Assembly (NCBI GenBank): GCA_050575255.1
Contig: JBNZDD010013634.1
Span: 1,469,269 to 1,533,268, forward strand
Direction: 5' to 3'
DNA length: 64,000 nt
Source of the DNA: Harriotta raleighana
Taxonomy: Eukaryota
In this document: positions 1 through 64,000 of the stretch, one piece after another
How the letters are laid out: each line of letters opens with the position of its first letter
Numbering within the stretch: position 1 is the stretch's first letter
The notes under the pieces: model-generated
Told to the model about the DNA's origin: nothing
Seen by the model: only the letters and a program-made list of their open reading frames with translations
Database searches by the model: none
Position numbers and translations under genes: made by a program

Positions 1-166
1 TGGTGATAGAAAGTTTCCTTTTACATTTACCCCTCGTTTAAAATACCTAGTTAGAATAATTTTTTAAAATTCTAATGGAAACATTCTCATCGTTTCATAT
101 TAGACCTTAATAATGCTGTACTTGTGCTTTTAAGTGCACATTAGATTGCTGCATTCATTGAGATTC

Positions 167-251
167 TCCAGAGTTACAAATGATGTTCTCACGATGGTCT
201 TCATAATAAATGTGATGAAATTTCTATATGAAATTAGCTGATGGCTCTGGA
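167..251 (+). ncRNA. SNORD35: Box C/D snoRNA, SNORD35/U35 family, copy 1
   Basis: Terminal stem TCCAGAGTTA/TGGCTCTGGA; box C ATGATG(T) 180-186; guide TCTCACGATGGTCT 187-200, matching the human U35A guide as recalled and complementary to 28S AGACCGUCGUGAGA with one G-U; C' GTGATGA 212-218; box D CTGA 238-241; about 100 nt upstream of a 3' splice site. Confidence 0.9.
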
Positions 252-341
252 TTATTTTGTTGCTTCAAAGTAGAAATGGAGGAGACTTGTTACAAGGTAA
301 CTGATTAAATTGTCTTTGGTTTCTCGCTAGTTTTTTCACAG

Positions 342-410
342 ATGAAGACAAGTGCTTCCTGGCAATTCTGAATTCCATGGGTCTTCAGGAATGCGATGCA
401 GTCTGTACAG
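342..410 (+). other. Predicted non-coding host exon (cassette 1)
   Basis: ttttttcacag|ATGAAG...GTACAG|gtgggc; homologous to 1225-1295, 2174-2249 and 3273-3336. Confidence 0.6.
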
Positions 411-705
411 GTGGGCGTGAAGGCTACTTGTGGTATCCCTGGGTGTTAAATTGTCTGGGTGACCTGTTATTATATGTAAGATTTACTAAACCCTAGCATC
501 GGTAAAGGGATGTACCTTTTTGATAGATATTTCCTTATCTATCAGTACCCTCCTACATTTACCCCTCGTTTGAAACACTTTGCTTGATTGAAATTTAAAT
601 TTGATTGAAACATTTTGTTTATTTAATTCTATATTGGATGGTGTGATGCAATATCCTAAACTTAAAAAGGTATTTACAGTTGACTAGTCATTTCCTTTTT
701 TTTAG

Positions 706-791
706 GCTGAGCTACAAAGCAGACACTAAAAGGCAGCGTCCCGCTGCAGATTTCTGATTTCTTCAGAAAGGCTTGGATACGTGTTCTCCAG
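706..791 (+). other. Predicted unique non-coding host exon
   Basis: Strong pyrimidine-tract acceptor ending tttag at 705 and donor CAG|gtatgt; stops in all frames. Confidence 0.6.
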
Positions 792-929
792 GTATGTAAG
801 AGAAACTCTGTATGTGTTAAGTGTTCCGAGAGACTGCCCTGTGTGAAGGACACAATATAAATGCAAGTGGCTTTCCCATACCACCGATCTCCCCCCCCCC
901 CCCATTCCCGCTCGGGTCCCGACCTGACT

Positions 930-990
930 GTTCAGCGCTTTGGGACGTCCTCCCGACATGAAAGGCGCTATATAAGTGTAATTTAGTTTT
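930..990 (+). mobile_element. L2-type retroelement 3' tail fragment
   Basis: CAGCGCTTTGGGACGTCCTCCCGACATGAAAGGCGCTATATAA; recurs at about 8015-8065(-), 23620-23685(+), 31015-31080(+) and 51455-51510(-). Confidence 0.7.
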
Positions 991-1050
991 TTAATAATAA
1001 TGTACTGGTGTTTATAAGTGCACATTAGATCGCTGCATTCATTGAGAATC

Positions 1051-1135
1051 TCCAGAGTTACAAATGATGTTCTCACGATGGTCTTCATAGTAAATGTGAT
1101 GAAATTTTTATATGATATTAGCTGATGGCTCTGGA
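1051..1135 (+). ncRNA. SNORD35: Box C/D snoRNA, SNORD35/U35 family, copy 2
   Basis: Same architecture: box C 1064-1069, guide TCTCACGATGGTCT 1071-1084, C' GTGATGA, box D CTGA 1122-1125, terminal stem intact. Confidence 0.9.
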
Positions 1136-1224
1136 CTGACTACTTGGTTGATTCAGAGTAGAAACGAAGGAGACTTGTAAGGTAACTCATCAAATTGTTT
1201 TTGTTTTCAGCCGGTTTTTCACAG

Positions 1225-1295
1225 CTGAAGAGGAAAGTTCCATGGTAATATTTCTGAATCAATGGGTCTTCGAGAATGCTAAGCAGTTTGCTCCG
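1225..1295 (+). other. Predicted non-coding host exon (cassette 2)
   Basis: tttttcacag|CTGAAG...CTCCG|gtaagc. Confidence 0.6.
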
Positions 1296-1999
1296 GTAAG
1301 CATGAGGGCTATTTAATCGTGCAGTTTTGCTGAGTATTGAATCATCTGCGTGAACTGGTTTCAGTGTGTGTCGGGTTTACTGACCCCGGCGTCAATAAAG
1401 GGATTTGCTTTCCTACCAAAAAGATATGCAAGCTCTCTCTTGAGATTGTGCATTCACAAAGTGAGATAAGTGGCTCCCTCGGTCAGCATTTGTAAAGATT
1501 CATTGCTTTATTATAAATGAACTAAAAAGAGTTAACTGTTGGAAATAAAATTTTAAACTAGTCTTATTCAATATTTTGAATTCTAGAACAGTTTTTTGGG
1601 TTGACACTTGCATAATAACTCTTAATACCTTTTTTGATCCTTTTTAAAGCACACTTTTTCAAATGCCTAGTCCATTTGCGACAAGATAAATGGTTACGTT
1701 CATTGAATAAGAGAATCAAATGTATTTTTGTAGATCAGTTGCATGGCAGTTTTATTTCATTATTACTTGTGGAAATGGTTTTTATAACTGCTTTGATGAA
1801 GCTGCCCAATGGTAACATCTGGTTAAATAACTGGTGATAGAAAGTTTCCTCTTACATTTACTCATTGCTTAAAACACCTGGTTAGATTAATTTTAAATTC
1901 TAATGGGAGCATTCCTATTATTTCATACCATATTAGAATTAAATAATGCTGTACTGATGCTTTTAAGTGCACATTGGATTGCTGCATTCATTGAGATTC

Positions 2000-2084
2000 T
2001 CCAGAGTAACAAATGATGTTCTCACGATGGTCTTCATAATAAATGTGATGAAATTTCTATCTGAAATTAGCTGATGGCTCTGGG
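2000..2084 (+). ncRNA. SNORD35: Box C/D snoRNA, SNORD35/U35 family, copy 3
   Basis: Box C 2013-2018, guide 2020-2033, C' GTGATGA, box D CTGA 2071-2074, stem CCAGAGT/GCTCTGG. Confidence 0.9.
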
Positions 2085-2173
2085 TTGTTTTGTTGTTTCA
2101 AAGTGGAAATGGAGGAGACTTGTTGCAAGGTAACTGATCAAATTGTTTTGTTTCTGCTAGTTTTTTTTTACAG

Positions 2174-2249
2174 CCAAAGATAAGTGATCCATGGCAATTC
2201 TGAACCTGCAAAATGCTAAGTCTTCGGGAATGCTAAGCAGCTTGTTCAG
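2174..2249 (+). other. Predicted non-coding host exon (cassette 3)
   Basis: T-run acag|CCAAAG...TTCAG|gtgggc. Confidence 0.6.
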
Positions 2250-2794
2250 GTGGGCATGAAGGCTTAATCTTGTGGTTGTCCTGAGTCTGGATGATCTGGT
2301 TTTACTACATGCAAGTGTTACTGACCATTACATCAGTGATGATCAGTAGAGGGTATACATACCATGCTTGCCTATCAGTAGAGAAAATACAAGCTATCAC
2401 ACATCTGTGCTTCCATAAACTGAAAGAGTTGGCTCCCTCTCTGTCAGCTAGGGCAATGACATATTTGTAAAGATACATTGTTTTACTGTAGATGATCTAA
2501 AAAGAGGGACGGTTGGAAATAAAAATCGTTAATTAATCTTCTGTTATTTGTCATTTCAAATTCTAGTACCCAGTTCAGTAATTTAATCTTAAATTTTGTC
2601 CGCAAAACATACAGTCGTTTCACATTACAGAATCTACTGTAAAGCTGTTTGAGATGTCTTGAAAATGTGTGATAAGGCACTATATCAAATACAACAATTA
2701 GTATAACACAATGGCCCTATAATAGATTTTTGTTCATTTTATAAAGTACAATTTTCAAATGCTTAGTTCATATGTAGATTGTGATTGGAAGCAA

Positions 2795-3098
2795 CGCAAG
2801 CGAGACACCTGGGTTCGATTCCCACCAGGGCAAAAGGTTGGGCGAGTTTCCTTTCTCCACACTCCTCTGTTGACCTAGCAGTAAGTAGGAACCTGGTTGT
2901 TATTTCATTGGCAGATTGTGTTTTGGGGGATAATAGTTCCTTAACAGAAAATTGGTCACTTCAAACCGCAGCCGTTTGGGGGGCAATGTTATGTGCAATT
3001 GGTGCCATTTTTTTGCCCATAAAATATATTGTCGATTCACTTTACAGTTTATTCTGTGTAGCTCTTTGAGGCACCTACCTGCAAGGATCATTATTATT
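2795..3098 (+). mobile_element. tRNA-derived SINE, 5'-truncated
   Basis: B box GGGTTCGATTCCC, GGGCGAGTTTCC, central GACCTAGCAGTAAGTAGGAACC, core GTCGATTCACTTTACAG, tail GCAAGGATCATTATTATT. Confidence 0.85.
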
Positions 3099-3118
3099 TG
3101 TGACAAAATATGAGACTA

Positions 3119-3201
3119 TCCAGAGTTACAAATGATGTTCACACGATGGTCTTCATAATACATGTGATGAAATTGTTATTACGTTGACTGATGGCTCTGG
3201 A
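3119..3201 (+). ncRNA. SNORD35: Box C/D snoRNA, SNORD35/U35 family, copy 4 (divergent)
   Basis: Box C 3132-3137, guide TCACACGATGGTCT 3139-3152 (one T>A change), C' GTGATGA, box D CTGA 3188-3191, stem intact. Confidence 0.85.
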
Positions 3202-3272
3202 TTATTTTATTGATTCAAAGTAGAGATGAAGGAGACTTGTTGCAAGCTAACTGATCAAATTGTTTTTCGCAG

Positions 3273-3336
3273 CTGAAGATGAAAGTGCTCCATGGTAATA
3301 TTTCTGAATCCATGGGTCTTCCAGATTGCTAAGCAG
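3273..3336 (+). other. Predicted non-coding host exon (cassette 4)
   Basis: tttttcgcag|CTGAAG...AAGCAG|gtgggc. Confidence 0.55.
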
Positions 3337-4150
3337 GTGGGCATGAGGGCTACTTATTCTTGTAGTTTCCCGAATGTAAAACTGTCTGGGTGACCTGGTT
3401 ACAGTACATGTAAACTTTGCTGACTCATATCTCCAGCGCTTAAATGACTTGCTTCTTCTAGGTTATTTGTAATTTCTTTGGTCTTCAAATCTGTAGCCTT
3501 TGGGGGAAATACTACTACTACATGGCTGCTGGCTCTTCAATTCTGACCAAAATAATTTTGCACTTTATAATTTCTCTGATCATTGGTTAGGAAAAATAAT
3601 GCTATTTGTCCCTGAACTTGGCTATCATCTACAAACATACTTTCCAGCAATTGGGAACAGTGGCTTTTTTTTCCTCTTCTGCCTCATTCTGTCTCAGTCC
3701 TTTTGAGTGGACCAATAATAGCAAAAAGTTCAGTTTGCCGTTTATTTAAAACATTTGGTGTGTTGTATGTTACCAGTTCTCTATTTAACATTCCAACTAA
3801 AAATGGTAAATGAGTCAATTTTCCCTTAACTGTAACCTTTTTTCTCTTCTAGACACCAACTTTGAAGAGGGATTCAATTCAGGGACAAAATGAATTGACA
3901 GCTGTCAATTCATTCAGGACTTCACCTTACTGGGTCATCCAATCATTAAAATGCCTGGGATGCATTTTGATGCATTTGGGTTTGTGAGCTCTTGCCTGGT
4001 TTTTGTACAGCTAGTTTGCTTGTGCTGTAGTTTCACAGCTGAGTCCAGTTGACTGTCTGTCCGATAGCGAAGAATAGTCTTTGTGATTGACTTCAGCTTG
4101 TACAAGAAATCATTTCTAGCTCCTATTGAACTAAATGAGGCCATAATTAG

Positions 4151-4156
4151 AATAAA
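4151..4156 (+). terminator. Polyadenylation signal of the putative host transcript
   Basis: AATAAA about 300 nt after the strong acceptor ttttttctcttctag ending at 3852; GT-rich sequence downstream. Confidence 0.5.
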
Positions 4157-4184
4157 TTTCACTGAGTATTACATATTGGGAGGT

Positions 4185-4460
4185 TTCTTGGTTGTCTGAG
4201 CTGGATTGGCTGGAGCCAGTGAGAGAGCTATGATTGTCCTTGGTGCCTTTGGGCTTCAGAGGGGAAATTAATCAGAATTTCTTCTCTTGATTGCTTTTCA
4301 GTGGGTGCTGCTGGAAACTAAGCATTTTTGGACATTGAGCAAGGCCAATTGGTCTTAATTATCATTCTCCTGGGGCCAAATAGCCTGTTGATACTGCCTG
4401 AAACATGAGGAATGGGTTACGAAAGAGTGTTGTTACTTGTGGAATTGTGTCCCTAGGTGA
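4185..4460 (+). mobile_element. Old interspersed SINE-like repeat (family not assigned)
   Basis: Similar to the reverse complement of about 33300-33430 (GGGAGAGAAAATCAACCAGG..CTCCTGATCGCCATCCAGTGACC..CTTGGAAAGTGCA). Confidence 0.45.
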
Positions 4461-5494
4461 ACTTGGACTTGTGCATATTTCGAAGGAAAGGGGGGATATT
4501 TTCATTGTACTATCTTATATAAGCAGGATTCTGAAGGGGGTGTTGTTGAACCCTTATTTTACCTCACAAATGCTTTGAATACTTTTAGACTTAGTGTTAA
4601 GTTTTGAGTAGAAAGTTCTATTGGACATAAATCACTTTTTGAGTATTTCATATGGTTTACATTGTGAGTTGCTGTCAATTATTCAAGCAGCTATTGACTG
4701 GTTTCTTAAACTGCCTCTAATTGTGGCCCCATTTGTATTACTGAAAACACAAGAAAACTTAAGTCACTATGACATTTACAAATTACTGCAATAACCAAAT
4801 GTCGTATTTTCTCTTGGGGACAGCAAAGATTACTTAAGTAACAAGAAAATTGCTGTTTAAATCTTGAATGGCTGTTGGTAGGTACAACATGAAAGCAAAT
4901 GTAGCTGAAACGTTCATCTATTGTGTCCCAACGGCTTTAGTCCAGATTATTGCATGTTAATATCATTAACCATGTAATGTATGTTAGCACTGCAAGTGCC
5001 AAAGAGCACAATTATATTGCGGTCTCGCTTGAACGGTGGGATATAATAGTACAGATTATAAACACTTTAGAAATACCCATGTTTTACTTGTATATGTTAA
5101 TGTAACTTAAAATTGTATTTTAGCTGGGTGAGAACTGGGTTTGAGGTTGAATCCTGCTTGTTTATTAAACATGGTTTTCTTAAACTCACTGGGTGCTTAA
5201 TTGTGTGATTTTCGGGATCTATGGTGGACGTGAGATGCATTGCACTATCTCTGGTTGAAAGCTATTTTAGTTTTTAACAAACTTTTAAACGCATGCTACT
5301 TACTATATTAAAATTTTCTATGGATTTGTATTATTTGGATAGGTGGCTTATTGTTCGTTCTTACAGTAACAGATCATCTAAACTTAGCTTGTGCTTGCTG
5401 CAAGTTCCTATTGCTGATTAATTTAGCTTGTTTCTATGTTTTGACTGACTAGTGATGAGGGGTTGCATTACTTACATTGCTACAGCGAGGTCTT

Positions 5495-5770
5495 CAGGTA
5501 AGACATTAAATTGAGTTCCTGTCTGCCTGTTCAGGTCAACGTTGAAGATCCTGTGGCACTATTTGAAAGGAGAAGGGAGTTTTCTTGTGTCATAGCCAAT
5601 CCTCGAGACAAAATTGGTCAATCATTTCATCAACATTTGGAAGTCATTGCTTTGTGCAAATTGTTTGTTGTGTTTCTCTACAGTCACTATATTTCACAGT
5701 AAATCCTGTGAAGTAATTTGATCTGTTCTACTGACCAAAGAGATTTTATATCAAATGCAGCAATAATTAC
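5495..5770 (+). mobile_element. Degenerate Deu-domain SINE (SacSINE/AmnSINE-like)
   Basis: GACATTAAATTGAGTTCCTGTCTGCCTGTTCAGGTCAACGTTGAAGATCCTGTGGCACTATTTGAAAGGAG resembles the recalled Deu central domain; L2-like tail ATATCAAATGCA. Confidence 0.6.
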
Positions 5771-6068
5771 AGAAACTTGCAGCACAATGGGGAAAACAGG
5801 AAATATACCATATTTATAAATGTTCACAAAAATGAAAATTAAGTGTTCAATGGGTTATAATTTGCAATTTTATGCTATGTGCGTTGGTTGTTGCACAAAA
5901 GGAATTGCGGGTGTTTTTAATTGTTTGACAATCGTAAAAGTTGCTTCCAATTTCTTGACATATTTACATAATTAAAGCCATTTGTATTTACATCTGTAGT
6001 ACACAACATGCAAACTAAATCCTAATAGGTTGGATTATCTAACCAGTGGGGGGGACACATACAGTTGG

Positions 6069-7993
6069 ACATACAAATGATAGGTGTGGGAGATATGTAT
6101 TTGTATTTCCCTCTGATGGCGATTTGTGATTCCCAGATATGAATTGGTATTGGGGTTAAGGAGCCAGTTTGCTTTTAGGTTCATTATCAACTACCATGGC
6201 ATGAACGTTGGGTTGAGGGAGGATACAGTTTATAATCCGTGTGATCTGCATTTGCGTCTCCAAAGAACTGTCTTGTAACGGTTTGGCTGCTTGTACTCTA
6301 TTTCAAAGCTATTGACCACAATTTGCTATCTGGCTTGTGTTAACAGCATTTAATTAGAACATGGTTCAGATTAATTTTTAATTTAAAAAAAATCATATTT
6401 AGGCCATCTCATTTTCTGGAGATCCAGGAAAGGTAGAAATAAGGTTGGATCAAACTCCCCAACAGCAGGTATGTATTATTTGGTTATGGCTGTTCTGCTA
6501 CTTGTTCAGGTGATGGGAATTAAGTTTCCTCATGACTTGGCGAATCTTCTTGAACAATTCATTATTGGGTTATTTTAGAAACCCACAGCTGATTTTGTGC
6601 CAGGCGATCGGCCAAATTAAAATAGCACCAGTTCAACGGTGCTCGGCAAAGCCAGAAGTCGGGAATCAAATCATCTCGGAAAGCAAAGTGGAGAAGATTT
6701 GTTCAATTGGAGGAAATAGATTAAGCTTGAAAGGAAGCCTGAGATGAAACACTTCCAATTCCCATTTTTGCATTGAACTGGATTGGAGTAATTCTAATTA
6801 ATGATTTCAATGTCTGTCTTATTGAGACTAGCTATGTCTTATCCTGATGCATTACAAGGAACCATGAAATCTGTGAATATGCATACTTGAATAAACTCCA
6901 GTGTTAAGGCTCCCACTTGAAGATTTACTACTGTAGATATTTGGCACTAATTGCACCTAGATGATATTTTTAATTCTGCAAGTTGATTTTGGCAATTGCT
7001 GAATCCTGAGTGTTGTCACTACAACAATATNACATACAAATGATAGGTGTGGGAGATATGTATTTGTATTTCCCTCTGATGGCGATTTGTGATTCCCAGA
7101 TATGAATTGGTATTGGGGTTAAGGAGCCAGTTTGCTTTTAGGTTCATTATCAACTACCATGGCATGAACGTTGGGTTGAGGGAGGATACAGTTTATAATC
7201 CGTGTGATCTGCATTTGCGTCTCCAAAGAACTGTCTTGTAACGGTTTGGCTGCTTGTACTCTATTTCAAAGCTATTGACCACAATTTGCTATCTGGCTTG
7301 TGTTAACAGCATTTAATTAGAACATGGTTCAGATTAATTTTTAATTTAAAAAAAATCATATTTAGGCCATCTCATTTTCTGGAGATCCAGGAAAGGTAGA
7401 AATAAGGTTGGATCAAACTCCCCAACAGCAGGTATGTATTATTTGGTTATGGCTGTTCTGCTACTTGTTCAGGTGATGGGAATTAAGTTTCCTCATGACT
7501 TGGCGAATCTTCTTGAACAATTCATTATTGGGTTATTTTAGAAACCCACAGCTGATTTTGTGCCAGGCGATCGGCCAAATTAAAATAGCACCAGTTCAAC
7601 GGTGCTCGGCAAAGCCAGAAGTCGGGAATCAAATCATCTCGGAAAGCAAAGTGGAGAAGATTTGTTCAATTGGAGGAAATAGATTAAGCTTGAAAGGAAG
7701 CCTGAGATGAAACACTTCCAATTCCCATTTTTGCATTGAACTGGATTGGAGTAATTCTAATTAATGATTTCAATGTCTGTCTTATTGAGACTAGCTATGT
7801 CTTATCCTGATGCATTACAAGGAACCATGAAATCTGTGAATATGCATACTTGAATAAACTCCAGTGTTAAGGCTCCCACTTGAAGATTTACTACTGTAGA
7901 TATTTGGCACTAATTGCACCTAGATGATATTTTTAATTCTGCAAGTTGATTTTGGCAATTGCTGAATCCTGAGTGTTGTCACTACAACAATAT
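6069..7993. repeat. Apparently identical 962-bp direct duplication around a single N (probable assembly overlap)
   Basis: 6069-7030 matches 7032-7993 with N at 7031; identical ORFs at 6532 and 7495, offset 963. Confidence 0.95.
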
Positions 7994-7994
7994 A

Positions 7995-8240
7995 ACAATT
8001 TTTTATTTATATATTATATTTATATAGCGCCTTTCACGTCAGGAGGACGTCCCAAGGCGCTGTACAGTCAAGTGGGGGGAGGGGGAAAAAAAGTAGGAAA
8101 AACTGACTATATTTGTGGGCGATAATAATTATTGGTAACAATAATCCTTGCATTTGATATAGCTCTTTGTGTCACATTTTTGAACTGGCTCAAAGTGCTT
8201 CACAGTGTACTGCGAAGTCAATTGACTATTTTGTGGTATT
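7995..8240 (-). mobile_element. L2-type tail plus SINE 3' fragments
   Basis: TTTATATAGCGCCTTTCACGTCAGGAGGACGTCCCAAGGCGCTG and AATAATCCTTGCATTTGATATAGC...CTTCACAG. Confidence 0.75.
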
Positions 8241-11200
8241 AAATTACTTCAACCCCCTCCCCATTTGAGATGAACAATGCAACTGCCTTTACAAACATCC
8301 ACATGAACTGGATTTAAAACATTCTGTACACATGTGTGGTGGCGAGCAGGAAGATGATGTAGACACAGAAGAAATTATTGGATGTACTTTATACACAGAC
8401 TGATCAAACTCCTGTTGTAAGGATTTAACTTTGTTGGTATGATTGAATGCTGATTATTGAGTGCATGCAGCAATTTAGAATTTATGGATGAAGTGGCTAG
8501 ACAGACATTTAGAATCAGTCTGCCATGAAGAGTTGACCTGAGAAAATAAGATTGGCAATTAGAAATGAGCTTCCTTTTTTAAAAAAAAACCCACCTAAAT
8601 ACAGTTAGTTGGCTTTGTGCTGGAAGTATCTAGGATATCAATTTGGAGTTGGAAACCAATATTGTCGCACAATATGAGGCACTTAGTGTGATCATGATCA
8701 TTGGTTAGACGGTGTACTGATGTAAGTAAGCAACCACAAGTGTAGAGAAAATTTGAAATGTCTAGACATGAAAAGTGCAATGTCAAATGATTTTTTTTCT
8801 TGATACTCAAAGTTGATCAAGCTAAAACTCGCGGACATAGAGGCAAGAGGAATAATCCTTTTGTATATTGAAATACTGGCGAAACAGCTTTCTCTTTCTG
8901 AATTGAACAGTCTCTTGAGAGTTGCTTTGCAATGGTGTTATATTGCAATAGAATTACATAAGGGGAAACTAATTCGCAATTGCATCCATTTGCTGATCAA
9001 TAAATCTTACCTTCCACTGCGCTTCTATAAGGTGCCATTTCCCCGAACTGTAGTTGTATCAGTGTTAGGATGTGATACAGCATCATTCACATTCGGAGGG
9101 TATCGCAAAGTACATCGCAGGATAATGTAATGAGTGATCGGTATACTGCAAGTAAGCTGTATGGTAAACTTGCATTTAACCCAAATATACAAGGGTGTGT
9201 TAACTATTGTCTAACTGCCATGTTAATTCCCCATAGGATTCGAAGCTAAAGTTCTGCATTATGGAAGACTATCCATCTGTGTTACATACTTGTATATGGG
9301 TTTAATGCAATTTTTGTTTTATAGAGTGGCTTTCTCGTCGGTTGGACGCCTGAATGCGTGTTTCTATATGCACTGGAAACTTGTAAATCTATTAAACTTC
9401 ATTCTAAACATTTTGGGATCAGGAGTCAATTTTGTCTATTGTGGTCTGGATGATGTTAGTTCCCCATTGGAGCTATCTGCCATTTCACATCTGGATAATC
9501 CCATTTTCTGTTCCCTCTTCTGGATATTCAATTCTTATCCATTGTACAGGTACTTGACATTGGCCTTTTGTCTGAATACTTTGGCAGTACCTTCCTTGTC
9601 ATTTCACTGTAGTACAATCAGGTGTGATCATTTACATTACAGTTTGTGCTGTAGAGTTTAATGTCGTCGGTACTAGTTATAATCCAATTGTTAGGATTTC
9701 ATAGCAAGAAGCCCATTTGGCCCAGATTCCTGCTGTCTTGTATCCTTTTGTATTCAGCTTCAAACTATCTCTAGTGAAAAATAACTTGCTTCTAAATCTC
9801 TGCTCATGCAGCTCTTGAATCAACCATTCCCATCCTGTTTCTGAGGAGGATGCCAAGCACCTATACACTCATGAATTTTTTTTTCCTCAACGCAGTCAGG
9901 ATCCACAATCTATGCGTTTAGTATGATGCCGTCAGTGAAGTTGTACCAAAAAGATTCACAACTGCCTCTTAATTCAGCAATCGTGATTGCAAACTCCCAA
10001 GAGCAAGACATTGTGCTTAGAAATTCTCATTGAATACATGATAACTTTTAAATACCCTATTTTAGCAGCAATGTAATGTGCTGCAGTGGTGCAGTCTCTG
10101 TAATGGCTAAGCAGCAACCAATTACCATTGCTGGCCAGTGTGGGCCTTATTATCTCGATTGCCAGTAAATGAAATCCCAGATGAATGGCGTTTGATCCTG
10201 ACAATTTCGGTGAGATGCCTCCAGCTTTGAAAGTTTCTTCCCGCCCCCGCAACCCTGTACCTAATCAACCAAATGGGTGTAAGTGATGAAAAGAATACAC
10301 ACTGTAGTAAAATTATAACGATTTCAACGCAAAGTCCATTTTGAGAATATTAATGGAGTATTTGCCCTCTAAGAGGATGTGTGTTGTAATTTTGTGCTGC
10401 ATTAGCCTAAATAGTTCAAATAAAAGTGCCATTCTCCTAAGGGTGCACAAAGCTGCTTTATGGGTTATTTCACGATGTAATAATGGCAACATACTCCTGA
10501 CATTTAAAAAAAAATGCCTCTTTTGGCTTTAAGACGTGCGTGCATCCCAACGGATAAACTCTCTGATGTTTCTTTTGCCTGACACATTGTTTGAAATGAA
10601 GTGAAGGCATCGCTAAATCCCATGCACACTTCCAGTTCTCCAGCCTTTTCATTTTGTTATGCATCGCCAGAACTTAACGAGAAAGCTGAAGAATCCGATC
10701 CCTGCATGCTTGTGATAAGCCCTAAATACAGCACTTTCATTGATTGCCAGAATGAAGCATTTTGTATGCAAATGAAGTATGGATTGGCAGAGCTGATGTG
10801 GCTGGGATGGAAAATAATAAACATATACCCCCTTGAATAGAATGTTTGCGTAAGCTGTTAGTTAACTTTGAACAGGAAAGTGCTCTTGCCTTATTTTAAT
10901 AATTTAGAGCTGTTTTCCTTTACGGTGGGTGTTCTGCTCTTTTTATTAAACTGTAAATGTTTTGAGATAAATAAGCGCATTGTTAACATTACTGGGCTTT
11001 ATTTCACAATGATTTATATGAAACAAGAACAATAAAAATAACACTGACAATGACCATCTTTCAAAAGCTGCCCTTGCAACGACGTAAAACGAGCTGCAAA
11101 AATTTGCATCGAAGTGTACTGAACCCTGGAATGCCTGTGTGTTGAGCACTTGTATATATGCTCAGGCCGTTGAATCTCTTGTCAGTGTGTACGGGGAAAA

Positions 11201-12097
11201 ATACCTAGCTTCATGTTTAAACCGCATCTATAATAACCCATTTCAGAAAGCAGCTCATCATAGACCAGCGCTCTGGTAATTTAGAGTCAAGACGCAATCG
11301 TTAATTTAATGTTATCACTGAGGTTAGGAGGTCATTATTGATAGGTGGTCCCTATGATGGATTTTAGTGTATTACAGGGGCTCACAATACTTTATAATTG
11401 TCTAGATTGCTTAGTGTCCAGTGACGCATTGAATGGTCAAACCAAACGATGGTTTTTTTGAATTGTACGTGCTATCACAGCTGCTGTTAATGACATGCAC
11501 CTGCCAATTCAGCTTTACATTAGAGCAGGAAACAGATTGAGAATTTTAGAAGCTCTAATTGGTTGCCCGGCAGGCACGAATTTCAGGTATGCATCCAAAC
11601 AATATGGTTTGAAGCATTACCATAGGGATCTCTGAATTGTTTAAGCAGCAGGCTGTGTTATGAAAGAGAGAACCTTGAGGTGACTGAGGCATTGAGCTTC
11701 CATTTCAAATGAGGCAAATGATTTGATCACTTTTGTTTTTAACTGTAACAGTTAAAAATAACTCTTGCTGCCTTCTGTAGGCCCTCAATGCCTCTACCTT
11801 TTCCTTGGTTTATACCTATCAAATGGACTTGTTTTCCGATAAGCTTGCCTACCGCCAGTGATTGGCGTCTAAGTGTTCATTGGTTAAAAATCTCGCCAAT
11901 TACGAGTCACGTTATGACTCATCAGTATTTTGGTTTGTGTTAACTTATTGGTCAAATAACTATTTAGTGTAAGTTTTGAAAAGCTGTTAAGATTTGAATA
12001 ATGGAGGGCAAGTGTATCACCTGATTTAGAATAATGTTGCTGAGGTTAGTTGACTAGTTTTGGCTGGGAAAAAGGTTTAGAGTAAAGATACAGATCT

Positions 12098-12228
12098 GGC
12101 TGTGCGCAATTAGCTGCAGCATGTTGCCCACATAATATACAGTCAATTCACTTTACAATATATTTTGAGACGTCTCGAAGATGCAATAAGGCACTATATC
12201 AAATGCAAGTGGTTACTTTTTATTATTA
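12098..12228 (+). mobile_element. SINE 3' half
   Basis: CAGTCAATTCACTTTACA...GAGACGTCTCGAAGATGCAATAAGGCACTATATCAAATGCAAG. Confidence 0.75.
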
Positions 12229-12249
12229 CATGTAACTGATGATGAACAA

Positions 12250-12497
12250 CTGGGGGATTTTCAACCGGTCGATCACCGCTAGGTGGTGCTCTCGTGTACA
12301 AACAAAAGGACAAGAGAGAGCAATAGAACATGGTTGTTGTGTCAAATTGAGAACTAAACCAAATTCACAAAGCATTTCATCCATCTTGAAATAAAAATTT
12401 AAAGTTTAAACTGCAGTCTGTCGCTTCTGCCTCTTGTTTTTATTGAGCCTGTTCGAGGCACCACCTAGAGTTGGAGACAAATGGTTGGAAACTCCTG
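12250..12497. mobile_element. Putative MITE (hAT/Charlie-like ends) with long imperfect terminal inverted repeats
   Basis: Left end GGGGATTTTCAACC..GCTAGGTGGTGCTCTCG..ACAAGAG; right end CTCTTGT..CGAGGCACCACCTAGAG..GGTTGGAAACTCCTG; no target-site duplication recognised. Confidence 0.55.
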
Positions 12498-12689
12498 GAT
12501 TTGTGGGACAAGAGAGCTGGATAATCCTTAAGAGGCTATTTGATAAATAACTTAAGTTCTTAATACGTCCTCTTAGCTGATCAAAATAACTTATAGTGTG
12601 GAAGTTTTAGTGGCAACAAAATTAAACTTTTTTTTCTGAATGTAGATTCCAAAAGGATATTGGCCATAGATACAGTATTGGATATAAGC

Positions 12690-12900
12690 ACCAGGAGAAC
12701 TTAAGCTTTGAAATCGTGCGGCGGGATCTTTAATATTCATCTGAACAGTCTGGCACAACCTTGTTTTAGCTCATCCGAAAGACGCATCTCTAAAAGAGCA
12801 TTCTCCCAGTACTAAATTAGTGTTTGCCTGGATTTTGAGCTCAAATCCTTGTGCGGGGTTTCAAACCACAGCCATTTGGCCCAGAGATGAGAGTGAGTCA
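12690..12900 (-). mobile_element. Degenerate Deu-domain SINE
   Basis: GGGATCTTTAATATTCATCTGAACAG..CTCATCCGAAAGACGCATCTC..CAGTACT..GCCTGGATTTTGAGCTCAAATCC matches the recalled reverse Deu domain and tRNA-like head. Confidence 0.7.
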
Positions 12901-14529
12901 GAGTACTTGGTAATTACCTATTTACGCCATAACCAAAATAATTATCAGGGAAACATCTCAACAATGGCATAAATAAATCACTGTCACCCAGGTAGGGGAG
13001 CAAAATGGTGATGCAGCAAAATGCCCCCTTTAGCAGTCACTTTTAATAAATGACAGAATTGGTATTTGAAGAAAGTTTGTCACGTGCAAGGATGGTTATT
13101 CACAAGAACATAAAATAGAAACTAGTAAAGATCAGTGGGCTGGTGGATGGCAATCTTTGGATGACAATTGGGCTCGTTTTTAATCTTAGCTTTATACAGC
13201 AGTGTGGAAGTGCATGAATCCAACACTTTTATTTTCTAACATTTGCACTTCATATTGTGAATCAAGCAGCTAACAATATCCAGCTTTGGTATCAGGTACA
13301 TGGTTTAAGTGGGAGCAGCTGTTGGGTAAGCACTGAAAGGCAGAGAGTTGAGGAACTCCTAGCTCTGGGCCCGATATTAGACACAGCCCTGCATTGAAGA
13401 GTGATTAGTGGGCCATGGAAGAAAGACGACCGTGACAAAATCAATCACCCACCCATTCTCCCAGACTAAATACCATCACTGCAAAACGGGAGAGCGGAAA
13501 CGAGAGTGAGAAAATATGGCCTTAAAAATCGAACATGAACCACATATCAATTGCACTAAATGCTCCTGTATCTACTCAGTGCACTTGCAGCAAAGCACGA
13601 CTCACAGATGCACACTGTGCCAGGACGATAATCGGAGAACATTGTTCTCAAACATCTGGCCAGCAGATAAGGTATGCCTGTATACAGATGATAATGAAAG
13701 CAGGCATCTGCAGCCCAGTGTGTTGAAAATTTCCCCAGTTTCTGAAAAGGTTTTATTTAGCCCACTGACCCTAATTGAATATTAATGAACTAATTACAGA
13801 AATATTGTTCTTCACAAATCCTGAATAGGTGATTTTTTTTAAAAAAGTGCCATTATTTTTTTTATTAATGTTTGCACAGCGTATAATTGAATCTTTGTGG
13901 CTGCCAGCAGCTGTCAGATTCACCTCTTTGAGCTGCTACAATAAACAGAATTAAAAATTTGCTGGAAGTGTGATTCATATCACTGCGGTAAGCTTGTTGG
14001 GGTTTTGCTTTCTACAATTTTTAAAGAGGCAGCGTTGCTTGCGCTGGTTCACAAACATCAAACCTACATCAACTTTCTTCTTCGGCTCATCAGCATTCAA
14101 AACATAGTTCTTTTTGTTCAAAGCCAAAGTGGTCAGAGAAGGTCAACTCCACAGAGAGCGACTCGTCTTTCCTCAATGGGTGGTGATGTCCTCTCGCCAA
14201 GTGGCCAGTAGTTGTTAAGAGCACCCTGTATCGTAGGTGGGTTCATGTGATTATCGTAAACCGGAAAAATGAGCGTTGAGCCATTAGATTTTGTGAGCGA
14301 ATTGTTTGGAACAACGAACTACTGCTGAAAATTCATGAGTAGCATCCACCATTAGAACTATAACTGTAGTCAGCGTGATTTCTTTTGGTCAGTTTTCACA
14401 CTGTTGTGCTGCTGTAGTTCTGATTGCTGTCAACTGCACATTCTGTGATCTGCGGGTATTGCTTCTACTGAGGACCTGAAGGACTGTTCTAGGGCGTGAA
14501 GGAATGATAATAATGATGGGAAGGAATGA

Positions 14530-14672
14530 TAATAATAATCATCACATTGTATATAGCGCACTCTTGTCATTGAGATGCCTTAAAGCGCTTCACAGAATAT
14601 ACTGTAAAGTGAATTGACTATATTTCTGGGCGAAACGCAAAGATTGTCCCACGCACAAACAGTTGTGGCTTG
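14530..14672 (-). mobile_element. SINE 3' half
   Basis: AAAGCGCTTCACAGAATATACTGTAAAGTGAATTGACTATATTT..GGGCGAAACGC. Confidence 0.8.
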
Positions 14673-17560
14673 AGAGTGGCACTGTTATAATGCAGCTAGT
14701 GAGGGAATAGTGCTTGTTATAATCTGAATGTGAGGGAATGTCACTGAAGAGATGGGCGACAGTATTTCAAAAGTGTTTGCAATGGTCAATTGCATCGTTC
14801 TCTTCAGAACCCATGGACAGTAAATCTCAATATTGATTACTGCCTGAAGGGCATTGATGGATTTGGGGTTTGCACAACCCACAGACGAAGGGGATGCTGA
14901 GGTGGGAAGTGAAAGGGATAGGGATTGGATTGACACATTCTGAAGACTAATACGCAGACTGTTTCGCAATCAAATAACTGGATTTTTTTCCTTACTTTAT
15001 GCCATAGGTACGAAAAATAATTTCCTTGCCCAGTGATGTGATCATTCCCGACAGTAAATTATCGCCTAATAGTCAAATTCCAGAGTGTGTAGCAATGGAG
15101 CCATGATTCCCCTTGAGAACAAATAGCATGTGGCAGTGTTAATGGTGCATTACTGAGATCCTCTCAGTCGTGGCAGAGAACATCAAAATTCACTGGCACC
15201 TGCGACTGCAGATCTGCGGATCTTTCTCATTTTATGAGGGAAGGTCATTGTTACACTTTTGATGGTGAATTATTCCCTCATTTATTCTGTGCTTTCCGAG
15301 GGCTTCTATTGAAGACGGTAGGAAATGGCAGCTATCATCTCCTGTCCCATCGTTGGTTTATAATTCATTTGCATCATCTCCGGTTTAAACGGACCTGAGA
15401 TCCGTTCGTGCTTCTTCTCCTAAAGTGGGACGCCCAACTGTCAGATGAATACAAACTTGACTCAAATAGATTTGAATCCCAAGTTGGGTTCCATGTCTAG
15501 TTGGAAGTGAATCCCGGTGATTTTTTTGCCCTACAAAGTGTCCGTTCACCCCCTGAAACCTCAATGGAGTGCACAGGAGCTTTTGGAGGCTCTGTTCAGT
15601 TTATTGAGACTGACCCTTTTCAATTGACCAGAGGGAGCATGAGGGAGATGATACATTCACAAGAGCCTATTAGTGATATTTTCCATCCCTATAGCCTAAA
15701 CTAAGGAAAAATATCCAGTTAGTTGATCCAGTTGTCCTTCACTTTGAATATCAGAGCAGCATCACCTGCTTTTCCTCCTGTCACTTCATTATAACCAAAT
15801 GCAAATTCTTCTGCATGTGCATTACCTTCTAAAATGTCTTGAATTTCCATTGAAACAGCCAGTTAATCCTCTCCGGAACTCCGAAACTATACCACCGTAG
15901 AGCTGTGCTCTCCCTCAAAGAAGTCTGGTTTCCTCTGCCTTGGAAGAGGAGAAAAATGACGCAGAATACAAGACGAGAGTTTACCATAATTTCTAGCTCT
16001 TAGCCTCGCAAAGAGCTAATAGCGTGTTAAGTGAGGCACTGTCTTTTGGAAGAAATTAGTCACAACATTGTCTTTTCTTCCCAAGAATGCCCGGAGCAGC
16101 TGGTTATTTGAAGGTTTTTTTTATTCTTTTAGGTTTCTTTATTAGGCTCATAAATGCACAGCAAGATGGTTTAGTCTGTGTCACAGTGGTGCCAGTCATG
16201 CCAAGAGAACATAATTTACGTTGGAAACATGCGCTCCATCCCTTGCACGATGTTGTCGTGATGTGCAGATTCCCTCATTTCTTTCCCTTCCAAAATAATG
16301 ATGACTTGAGTTCCACCATCAAATGCTGAAGCGTGCTTATTGTTCTTGAGGAAGCTTGAGAGTGACCCGCTGTCTCATTACACCCGGGAGGAATAATTTT
16401 ATGCATTGTACATCGCAAGTACTTTACACCCACATGATTTATGCCATGATTCTGTAGAGATTCAGTATTGCTTACCTGTGGTAGGTGTTGTATGTGTTGT
16501 CACACTAAGATTGGAGGGCGCAGTGCTGCCCAAATATCACGTCTGATTTTTGCAATGATGAAAGCAGACACGCAAAACACACCTTGTTCCCATGACATAG
16601 AATGGCATCAGAGAATATATTGGTCAAACTTTCTTGTCCTAACCTCCCATGAGAAAGAGAGCAGAGACAGAATCAGTGTCTAAACTATATAATATATATA
16701 CTTCATTACGTACATTAACCCATTAGATGTATGTAATCCATAAGATCTTTATTTCCGAAGGTGAATCAAAAATGCAAGTGAGCAGCACATTGAACAGTTT
16801 ACTGAGTAGGAGGAGCACCTCTAGGTAATATAAGTGAAGGTATATTTCAACTTGCTGCCTGCTTATTAGCATGTGGAGATCTAATTGGTTTGTATAAGCC
16901 AGTCCACTCTATTCAAGTATGCATACAGAGAAAGCTTCAACTACCTCAAAAGTCGCTCCCCGCCTCCCTCACCCCAGCTGTTATCTTTGTGTGGACCTTG
17001 GCCCATTAAATGTGTACGGAAAAGTTCAGTTGATTACAATGCAGGGGCGGATTAGTGCCATGACTTATTAAAACAGTTACCACAAATGGGATCCTTACTC
17101 CTTTGCTCTCTTGGAACTTTTGCTGATGCTTGTCAGGCCTGTCTCCGTGCTGGAGGGGGGAGGCGGAGGGAACAATTGGCACGCCAATTTATTCTGCTTA
17201 CTGAATCCAGCAATCGTGTTCCGCATTACCAAACTCTCCTTGACTTCTGGATGGATATGATCACGCTGACGAGAGAGACACTAACTTTACTCAACTAAAA
17301 ATACGAAAAATAACGTCACTCTGCACTGCATTAGGGAATTGATATGAATGTCCTTAGGAGGTCTTTATCTGTTCAAATCAACTCAGTCTGTGGGAGCTTT
17401 TCAAATAGGTGCAGATTTTAGGTTGGCAACCTTTGCACTTGAGTGCTTCATTATTCTCTTCACAGCTTATGACTCTCATGTGTATTTCTTATGTATATTT
17501 CTGTGATGTTTGTACCATATCTTCCCTCCTTTTCCTGCAAGAGCGTTTATTCGGGTTACT

Positions 17561-17865
17561 CGTCCACTGGCGAGAAGGTCAGTAACCCGAGGGCAGCGAT
17601 CTAAAATGGTTGTTGAAAGGAGGGGAGGTGAGGAGAAATTTTTTCACTCAGCAAACTGTTTGGGTCTGGAATGCATTGCCTGAAAGGGTAGTTGAAGCTG
17701 ATTCGATAACTTTTAAGAGAGAAGTAGATAATTATTTGGGGAGGATACGTTTGCAGGGTTATGGGGAGAGAGCAGAGAAGTGGGATTGATTTTGACAGCT
17801 CTTTTCGAACGGCTGGCACAGACACTATGGGCCAAATGGCCTCCCGTGCTAATTTGATGCTTCTA
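17561..17865 (+). mobile_element. CR1 LINE 3' fragment, decayed
   Basis: Homologous to about 27470-27780 (VTRG.., FFTQ.., AFKRE-like codons); 3' UTR motif ATGGGCCAAATGGCCTCC. Confidence 0.85.
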
Positions 17866-20800
17866 GTGACGATGAGAAATCTCAGACATCTCTAAAGAAA
17901 CTTTCTGTACCTTCTTACGACCACCACATGATTGTACTAAAACAAAACTCTGCACAGAGGCATTCTCTTTGAAGAGGTGTCCTTGCTTTGATTTATAATG
18001 AGAATTTCTTGCCGTATGTGTCATTGTGTATTTTTACAGCAACTCGTGGTGCTCAATAGATTGCTTAGTTTATTAGCATAATTGGCACGTTTTGAATGCT
18101 AATTGCTATTCCATTCAAAATAGGATGCAAGGCTAAATAACACATTTAGCTAGACCTTACCTCCAGTCTTCCAAGGCATCTTTGATCCTCAACAAAAAAA
18201 AACTGCCCGATCAACGCACCATGGAGTTGAAGAGCCAATTTCTTCACAGCCGTTGTTGGAAAGAAAGAAAATGATTTGCACTCTAGCCATTCTGATAATT
18301 AGAAATATATGATGTATATAATCACTAACTATGTATAACCTATAGATTCACAACAAGAACTTGCATTTATATAGTGTTAATATCTAGGAGTGCTTCACAA
18401 GGACAGAATAGGACACTCAATGAGGGAGGGGAGAGGGAGGCAGCCTTAAGTGCAGCACTTAAGTAGAGGAGGTGAGATGGTGTAGAGGGAGGGAGTTGCA
18501 GAGGTTTGAGGTGCAGGATGGGCACATGTAGCCGTGTCCACAGCTGCTATTTTTGCATTCATTCTTTAACATAATCTCTGTTAGATACACATTTTAAAAG
18601 TGTTGGGCTTTCTCCGCTAATATGATCTGAGTTCCTTGCTGCAAATGCTGATTCAAAAACCCCAAGCGTAAATAATTAAAGCTGCGAACAATTACATCTA
18701 AACATTTTAATTAATCTGCCCTGTATAAATAATTAAAACATTGCAGCACCAAAATGTTTTAATTTATCTGCCTGGCTATTCGGGTAGTTGATGCAAAGAT
18801 GGAGCGGTTCAAACAAATGCTGGTGGGATGTGCTTTACAGTGGACCACGATGGGTTGATCTGAACTGATAATCTCCGAGCGCTGGGGCTTTTACTAAGGG
18901 GTGTGAGAGGGGGAGGGTCAATCAGGCAATAGTTCCTGTAACATTCAGCAAAAGCCTGTTCTGAAATTTAACTATAACACTAGTCATCTTGGCCGCTGGG
19001 GACAGTTTGTGTTGCAGTAGATGCTAAATTAGGTGCAGAGCAGATTGCTGCAATATTGTTTACCAAGTGCTCCGTGTTTATTAAAACTGATAATTTGTTT
19101 TTCTCATGTAGTTGTCTCATGCCTGAATGCACAGGACTTGCAGAGGTGTCGTTTTGCCCTCTTCAATTCCACTTGCAGATCTTCCCACTTTCCCCATTTA
19201 TTTCAGAGGGTGACCCACATTGGTCACCAAGTTAGTGCTGGTCTCTGAGATAGGCGTGATTTGCATCAAATTCAGTGCAACAGGAGCCAGGATTTTTTTT
19301 TTTAATGTTTTCTCGCCTCCCCTCATTCTTCTTGATCATGTGTTTTGGGGGTGTTATGCACTGGTCAGCAGAGTGTTCGACACATGTGGAAACTCATGCC
19401 ACCACCGTGCTTAAGAGTATCCAAATCAAATCGAGAATTCCATGCATCCCACACCCACACCATGGGAATTCCAGAGATAGATTGTTGGAATGGAACGTGC
19501 GCTCTCTCCCTGGAGGAAAGCATCCTGCTTACCGAATTCCAGAAAGTATCAGGCACAGGTTGGCAAGAGCCAAGGCTTAGGGACCCCAGAGTGTGCATTG
19601 GGATACTGCTGAATTTTAACCAGCTGAGCCTGTCATTGATATTGCTGTCTGACGAGCTTTCCCGCTGCTTGTCCAGCTAGCACCACTCTATTGGTTAGGG
19701 CTTTGGCTTACAGGGTTATTAGATGACCCGGATTCCACCAGTGTGGTCGGACTCTGATCCAGGCTGATTTTCAAAGCAGTCTGAAGTTTCTGAAACTCGG
19801 TTGCCTCTCAGCAAAGTTCACTCATGATTCTTCTTGCTTGCCTTGAGAATGTGCCCTTCACCTCCCTCCCTTCCATGCTCCCTTGCTCCTTCTTGTGGCT
19901 GACTCTCATCGTTACACAGAGGTTACTTATCCTTGACTGATGTATGGGGACCAGGTGTAGAAAACTGGTGTCAAAATCATTCTTTGTTACTTATCGAACG
20001 TGTGAGAGTTATTGTACACTCAGACACGGTACTTGCAAACTTCATGCTTTTTTTTACTCCCGCTTCACTTTTTTTCGGCTGGATGTTTCAGAATCAAGGG
20101 CAGGGAGGGTTTCAAATTCTGCTCAGCCCTTTGCAGATGATGCATACACATTGGTTAAAAACAAATTTGTGATCGGGTTATGCTACAGGGCAGGGCAGTG
20201 AAAGGAGAAGCTTTGGAAAATCTTAAGGCAAATAGCAGAACACGTTCTTAAAGGAAATAAGGTGACAAAGGAGGGAGAGCGAACAAAAAGGAGGAATCAT
20301 AAACATTGCACCAGACAAGCAAGTTATCTAGAGAGCAGCAGTAACACAGTATTGTATAATGGGCTAAAATAGGTGTTTGGACGAAGACTAATTTAGAAAC
20401 CGGTGACCTATTGATTGAACGAATTTAAACCAAAGTACAGTTCTGGCATATGGCTGAGTATGTTGACATTTAATCAGAGGTAAGTACGTAATGTTTATTA
20501 ATAGCTTAACTTGTGCATTGTGTGTGACCTGTATCCTAAGCTCAACAAAACCCAGTATCGGTAATGAAGTCACATTACATTTGCATCTCAGTGTGAGCAC
20601 AGTGTATGTAAGAGCAGCTTCATTCCGCAACTAAACTCCAGAGTGTAATGCAAGGAAGGTTGAGCGAGAAGTGCCTTTAATTAGGTAAAGGTAGTCATTT
20701 CAGCATAAGTGCTTGTCAAAAGAGGACATTGAGGGGGAAAAAAAATGAATGGAGAGCCATTACTGAACCTTTCTGCTACGGCTTAGTGTTCCTCTGGTTA

Positions 20801-21387
20801 ACAGAATAACTAAGCTGTCCGTGTATTCCTCTAATAGAGATCCTCTAACAGAAAGCTTATCATTAGCTTAACAAGAGGACATTGCCCCTTTCAAAAGGGA
20901 GCACTGCTCTTAGAAAATGTGTTTAGCTATTTTGTTCAAAACAAATGACAAAGCAGCAGAAATTGTCGAAGCATATTGTGTTTTTGGCTTATGGCTCTTA
21001 TGGCTTTGTGATGGAGGTTCTTTCTCCAAAGCAGCAAAAAAAATGTTCGCCTAACACGTTTTCAGAAAGATTTTGTCTTTCGACAGTGTATATCTCCTCC
21101 ATTCTTATGAGGTGTTTTGCCTCCTTTTTCCTTTGACTTGGGTTGGATCCATGTACTTTGTCTGAGTTGTATTTATTTGCCACCATGTGAGCATTGAGAG
21201 CAAATGTTATCAGGCTATTTGATCTCAGGGACATCATAATCAAATTTGGTTCTCTACTCACCTAATAACTTTTCTTCATCTTAGTATTTTATAAAACCAG
21301 GCTTGCAGGGTAACAGTTAGGAACCAGAATCCTAGCTGCTTTCTAGCCTGAGACATTATAATTTTGAGGCTAATTTGTAAAATTAAT

Positions 21388-21540
21388 AATTATTAATAAT
21401 AATCCTTCATTTGGTATAGCATCTTATCATGTTGTTGAGAGGTTTCAAAGCGCTTCACAGGATATACTGTAAAGTGGAATGACTATTTTGTAACAAAACA
21501 CAGCACCCAATTGCATACAGCAATGTTCCACAAACAACCA
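21388..21540 (-). mobile_element. SINE 3' half
   Basis: AATAATAATCCTTCATTTGGTATAGC..CAAAGCGCTTCACAGGATATACTGTAAAGTG. Confidence 0.8.
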
Positions 21541-21631
21541 TGTTGCTGTATTGTAATAGCAACCATGGCAGTGGACAATTTGATCATGTCAATCTGTCCA
21601 CTGCCATGGTTGCTATTACAATACAGCAACA
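21541..21631. repeat. Perfect 37-bp inverted repeat with 17-nt spacer
   Basis: TGTTGCTGTATTGTAATAGCAACCATGGCAGTGGACA (21541-21577) and its exact reverse complement (21595-21631). Confidence 0.97.
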
Positions 21632-24419
21632 GGAATCATGTATGAAGTCATGTGTGATTGACTGAATTAAAAGCCTCAAGAAATTCCAAGACAATATGTA
21701 CCAAAGGCCTCTTGAGTTTTTAGGTGGAGCTGTAATGGCACGGGCTGAATGGCTGCATTTCTTGGAGTCATTTCTGATTTGGGCTGCTTTCTGTGTTATC
21801 CACCATTTGTCAACATGGCTGCGTGTTACGATGTGATACACTAAACCTAAATCACTAGAGCAGGGCTCCTAATTCAATACGAATCCCCAAGGTACCAGCT
21901 TGCGTTTTACACTCTGACATCTAATGGGTTTTGTATTACATCAATAACATTCAGAAGTTTGACGTCCTAAATTTATACCTCACGTTTCACTACCAGAACT
22001 GTTATCCTTCTCTCCCCCAACTTGGTAAATGGAGTACTTTACTAGGCTCCTGACCTATGATATGACAAATTGATCTGATTGTTTTGAGGAGCACAGCTGA
22101 CATTGATGGCAACAAATGAGTGGTGGGAGGAGAAGGGAGAAAGCACTAATGGACTAAACAGTAGCATTGTAGTCAGATTGTGCTGCAGGATATTAGACGG
22201 AGCTATTTCCTTAACGTTTGAATTGTTGACTTTTGGTCTTTGCTATTGTCGTCTACTTGATGAATCAGCTGCTCATTGTGGCTAACCTCTCAGGGAAAGA
22301 GATTACCTCTTGTTCTCTGACTCGGGACGGGAGCCACGTCAATGTGGATATTCCCTTTTATCAGTTTACCGTTGGACCCCATCGACGGTTGTTGAGATAC
22401 TGAGCGACACGTTTGGATCAGTGAATCTAAATGCGCACTTGCCTGCCACCGGGCAGTATCCTCACACAGTTCATGCTTAACTACCTCAAACTCTGTTTTC
22501 TAATCCATTTAAAGCCGGAGGTACATTAAGCCATCCGATGGCAACTTACTTACAGCTACTCATGCTTAATACTTAATACCAGAAATGAGCCACTTGACTC
22601 ATGTAAATTGGCATGGCTTATAGCGCTTGAATGGCAACTACACAAAGACTTGATTTTAACCGTGTTTCAATGACTGAATTAGACGTTCTAGCCTAAGAAT
22701 ACTCCAAATGGAAAATATTAATCATTGAGCAAAGAAGGCAAATGCCTGTAAGATCACAAGAAATGTTTCACTGATGAAGGTACTTTAGCTCATTTGATTT
22801 CATCCTAGTAGATTGCCAATCCAGGCAACTACCTGTTACAATATCGAACTGTTTTACATGCGTTCAGGCCTCAACTAGCAGCTTATTACCCTTTTATAAA
22901 GTAATACCTCCTGTTATTTGTCCTAAAATTGTCCTTCCCTCGGTGTATCTGAAAATAATCTTGTGTTCAATTATCCTGTTGACCAGCTTGTAGCTTATAC
23001 TGCTTTAGAGTCCCGTGAGATTGTCTATCATTCCCATCTCCACAAATGATTCTTTCAGGTCCATGTCCTTTGAGAGCCTATAGAGGACGACACCTTGCTC
23101 GTTTCAGTTGCCGCATTATTGAGATGATTAGAGATGAAGAGCCCACCCAGCTTCTGGAGAAACTCTTCCTCTACACATGCAGAGCATGCACAAGGAATTT
23201 GTTGCTTGACTGACTTAGAAACATGCACATCGCCTTGGAATGTTTCAATGTGATTTCAGTCAGATGCAATTTCGGTTGGATGGAGTCGACAGAATTAATT
23301 TTCTCGTACTACACAGGAATTATTTCTGTCCTTGTAAAATTTGATGTAGCCATTTGACCCGATCATTTTCTTTCTAATTATTTCATTGTCCAGTGCTGTT
23401 TTGTTCCCTCGCAATGTTCGATTCTCTTTTTAAAATTTCATATTCAGGAGAGTAGCCTGTAGCACATTACCTGTTGACCCTTCTTTGTGCAGCTGCTGCA
23501 ATTTCTGGGATTTTCTGTAAAGCATGATGGTAGTTTATCCTTTGGATCCTATTGTATTTGATATATTTGTGTACAGATTGCCTTGGGTCATGCGAGACGA
23601 AGCACATACATGATTTTCCCAGTGCCTTTGGGATGTCCTTCCGATGTTAAACACTCTGTACAAATTTAATTTGTTGTTGTTGTCGATTCTCCTCTCACCT
23701 CCTCCCCACCACCACCCTCCCACACCCACTATCCAACAAAATAAATAAAGTTGCCATTGCAAACTTTTGGCCCTTCTGGCATTTTGGCAGAGTGTACCTG
23801 GTTGAGTTTCATACACCTGCAAACCAACAACAACAACTTGGATTTATATAGCGCCCTCCACGTCTCAGAGTGCTTCACTGGGGAGGTGACCCTGGATGGA
23901 TGGATGGTGCATCATAAAATCATGGGTCTTTTCGAAAGCATCAATCCTTGCACAGTCATCTGACAACTGGAAATCATATAGCCTTTTGCAACAGTTTTCC
24001 ATTAACAGTTTTATTTTTAATAATACAGTAGTTCCTATTAGTTTGTCTGAATCCAGGCTGACAGTCCAATACAGTACTGGGGGAGTGAGGAATTGTTGAA
24101 GGTGAATGAGAGCGGTTTTAAATTTGATTCAAAATATCCTGGGTGTTTTTGTGCAGGGTCTCAGGTTCATTGCAATATAAGAGTTCAAAATGTCAGCAAT
24201 ATGATCCACTCTCATCCCTCTTAAATGCATGCTCTCTAATTTCCTGGGTTTTACTTTTTAAGGAAAAATACCATCAGAGAGCCTTGCAAGTAACACATCA
24301 GCAAATCAGGGAGAATGTGATACTTGTATATACTACACCAAATAAGCAAAAATGTAAGAAACAGGATGAGAGTGAATCTTATTGCTGTTTATTTTAGCCT
24401 AACTAACCAACAAAGCAGA

Positions 24420-25780
24420 AAGCATGTAATGAAAACTCCAGTGAATCAGAGAGCATATAATTAAGAAGGGCGAATGAGGGTGGATATTAATTTGGAATTT
24501 TTCAACTATTCTGTTTTCCCATCTTAATTGTGTGCTGCCTGATACACTGGAACATCAATTAGGTGCTTTTTGATTCTGCTGGCATCTTAGGTTAGTAATG
24601 TAATAAGAGCAACTTGAATTTATATTACACTCTTCCTGTAGGGTAATGTCTCTGACTACTTCATGAAAACAGGGTCAGATGTCTGCAACAAGACATCTAA
24701 TACAGTACTGGGAGGATGGGGTGCAGGGTAAGGTGATCACAGGTACGGTTGAAGAGATTTTTAATTAGGATTTAAAGACAGATGGCAGAGGGGCGAGTCT
24801 GAGGTTTAGAGGGAGGACGTTCCAGAGTTTACGCATGTAGTTGCTGAAGGCTTGCCCACTGATGGTGGTTGGGGAGGGCGGGGCGGAGTCTGAGTGAATG
24901 TGCAAGCAGAAGAGTGGGTAAGATCATAAAGATAGAGAGATGTTAGGGCATGAAGGGATTGATAGGAGAGGGTGAGGACCTTGAAATCAATTATATAAAA
25001 AAACTACTGGAGCCTTAATCTAGATCTTAAAGGTGGTGAAACTAAGGAGTCTGGTGATGAGTATATAGGAAAGTCAAATCGGATGGTACCAAAGGTGTAA
25101 ATGAGAGCTTCGGTGGTATTAGATGTGAGATAGGGTGGAGGTAACATGCTGGTTATTCATAAAGCTGGTAATTAACACTCTGTCCAATGATTGACAAAAT
25201 ACTATACTCTGAAACCATCAACAATATGGCAGTGAGTCGCAGACTACCTGAAACCCCAGTGAATCAGAGTACAGTTAAGAAATGGATCCTGTCCTTGGTC
25301 ATCTTATACCTGGTAGAGCAGAGAGTATGTAAGTTATGATTGGGTGATCCCTAAAGGTGTAGCAAAACACAGAGCAGGTCTTCAATCGCACCATTAATCT
25401 GTCAGCTCCATTCTCTGATTCACTGCCATGTTCGTTAACTGCTCTCCGATTGGGCAAAGAATATTTTTATTTACCTGGTCTCTGATTGACGGGAATGTTA
25501 TTGATGTGCTCTGATTGGCTGCGGAGTTTTAATAGTATTATTTCTGATTGGCTAGAATGTTGTTTACAATCACCCTGCAGAAAGTAGCAGTGAAAACATA
25601 AAATATGTAATTAAACCCTCCCTGAATCAGAGAATGTAATTTATAGTCCAGTGAATCAGAGACCATATAATTAAGAAGGGGTAATAGAGTAGATATTACT
25701 GCTGGTATATTTTTAACCTGCACCTCCAGTGAATCAGAGACCATGTAATTAAAACTCTAGTGATTCACAAAGCACGTAGT
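24420..25780. repeat. Degenerate array of about 30-bp units (CCAGTGAATCAGAGA(C/G)CATRTAATTAAAACT) in direct and inverted blocks
   Basis: Direct copies at about 24436, 25255, 25622, 25648, 25724 and 25756; inverted copies (CTCTGATTSRC) at about 25412, 25445, 25480, 25509 and 25543. Confidence 0.75.
24600..25145 (-). mobile_element. Decayed L2 LINE 3' fragment
   Basis: Tail-like AACTTGAATTTATAT at left; GA-rich reverse L2 motifs GTTCCAGAG..CTGAAGGC..GGTGAGGACCTTGAAATCAAT. Confidence 0.6.
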
Positions 25781-25997
25781 TTATTGTGCACTGATGAATT
25801 ATCTGGATGGGTATTTTCAGTCATTCGGATTTGTGGAATTTTGGCCTAAGTTTAGTTGGCCTAAGTTAACCCAGTTGCTCTGTTGACTTGACCAAGTGGA
25901 AACGCATGCTTTGATCAACCCCTACACTCTCTGCCCTCCACCCCTCCTGATTCCAACCTCCTGCTTGAGTCCAAATCCCTGACTGTCCAGTACCTTA

Positions 25998-26180
25998 AAT
26001 AATAATAATAATCCTTGCTTTTGATATAGTGCTTTTCACATCTTATCGACGTCTCAACACGCTTCACAGAATATACTGTAAAGCGAATTGACTATATCTG
26101 TGAGCGAAATGCAGTAGCCAATTGCACACAGCAGTGTTCCACAAACTGTAATGGTTTGAAAATGACTAATTTTTATTATT
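25998..26180 (-). mobile_element. SINE 3' half
   Basis: (AAT)n CCTTGC..GCTTCACAGAATATACTGTAAAGCGAATTGAC..GCCAATTGCACACAGCAGTG. Confidence 0.8.
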
Positions 26181-27039
26181 GTGGTTTTAGGACCTTAGGA
26201 CTACCTTGAGTCATGAAAGGCACTTCACAAATGTCATTTGTTGTTTGGTGATGTAAGTTGCTTTGTGGCTGTTTTATTTTAGTATTAATTAGCAACTGAT
26301 ATAAAATAACATGATTCGGAGGCAGAATCCATGAGCTAAGTTGGTGGGAAGAGGTAAAGAAAAGGCAGCAAGCTTCAAATAACTTAGTTAAAAGTTACAG
26401 GTAGATATAGAGGTAATGGGCAAGATGAATTACAACAAGAAGAATTTATATTTATGTAGAGCCTTCCATGTTGGGTGGGTGTCTCAGAGTGCTTCAAACA
26501 GCTGACTGTAAAAAGCAATTTGTTATTGTTGTAATATATTACAGCCTTTATTTTGGTCCGCTGTGCTTTTGTTGAATTTTTTTTAATGACCACCCAGGAT
26601 GTCTCGAAACTTTGTGAGGCTTTACCAAATAAAATTCCTGGAATTATGTTTTTAAAAGAAACCCAACCTTAAATATTCATGTATGTTCAATTGAAAAGCA
26701 GACATTTCACCTGGATTTCATTATTCTCGACAAATTTAAACATTCTGGGATGATTATAGAAACAGAACACATCTGTGATCTTGATTTATTTTGTTGCTCC
26801 TCCAACTCTGCTCTCATCTCCTTTCTTGATTGCATTTGGCTTCTTTCTAGCTAGTTGCCTTCAGTAAGTTTAGGCTAAGGTCCCAGTGCCTCGGGACATC
26901 ATCTCGACGTGAAAGACGCTCTGTAAATGTAATTTTGTTCTTGTTAATTATTGTAATGCTTCACATGCAATTGGGCAGAAAAGCAGTAATAATTTGTACT
27001 ATTGTTATCCGTCAGCAGCCACGAAATGAATATCCAATT

Positions 27040-27175
27040 TGTTGATAGTAAGACAGGACACAAACTCTCTTTTCCAATAATATCATTGGATGTCTAGTGA
27101 ACAAGCAAATGGGACCTCAGTTTCATATGTCATCCAAAAGATGGTGCTGACAGTAGCGTCACCAGTACTTTATTG
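27040..27175 (-). mobile_element. Deu-domain SINE relic abutting CR1
   Basis: GGGACCTCAGTTTCATATGTCATCCAAAAGATGGTGCTGACAGTAGC..CAGTACT. Confidence 0.55.
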
Positions 27176-27795
27176 GAGGGGCATAGAGTTTAAGAGTAGG
27201 GAAGTAATGGTTAATTTATACAAAACACTGGTTAGGCCTCAGCTGGAGTACTGCGTCCAGTTCTGGGCACCTTACTTCAGGAAGGACATTAAGGCACTGG
27301 AAAGGGTGCAGAGGTGATTCACGAGAATGATTCCAGGAATGGGGAACCTTAGCTATGAGGACAGGCTGGAGAAGTTAGGACTTTTCCCATTAGAGCAGAG
27401 AAGGTTACGCAGGCACCTGATAGAGGTCTTCAAGATCATGAAAGGTTTCGACAGGCTAGATAAGGAAAAGCTGTTTCCACTGGTAGGTGTGTCTGTGACC
27501 CGTGGTCACAGTCTTAAGATATCTACCAAAAGAAGCAGAGGGGAGGTTAGAATAAATTTTTTCACTCAGCGAGTTGTTCGAATTTGCAATGATCTGCCCG
27601 AAAGGGTAGTGAGGTCCGATTCGATAGCAGCTTTTAAGAGAGAACTGGATAGGTATCTGAGGAGGACGGGTTTGCAGGGTTAGGGGGAGAAAGCTGGTGA
27701 TTGGGGTTAATGAAAGTGACATTGCTCTGTCAAAGCACAGACTCGATGGGCTGAATGGCCTCCTTCTGTGCCATAACCTTCCATGATTCTATGAT
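27170..27795 (+). mobile_element. CR1 LINE, 5'-truncated (ORF2 C-terminus and 3' UTR)
   Basis: Translates as [63 protein letters not shown] (one premature stop); tail GATGGGCTGAATGGCCTCCTTCTG..CCATGATTCTATGATT. Confidence 0.95.
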
Positions 27796-27814
27796 TGTTG
27801 ATGCAGACTATTTT

Positions 27815-28000
27815 AATAATAATAATCCTTACATTTTGATGTAGTGCTTTTCACATCTTCTAGACGTCTCAAAGCGCTTCACAGAATATACTGTAAAGTG
27901 AATTGACTGTATTTTTGTGGGCAAAACGCGGCAACCAATTACGCACAGTAGTGTCCCAGAAGCAGTCGTGGATTGAAATAACCAATTGTATTATTATGTT
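27815..28000 (-). mobile_element. SINE 3' half
   Basis: GACGTCTCAAAGCGCTTCACAGAATATACTGTAAAGTGAATTGAC. Confidence 0.85.
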
Positions 28001-28250
28001 TTTTTGGAGGGCTTATTTTGGAAGTGTCATACTGTTTGCTGCTAAGTGTAGTACTGCAAGAGACTTTGACAATGTTTTTTTTATCATTAAAGCCTATATA
28101 TCACCAGTACAACAAAAAAAAACATTTGTTTAGAGTTTTTCACATTGGGAGGACGTCCCAAGGCATTAGCTTCTTACGATAGGTAGTACAGTACAATGAA
28201 AATATAAAGCATATTGCAATTTGGAATAGTCAGCTGGACACCCAAGCTGT

Positions 28251-28319
28251 AGATGTGAAAAGCACTACATCAAAATGTAAGGATTATTATTATTAAAATA
28301 GTCTGCATCAACAATCATA
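28251..28319. repeat. 69-bp perfect inverted copy of 27790-27858
   Basis: AGATGTGAAAAGCACTAC...GTCTGCATCAACAATCATA is the exact reverse complement of 27790-27858. Confidence 0.95.
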
Positions 28320-31300
28320 TATTCATAATTGAATATAGCATCATATTGGCTCAGTGGTTAATACTGAAATACTATTCAAACTGTCGTCGCCTTTACCAAT
28401 TCATAACTGAAGCGCAATCTCATTTAACCCTAGGGATTTCAGCAGCCTTGATGTGTGTGTAGCTGGTGCTCCTGGAATGCATACTTTTGGTAAATTAAAA
28501 ACTAAATATGAACAAGTATAGGGAGAACAATCTCAATTATTTTGAAGGCATTAAATTTTTAGAAACACAGGGTCCACAAAAATGATAATTGCAATTCGGA
28601 GATTCACTTTGAGGAAAGCAAACATTAACTTGGCCTTATTTCATGCTGTGGCAAAAGCCAGGAAAATGGTAATAAAAGGGGAAACATTCCTTTTTTTGAT
28701 GGCTTTGATTATGAATCTAATGCTTGTGTTGCTGATGGCACATTAATCTGTTTGTGTCCTGAGGGGCTGGTGTTAATGTAATCTGAGCAATATATACAGA
28801 GAAGTGTTATTACCATAAGTTGAGTTTTTATCATAATCTCAATATTATGGGTTTATTACATTAAGATACAATATTGAAGCAATAATCCACCAAAAGTTTC
28901 AGACTTATTGCGTGTTTTAGTGAAGCAGAAAAACTGGCAGATTTTCATCTCCGCAATTTCAATAAACTGAATTCTTTTCATAGCTTGAAGCGGCTGAACA
29001 TGTTTCATCGCCTAATATTTTTAATAATACTTTATAAAACCATAAAGCTGACTGCAATATAGAAGAATAGGAATAAAAGATGAAACAAATAAAGCATTTT
29101 TTACTTTGTGCTCAAGCAACAGTAAATATTTTGAAGTAAATTACAAAAGAAACTCCTCCCCTCTCCCTCCTCATGTTTACAGCAACTCTGTTCAGACTTT
29201 CCCTGTTTCTTAGTTCTTTGAATCTGTTCTGTAAAGCCTTGCATGATGGGGAATCAGCCGTATTGACACCTTGGTCAGCTTTCAGGTCGTCGAGACGTCT
29301 TCATAGGACCTACTGTAAAATGGATCGACTGTATTTTGTGGGAAAAATATACCAGGCTACAACCATGTAATCAAAGGAAAGCATTTGCTCGAGAAGAGCA
29401 CTTCTTTAGAACAAAGACCAAGAAGATTGGATAGCATAGCAGCTCGTCATGTGACTGCCTCCCCACTCTGTGATGTATTCTGTGGAACTAAGAAATAGGG
29501 AAAGTCAGAACAAAAGAGCAATTGGTTTGCTTGCAAGCCAATTTTTTTCTCATATACCAACTTAAGACCACTATTAGAATGTCTCCACTAAAAATGTCAT
29601 TCGTTATACAGTTAGACTAAATGCTGATTATCTTTCCATTGATTTTTCTTCAGGTTGCCAGAAGACAAATGAAATCCAATTGAAAATAAACAACAACGAA
29701 AATTGTATTCTTTGCTGTGCACAATGGCTTGTCTTTTGCAGGATCCTGCTGGGCGCCATTGAGATAGCTGGTAGCTAGCAATCTACAGTGAGAGCCCCCG
29801 TCTCTCCAAAATGTCCCACTGAGACCAGTCCAGTACTTAACAGGCAAATTTAAATCTGCACGCTCTCATATTGAACATAGTGGTACTCGAAGAAGGTGTA
29901 TTAAACTGATTCTTTTTATGATAAGATAGAAACACACACAAATAAAACAATCCATTGATCTGTTATTCTCTCTCCTTCCTCCCCCCACAAAACAAAGAAC
30001 AATTTTACACTCAACTGAATTATTTACTTACATGCGCTCCAGATGTGAAGGGTGCTATATAAATGCAAGTTGTTGTAGGTGTCTGGATACATCTTGTTTC
30101 TTATATATAAATGTTTGGCAACATAGCTTTTTCTCTTGCTCTAAACAAAGTGTCAACATTTTGTGTTCAATGAAATGCTATTATTTGTATCACAATAGCT
30201 TGGCTCAGAAATTGGTATTGAAGGGAAGGAACAGGAAGATGGAGCAGTAGCCTATCCCTAGGGAGCCTGCTGTCACAGGTAGAGTAATTTCCCTATTGGT
30301 GGGAATCAGCTTGGGTACAAAGTTTGTAATCCACCTATTTATCCTCTAACAGGTTAAAGGAGCATTACATTTCCGAATTCCTTTCTTCTCTGAGCAGTGG
30401 AGTCTACCTCTGTCATCTGAACACCCAACAGGCAGATTAATATGGCATTATTAAGCAACGCAACATGTATACTGGAAACTCAGACCATCAGATTTACTGC
30501 AGGGTTGATCTGTAACATGGAATAATATATATATTTTTTGAACTGCTTAAATCAGTTAAGCCGCTATGAAGTTATGGTCTCTTAAAGCTGACTATTTGTG
30601 ACAAATCCTTTGGAGCAATCTGTAACTCTGTCATTAGAATAGGGAATGCTGCACTGTCAACTCCATCAGTGTCTCCTAGAGAATCATGAAGTGAATATTT
30701 CAGGTTTACTTTCATGCTGGGAGGCTGTAGTCTAGAGAGAGCAAGAGATTTTCAACATTTCTTCAGCTGCCATCTTTGTCAGTCTTGCATGTATTTAATT
30801 TTGGATTTTTTGCTGTGGCAGTAACTTAAGACTGCAGTTTATGTTTATTCTGTATTCCAGAACCTATTGGGATGCCGGGTTATAAAATAATGCTACAGCT
30901 AGGAGGTAAGAGAGGGTATTTTCTCTGGCTGGGGAATAGTAAGGATTTCAGTCCAAATCCCACACACAGTGCTGTCAAACATATGCAGGTATTCCTTGTT
31001 TGTTGGCACATGTCAGCGCTTTAGGATGTCCTCCCGACGTGAAAAGCGCTATACAAGTTTAATTTTGTTGTTGTTGTTAACTGTGTTTCCCCAGTATGTA
31101 AGGAGCCATAGACAAAGACGTTTCTTTCAAAGAGAATTGATATTATTTTGCCTTCTGCAGTGTTAACATCAGATGACTGGGCTTTTTGTGTGGCAGGTTT
31201 CTTGCGGGCATTGCTTGACCACATTTTTAAGGTTTGTGTCTCTGAAAAGCAACATTCTGATCCTCCAAAGACTTGCAAGTCTTTTGTTTCTCAGGAAGCA

Positions 31301-34060
31301 CAGTCTTTTTTAGGGCAAGGTGGTGTTTCTTTCTTTCAAACAAAGTTTGAGTACAAGAGAAGCAAACTGGAGGTTATATCACTTGTAATTGCTAAAATTA
31401 TGTCACCTAAATGTGTTTGTGAAGTCGTAACACTGATACCAGCAAACAAATTCACAGCGCACAACTAGGGAGAATTTTACAGCTTATTCAATTTTGCTTT
31501 CTATTTGGGGAAAGGGAAATTAATAAAAGGGAGACTTTTTAAAAATTAAATCCAGAGTTAGCAGTGTCACAGACACAAAGAACCTGGTTGATTGTACAGT
31601 AAAACACTATAGGGGTCTGTAACCTAATCGGTTAGTAGACACTATAAGGAGGACGAGTTTTGCCCCAAACTCTCATCCTGACATTAATGTCAGTTACAAA
31701 GTGGATGATTTGCTTCATCACTGGCACCTTCCAAAAGGAGAGGCACCCAGGAAACTGGCCAGAGATTAGCATAGTTATCTGGCTCTCTGCTCAGATCCTT
31801 GTAGCAAAGTCCAATAGACCAGGTAAATATGATGATATTCCTTTAAGAACACTAAGACACGCTGACCATGTTTTTGTTTGCAGAATGTAACAAAGGTTTC
31901 AGATTTTGGTGTATCAAGATATGGATTCAGTTACTAACTTTGAGTTCTTGGCACAAATTGTATGATTTGTTACTTTTAAAAACATTGAGTATTTGGTCTG
32001 CTATCGGCAATAGCTTGGAATAAAACACAGAACCTCAGCCTAGTAAAGCTCCGACAGTATCTCCCGCTGCTTAAAGCATCCCTGGAATCACCAGCAGGCT
32101 CCAGTTGCTTGGCTATTATATTCCGTGGGAAATGCCCTTATTTTGCTTCTTGCAGTGTCTGGAATCTTTCCAAGGAAATGAGTGCACACCCATAAAAAGA
32201 TAACGTATTTGTGGTGGTATTTGTACGCTGTGTTCCTAATTTGAGGTTGTAGGGATCATATCCCATAGCTGGGAATACAGTCAGGCTGGTGGTGGGCGTG
32301 TGGTGGGAGAGGGGAAAATAAAAGGCAGAATTATTTTGGTTTTATCCCAAGGTGCTGCTGGACCTCAGCAGTCCTAGGTCTATTCCATTGTAATTAATAG
32401 AATTTGCAGCCTTGTTCACACTTGCACTGCAGTGTACTAGTGTCATTGCATTAGCAGTACACTCGTACAATTCATATTCCAACCAATTTAAATTACTGTT
32501 TGAGGCTTGTCAGGTGTCAGGGAGACTGAGAGCAATGAAGCTGAGCGCTTGACATAGGCGTTCCAACTCAGAAGACACGTTGACTTTCTGCCAAGTGACA
32601 ATTGACAAGGTATCTGTCGAGATGTTGGAAACTGACCCCCACACTTCAACTGTGAGCCCAACTTTATCCCTAATCTCACAGCAATGTAATACAAGTGACC
32701 AATTTTGATTGTTGCTTTGTCAATATTGCAGTCACTAAAACACATGGAAAGGTAGTGCTGTCAATAACCATCGCCTTTTAGTGTGATCTGAAAGTACTCA
32801 CTCTCACGAAGCACGCTGTCTATTTGTTGATGGATGCATGTGTGATTGAGACTGATAACAGCCAAAATAAATCTCACATCAAAGAATGACGCGTTGTACA
32901 AAGTTGGATCAATAGACACTGACAAGTTCAAATGTAAAAGAACTTCAGCTGTGGCAAACCAACAAACTTGTCAATGTAATATTATTATTGACTGACACTT
33001 TTCACCCTTTGTTGGTACAATAACCAAACTCAAGTTCATACCTTTGAATAGATCACTAGTTTTACACGAGTGATTAACTCATTTTCAGGTATAGCATTGA
33101 TTCCTCATCAATGAAGATCAGACTCCATGTAATGTACCAAGGGAAAGATAAGGTAGATAACTAAGAATACACATAGTGTCTTCCTTTCCCCAACAAATTC
33201 AACCAGAAACAACATAATTCCTTCTCATCACCTGGAGCAAATTGTATTTATATGATGGCCTTCATGCATAGCAACGTCTGAGCACTTAACAGTGCTTCCC
33301 CCTCACTAGACATTCATACATGCACTTTCCAAGAGAGGTCACTGGATGGCGATCAGGAGTGGGTGGGAGGCCTGGTTGATTTTCTCTCCCTTGTTAGGGT
33401 CCTGAGCCCAACCAGCAACCTGGCTCAGGGCAGAGTAGGAACTCGATCACCTCAGTAGCAGGAGATTCCCTTTTTTTAAAAAAAAGCGCATTTTGAGGCC
33501 TGGTAGTGGGTTCATATGTCCAAATCCTCCTTGTTTACTGTACAAACTCCTGTCTTGTGCATTTCAAGGCAGCTCTTTACCACATATCTGTTGTGCCCAA
33601 TCTTAAAGCTATATAATCCATCTCTTCAATGACCTTCTCCACTTTGGGCTGATTTCACAAACTTAACTAACCTGCAATTTTTAATTTTTTTTTGCATTGG
33701 TTGATTTAGAGTCAGATTATTGGCAAATAGATTGCTGCAATAAAATATATAACATTCAACAGTAAAACAACTAGAGTGAAACCAAGATCAGAAATTTAAG
33801 CTAGTTTCAGTATAATGGACTTTGTTTTTCATTGTAATAATACACGACGATGGTAAAACTCATAAAAGGGGATTCAGCAACTGTAATTGAATTCAGTTCT
33901 GTTGTAAATAAGTAGCAGGTGCAGGTCCTGTGGAAACCCCTATGGAGTTCCATCATTCAGCCATTCACATCAGTTGAGTTAACCCTTCCTAGTTTCATAT
34001 TTCTGAATTTAAAAATCAATAAGTTTTCTCTTGAAGCCTGTGCACTGAAAATACTGGAGT

Positions 34061-34070
34061 TGTGTGTGTG

Positions 34071-34103
<33 letters not shown>
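34061..34103. repeat. Compound microsatellite (TG)5(TA)10(CA)6
   Basis: Read directly from the sequence. Confidence 0.95.
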
Positions 34104-34104
<1 letters not shown>

Positions 34105-36437
34105 ATGAAAAATGAATATTAAAGCCAAGCTTTTGGGGCTGGGGTCAGTGTCTCTTAACTGTTTGTTCACCGTTAGTGCATGTGCCATTGAGAATGCCAC
34201 ATCAGCAGATTCTCATGTTTTATGAATAGGCTATTTTAGCAAATTCTGGGGCCTTTGTTATGTGACTGAGTCATTAATGACTGATTAATGGGGTAGACTA
34301 CAGGACAAAAGAGTGCAAGGTCACCTTAGATCACTCAGAGCACATTGAAAGCTTACTCTTAGTAGGAAGTTAGTGGCACAGAAATGAATGGTAGAAAATC
34401 CATAATCAAACAAATTGTACTCATACATAGCTGTTGCCTGCAGTGTACAATAGAGGAAATGACAGGATGTACGTTAGTGGGGGGGTGGGAAGAGAGGAGA
34501 AAGTATGTAATAAAGCATGCAAGCATTTTATTTCCGATCTCAACAAATTGCTGCTGAATCCAACAAAATTAACAGCCAAACAAGCACAGCTAAAAGACCT
34601 TATCTTCATTCAGCTAAACACAGCATTAGGACCAGTCAAATCACACTTGTTTTCCATGATTAGTCACAGTTCTGGAAATAAACCAAAGTAGTTCTATTCA
34701 GGTTTGCATGTACTCAGCCTCCCTCACTGACATCATATAGATGACTTGGAGCTGGTTCATATTTTGCTGGTGCCAAGCTCGCAACAAAATATTGCCAGTA
34801 TTACTGAAGCTTTAGAGTATTAATGGAAGAATGGAAGTAATAGTAGAGTACCTCCAAAAGCTGTCTCTGCAGCAATACAATGAAGAGGCTGTGTCACATT
34901 AAGCTTACTTTGAACGTGCCTTTTTTTTCTAAAAGCAAACTTACTTTGGGGTGGGGGGGGGAGAAAGAACTTTGGCTGACATTTATTTTGGAGGGATTGA
35001 AAAGAGCTGCATGCTCTGACAGTTCTTTACAATCAGGAGTGAATTCACCGGCAGTGCAGGAGATTGGTAAATCATGCTATACACTTGCGTAGAATTCTGC
35101 CATGGCTCCTTTATGACAGGCAGTTTAGGTGCCTGGGTGCCCTCCAGCACCAACTCCAATGACAGTACTGTTGCCGCCTAAGCACTGACAGACTATTATA
35201 ATGGCAGAATGAAGAGAAACTTATTTATTTCAATGGATTGGCAATCAGTTCCGCTATGAAAAGATAAACAATGACTTGTGTTTATATAATGCCTTCATGT
35301 AAGAGAAACATCCTGAGGCTCTTTACAGAATGAGATTAATTAGAAATGAATTGAATGTTATGGAGACAAAGGTGGCAGCTACGCCCTAGAAACAATGAGT
35401 TAAGGGAGCTCAATAACTTGGTTATTCTGACCCCAACTGATTCCCTCTTGCTCACTCATTCAAGGCACATCTCAAAATATACCCACTGACTGTCATTTTC
35501 CCTTTTCCCACTCCTCGGCTCCCCCTCCCATCCAAGCACTTTGAGATGTTCTGATATGAAAAGTGCTATATAAATATAATTTGTATGGTAAATTTGGGGG
35601 TGAACATGGGATGAAATCTGAACTATGAATCACAATAAACTCTACTTTCCTTTGAATAGTACTTGAGTTGATTTCTATTCTGATAGTATTCTCCTCAGAC
35701 TCAGCATTGGAAATAACCTTGGTAGCTTCAGTATGGGTGAAGAAACATCTCCATTCCCTAGCAGTTGAGAAATGTATTAAAACCTGTGATATTTGAAGCA
35801 ATGGGAAGCAAGGCAAGTTAAACTTTGCAGAGCCAATGCAGATGGGCAGAGGCGAAATTTAACATTTAGCCTAGCAACTGCTCTTAACTATTTTTTGAAA
35901 AGTCTGCTTTGCTTTATAAATCACTGTGTTTCCTCTAAGCAGCATGTTCACAGGTCATGCTTTAGAAAACTAGACTCGAGTGCTCCAGAAGGAACAAATA
36001 AATTTGTCCACTCAGGGAGGAGTGATTGTTTATTAACATAGTTATAAAACATTAACAATGGGAACTGACCTACAATTCACTTTCCAAGCAACAGTTCTCA
36101 TGAGGCCTTCCTCCGTACCTGAAACCACAGCCTAATCACCTTACTTGTACATGGTTACCTAGATATTTGTTTTGCTGCCACCATTTCAGGGTTGCCAGTC
36201 GCAGCTATCTATCAATGGATCAATCATGTACAGGAGATTACCACAGATTCCTGCAAAACCATCACAGTGATGTGCCTCACGACAAAATTTAGTTCTGTGA
36301 ATAAACCCCAAACAAGACAATGCACAGCAGGTTGAAGAGCATCGGGAAGAGAAAGTGAAACATTTTGGGTCGAATCCATCACCTGAGCTAGGTTTAAACA
36401 TAGTCAAGGCTTACCCATGTACAAGGTTTCGAGACGT

Positions 36438-36752
36438 GGAGTCCTGTAGCTCAATTAGAGCACTCGCCATTGCAAGCGAGAGATCTGGGTTCAATTCCAA
36501 CAGGGCAAAACCTTGGGCAAGTTTCCTTACTCCAAACTCCTAATAATAATCCCTCCCCCCAAAAAAACCTAATAGTAAATGGTCATTTCAATCCATGATT
36601 GTTTGTGGGACAGTGCTGTGCCCAATTGGCTGCTGTGTTTCACCCATATATATACATATATATACACAGTCAGTTCACTTTACAGTATATTCTGTGAAGC
36701 ACTTGGAGACATCTGGATGACCGCTATATCAAATGCAAGGATTATTATTATT
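36438..36752 (+). mobile_element. Full-length tRNA-derived SINE
   Basis: Head GGAGTCCTGTAGCTCAATTAGAGCACTCGCC (A box), GGGTTCAATTCC (B box), tail GCTATATCAAATGCAAGGATTATTATT. Confidence 0.9.
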
Positions 36753-37885
36753 TCAATAGGTCTACATTTCAACTTCTCAAACTGTGAAACTGGTTGTGGA
36801 TTTGGTTTTCATATTCACTGTGTTCTGAACCAATTGCTCCTCAGTTTTATAATAATTCTTGCATTAGGATACTGTAGCTCTATTCACATCAGGACTTGAC
36901 AAAGCACTTCACAGGATTTACTGTGAAGAGGAGTGACTTTTTGTGGGCAAATGTAGTAGCCAATTTGCAAACAGCAATGGCCCACGTTGGATTTGGTCCA
37001 ACATTTCCTTTAAAAATGGCATTGGTTTCCACATCGTGACATTACACAGTCTTTCCACGCATTGTACATAGTCAGTACTGCTTACTCTTTAGCATTGCAA
37101 TTGTTTCTTAAAAAAAAACATGCAATTGGTTTGGGATCAGCCAATTGTAATGTTACCAGTATAATCAATTGAGGAAACTTGTTTGAAATCATTACTTGAT
37201 CTTAAAAGGAATAGCCTGCAATTCAGAGGTCATCATGTAATCTTAATGGATTTTTGCATCAGTTATGAATTAATAGCTCTGCCAAAGTATAGTCTCAATC
37301 ATATCTGACAATTGCATTTCAATATAGCACTGAATCAGTTGTCTAATGCACCATACCTTTGGGAGTTTAAACATAAAAAGAGCTCTAGCCTGCAATATAC
37401 TGGGATGATGGTCTTAAATTCAACTTAAATTGGCAAGAAAGGTTTAGAGGATTCAGTGCGATGGGAACTTGCAACTTCAAATGATCACATCATGGGAGAG
37501 GCGCTAACAAAAGTAATATGAACTGGAGGCATCTCCCAAAAGGATTTGGTTCAACTTATCCTTTAAAGGGTGGCGATTGTTTGTACAACATGCATTGGTT
37601 TCTACACCCTGGGAAAATACTGTAAAGAAAAACATTAGTGCTACAAAGAGCAGTTTATCATTGAATCTTTTCATGCAAGGGACTGATTGTTTTAAAGAGA
37701 ATGGTCATGGGTGTTAGGGTAGTAAACTTTCCTGGGAAAGAACTGTTGGGATTTCAGTTCCAGGTGGGCAGTTTCTCAACGTTTGCTCTATTGTAAACCG
37801 ACTGAATGTTGTTGCAGCCTTACTCACATTATCTCCATCACAATACATTTAACACAAAAAATGCCCTGAGGGTATTTTTAGCATT

Positions 37886-38203
37886 AATAATAATAAACCT
37901 TGCCTTTGGTATAGCGTTTTTCACATCTTTTAGATGTCTCTAAGTGCTTCACAGAATAAACTGTAAAGTGAATTGACTGCATATTTGTGGGCAAACTGCA
38001 GCAGCCAATTGCGTGCAGCTGTGTCCCACAAATAGACATGGATTAAAATGACCAATTTGTTATTGTTGTTTCCATGAGGGATTATTATTAGGCTTGTGGA
38101 CTAAAGAAACTTGCCCATGGTTTCACCCTGACATGCTGGGGGAATCAAACCCGGGTATCTCGCTTGTAAGGCGAGTGCTCTAACCATTGAGCTACAGGAC
38201 TCC
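37886..38203 (-). mobile_element. Full-length tRNA-derived SINE
   Basis: Reverse head CTCGCTTGTAAGGCGAGTGCTCTAACCATTGAGCTACAGGACTCC; (AAT)n tail at left. Confidence 0.92.
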
Positions 38204-39174
38204 ATTAATCCTTTTCCTGCTCCTTGTTGTAGCTTGGGAAAGCAATGTCAACCATCTATCGCCGTGCGGGATAACACGAATATTACTTGCCAGTTCATTA
38301 GAATGATTGCATTGAATATAAAACCACACAAAACGCAAATGCTATTATAATTCAGCCCCGATATGTCCTAATTCTTGGGCCTCTGCTAATAAGCTTTGGG
38401 GAGGCAGGATTGATTTTGCTCTCCGTGGACCACAGCTAAACATTGACCCACATTAAAATCAATATTCTCACATAGATAAATTAGTGTTAACATACTAGAG
38501 TCAGGTATCTTACCAACTTCTTACCTAGATTAAAGTTAAACCCAGTGTTTAACATTAGCCAAGTTAGAAATGAAGGTTACAGATTTAAAGTACATTTCCA
38601 CCAAACTTCAAATCTATAGCATTAGATTAACTTCACAGAAGTCAAAAATGCGCAAATCCATCAAGGATAGGGCTAGATTAGCCATCATATGCAATGGCAC
38701 TCTCTTATGCTGTAAAGTTACAGAAGAAAGATTTTCTGTCTTGTTAACTCGATCAATAATCAGAGCAAAATTCCTGGATTGGGAAATGAAGCCAAGCAAA
38801 TCTTATGCCGAAATGGATTAATCTCAAATTAAATGAAGACCACTGTTATGAACTACATAGGTGTGTATTTTTCCCCGGAAGTTTCAATGACACATTGAAC
38901 TGTTTTGCACATACCTCAAGATGTGAACAATTTTCATCAGTGGTGCAATGTGGACATCTCTGAATGCTTCTCCCCAAAGAAAATTCCTGCATCATAAAAA
39001 GGATCAAGACATTTGCAAAATTAGCAGGCCCAATTTTCTACTAATGTATGGAAATAAATTTTTCACCCACTTGGTCAAACGTAATTTTTTTTACCTGATG
39101 CAATAAGATATCCATGAGGAAGCAAATTTATTAAATTTGGTGAAACCTGTTAAAAGCCTTCAAAGCATCACTAG

Positions 39175-39493
39175 AATATAATATTAATCTTTGCCTTTGA
39201 TACAGCACTTTTCCTGTCTTCTAGATGTCTCAAAGCGCTTCACAGAATACTGTAAACTGAATTGACTATATTGTGTGGGCGAAACGCGACAGCCAATTGT
39301 GCATAACAGTGTCCCACCAACAGTTGTGGATTGAAATGACCAATTTTATTATTGTGTTTTTTTTTGGAGGGATCATTATTAGGCATGTGGAGTATGGAAA
39401 CTTGCCCAAGGTTTCGCCATGACCTGTCTGGATTCGAAACTCAGGTCTCACGCTTGTAAGGCGAGTGCTCTAACCACTGAGCTACAGGACTTC
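39175..39493 (-). mobile_element. Full-length tRNA-derived SINE
   Basis: Same head, core and tail motifs as 37886-38203. Confidence 0.92.
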
Positions 39494-40818
39494 AGATACA
39501 GGAACAGAAGATCAGTAGGTTATACCAGTCACTGCTTTAAACAGGTAAAAACAAATTCCTCCAGTGGTATCAACTTAATTTTTCCTTTCTGTGAAATTCA
39601 GATGAAACCCAAGCCTTCAATTTACTCTTTTGTGCTTCATTTCCCTGTGGCTGATCCTTGTCTCCAGTGTTATATTGGAAGGTAATGCTGCAAATCTGGA
39701 ATTCACAAAAGTACAATGTTACTATGTCAGCAAATCTTCCAACTACAAAACTCAGATACTAGATGAGGAACAAGGGAAAGGAAATTGAATCAGTTCTGCA
39801 TACAACTGAACGATACTATGCCTCATCACCTGCTGCAAGTAGTAACAGCTACGAATCAGTAGATCTGAGAACTAGGTATTTACTTTCATAAGAAACAGTT
39901 GAGTGTTGTGCAAGGCACATATATTTATATTACAGAATATATATTTTAAAAATCCACCAATTCAAAACAAGGATCAATGCCCAAATCTGTATTCAAACAG
40001 CATAGTCAAGTAACACGAATGCAAACCCAAATGCATGGAATTTGGCCCAGGCCAAGATTTGATGGTAAAGTTTAGTACAAGTTAAAATACAAGAAACTGA
40101 ATCATAAAGGTTCTCCAAAAACCAATTACCATGGTCAAACATCAACTCCAGGTTATGTCAGAAAATAGAAGCGTTAATAGCATTCCCTCTTAGAGCACAA
40201 CCCAACAGAAAATCCTGTTCTGCAAGAACTTTGGGACAACTGCTGTGTTTCCATCACATCTTATTTACAGATTCACAAATTATTGTTTTCACATTTGGAC
40301 AAAGAAGCCAGCTGTGCTACATGAGCAGAACCCAAGTTAAAATCCTTTGGAATATGGAGACCGATGAAGCTTGGAATTAGTTTGAGAGGAGCCTCCGTGC
40401 ATTGGAACCGAACATTGAGAGGATCATCAACAACATTTCACAGAGAGAGAAATAAAAAAGTGAGTTCAGCCTCAAAGGGCTAACAGGTATTTCTATATAT
40501 ACTGTACTTAAATGGTATACTTCCAGTTAAACAGACACCTTAGATTGTACCACAGCTTCAATGACCATTAGGGTGTGAGACCTGCCATTTTCAATGAGGA
40601 CTTAGCAGGGTTATTCAGAGATGAACAAACGATTCAAGCAGTGGCTTGTGAACATTTGAATGCACAGCTATTTGAGTAACTTCATGGACCATTGCAAAAC
40701 CACCGTTTTTCCATCCTTAATGCTTGGTATCAGTTTCCAGCCTGGACTCCCAACAGGATGAATTTTCAAATAATTCTTCCAAGATCACAATTTTCACAAG
40801 CAAGAACATTTAATTTTC

Positions 40819-40824
40819 TTTAAT
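40819..40824 (-). terminator. LMO1 polyadenylation signal (ATTAAA)
   Basis: About 300 nt after the stop codon, at the end of a block resembling the recalled mammalian LMO1 3' UTR end; a second ATTAAA lies at 40809-40814. Confidence 0.55.
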
Positions 40825-41125
40825 GCACACCAGTAATAAAATTGCATTACATTTATGTAAAATAAATGTTCCAGTTTATATATACAGAAACAGACTGTAC
40901 ATACCCTCCCAGACCCAACATCACAAAACGTACAGGCAAAGCACTGCCCAGCTAAACAGGCACAGCTGTGCATCTAAAATCTTAACTGCTCGTGTTGGAG
41001 AAAGTTACTTTTAGTCCTTCCCAGACTAATTAAAGTGTTGCAAGCAAGCCGACAGATGCTCCTCATTTTCCTTTAAGTGTTGTTGAACATCTATCCCACA
41101 ATTGCTTTCGAAGGCTATGGGCAGG

Positions 41126-41231
41126 TCATTGAACTTGTGATGAAAAACTTCCATTCATTGCCCCTTCCTCATAGTCCATTTGACAGAGGATCATGTTGTT
41201 CTTCAGAAAAAATTTGTCTCCCACACAAAAC
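41126..41231 (-). CDS. LMO1: LIM domain only protein 1 (rhombotin-1), last coding exon
   Basis: tctttag|G TTT TGT GTG GGA.. = (R)FCVGDKFFLKNNMILCQMDYEEGAMNGSFSSQVQ*; 106 nt; the C-terminus matches LMO1 (QMDYEEG..NG.F.SQVQ) rather than LMO3. Confidence 0.97.
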
Positions 41232-41656
41232 CTAAAGACACAAAATGAAAGTTATAAGAGGTTGAAACCTCCCATATGGTTATTGTACACCCCAAACTTT
41301 TACACAGATGCTTCTCAAAAATAGGGGCTTAATTGTCAAACATCCATTAAGACTTGTTCATTTCCTCTGAATCTCTCGTGGGCTCTAAACATGTGCTGAA
41401 GTAGAATTCCATGAGCAATAGGACTCTAATACCTCAGCCATTTATATGCTCCTATGCACATCAGTGCAAGACGGGAGGAGAGAAGGGAGCACAGTACAGA
41501 TCAGCAAGTCTCATATAACATGTAAAGAGAGGGAACAGAGTTTTTACTTCCCTGGAGTCCCCAAAATTGTCCTAAACTGCAATTTAGACCAACAAAGAGT
41601 TCAAAAGTTTCCTCATGATATCTGCTCCTTTGGCTGGTTTTGTGGCATGAAGATTG

Positions 41657-41965
41657 ATAATAAGAATCCTTGCATTTGATATAGCATCTTATGTCTTCAA
41701 GATGTTTCAAAGTGCTTCACAGAATATACTGTAAAGTGAGTTGACCTAGATTTCAGCCAACTGCATGCAGCAGTGTCCCACAAACAATTGTCGATTGAGT
41801 GACTTTTTTTTAAAAAAAAGGGATTATTACCCCTGGAGAAGCCAATTGACTAACAGCCAGGTTCCTATTTACTGCTAGGTAAACAAAGGCATGTGGAGTA
41901 ACAAAACTTGCCTCACATTGCCTGGCAGAAAGCCAATTGAATGCCAGATTTCAAAAATACAAGCA
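41657..41965 (-). mobile_element. tRNA-derived SINE (long variant) in LMO1 intron 3
   Basis: AATCCTTGCATTTGATATAGC..CTTCACAGAATATACTGTAAAGTG..GGTTCCTATTTACTGCTAGGTAAACAAAGGCATGTGGAGTAA. Confidence 0.8.
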
Positions 41966-42908
41966 TGAAAGTTTTATCTAAGGGGAGTACCTGGCATTGC
42001 TGGTCAGAAAAAGCAGACATGCCACATTTTGTACTTCCCTTGACTGCTAAAAAAAAATACAAAAATCATAGCTTTCAACACGGGTTTCTTGTGGGAAAGG
42101 GAGCAGTCTTGCTGGCAATGTGATGCACTTCAAGTTTTCATCTGCACTTGTATAAAATAAAAAGTCGTCACTAAAAACAAAACACAGTATTGCCAATTGG
42201 GTAATTTCAATCCTTGAACTATATCAAAGCACTTGCATGCAAACTGATGGCCAATGTCTTTCCTCCACGAGGAGACTTGCTGGCATTTTCTTCCCTTCAA
42301 TATGAAGTGCAATTTCTGAACATTTCTAATGTGCTGGTTTAATATAATTTTTAATCCCTTAATATTTCATCTTCCACAGAGAACAATTTGCTCACCCTCT
42401 AGGAACTTGGGATCTTCATCCCCATTTCATCAAGTTAAGGCTACCATTTTAAAAAAGATGGTCTGACGACCAATTACATTCTTTATGGGAACTCAAGCAA
42501 TGGTGAAGAAATGAGCTCAGCCTTCTGGAGAACCACTTTGTCAAATAAATTGTACCAGTTATTGAAGCATTTGCTTCACTGAAGCTTTTCAAAAAACTTC
42601 TCCATTAAATATTTTTTGAAAAAATGTTGATATGATTTTCCTGGCACATTTGGAGCCGTGTATAAAAAGCCCGCACCTGTTGGTTGTACATTTTCTATGG
42701 ATGCAATTTTGGAAGTTATTAAATACATTTTTCAGTAGGACAACCACTTTGCCTTTTTAAAAGACCAGTTTAATAATTCAAAGGATTTTAACACAGCACA
42801 AGTTCTGAACTCAATTTGTGCATTACTTAATAAAGACTTAACAGCCTTTGCTGTATTTAATGCACTTGCATTCATTCCACTCTTCACCCCCCACCCAACC
42901 CCCTTTAC

Positions 42909-43034
42909 CTCTGGTTACAGAGCTGGCAGGCAAAGCAGTCCAAATGGTAGACGTTATCACGGGCTCTCATCACCATCTCAAAGGCAGGGATCAGTTTGCT
43001 GCACGCTGCACAATTCCCCGTGGTACCAAAAAGC
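42909..43034 (-). CDS. LMO1: LMO1 coding exon 3
   Basis: ggccag|G CTT TTT GGT.. = (R)[41 protein letters not shown](R) AG|gtaaag; 126 nt; phases consistent with neighbouring exons. Confidence 0.97.
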
Positions 43035-44750
43035 CTGGCCAATAAAAAAAACATCAATGATTAATTCTGATAGCAAGCTCAATACCTGTTATTTGAGCAA
43101 ACTACTGTACCAATGCCATTGCACAAAGACAAATGGATGTGGTAAAAGCCTGAAATATAGCATTTCATTTGCTTTGCATTTTGTACTCCAAATTCTGCAA
43201 TGCATTTAAAATGCTTATGAGAAACCAACAGCAACAACAAGAGAAGATAATCCTCAAAAGGCAAAATGATAATCCTCAATTTGTTCTCGAATCACTTTGG
43301 CTTTATACAGAATATATTTATGAGCAGTCATTTGAAAATATGCAGACTTTAATCCAGATTTAAAGTAACCAACCTCAATGGACAATATACGATTTGAAAG
43401 GCAAATGCAGCAAAAGACTCAGTTTCCAGCAACTCAAAACCAAATTGGCTTTAATATGTCAGCAATGCTAAACTCCCCTTGTGAAGCAATGGTTAAAAGT
43501 GAGTTGTTTTGAAGTTGTTTGGAAAAATGTGTGGAAAGCAGTTGAATTGTAGCAACAATAAATTATGTTTGTAAAACAACTCACTCAACACTTTGCTCTT
43601 AAGAAGTATTCCAATTTTCCAACTTTTCCAAAACCAATTTGACAAACAAAAGCAGAAAACTGCAGCACTATCAAAAAGCACACATCATTTTGAAATGGAC
43701 TAGCTTCAGAAAAAAAACTCCACAAAGAATTATTTTGTTCCTGGGAAAACAATGTTCAAGATGGGGTGAAGATAACGACCACACACTATACCAACTTATT
43801 TCTTGTGCAATTTATTAGTTAACCACCATCAACATTCTTCCAATTACTGTACTTGGGAGATTTAAAGTAATCCAATTCCCTTGGTCAAAATTGACTCCAC
43901 TGCTTTTAAAAGAATGCAGCTATTTGAAATACAAGCCTCAAGAGAAAAATTAGGAACACAAAATTGCTCGGTACAATTGTATACACAGGTACTAGTTTTG
44001 GGATACTAGTTTTAGTGTGCAAAGAAGCTTACAGCCAAACACTCCAATCAAGGTTAAAAAAAAGTCAACCTATTTATGATTCCAAGCTTTACACTCAACT
44101 GTCCCTACCTAGTACAATATCAGAGATATGGAAACATTATAATTGCTTGGTTTTGAATACAAGAATCACTAATTTAAGGCTGTTTACAAGAGATATAAAC
44201 ATACACTACCATCAGGAAGAGATTTGTAAATTCAACACCCCTCGTCCCCCCAAGCAACGGGTAACATATAAAACCCAATTAGCACATGTCTTTGGAACTT
44301 GAACGCCATTTGTACGTTTTCCATCTTGTCACACTAAATTAAATATTGAGTGCAGTTTCAATGCAGACACCATAACCAGTGGAAGTTTAAGAAAGGAGTG
44401 GTTTATAGATCGATCCTTCAATCTTACAGGTTTGGAGAGCAAGCAGAATTCTTACATTTGATATTGCTACATCAAAATCTTAAAAACACAGGGAATTGCT
44501 GTCAAGTATTGTGACTATTTACAGGCCCATAAGTTAATTTCCGGGTCGTGTCTCAAACAACCATGAAGTGAATGGCAATTAGGCCAGAGGAGGATTGTTG
44601 GTCAGTATCCCAGAAGAAACTCACTTTTCAAATAGTGCTATATAATCCTTCATAGACAATCAATAGGCAGGACACAAGCCACATGTCTAGTTTGTGTAAT
44701 ATTCTATCATTCTGTATCAGGATTTCACAAGACCAGCATTCAAACCATTC

Positions 44751-45096
44751 AATAAAAATAATAATCCTTGCATTTGATACAGCGCTTTTCACTTCTTCTA
44801 GACATCTCATTTTGTAGACAACCTTGTATGTAGCCTGAGCTAATTGGGCATCTCAAAGTACTTCACAGAAAGTGAATTTGAATGTATATTTGTGGGCAAA
44901 ACATAGCAGCCAATTGCTTACAGGAGTGGCCCACAAACTGTTGTTGATTGCATCACCAAATTATCTTTTTTTTTTGAGGGATTATTATTAGGTGTATGGA
45001 GTAAGGGAACCTGCCAAAGGTTTTGCCCTGCCTAGAATCTAACCCAGGACTCTCGCTTGTGAGGAGAGTGCTCTAACCATTGAGCTACAGGACTCC
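44751..45096 (-). mobile_element. Full-length SINE with an internal foreign insert, LMO1 intron 2
   Basis: Head ..GAGTGCTCTAACCATTGAGCTACAGGACTCC; insert 44809-44853 matches 45718-45762. Confidence 0.9.
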
Positions 45097-46989
45097 AATG
45101 CAGTTAAAAAGGTGGCAGCTATGGACTTGCACATATGGTATTCTCTGAAACAGTCAATTAACTGGATTGTGAATTAGCTCAACTTGAAATGATTATCCTA
45201 AGTATAGGTTTAGTACTGTAGTGGAAGTACTTTAATGCTAAGTAGAGAAGCTTGTCAAGAAAACAAAGACAGGAGAACCTCAGGTTAAAGTATCTTGTTA
45301 CAACGGGTTCACTTGTGGCAGATGCCCTGCAGAACCAGATTGGCTTTAGTATGGACAGGCCCACTTCCCAAGTGTTTGAAGAAGCCAATTTCATTTGTGA
45401 AGCGACTTTAGTGCTTTCTGCACTCAGTGTTCAATCAATGGTAGTGCCAACTTGATAACTAGAAAGTCAACCTTGAGTGTGAATAGCCCACATATAATGT
45501 GCTGGTCAAGTCAATGGCGATCTGACAACATGGAAATTGACCATTTTCTCCACATTTAGTTTTAACACGGGTCAGATATTGGACACAACCCTGTTAATGG
45601 AGGAGGGACTGAGCTGTACTCTAGCCTTGGTACTTTTCCTTTCCCATTGTGAAAATCTGTGGCTGAAGACTTTACATAAAGGTCTCCCACCCCACCCTTC
45701 TAAACCTCATGATTTAGATTTTGTAGACAATCTTGTATGTAGCCTGAGCTAATTGGGCATCTTAAATTTTGAAGATACTGTCCTGCAGTTTAGTTTATGG
45801 CAACTGATTTAGATACAAACAGTTTCAAACTCAAGATGTTACTTCACTGAAATCCCATTTGAATCAAACAGTAAGTGTGTAAATGGGCTTCAAGGCAATG
45901 ATCAAATTCAACCTCTTTAAAAAAAATCACCTTGGAATTGAATGTCATTGACTAGTTGTACGAACATTCCAACAAGTGTTCAATTTTCTTGGCCAGTCCA
46001 CTGAATTGCCCTAAAGGCATCTAATATTAGAGATGGGTTTACCCCGAGCTCTTATTACAAAAATCCAGCATTGGGTGGATGGAGTAATGCTCATCCACTT
46101 TTAGTAAGAACTCCAGCAAGAGCTAGATAGAGTAGACACAAACAAAATCAGGTGTATTGCTCTGAATCATTACGATTGTAAATGATGCATCATTCGGTAG
46201 TATGAGGGTAAAAAGACCAGTACAACTCAATAACTCCAATGTATACAAATGTAACCCATGGGAAAAGCTAGGATTTGGCCAGCGTATTTATGTATCCAAT
46301 CCATCTGTGTAGAATTAATTTTTTGCAGTTACAGGACTCAATCTGTACTTATTTCAAAGGGTACAACATATTTGGGTCATCACCAAGTGACTTCATTCCG
46401 ATTTTATGCATTTCTTCCGCCAAGCAATAGGACTTCTTTGTCAATGAGCTTTGTTGTCCGTGTAGTTATTTGGGTTTAAAAATGCTACTACACAAACCAA
46501 GTCAGTTTATAGCTTGCAATTTGCTTGGTCAATAAAATTGCAGGCCTGCAGAGAACAGCTGGTTACATTTCTGGATACATACAATTACACCAGATTTTAA
46601 GTGCATCTCCTTTCTTTCAGAGATTGATGAACGAGAGAAGGATTGAATGAGGCATTTACATATATCAGGTGACCCAGACAGTCATCTGAAACTCTTCTAG
46701 TGCTAGTAAAAAGCCATCGAGACAGAGCCTTGCACTATGGTTTACAATCATAACACATTTTACTCTCATATTTCTTCTCTGAAAATTAAAGGGAATGGAG
46801 CAAGAACTTTGTACAGTTTATCTGATGGATTTTAAGCTCTCTTCACACTTCTATTATTCACCAACATTAGTTTCAGCAGCAAAATCCCTCCATTCTTCCA
46901 CTCTTCCCTCTACCCCCTTCTCCCTCATCTAGAGTATCAAAGGTTAAAAGTGCTTTGCAGGAATTACTGCAAAATAGTTACTGTTTGTA

Positions 46990-47150
46990 ATAACAATAAT
47001 CATTGCATTTGGTACAGCAGCTTATCAAATCTTTGAGATATCTCAAAGCGCTTCACAGAATATACTGTAAAGTGAATTGACTACATTTTGTGAATGAAAC
47101 ACAGCAGTCAAATGTGCACAGCAATGGTAGACAAACTGCAGTCAATTGCT
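46990..47150 (-). mobile_element. SINE 3' half
   Basis: TCTCAAAGCGCTTCACAGAATATACTGTAAAGTGAATTGAC. Confidence 0.8.
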
Positions 47151-48267
47151 CAGCGCAGTGTACCACAAACAACCAGAATAATAATCCTTCCATTTCATTA
47201 TAATGCCTTATGTTGTCCATTTCAAGATCTTCCTTTTTAAACAACATATTTGGTCGGCTTCCCACTACCACCATCCCCTTTGCCCTCCACTGACTCCAGA
47301 CCCAGCTCAGGAAACAACAATATACTTAATGTACCCAGAAAGTTGGGTGGCATCATCAGCTAATAGATAAATTTAATTTCATTACTTTAGTGGTGGAATG
47401 GAGCTCCATTGAAAGTTGTCTTCCACATATTGCACAAGTTAATCTAAAATCTGGGGTTCAAAACCATATTTTAGACTAGTCCATAGCAACAGCATTGAAA
47501 AGGCTTATAGTCGGAGGATTCTCTTACAAATATGTGAGATAACATAAGGGATGGAACACCTAACACAAGGCCTCTTCCAAGAGCTTCACTGCAGTCGTAA
47601 CTATGACCTAAACAGTGCGGTTGACCAATTGACTGTAGTATATTTGAGAAGTGACAGCTGAAGTATTCAGCACTTAGCAAATAGATTATGTATTGCTTAA
47701 TATTTAACCATTTACTTATGTAGAGCAAAATGGTAAACAAACACAAGCTTCATCTGTTACACAAGTTGGATGCTGGTTACAGTTTCTGTATGAATATTTG
47801 TGGTTAGAATGTCTTTGTTTAGGTGTTCCACAACCCAACTTTAGGAAGATGGAATTTAATTTGGTGCCTCTCCAGCCCTATGGTGGCAGCTTGACTGACA
47901 GCAACAACTTGCACTTATACAGCATTCCTCACTCAGCATCTCAGATCACATATCTTTGCACATTCGTAGCTAATAGTTACATTTAGTTTCATTACTTCAA
48001 TGGTCTTTAGAAGAACTTGCATCCTTCTTCACTTCAACATGAAGATAGGAGTAATTTGTGACTGGAGGGATGATTGCACATTTCTTTATGGGCAAATACA
48101 TTAAGCCATTTGTATGTGTTACAAATACACTGAAGCATGAAACGTATACATTGAACTAATCACCTGAAACAGCAAGCTCAGCATGTTGTTGGACATTGCA
48201 GCACATATGAAACAGAATTTTAGTATTATTAGGATCATAGCAGCTTTCAGAGTTGAATCTTGTATTT

Positions 48268-48420
48268 TAATAATCCTTGTTTTTGCCTCATCACTGTTGA
48301 GTTGTCTCAAAGCGCTTCACAGAGTATATTGTAAAGTGGATTTACAGTATTTTGTGGGCAAACTGCACTAGTCAATTGTACATAGAAACCCACAAAAAGT
48401 TGTGGATTGAGTGATCAAAT
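48268..48420 (-). mobile_element. SINE 3' half
   Basis: TGTCTCAAAGCGCTTCACAGAGTATATTGTAAAGTGGAT. Confidence 0.75.
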
Positions 48421-50709
48421 GTATTTATTCTTTTGAAGTATGATTATATCTAGAAAGCAACCCACCAATCTTAGCCTAAATCAGATAAAAACCCAAAGCA
48501 GGTCCTGCCAAAAATTGACAGCTTGTTTTCCACTTTCTAGAACACAACATGTAGATTAGTGTTTCTTCAAATAGATGCCGAAAAGTTTAACTTCTTAGTC
48601 TGCAAGTGTTACCTAACATAAATTCACTTCCAACACAAATTTATTTGGAGCCAGAGAGAAGCCAAAAACTCTCCTCTAGCCCATTTGCAAGCTTGCAATC
48701 ATTGAGAAGCAGATCATTTTGTTACTTTCTACCCACTTTAGTATAAAGGACTTTGGTGATGTCGCAATACATCTGAAAAACAGGCAATCAAAAGATTTAC
48801 TAAAATGTGGATTTCCTAAAATCTGGTTCAAAGAGCAATAGTTCTCATTATACTGGGGCTGAAAGTAAAACTCTTTCTGCTAATCTTCATGATCAGTGAG
48901 AGTAGGTGGGAGAATAGACATTGAACCACTTAAGGGCACAGGCAGAAATGATCAAATAATTGAGCATTTGTTTATCCTCTCTACATTTCCACGCACCAAA
49001 GTGGCAACAGTTATTTGGTTTAGATTCCAGGGCCATCCCAGGAAGATATACAAGAAATTATTTAGGAAGGTGAATCTCACGAGGCTTAGTGAAGGCATGA
49101 AGATTGCTTTCAGTCTCAGTTTTAAAAAAGTGGGCATTTTGAATCAATTATTTCCTGCGGCTTCTGTCTAACTAACCCTCAAAATTCATCTTAATCTTCA
49201 TCTAATAGTGGTCTTGTGCATATTGCATGAACATTCCAGGATAATGTCTAATGCTTTTCTCTCTAAAAGATAGTTAAACTGGAATAGTCACCAAATGTGC
49301 CCAGATAAGCTTCAGGCGATCGAAGATGTGAATAGAAGTCAGAATTTTTTTTTACTGGATTGGTATTTTAACATACTGTCCACTTTTCCACTTGGCATTG
49401 TGCCTTACTGCTTGGAGGTCAACAATTGTTTAACATTCGTAGAAGCCCTGAGATGAACCACTTTTCTTTCAGAGCCAAGTGCTATTAGAAACTAAAAAGG
49501 AGAGTTGTATGAAGCTTAAAATTGACCTTGTAAGGAACAGTTAAATACAGTGGTTGCCAACTTTAAAGCAACAGGTTTGCAGCAATGATCTGGTTCTGGC
49601 AAATTTATCATTTACATAGAACACAGTTGATAAATACTGTTCACTTGGAGATTGACTGCAGTAGAGCAGCTGTTATTTGTGGGCTCATAGGATTTCTAAG
49701 CTAAATGCCTTGCTACCATTCTTGCAAATAACCTTAGGAAAAGCAGTCACCGGGGCAAGGTGAGAACAGTCAGTCTAAAATACACAATACACCTTTAAAT
49801 ATAGAAGATCTTAGTTGTGGGGTTAATAGTGCAATAGCATTCAAGGTAGTAAAGAGATTACAAAAATTTCAGCTCTAAAAAGGAAGCCATTTGGAGCTAT
49901 GCAATCCTATTTCCCTGCATGTTTGCCAAATGAATAGATACATTAGATCAGGCAGTCAATTCTATAGAAAAAAGGAAAACAGAACTAGGATCCACACTAC
50001 TGCTGAAACACCAATTGAGAAGTTGTGAAGTGGAACAGGAAACACAGCTTGGTTTTGAATTCAAGTCTATATCTATGGTTGTCTGAAAGAAGTTCTGCAG
50101 TGAGGGCGGCTTTACTAAGCAAAATCTGAAGTGAGTAGTGCCACACCTATTGATGTTTGATTGTGCACTTGAATTCTGTGAAGGAGTTAGTCATAACACA
50201 ATAAGGCAAAGTTTTCCTAGAACAGTTCCAGGCCCTCTGGACATCAGCCTTTATAGGATTCCCAAGAGAGAGCTATTCAAGCCAATTTAAATACATGTTA
50301 TAGCCAGTGGAGGATTTACAGCAACAAGGGCCTTGTAACCAGAGGTCAAGCCAAAAGGAAATTATTTGCATTGGTAACTTAACTACTATGTTGCATCTCA
50401 CACACACTAGTCTTACAAAACATAAATGGCTGCTAGCCACTTTCCTGGACAAGTTCAAAAATTGGCAAAATTCACAATTTATTTGGATTGAAAGTTTTGT
50501 AGGACTTTAGCTCATTTATTGTTGTGAATGAAACTTATTGGGCTGCAGAATTTCTCATGGTTATAATACAAGATATGCATGATATCTTCCACTAGAGGCG
50601 AGGCTTTTGTAAACCACACCAGCTTTGATTATTTGTGTACAAGGGATGCCATTTACCTACATTTTCATGGTTCTGAACACATAAACTTGCAACAAAAGAT
50701 ACGATTTAC

Positions 50710-50923
50710 CTCAAATAGTCCCTGCGGCAGAGAATTAGGTTTGCTTTTGTGTAGAGAGTTGATCCAACTTCTCCAAGGCGGCAGTCACAACAAGCACATT
50801 TTAGACAGTCTTCATGCCAGTATTTATCCAGTGCCTTTAGCAGGTAGCGGTCCTTGATCTTGCGATTGCAGCCAGCACAGCCTTTTTGCTTTCCTTTTGG
50901 CTGCACAGAAAGCATTGGTACAC
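50710..50923 (-). CDS. LMO1: LMO1 coding exon 2 (LIM1 domain)
   Basis: ttgcag|GT GTA CCA ATG.. = (G)[70 protein letters not shown](R) AG|gtaaat; 214 nt; PKGKQKG is diagnostic for LMO1 (LMO3 has PDTKPKG). Confidence 0.98.
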
Positions 50924-51444
50924 CTGCAATTCAAAGGAAATCTTCAATCAGGGATTGGGCTTCCAAATATTCTCCTTCAACTGTGGAATTTGTGAAGTCT
51001 ACAAATTCACTTTTCAAATGATGAACCATATCGAATGACCATTAGAAGTTGGACAGGAAACTGAAATCACAATTGCTTCAATCCACTTCCCAGTATACAA
51101 GCAGCTACAAGAAGCCAGTCACAGTAAGGTATTACTTGTTCTTTCTTCCTCCATCCACTACAACTTCCACACGACAAACTGGCAGTTTCCATTTTTCAAG
51201 GATTAATCTATCTATTCTACCAAGCTTTTCCATTTAAGAGCAAATGGGATGTACGAATACTAGTTCTAAGTAGAAGTTATACAAGTTTAAGCACAATTAA
51301 GTTAAATTTGTGCATCTCATTTAAGACTGGCAAGTGCTTGAATAGATTTCTTGATACAGTAATGCACCATTTGCAGAAATGGCATGTGTACAGTTCTTGC
51401 AGCATAGCTACCCAGCTCTGTAGTAAATACTTTTACAACCATCA

Positions 51445-52080
51445 ATCAATCAAAATTACATTTATATAGCGCCTTTCATGTCGGGAGGACGTCCCAAGGC
51501 GCTGTATAGTCAAGCAGGGATCAGAGCGGGGTGGGGGGAGGGGTCAGGGGAAGGAAAGAAGGAAAAAAATTGATTGTATATTTGTGGGCGAAACGCAGCA
51601 GCCAAAACTGCACACGTGTGTCCCACAAGCAGTCATGGAAGTGGGGTTAGGAGAGAAAGGGAGAAAAGATGGCAAGCACAGGGGTCCGGGGAGGGGGGGG
51701 GGAGGAGAACAGGAAAAAACAACTGTACATTTGTGGGCGAAACGTGGCAGCCAAATTGCGCACAGCAGTGTCCCACAAACAGTCGCGGAAGTGGAGCCAG
51801 GGGAGAAAGGAGGAAAAAAGGATAAGGGGGGAGATGGAGGGAAAGGCGGGGTGGGGTAAAATCGGGGAGGAAAAGGGGGGGCAGAAAGGGGGGCAAGGGG
51901 GAAATCAGGGAGGAAAGGGGCGAGAAAGGGGGGCAAAATCAGGTAAATAGGGGAAAGGGGGATAAGAGGGAAGAGGGGGTAAGAGGGAGGGAAGAAGAAA
52001 AGGAGGGGGAAAGGTCAGGGGACACCAAACAACAGCAACAAACAACAATAAACAAAACAAAAAGGAACAGCAACAACATC
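51445..52080 (-). repeat. Composite of L2-type tail, two SINE-core fragments and a G/A-rich low-complexity tract
   Basis: TTTATATAGCGCCTTTCATGTCGGGAGGACGTCCC; TTTGTGGGCGAAACG..GTGTCCCACAA twice (about 51580 and 51730); almost pure purine at 51800-52022. Confidence 0.75.
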
Positions 52081-53084
52081 TGAAATGCTCAAAGCTAGTT
52101 GTTAATCTTGTGTACAAGTGCTCGCTCATTTCAAACTAAGATATAAATTGATTAACAAAAGTTGCACCACCATTTAACAGGATTCTAATTTATAGTGGGT
52201 TTGAAGTGAGTCTTTTGGAGCAGTATACTCCCGAGACCATACACAGAATTGACTCAAAAGTTGGCTCAATAGATGGGAAGAAATTGTTGCAGCGGTTATT
52301 AGGTTAGAGCTCAAGAGTTAGCTATCCCAAGAGGACAGTATTGTGGTCATTTTACCACTTAATGTAGAAACCAACTTTCCTATGTGTCCAATTAAGCTTT
52401 ATGAAAGCATAATCCAATTCACCATCTCCCTAACCACTATCTAATGAGATTGCACATCATTTAGGACCAGTATGTGAGTTTAATGGAACAGAAACTGCAG
52501 CTTGGACAGATCTGCCACAAGCACTCTTTCGTACATTACACATTTTGAAAGCCACTTCCAGTTTGAATATTTAAGTCATGGAGACACTCTGGTTGTGTCC
52601 TGAAGAGATATTCAACATATCACTATCACTCACTACTCATTGAGGATTTCTAATGCTGCTTTAACATAGGCAGTTTGAAGAATACAGTTAAGATTCTCAC
52701 CAACCTCTTGGCAAGATGAAACCATTCAATAAGTACCCTAGAATATAAAATGAGGGCAGGAGAACCGAAAATGTTATGGATCAATTAAAGCCAAATGAAT
52801 GGTATGGATCTATAGAGGAACAGTAACAAATGCAAGACACAACACATTCTTGCCAATTCAAGGTCTACTGTCCACACATGAATCCAAATCTATATTAGTT
52901 GCATGAACAAAAAGTAATTTAGCTCCTGTTGACATTTGGGGTTTCACAGGAAAACAAACCTCAAACACTTGTACATATTCCAACTACAACAAAAAGTGAA
53001 AGCACAAGAGAAACTTAAATTGATCAGACTTCTACATTTCGATTTGAGATGGATTGAGAAAAGAAATACTGTAACTCAAGTACA

Positions 53085-53305
53085 TTAGGTCAAAACAAAG
53101 GTCACAGGTTCAAGTTTGCAAAGGGCAATTTCACTCACAAAATATTTATTTATCCAGAGTAATTCATGTTTGGAACAGGTTACCAGGTTGGAGGCAATTT
53201 ATGTATTAAATATTTATGTTTTGTATATTTAAGAAACTTGATGCAGTTATGGAATAGAAGTGTGGCTGTTCTGGAAGGAAATTAAATAATCTGAAGGCTC
53301 TCTCA
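53085..53305 (+). mobile_element. Highly decayed CR1 3' fragment
   Basis: AAAACAAAGGTCACAGGTTCAAGTT (TRGH-like) ..CCAGAGTAATTCATGTTTGGAACAGGTTACC (RV..WN.LP-like). Confidence 0.45.
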
Positions 53306-56300
53306 TATCAGGACCCCAGCTAACAGGAAAAAAAACAGCAAATAATAATAATTTGTGATCTGCCAAGATATAGTTCATCAGCACATAAAATGATTTGGGA
53401 ATAATGGCTTAGTCACTGCAAAGTTGGATCATTTATTTTTGGTGAAAAAAGTTATAGACTATAAGAATCTTTAAGCTTGGAAGGGCAACAAATCCAACCA
53501 TAGGAACTCTGTTCTCGTTAGCTGGGAAATAAATGTTTTACTGATTGCATGAATATTTTACGCCTTATAAAGAGTTTTAACTGTACAGTTAAAATGTTAA
53601 GATTCCTTTTAGCGGGTTGAGATTCATTGAAGTTAAATTAGGGAAAAGTTAAACAGGTCCAAAGTTTCTATATCAATGGACTGTAGGTCACTTTATATCA
53701 TATGTGAATTCTGCTGATTGAAAATTAATGTTCCAGTTTATTGCCATTATCTGATAGCTCCAGCTATATAGATATTTATCTACTGAGATACTTTTCAGGT
53801 TACATTTTTGGATAGGAAGTGTTGAACAGTTCCTATTGGAATTTTAGTTCAAATTTTGTAAATTGCATAATTTGAATTACAACTTTCAGCCCATCCAAGA
53901 TGCCTTTTCCACATCGAACATTTCTCTCAAACTCCACAAATTGACAGCGAACCTGCTTCTAGCTCCATTAAGCAAAGATTGCTGGATGGTTGAGTTTCAA
54001 TTAATGAAACAAGTCAATCATTGAAAGGAATACTGTAGTTTAACCAAGATTGAACATTTTTCCATTTTGCACATCATGGGACTCTCGCTTTACGTTAGCT
54101 ATGAATCTCAAGACTCTTGCCTACCTGGCAATTCTGAACATTTAGTCCAATTCTAGATCCATCATTAACTTTGCCAAACTCAAGTGTACAAGCTAACCCA
54201 GTAGTATTTTTTAAAGATAGATCTTTCAACTGCTCAATGATTATAAAAGCTGCTCGTCTATAGTGTAGACATCAAGATAACAGGATGGTCTACATTCCAC
54301 ACTTCCCTTTGGCTTCCTTACTACTATCAATAGTCACTTGACAACTTTTAATTGGCTAAAATACTTCCACAGCAAAAGGTCAGTTAGTGCCAGGCAATTT
54401 TTATCCTGTGTAATTAACCTTTTGCTCTGCCTAGAGTTTGCAGGAATATGTTCCACTTTATGCAATGCTTGTTGTTGGGGCTTCGGCTGGGGAGAGGGGT
54501 GGAGAAGAAAGTTTTTTTTAAAACAAATGTCAATCTAGTACGAATCGCACACTAAGAAAAGCAAAATTTATGATCCTCCTTCAGAGGGAAGCTGTTGCAA
54601 ACTAATAAAAGAAAACACTTTTACTATAGTTATAATAGTTACATTCCAGTTATCTTAGCTGCTGAATTCACAACTATGGCAGGTTTACATTGCACCCAAC
54701 ATTTATTTTAAGAACCACTTGGCAGTAAAAGTCCTTGAGTCCCAAAGAAGCACCTCACAGGCAATTAATAAAGACAGCACATGTTCCACTACAGCAGCCC
54801 TGTCCTTGGTTTATATGTCTCATTAGGAGCAGTTTCTCTGCAGGTACAGCAAACAGTTGTTTTTTTGTGTTAGTGTTGAAGAACTTGGGTTAATGTCAAT
54901 GAAGTTAAGGTGGAGAACGAATGAGTGTTCCACAGATCCAGTACATATTCTGTGAGAATTACACCCCTCTGAAAAGGTCTTAAATGAACCCAATCTAATC
55001 AAATAGTGATGGTCTCTGAACATTTTTAAGGCATCCTTCCATACAAATCTGTCCCTATGAAGCTTTCTAAGAAGTTAGCGTATGAGAAGGGTGGTATATA
55101 AATGCAAGTTGTTTTGGAATTTCTAGTCAGATCAGAAGCAAGCTTGGCTTGTGAAACCCACATTATTGAAGTTTCTATCCACCCATTATAAAAGCCATGT
55201 CTCAATTAAATCGTGTATTATGTTGTCCTTCCTAATTAAGTGGAAAACTTGCTATTTTTGCTTTGTGAAGCAGAAGACAGATATAACAGATGGATAATGT
55301 GCATGACAAAAATCCTACGAGTAAAATTTTTTTTAATGACTATTGAGAAGAACCTGTCAATGTGATCAAAGTTTAGGATCTGCAGGTTACCACAACAGAG
55401 CTAACCTCAATTCGCGCCCTCCAGAACTGTATGTTAAAACCAGTTGAAGCTAATAATGCCTTCCATACAGTTGTACGTCATACCTTGCTCCAGCATTTAT
55501 AAAAAGCCATTTCAGCTGTTGCCAACTGAGCAAGAGAACAATTAGACAAGCATACATCCACATTTGACCAACTTGTTTGGTTTATTTTTACTCCATACGT
55601 TAGGGGGTATTGTTACAAGAAACACGAGTCAAATGTTGCTCAATATTCTGTTCTCTTAACACTGCTAGAAATACAATGAAGGCCTAAAGAATTGCACAGG
55701 CTTCCCACTGTACCCAAATAGTTGAACAGTATAGCTGACCATGACCTTCAAAAGCCATTAAAAGTGGAACATTGCTCCATCCATTTATTTGAATGATTCA
55801 TCATGTTGGATTGCTGTATCCCTGCAAGAACTCAGGCTTTTACCTTAGTAAAAAAAAGTCTGCTGAGTAGATGTCATGTAGAGAACGCCATGTGCCATTA
55901 ACACTCAGCAATATAGCCAGCAGATTTCTAAATATCATTGCTAGAAGACTGCTGACAAAACACTATGCGCAAAGTAGTATTCTGCCAGCTCTGAATACTG
56001 ACTACACTCACAACATTTCTGGTACTCCCAAAATGAAAGGCGCTGTATAAATGCAATTTGTTGTTCGTTGTTGGTCAGCTGGTGCTTCCCTTCCTACATC
56101 GAAAACAATAAATCAGCTGGCAATCTTATTTCACTCTCTCCAGCACACAAATGCTCCAAAAAATGTACACTGATGATCCACTAGTAATCTGGAATGTAAT
56201 TTTTTTTAAAAAAAATTATCCAGATCCAAAAGACCCATTTCCCTGCAAAATTATTGGAGTCTGGGGGTCACACTCTGTTTGTATAGTACTGCTGACATGA

Positions 56301-57065
56301 AGTAAACTGCACAGAGAACTAACCAATTGTGGAGTACAAAAAAAATAGCATTTTTTAAACAAGGGTTTTTAAAAGCAAAGCTGAGCAAATAGGTCTTTAA
56401 ACTTATGACTTGGCATAAGCAGCATTACTGCAAGCACTTGAAGCTAGTACTTTTAGAGCAGTCCCCCGATTGTAGAGAGAATTCTGGAAACGTACAAATT
56501 TTCAAAGCCAAAGGAGTTTCTCCGAATGTCCTGGCCAACAATCCCCAAATCCTGTGCGCAAATTGCCTGATGCGTTTATCGCAAGATACAATCAGTGCAC
56601 TCTACAGCAAAAAAATGCTTTGACATGCTCAAGAAATCTGATACCATAAGGGACTGTATTAAAAGCATGTATGAGAAGTAATTTGGTATCATACACCTTT
56701 GCTATCTAGCTAGATGCAATAGGATAAGTGTGGCTGTTGTTGTAAGTGTTGGCTCTAAAAAGATTCTACACAGGAATTTTAGGGAGACTAGCTCCAGATG
56801 ATTAATGCAATCCACAATACAACAATGCTGATTTTGCATTGCAATGATGGGCACTCTTCAAAGGCAATAAGGCAGCTACTTGGTTGGGTCAAAGCTTTTA
56901 TGTCCAATTACTAGATGCTTCCAAGATTACCAACCCAAGTGAGCGTTAGTTAGAAACAAATTTCCATTGGGATGAAAACCAGCACAAAATAAAAATCAGT
57001 GCATTTACTGACAAACAGATAATATTCCCAGAAATTGATCCGTCAATCAACTAACAACCACGTTC

Positions 57066-57190
57066 CAGGCTATTGCTAGGTAAACGCAAGTGTGTCAAGA
57101 AAACTTTCCTAAGATTTCAACTCACCCAGGATTCGATCCCAGGTGCTCTCACTTGCAAGGTGAGTACTCTAACCAATACGCTTCAGGACT
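57066..57190 (-). mobile_element. SINE head fragment
   Basis: GGATTCGATCCCAGGTGCTCTCACTTGCAAGGTGAGTACTCTAACCAATACGCTTCAGGACT. Confidence 0.7.
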
Positions 57191-57699
57191 ATGTCCTTTA
57201 AGTGTTTGAAAAATCTGTGCCACAAGTGACTTAAACAGCATTACATAACTATGCAAAGAAATTTAAACTAATTGTCCCAAAAATCAGATTCAAGAAGTCA
57301 GTTATCAAGTACAAAGCCCTTTTGGGGACTCTGCAAATCTTAGAGGCCTTGTTTAACATTTGGGCTACTATATCTCCTGCTGAAAAATAGGTTCACCAAA
57401 CCATTAAAATTTCACAGGGGATTGTGTACTTTACAGGAGTATCTGTTCTATAAAAAGTTCCCAATGGGATGTTCCATGTATGATGACCTGTCTAGCACAA
57501 TTAGTATTTCCAGGAAAGTATCTATGGGTGGAGAAGGAGTATATTTAGCACACAATGTACTTGAAATTGTAAGTTTTGAAATGATGGGTGAAGTGGGAGT
57601 CCTACTTTAAGTCCGATTAACAATTTAGTCAAAGGTGGCAGTTTACACTCAGTAATGTCCTATAAATAATCATGAGGTGAGGGACCAATTTTATCTAGG

Positions 57700-57895
57700 G
57701 GAATGTTTATCAGGACACTGGTGGAAACTCCCTTTTAAATTTTATGCTATAGGATCCTTAACTTCCACTTCAACAAGCATTTAGGAACTCAGTTCAATTA
57801 TTTCATTGAACAATGCAGCAATCTCCAGTACTATATTAGAGTGTGAACCTTGAACAACTTCAAACGCAGAGCTCATCAACTACCAACTGAGCCAC
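57700..57895 (-). mobile_element. Degenerate Deu-domain SINE
   Basis: AGGACACTGGTGGAAACTCC..GGATCCTTAACTTCCAC..CTCAGTTCAA..CAGTACTATATTAGAGTGT..CTACCAACTGAGCC. Confidence 0.5.
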
Positions 57896-57985
57896 ATACA
57901 GTCCCTACATCGGGTACATACAACTCACAATCTCAGGGCAGGAAACTTCAAGAGATAAAGATCTCGCAATTGGAAGTCAGATTAG

Positions 57986-58203
57986 AAGTCCTTCGGCACA
58001 GTGGTTAGCTTGCTCGCCTCGTAAGCAAGGGGAGATGGGTTCGGTTACTGAGCAGGGCGAAACCAAATGGGCACCTTACTCCATGCCTGTTTGTGCATAA
58101 TTTGCTGCTGCATTTTCCCCCCCAAACTGCATCCCATGAAGACCTTTAAGGCATCTCAACAACCAGATAAGGCTCTATATCAAATGCAAGGATTATTTAT
58201 ATT
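57986..58203 (+). mobile_element. tRNA-derived SINE, internally deleted
   Basis: GAAGTCCTTCGGCACAGTGGTTAGCTTGCTCGCC..GGGTTCG..CAGGGCGAAACC..CTATATCAAATGCAAGGATTATT. Confidence 0.8.
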
Positions 58204-61200
58204 AGATTATAATGACAAAGTGTAGTATGCATAAAATCAGTCAATTAGAGTCATTTTGCACAGCATGTGATTTTGTAAACTTGTTCAAGCTGGAAGCTGG
58301 GAATACCTTTGTAGTTTAGACTTCATGAGGTATATCAAAATCCTAGAATATGATCTTCCCTGAAGGTGCTGATATTCTGTAAACATAGAGCAAGAGTCAA
58401 ATTAAAAATCCTGCAATTGTTCTAGCATCAATGCTCCCACCATGTGGCACAGACGTTTCTATTCCCTCAACATCCAACCCTTACAGCCTCTCCAAGTTTG
58501 CCCAATTAGGAGCGGTTCAAGCTGCACAGGCTATTGAAGTGAAAACTGCCCAAGTTTGTTTTGTTTAACACCCTTAGTCAAAGAAAGGTGTTGGCAGCAT
58601 TCAAAAGTAGCCAACAAAGTTGAGGGCAGTGTTCACACTGCATTATGCAGCATTGCCCTATACAGAGTTTGTTTCACACAAGCAAAATATTTTTTTAAAA
58701 ATACACATTTGAGGATTATTCTCACTGGTGCACCAAAGATACATGAAGAACATTACCAATCGCCTGGCAGACAGGTGGAGTACTTCAGCAAAGCACGCAG
58801 AAATATCCTGTTGATGCTTGGAATGTAGGCTTTGAATTGTAGAACTCTAGTGCAAAATGCTACCAATGTTGAAGCTACAGGCCACTTAAAAAGGTTTTTG
58901 CACTGGAAAAGATCACTCTTGAAGTTCACATTAACCTTTTTATTCCATGCGAGGGCCTTTATGTAATATTGTCAATGGTTTCGGTAACGCTTTTTTAATA
59001 TAAAAAACCAACTGTTCTTGTCATAATTTAGTCATATTCATGCTAAACATCTAATTTTCTCCCTGTTAGTTTTGACATTTCACAAGCTTATTCTCACGAG
59101 GTGATAAGACAAAACGCATACTCAAATTTCTGAAATTGGCAGTTTCCAGTAATAAGGCACAAAATGGTCACTTTATAGTAAATCCTGCTAAACACTTGGC
59201 GATGTCCTTGGCAGCCACCATTCCCAAATCCAACCCCCAGCCCAGGTGCAAACCTCGACTATCCAGCACCTTGAAATTTCCCCCAGACGTGAAAGATGCT
59301 GCACCAAATGCAAGGATTATTTATTTTAATTCTCATTTTTTTGTAAAGGCTGCTCAAATTATTCCTTTAATATAGTACGACATTGTGAAAAATAAACCTA
59401 AATGCAGATAAAGCATCAAATGTAGACAATTTAACAAGCTGTGCTGTTAGCTTCTAGCTACAATTCTATCCATCTATTTGACTAGATTAGTCCTTTGTAT
59501 TGTTAATGTGGGACTCAATATACACTTGTTCCACAGACAGGTACATGTAAAGTACGAGTCAGGGTTTTTCATCTAGCCTGGCAGATGATTTTTTAAGCAT
59601 TTAAACCGTGGTGAGTTTTATAAAAGCAACTTCATATAGAGATTCGACAATTTTCAGACACTGACAGCAGTTCTGATTCAGAGGCTCCATTATTTATAAG
59701 ATGAACACCAACAGCACTAAATGGTGGCAGAGCAGATGTTAAAAACTGCCAACTTTCTCCCACACCAGTATAGCAATTGCATAATTACAATCTTCATATA
59801 CCTAAACTCCCAGACTTCACTGATAGCCACACACAAACACAAACCATGGTGATTATATTCCAAAACATTAATTAAGGCAGTGGCTCATGTTAAGAACATT
59901 TAATTAACATTGTACATCCAGCAAGTTTTAAGTAGCTGAAGACATTTTAAGCTATGAGAACATTCTCAGAGCCCACAGTAAATGCTGCTTTCAATATTGG
60001 GCGTGGGGGGAGGTGGGGAGAGGTTTTAATTTGAAACAAAAACCTATAGGTTGAGAAAGTGACAGAAGAGGAAATTACTTGGCTTGGAGAAAGAACTCAA
60101 TATTAAGCTAAAAGAAATTTATAGAACTAATCTCCAAGTGGAAATTAGAAAATCAAGCTGCAGGAATTCACTCCATATAACAGGAACATTAAGGTCCACT
60201 TTTAATCATACATACCACTACATGAAAGATCACCATGGCAACTCAAACAAATAAAGCAGTTCTTGTATTTCTAAATACAAGGAAAAAAACACACCCTGAA
60301 GCCCAGCTTTTATTGCACTGACTGCCAGCAATCCCCAAATTATATTGCATTACACTATTTGCAAAGGTTTCAATCATGCACTATATGAACACACACTTCA
60401 CTGAACAGTCTTTTGGTCAAACAGTTTGTCAGCCTGTCGAAGAGTGAAATGTACAAATTTTAAAGTTGTTAAGACTTTCCCCTAAAGGGCAGTCTCACTC
60501 CAAATGTTAATATTAACTTTTCTGCGTAGAGATCAATTTAACATGAATGCTATTAAGTTAAAATCAATGCCATTCCACATGAAAAATCTTAAAAGGCATT
60601 CAACGTTGTTTAAAATATTGAAGATATTAAATTGAATGGGTTTAAGCTTAACCAGTTAATATTCAAGAAAATGGCTTGCAGTTAAAGGGGGCCCAAAAGC
60701 CTCAGAAATTGTGCTGGTAAATCTAGGTGTTAAATGCAGTTTCTTAAAAACTAGCTACAACACTTGTTTAACCTGTAAATACAGGTTTGCAGGACTAAGC
60801 AAAAATACTGTTTTTTTTCCAAAGGTCAGCTAAAAACATTAATAAGAATATTCCTCGCATTTATTTTGCTGAGATGTCTCAAAGCGCTTCATAGAATATA
60901 TTGTGAAGTGGATTGACCGTACACTTGTCAGCGAAACCTTTTTTTTTTTTAAATTGTCTTTTTATATAAACGCATACCGTTTAGGATGATCAAATTTGAT
61001 TTAAGTGGAAATGTCATGCAGAACCCAGAGTAAATCCAGTTCTTGCAACGTATTCTAAGATAAAGCAATTAGATTTTTGGTGCAGAAAGATTAACATAAT
61101 CTTCAAGAGGGTTAATGCTCCTTGGTGCCAATGAAACAATCTGGTGATACCCAAAAAAAAATTCCTAGCATTTCTGGCTTCCTTAGATTGGTACGAGTCA

Positions 61201-62034
61201 GAATGGTTTTATCTGCAATCTCATACTCAGATTGTGTTAATACTTTACTAAGATTCAACATTCAGAACTGAATTAACTTTCTGCCTCTTCAGTATTTTAT
61301 GGTTATGCTGAGCAAGTGAGTAGACACAATTTTTTGTTTCATCAAAAAGACCCCAACCTGTACTATACAGTAGACATCAAGCTACCGGTTTAATTGCTGC
61401 AATAATGTCAGTGCTCTGTAGAAAAGGATTTAAATGATCAAATCCAGTCCTGTACTATGCCCATAGCAGCTGGCTCAATGACAAGTCAATTAACTTTTGA
61501 TTATAATCAATTCAATTTTAAAAAGTAATGAATTGTAAAGCCCTGTGCACATGGATACATAATGATACCATGGCAACTTGTTACAAAATACAAAACACCA
61601 AATATCGGTCACCTCCACCAACACCCACCCACCCACCCACCCCCATCACCAATGCACCCCCCAAAAAAAGTTACATCTTTGCAAGGCTCAAAGCACCCAG
61701 TCGCACAAACTCACCCTACAAGTTGTTAACTGAAACAGTCCAGCTGTTTGCCTTAATGCAGACTTAATCAATAGTGATTTTTAGGTAGTTCAATAGGTGT
61801 AACAATTTGAAAGGCAGTCAATTCAGACTTCAAACACTCAGCTTGTAGAGGCATTTCATTTTAGAGCACATCTGGACGCCAGCCAGACAGAATGATCCAA
61901 CTTCTGAAACCGTGCAACTAACGTGCATTTCTGTTAAACACAATGCCACAATCTGTGCTGTGGAACCCCGTCTTATATAGTTTTGTTATTGTGCTTAGTG
62001 TTGTTGGGAATAACTGACCTGAAGCCTCCAAACA

Positions 62035-62155
62035 AGCATTTCAAGCCGCTTTCGCCCGCAAAATACACAGACAATTCGCTTTACAATTTGTTATCTCAAC
62101 GACGTGATAAGGCAGGCAGGCGCTCTATCAAATGCAAGGATTATTATTATTATTA
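62035..62155 (+). mobile_element. SINE 3' half
   Basis: TTTCGCCCGCAAAATACACAGACAATTCGCTTTACA..TCTCAACGACGTGATAAGGC..ATCAAATGCAAGGATTATTATT. Confidence 0.8.
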
Positions 62156-63479
62156 GACAGGTAAAATGGGCAAAGAGAGCAAAGGCAAGAGACCCAGGTT
62201 TCAAATTTCCTGTATATTATTTCAATACTAGTTTCTAGAAAAATAAGTTCCCTTCAATTGCTGTAACCCACCAGTGCTTCTGCTGACTGTACCTGTACAG
62301 CAGCCTCACCAAATCACTGGGTGGCCAGTTCAGAGCACAAAATGAAATAAAAAGTACCTGCCCCATTACAGGTTAAAGGCAGAGGATAACAGCGGGTTTA
62401 AAAAACTATTTTAATGTAAATGTCATCTCTGTGTAAATTGAGATGAGGGAAAGAGAGCTTTTAGCACACTAGTGGTTGCTCACGCTTTGCGGCTATAAAT
62501 TTGGTTTCAATCTCTCCAGTCTATTTTGGGTAGTTTTTAAAAACAATCAACCCACCCTTACTATTGCAGCTAAGTTCAACAGGCGAGAAACGCAATAGGG
62601 TTAAAGGGAAAAATCCAGCTATTACTCACAATGACTGCTTGAACCCAGCAAGCAAAGGGTGAAGCTTTTAGGCAATAAACAGCAGGTGATCTCGCTCTTC
62701 TGGAAGTCCTAATGCTTCTAAAAGCCACTCTCAGTGTACTGTAATTGGGCTTCAGTAGTTAATGTAGTATTGACTGCATTATATGGTTCTGTGTATCCTC
62801 TTTTACTAATGCCATTTGTATCGCCTTTGTACATTTACCATACTGCTTAGCCAATATCTGTTAAAAGCAATCCAAATCATGAATCATGGGCAAAAACTTT
62901 TAGCAAGACAGACACATCCAAACGCAGGAAATTTACAGTTCACTTGGTAACAGAGTCCATTTAGAGAGAAGCAGGATTTAGTACGGCTGAGCAAACTCTA
63001 TTTTTTATTATTATGGGGGGGGGGGGGAAGAGAGAGAGAGAAAAAGAATTGCAACTGATCAAAAACACACAGCAGCTCTCTCTCGTCTCTTCTCTCCATT
63101 TGTCCCATTGATTAGTCTTAGTGAACACTAACTAACTTGTCCAGCCACATCTTGCTCAGAGGAGAGGGGTCAGTGTGCATTTGGGGGTGGGTGGGGGTAG
63201 TAAATACTCAGCTATATTTTTTAAAGAAAATAAACCCCAAACACATGCTCTAAAACTAAGACTTTTAGCGCTCGACGCCTATTTATTTACCCATCAGATC
63301 TCAAAGAGTTAAAATGAGCATCTTTGCTGGCCAGTCCCGTACAGACAGCAAGGGGTAAGGGGGGAGACACTGGTCTTGTTCACAAGAGGCAGATTACACC
63401 CAGCAATGGGGAGTGGGGGGGTGGGGGGAGATCACACACTTTAAACACGTTTTTGCGGCTGGTAGATTATTAAAGAGGG

Positions 63480-63480
<1 letters not shown>

Positions 63481-63514
<34 letters not shown>

Positions 63515-63602
63515 GGAAGCCTGAGGAGATGTGTGTGTGTGTGTTATTAGTTACAAGAGCAAAAAATATAAATCCAAAAGGATTTTTGTGTGTGTGTGTG
63601 TG
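63481..63602. repeat. Cluster of (TG)n microsatellites
   Basis: (TG)14 at 63481-63508, plus runs at about 63530-63544 and 63587-63602. Confidence 0.95.
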
Positions 63603-64000
63603 GGGGGGGCAGAGGAGGGGAAGCAATTGTGTCAGTTTCATCACCTTAGCAACGGGACAAGCGCTCAGGCAGCTCCAGCGACTGATCCCGACGTGAAACA
63701 AGGACACAACTGGATAGAGCTGGGATCTGTCTCTCTCTCTCTGTCTGTCTTTAGGAATACGATAGAGCGAAAGGGGACAGAGAGCGGGGGGGGGACATTG
63801 AGAGATGACTGATATCGCCCGGTGTAAAGCCTCTGCCGCAAATTTCATTTCACTGCCAGAGAAGAAAGAGTGAGAGAGAGAGAGAGTGAGAGACCTGCTC
63901 AACTTTGCGATGGGAGGGAGCTAAGCCAGTTTGCAAGGCAGATTAGTGAGGTACTGTGTGTGTGAGTATATATATATATATATATGCACACTTCAAGCAG

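Follow-up and report, generated by a model that had tools for sequence, protein, structure and literature searches.

A tandem array of U35-like C/D snoRNAs in a likely non-coding host gene next to RIC3

Introduction

In the imprinted SNORD115/116 and SNORD113/114 arrays, the repeat unit is an exon together with an intronic C/D snoRNA. These arrays contain tens of guides in placental mammals, most of them orphans; PMC3349704 gives 30-50 copies. Outside placental mammals, extra snoRNA copies within one host are the rule (PMC3349704, PMC6984369, and PMC2653536). GAS5/SNHG-type hosts are presented in PMC2653536 as hotspots of in-gene snoRNA duplication, and the zebrafish lncRNA host FP101887 is given in PMC7668251 with nine related SNORD52/202 rRNA guides. 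For Xenopus tropicalis, the supplementary table of PMC6984369 places three SNORD35 entries within 1.1 kb, contains nine SNORD103-family entries, four of them spaced 347-351 nt apart, and repeats a six-snoRNA block at an offset of ~5.0 kb. From these table coordinates, we infer that the Xenopus clusters are cassette duplications.

U35 is encoded by SNORD35 (U35A and U35B in human), and a table row in PMC2653536 gives snR73 as its yeast counterpart. The three SNORD35 rows of PMC11880993, all of them long model predictions at sites other than rps11, do not enter our comparison, and three supplements of PMC3349704 contain no SNORD35 entry. Among the papers listed on shark and chimaera snoRNAs, none is about U35, and the papers found on tandem duplication with a non-coding host in cartilaginous fish are unrelated; of those listed on RIC3/LMO1, lncRNA, and snoRNA, none concerns the locus described here, judging by title and opening of the abstract. 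These searches gave no SNHG name at RIC3 and no paper on RIC3-DT.

We analyzed a stretch of 64,000 nucleotides (the window) and its upstream sequence, from a vertebrate genome whose repeats resemble elements of cartilaginous fish. We hold it probable that five U35-like guides, one per intron, lie in a likely non-coding host gene that is head-to-head with RIC3, and that they are predicted to direct methylation of the 28S C4506 equivalent. The array adds a further example to an established pattern and reveals no new mechanism, as snoRNA mobility and multicopy hosts are already documented; it is a clean case in which a snoRNA's switch of host and the amplification of its cassette can be dissected.

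Comparison with described systems

Measured against the Rfam consensus and the zebrafish sequence of SNORD35, the array copies share the D'-side guide, the 28S target, the register, the AUGAUGU C box, and the CUGAUG end. They are, however, shorter, with a C-to-D span of 60-62 nt, have no counterpart of the model's GC-rich inner arm, and show CAUA as their D' box. There are five copies in a host that is not a ribosomal-protein gene, whereas SNORD35 elsewhere is found in rps11 (zebrafish and chicken) or at two loci on human chromosome 19.

A comparable arrangement occurs in FP101887, an apparently non-coding host of 11 exons with many related copies of an rRNA methylation guide in successive introns, although the snoRNA family there is another one. 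In the present array, the exons are visibly duplicated along with the snoRNA. In the Xenopus table, SNORD35 stands beside SNORD34 and four SNORD50 entries with no host name, whereas in this genome rpl13a houses SNORD34, and SNORD50 maps to a different contig. Like GAS5/SNHG hosts, the gene has short exons that conserve no frame, no more than a single C/D snoRNA in any intron, placed close to the acceptor, and a pyrimidine-rich stretch at its predicted start, but it carries one snoRNA family only. The initial annotation set the array beside the imprinted clusters, as the best-known case of such amplification. Given the nine-guide zebrafish host and the three Xenopus SNORD35 entries, this comparison was overdrawn: the present array consists of five canonical rRNA guides, not tens of orphans.

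Five copies with a U35-type guide

Four intact C/D snoRNAs with the U35 guide had been described in the window, and it had been suggested that the array might extend past the left edge. All four were found, with boxes, stem, and guide, and inspection of the upstream sequence yielded a fifth; the U35-like array is real, with one copy per intron (Table 1). The C (AUGAUGU), C' (GUGAUGA), and D (CUGA) boxes are present in 5/5 copies, which are flanked by terminal stems of 10 bp with energies from -12.8 kcal/mol in copy 4, the weakest, to -16.4 kcal/mol in copy 5, the strongest, which also keeps all boxes. The word "intact" suits these three boxes and not D', which is a degenerate CAUA in all five copies, with two mismatches to CUGA and without the G of the usual GA pair. 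Expressed zebrafish guides listed in supplement 4 of PMC7668251 include non-consensus D' boxes, e.g., CUAA and UUGA. The 13-nt guide occurs four times in the window at no more than one mismatch, and 0 of 100 shuffles contained any match.

Table 1. Predicted features of the snoRNA array and its host (positions are those of the window unless stated otherwise)
Feature	Position	Strand	C box to D box end	Details
Copy 1, U35-like snoRNA	G000:C13634:1468526-1468587, 742 nt left of the window	+		own 73-nt exon
Copy 2, U35-like C/D snoRNA with terminal stem	167..251	+	180-241	C box 180, guide 187-200, D' CAUA, C' GUGAUGA, D box 238-241; stem -15.6 kcal/mol; Rfam SNORD35 29.0 bits, E 0.0018; 14-bp duplex with own 28S
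Copy 3, U35-like snoRNA	1051..1135	+	1064-1125	C box 1064, D box 1122-1125; 28.1 bits; 14-bp duplex
Copy 4, U35-like snoRNA	2000..2084	+	2013-2074	C box 2013, D box 2071-2074; 25.9 bits; 14-bp duplex
Copy 5, U35-like snoRNA, most diverged	3119..3201	+	3132-3191	C box 3132, D box 3188-3191; 25.2 bits
Predicted non-coding snoRNA host, 3' part	1..4180	+		~11 exons in total; from splice signals and repeat homology
B-type exon, repeated, 69 nt	342..410	+		branch-point-like A at 304
A-type exon, 86 nt	706..791	+		has a 91-nt duplicate left of the window
B-type exon, repeated, 71 nt	1225..1295	+		acceptor weak by small matrix
B-type exon, repeated, 76 nt	2174..2249	+
B-type exon, repeated, 64 nt	3273..3336	+
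Predicted terminal exon	3853..4180	+		acceptor rank 4/552; AATAAA at 4151; 3' end approximate

At the U35 site, the guide pairs with this genome's own 28S over 14 bp, including one G-U pair, in four of the five copies, and over 11 bp in copy 5, whose guide carries a single mismatch distally. In the AGACC of 28S, the partner of the second C is the base five positions ahead of D', a D'+5 register that matches the zebrafish SNORD35-LSU4506 row in supplement 4 of PMC7668251. The assignment of a U35-type guide is upheld by these duplexes, and the array is predicted to guide 2'-O-methylation at the 28S cytidine equivalent to human C4506. A search for a second target, in which the D-side segment was compared with 7,089 nt of rRNA copies that are incomplete and in part degenerate, gave a best Watson-Crick count of 7-8, within the range of 5-11 from 40 shuffles; a second target outside this set is conceivable.

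SNORD35 (RF00211, clan CL00056) is the best Rfam family for all five copies, at 25.2-29.3 bits. Every copy misses the gathering cut-off of 36 bits, such that the matches surface by E-value only; the proposed SNORD35 identity thus stands as to family and not as to score, and we call the copies U35-like rather than formal Rfam members. Ordered by E-value, SNORD35 accounts for the top four of seven Rfam matches in window positions 1-6000 and the top one of two in the 40 kb upstream. At the gathering level, the whole window returned four tRNA-like matches only and no snoRNA, meaning that the Rfam cut-off overlooks this genome's U35 entirely.

The likely sole source of U35

A genome-wide search with the SNORD35 family ranked exactly these five copies first among 58 candidates scored. 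A 14-nt pattern had 12 matches genome-wide: five at the array, four in 28S copies, and three others whose inspected flanks lack a neighboring C box. Neither search found a further U35 copy outside the array in this assembly of 13,732 contigs, a degree of fragmentation at which an unassembled U35 elsewhere is conceivable.

Whether the introns of rpl13a and rps11 still carry U35 had been raised as a question, and the answer is that both genes, which are U35 hosts in other vertebrates, are gap-free and without it. The rpl13a gene (205 codons, no N) contains three SNORD33/32-family snoRNAs and one SNORD34, and rps11 (158 codons, no N) contains no snoRNA; the best guide match within either gene has 4 mismatches in 13 positions. 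Because neither gene carries U35 here, the genome likely obtains this methylation guide from the array locus alone. The array adds a U35 location outside ribosomal-protein genes, which should help to polarize the history of U35 once relatives are compared.

The host gene and its neighborhood

The window does not reach the host's predicted start, its four predicted 5' exons, or copy 1 and the exon that goes with it. GT-AG was found at all five putative junctions named by the initial annotation (410>706, 791>1225, 1295>2174, 2249>3273, and 3336>3853). For scoring splice sites, we used a small matrix derived from 11 rpl13a and rps11 introns of the same genome. The donors rank 2, 7, 9, 2, and 2 of 582 GT in the region, and the acceptors rank 5, 176, 10, 64, and 4 of 552 AG; the acceptor at 1225, at rank 176, is therefore weak. 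The end of the D box lies 100, 99, 99, and 81 nt before the acceptor in the window copies, in agreement with the 81-100 nt first noted. While the acceptor distance varies in this way, the distance from the D box to a branch-like A is 62, 62, 63, 62, and 62 nt, a fixed spacing that is partly inherited through the duplications.

The exons that follow the snoRNAs have exactly the lengths first reported, represent all three phases, and have no conserved frame. A second exon type (A) is duplicated as well, beyond the single type recognized earlier. In the predicted spliced RNA, the longest AUG ORF has 59 codons, and the first has 34 codons, with its stop in exon 4 of 11. The repeated exons are likely non-coding, as in SNHG/GAS5-type genes. 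No snoRNA was found in the intron preceding the A-type exon at 706-791, and an Rfam search of the host's 5' introns to E 10 turned up no snoRNA, just five low-scoring matches of other kinds. A C/D motif scan of five snoRNA-free introns gave three candidates, which were rejected, with stems of only 1-3 bp.

The proposed link between three 5' exons and the cassette exons spans a 2.5-kb intron that contains numerous further exon candidates. The pyrimidine tract at the predicted start (L006 4657-4668, ~5.3 kb left of the window), a candidate 5'TOP, adjoins a 10-N gap and a poly-C run, and the CpG observed/expected ratio there is only 0.5-0.6. RIC3 lies upstream on the minus strand, head-to-head with the host, as evidenced by a PF15361 match (E 6e-19), and ~700 nt separate the start of an exon-1-like RIC3 ORF from that predicted for the host. 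Of the 171 ORFs of at least 58 aa in the upstream 40 kb, the 150 that were scanned gave no plus-strand Pfam match. Two kinds of host had been proposed, an SNHG-type gene or the non-coding 3' exons of an upstream gene; the former is favored, and the latter is disfavored by the opposite strand of RIC3 and the lack of a plus-strand Pfam match. Among the window ORFs of at least 66 aa (150 of 163 scanned), the sole real match is a LIM exon at 50709-50930 on the minus strand; a Neurensin match fell below the cut-off and was rejected.

We propose that transcription of the host would begin near the pyrimidine tract, in a GC-rich stretch shared with RIC3. Splicing would free each intron, a snoRNP would form on the lariat, and trimming would leave a snoRNA of ~70 nt. 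The spliced host RNA would likely be a substrate for nonsense-mediated decay.

Duplication history and alternative readings

Over the snoRNA, copies 1-4 are 93-99% identical, with every change outside the boxes and the D' guide, and copy 5 shares 85-88% identity with them. The tree groups copies 1 and 3 (support 91/91) and, less firmly, copies 2 and 4 (only 71/74). A history consistent with these data is that one cassette of intron, snoRNA, and exon doubled, that the two-cassette unit of ~1.8 kb then duplicated in tandem (copies 1 and 2 giving 3 and 4), and that copy 5 arose as a further duplicate. Identity across the tandem duplication is 122/124 in the snoRNA cores and 29/30 in the stem arms, compared with 105/140 in the B exons, 61/84 in the A exon, and 874/1174 in other intron sequence (core versus intron, P 1e-12; B exon versus intron, P 1.0). 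These differences make it likely that selection acts on the snoRNAs and not on the exons. The earlier view that amplification proceeded as snoRNA-plus-exon cassettes is sustained by repeated exons that lack a frame and diverge at the intron rate. As far as sequence alone can tell, 98% identity in the snoRNAs against ~75% in exons and introns within one duplication argues that the host exons are passengers. Gene conversion could also contribute to core identity.

Several other readings were weighed. One holds that the RIC3-divergent gene is an old, unnamed vertebrate host that keeps a pre-bony-vertebrate (pre-rps11) position of U35 and is the lineage's sole U35, with five copies for dosage and copy 5 drifting to a new role. 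We regard this as doubtful; if true, a conserved 28S methylation near the catalytic center would be tied to the promoter of a receptor chaperone. Slightly more doubtful is that only one or two copies are active, the remainder being either redundant duplicates of recent origin or copies held similar by gene conversion, with copy 5 decaying. The lower identity and guide mismatch of copy 5, the weak stem of copy 4, and the report in PMC10234308 that about one-third of annotated vertebrate snoRNAs are expressed fit this reading, but in each half of the duplication identity peaks precisely at the snoRNA, with flanks at ~75%, and the changes in copies 1-4 spare the boxes and the D' guide. Diagnostic positions still separate copies 1 and 3 from copies 2 and 4, indicating that homogenization has not been full, and copy 5 has the strongest stem and every box.

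It is improbable that the host is a small-protein gene that translates the 34-codon ORF running through predicted exons 2-4 and carries the cassettes in 3' UTR introns. The ORF has a good start context, and exon 3 (69 nt) is open in frame; nevertheless, a 23-codon open stretch is expected by chance about one-third of the time, the stop-bearing A exon diverges at the intron rate, and the seven junctions downstream of the ORF would, by the established rule, invite decay. Very improbable is that the copies are non-functional relics, with methylation absent or guided by an unassembled U35. The D' box, the sub-threshold Rfam scores, and the fragmented assembly are compatible with relics, whereas the strong conservation of core and stem against the flanks, the intact C, C', and D boxes, the failure to find another U35 candidate in the genome, and the expressed zebrafish guides with non-consensus D' boxes are not what relics would lead us to expect. 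Finally, false duplications do occur nearby in the assembly, but an artifactual array is hardly credible. Misassembly, which the initial annotation named as a possible refutation, is unlikely on sequence grounds because the cassette exons are 64-90% alike and differ by indels, and no N lies between window positions -3215 and 7031; the true artifacts are identical and N-split, as where window 6069-7030 appears again at 7032-7993.

A Five-Copy Array of U35-Like snoRNAs

A repeat occurs four times in the first 3.4 kb of the window, and its best-conserved part is a short element of the box C/D type. A search of the whole window with Rfam at gathering level returned no snoRNA. Within window positions 1 to 6000, SNORD35 (RF00211) supplied the top four of seven matches by E-value, at 25.2 to 29.0 bits, all below the Rfam SNORD35 cut-off of 36 bits. 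The family named by the initial annotation is, therefore, the best match, albeit under threshold for every copy. Its count of four holds for the window, and the array is, as it allowed, longer: one more copy (copy 1; 29.3 bits) sits 742 nt beyond the left edge of the window, with no similar element in a further 40 kb upstream of it.

Genome-wide searches point to the same five elements. Four occurrences of the 13-nt guide in the window contrast with none in 100 shuffles, and a DNA search of the genome yielded five matches, all on the window's own contig. A 14-nt pattern has 12 occurrences genome-wide, of which five are at the array, four are in 28S copies, and three lack an adjacent C box. In a SNORD35 family search of the genome, the five array copies ranked first among the 58 of 18,348 candidates that were scored.

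All five copies carry a C box (AUGAUGU), a guide followed by D' (CAUA), C' (GUGAUGA), and D (CUGA), with C-to-D spans of 60 to 62 nt. Each element is closed by a stem formed from its flanks, with energies between −12.8 and −16.4 kcal/mol. The z-scores from whole-element folding are modest (−0.6 to −3.2). Against H. raleighana's own 28S copies, the guide forms a 14-bp duplex with one G-U pair in copies 1 to 4 and an 11-bp duplex in copy 5, in the register of the SNORD35-LSU4506 row for zebrafish in supplement 4 of PMC7668251. For the D-side segment, comparison with 7,089 nt of partial rRNA gave no match better than those of shuffles. The D' boxes lack the usual GA, and rows of the same supplement include zebrafish guides with nonconsensus D' boxes. 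The snoRNA-to-splice-site distances and exon lengths reported by the initial annotation were reproduced exactly upon recomputation; the distance to the acceptor varies (81 to 100 nt), while a branch-point-like adenosine lies 62 to 63 nt past the snoRNA end in every copy. [quoted passage not shown] Despite failing Rfam's formal threshold, the element has a high probability of working like SNORD35 and would direct methylation accordingly.

The Predicted Host Gene and the Duplication Within It

The predicted start of the host lies some 5.3 kb to the left of the window, where the sequence has a GC-rich stretch, then a pyrimidine tract and a donor site. Further along come two other candidate exons, an exon of type A, and copy 1 together with its B-type exon. 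Under a matrix trained on just 11 introns from H. raleighana, the ten predicted donors rank 1 to 63 among 582 GT and their ten acceptors 4 to 176 among 552 AG. The 5' exon chain is hypothetical because the third predicted intron, of 2.5 kb, holds many other candidate exons. The 11-exon transcript would measure about 1,045 nt, with exon lengths in all three phases; its first open reading frame (ORF) has 34 codons and stops in exon 4, and its longest AUG ORF has 59. To judge from sequence, the array likely lies in an unannotated SNHG-type gene, one of the two hosts proposed by the initial annotation, amplified by exon-carrying cassette duplication and presumably spliced and expressed away from RIC3.

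In a self-alignment, −779..434 pairs with 1027..2276 (1,273 nt at 79.5%), and a second match links the A exon region to window 554-868; the unit A exon-snoRNA-B exon-snoRNA-B exon therefore appears to have been duplicated in tandem. In a tree, copies 1 and 3 group (91/91), and copies 2 and 4 do so weakly (71/74). Across the duplication, identity is 122/124 in snoRNA cores, 29/30 in stem arms, 132/157 between snoRNA and acceptor, 105/140 in B exons, 61/84 in the A exon, and 874/1174 in other intron. Cores differ from intron (P = 1e-12) and B exons do not (P = 1.0); the test assumes independent sites, and parts of the intron align poorly. Over the five copies, identity averages 0.925 in the snoRNA against 0.725 in the exon, and copy 5 is the most diverged. 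Such a profile is consistent with selection that acts on the snoRNAs but not on the exons. Gene conversion may contribute to it, but copies 1/3 can still be told apart from copies 2/4.

Usual Hosts and Comparable Systems

The initial annotation had asked whether introns of rpl13a and rps11 still carry U35. Both genes (contigs C13665 and C13496) are single, intact, and free of gaps, and U35 is absent from each, the best guide match there having 4 mismatches in 13. In rpl13a, introns 1 to 3 hold three SNORD33/32-family snoRNAs and intron 5 holds one SNORD34, whereas introns 4, 6, and 7 have no snoRNA match in Rfam. The snoRNAs of introns 1 and 3 are almost the same, even in their flanks. Because no other candidate emerged from the 14-nt pattern or among the 58 family candidates scored, the array is likely the genome's only U35 source, within the limits of a fragmented assembly.

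Elsewhere, U35 resides in rps11 in zebrafish (supplement rows of PMC7668251) and chicken (PMC2653536). A table in PMC6984369 gives Xenopus three U35 copies adjoining SNORD34 and SNORD50, with the host unnamed. In H. raleighana, SNORD50 has three copies, in successive introns of one short-exon, apparently noncoding host with a polyadenylation signal at its end. The initial annotation had likened the array to imprinted SNORD clusters. These are not the nearest analog because multicopy snoRNAs (copy numbers being higher outside placental mammals; PMC3349704, PMC6984369), in-gene duplication (the main route of snoRNA expansion in chicken; PMC2653536), and frequent host turnover (only 77% of orthologs of ribosomal-protein-hosted snoRNAs keep their host class; PMC13736004) are documented, and because zebrafish FP101887 is an apparently noncoding host of nine related rRNA guides (PMC7668251). 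The literature searched names no U35 host at RIC3, although subscription papers (for example, Makarova and Kramerov 2009 and Kehr 2014) and supplements may list one.

Genomic Neighborhood and Repeats

On the opposite strand, about 700 nt from the predicted host start, begins an ORF that we take to resemble RIC3 exon 1. A RIC3 family exon lies further along that strand (PF15361, E = 6e-19; 20 homologs). Pfam gave no plus-strand match among the 150 scanned of 171 upstream ORFs of at least 58 aa. The LMO-type gene downstream of the array is presumably LMO1; with RIC3 upstream, it recalls the human RIC3-LMO1 neighborhood.

The identical duplicates split by a single N are most likely scaffold-overlap artifacts. 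The five tRNA-like elements of the window have one head sequence in common and are likely copies of a tRNA-derived SINE.

Coordinates of features at the array and at related loci (L numbers denote stretches taken from the H. raleighana genome, G000)
Feature	Position	Strand	Remarks
Identical duplicates	window 6069-7030 / 7032-7993		split by single N
Identical duplicates	L006 (host start region) about 2216-2344, 4001-4130, 6718-6848		N-split
Short inverted repeat	L006 7262-7300		third predicted host intron; no Rfam match
tRNA-like elements	window 36440-36508, 38131-38201, 39419-39491, 45023-45094		pass Rfam tRNA cut-off
tRNA-like element	window about 2760-2830		intron between cassettes 4 and 5
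LIM-domain exon, LMO-type gene	window 50709-50930	minus	downstream of array
Reverse transcriptase fragment (PF00078)	L007 274-609	minus	within RIC3 gene region
rpl13a	L036 (G000:C13665:4323500-4333499)	minus	
tRNA gene, CCA anticodon	L036 7802-7873	plus	67.6 bits; ~200 nt upstream of rpl13a start, strands opposed
SNORD50, three copies	G000:C13651:3944961-3945791 (L043-L045)		
Degraded non-LTR retroelement end	L018 1-810 (G000:C13641:68161-68970)		zinc-knuckle and nuclease-like motifs; adjoins 28S rDNA, presumably at the R2 insertion site
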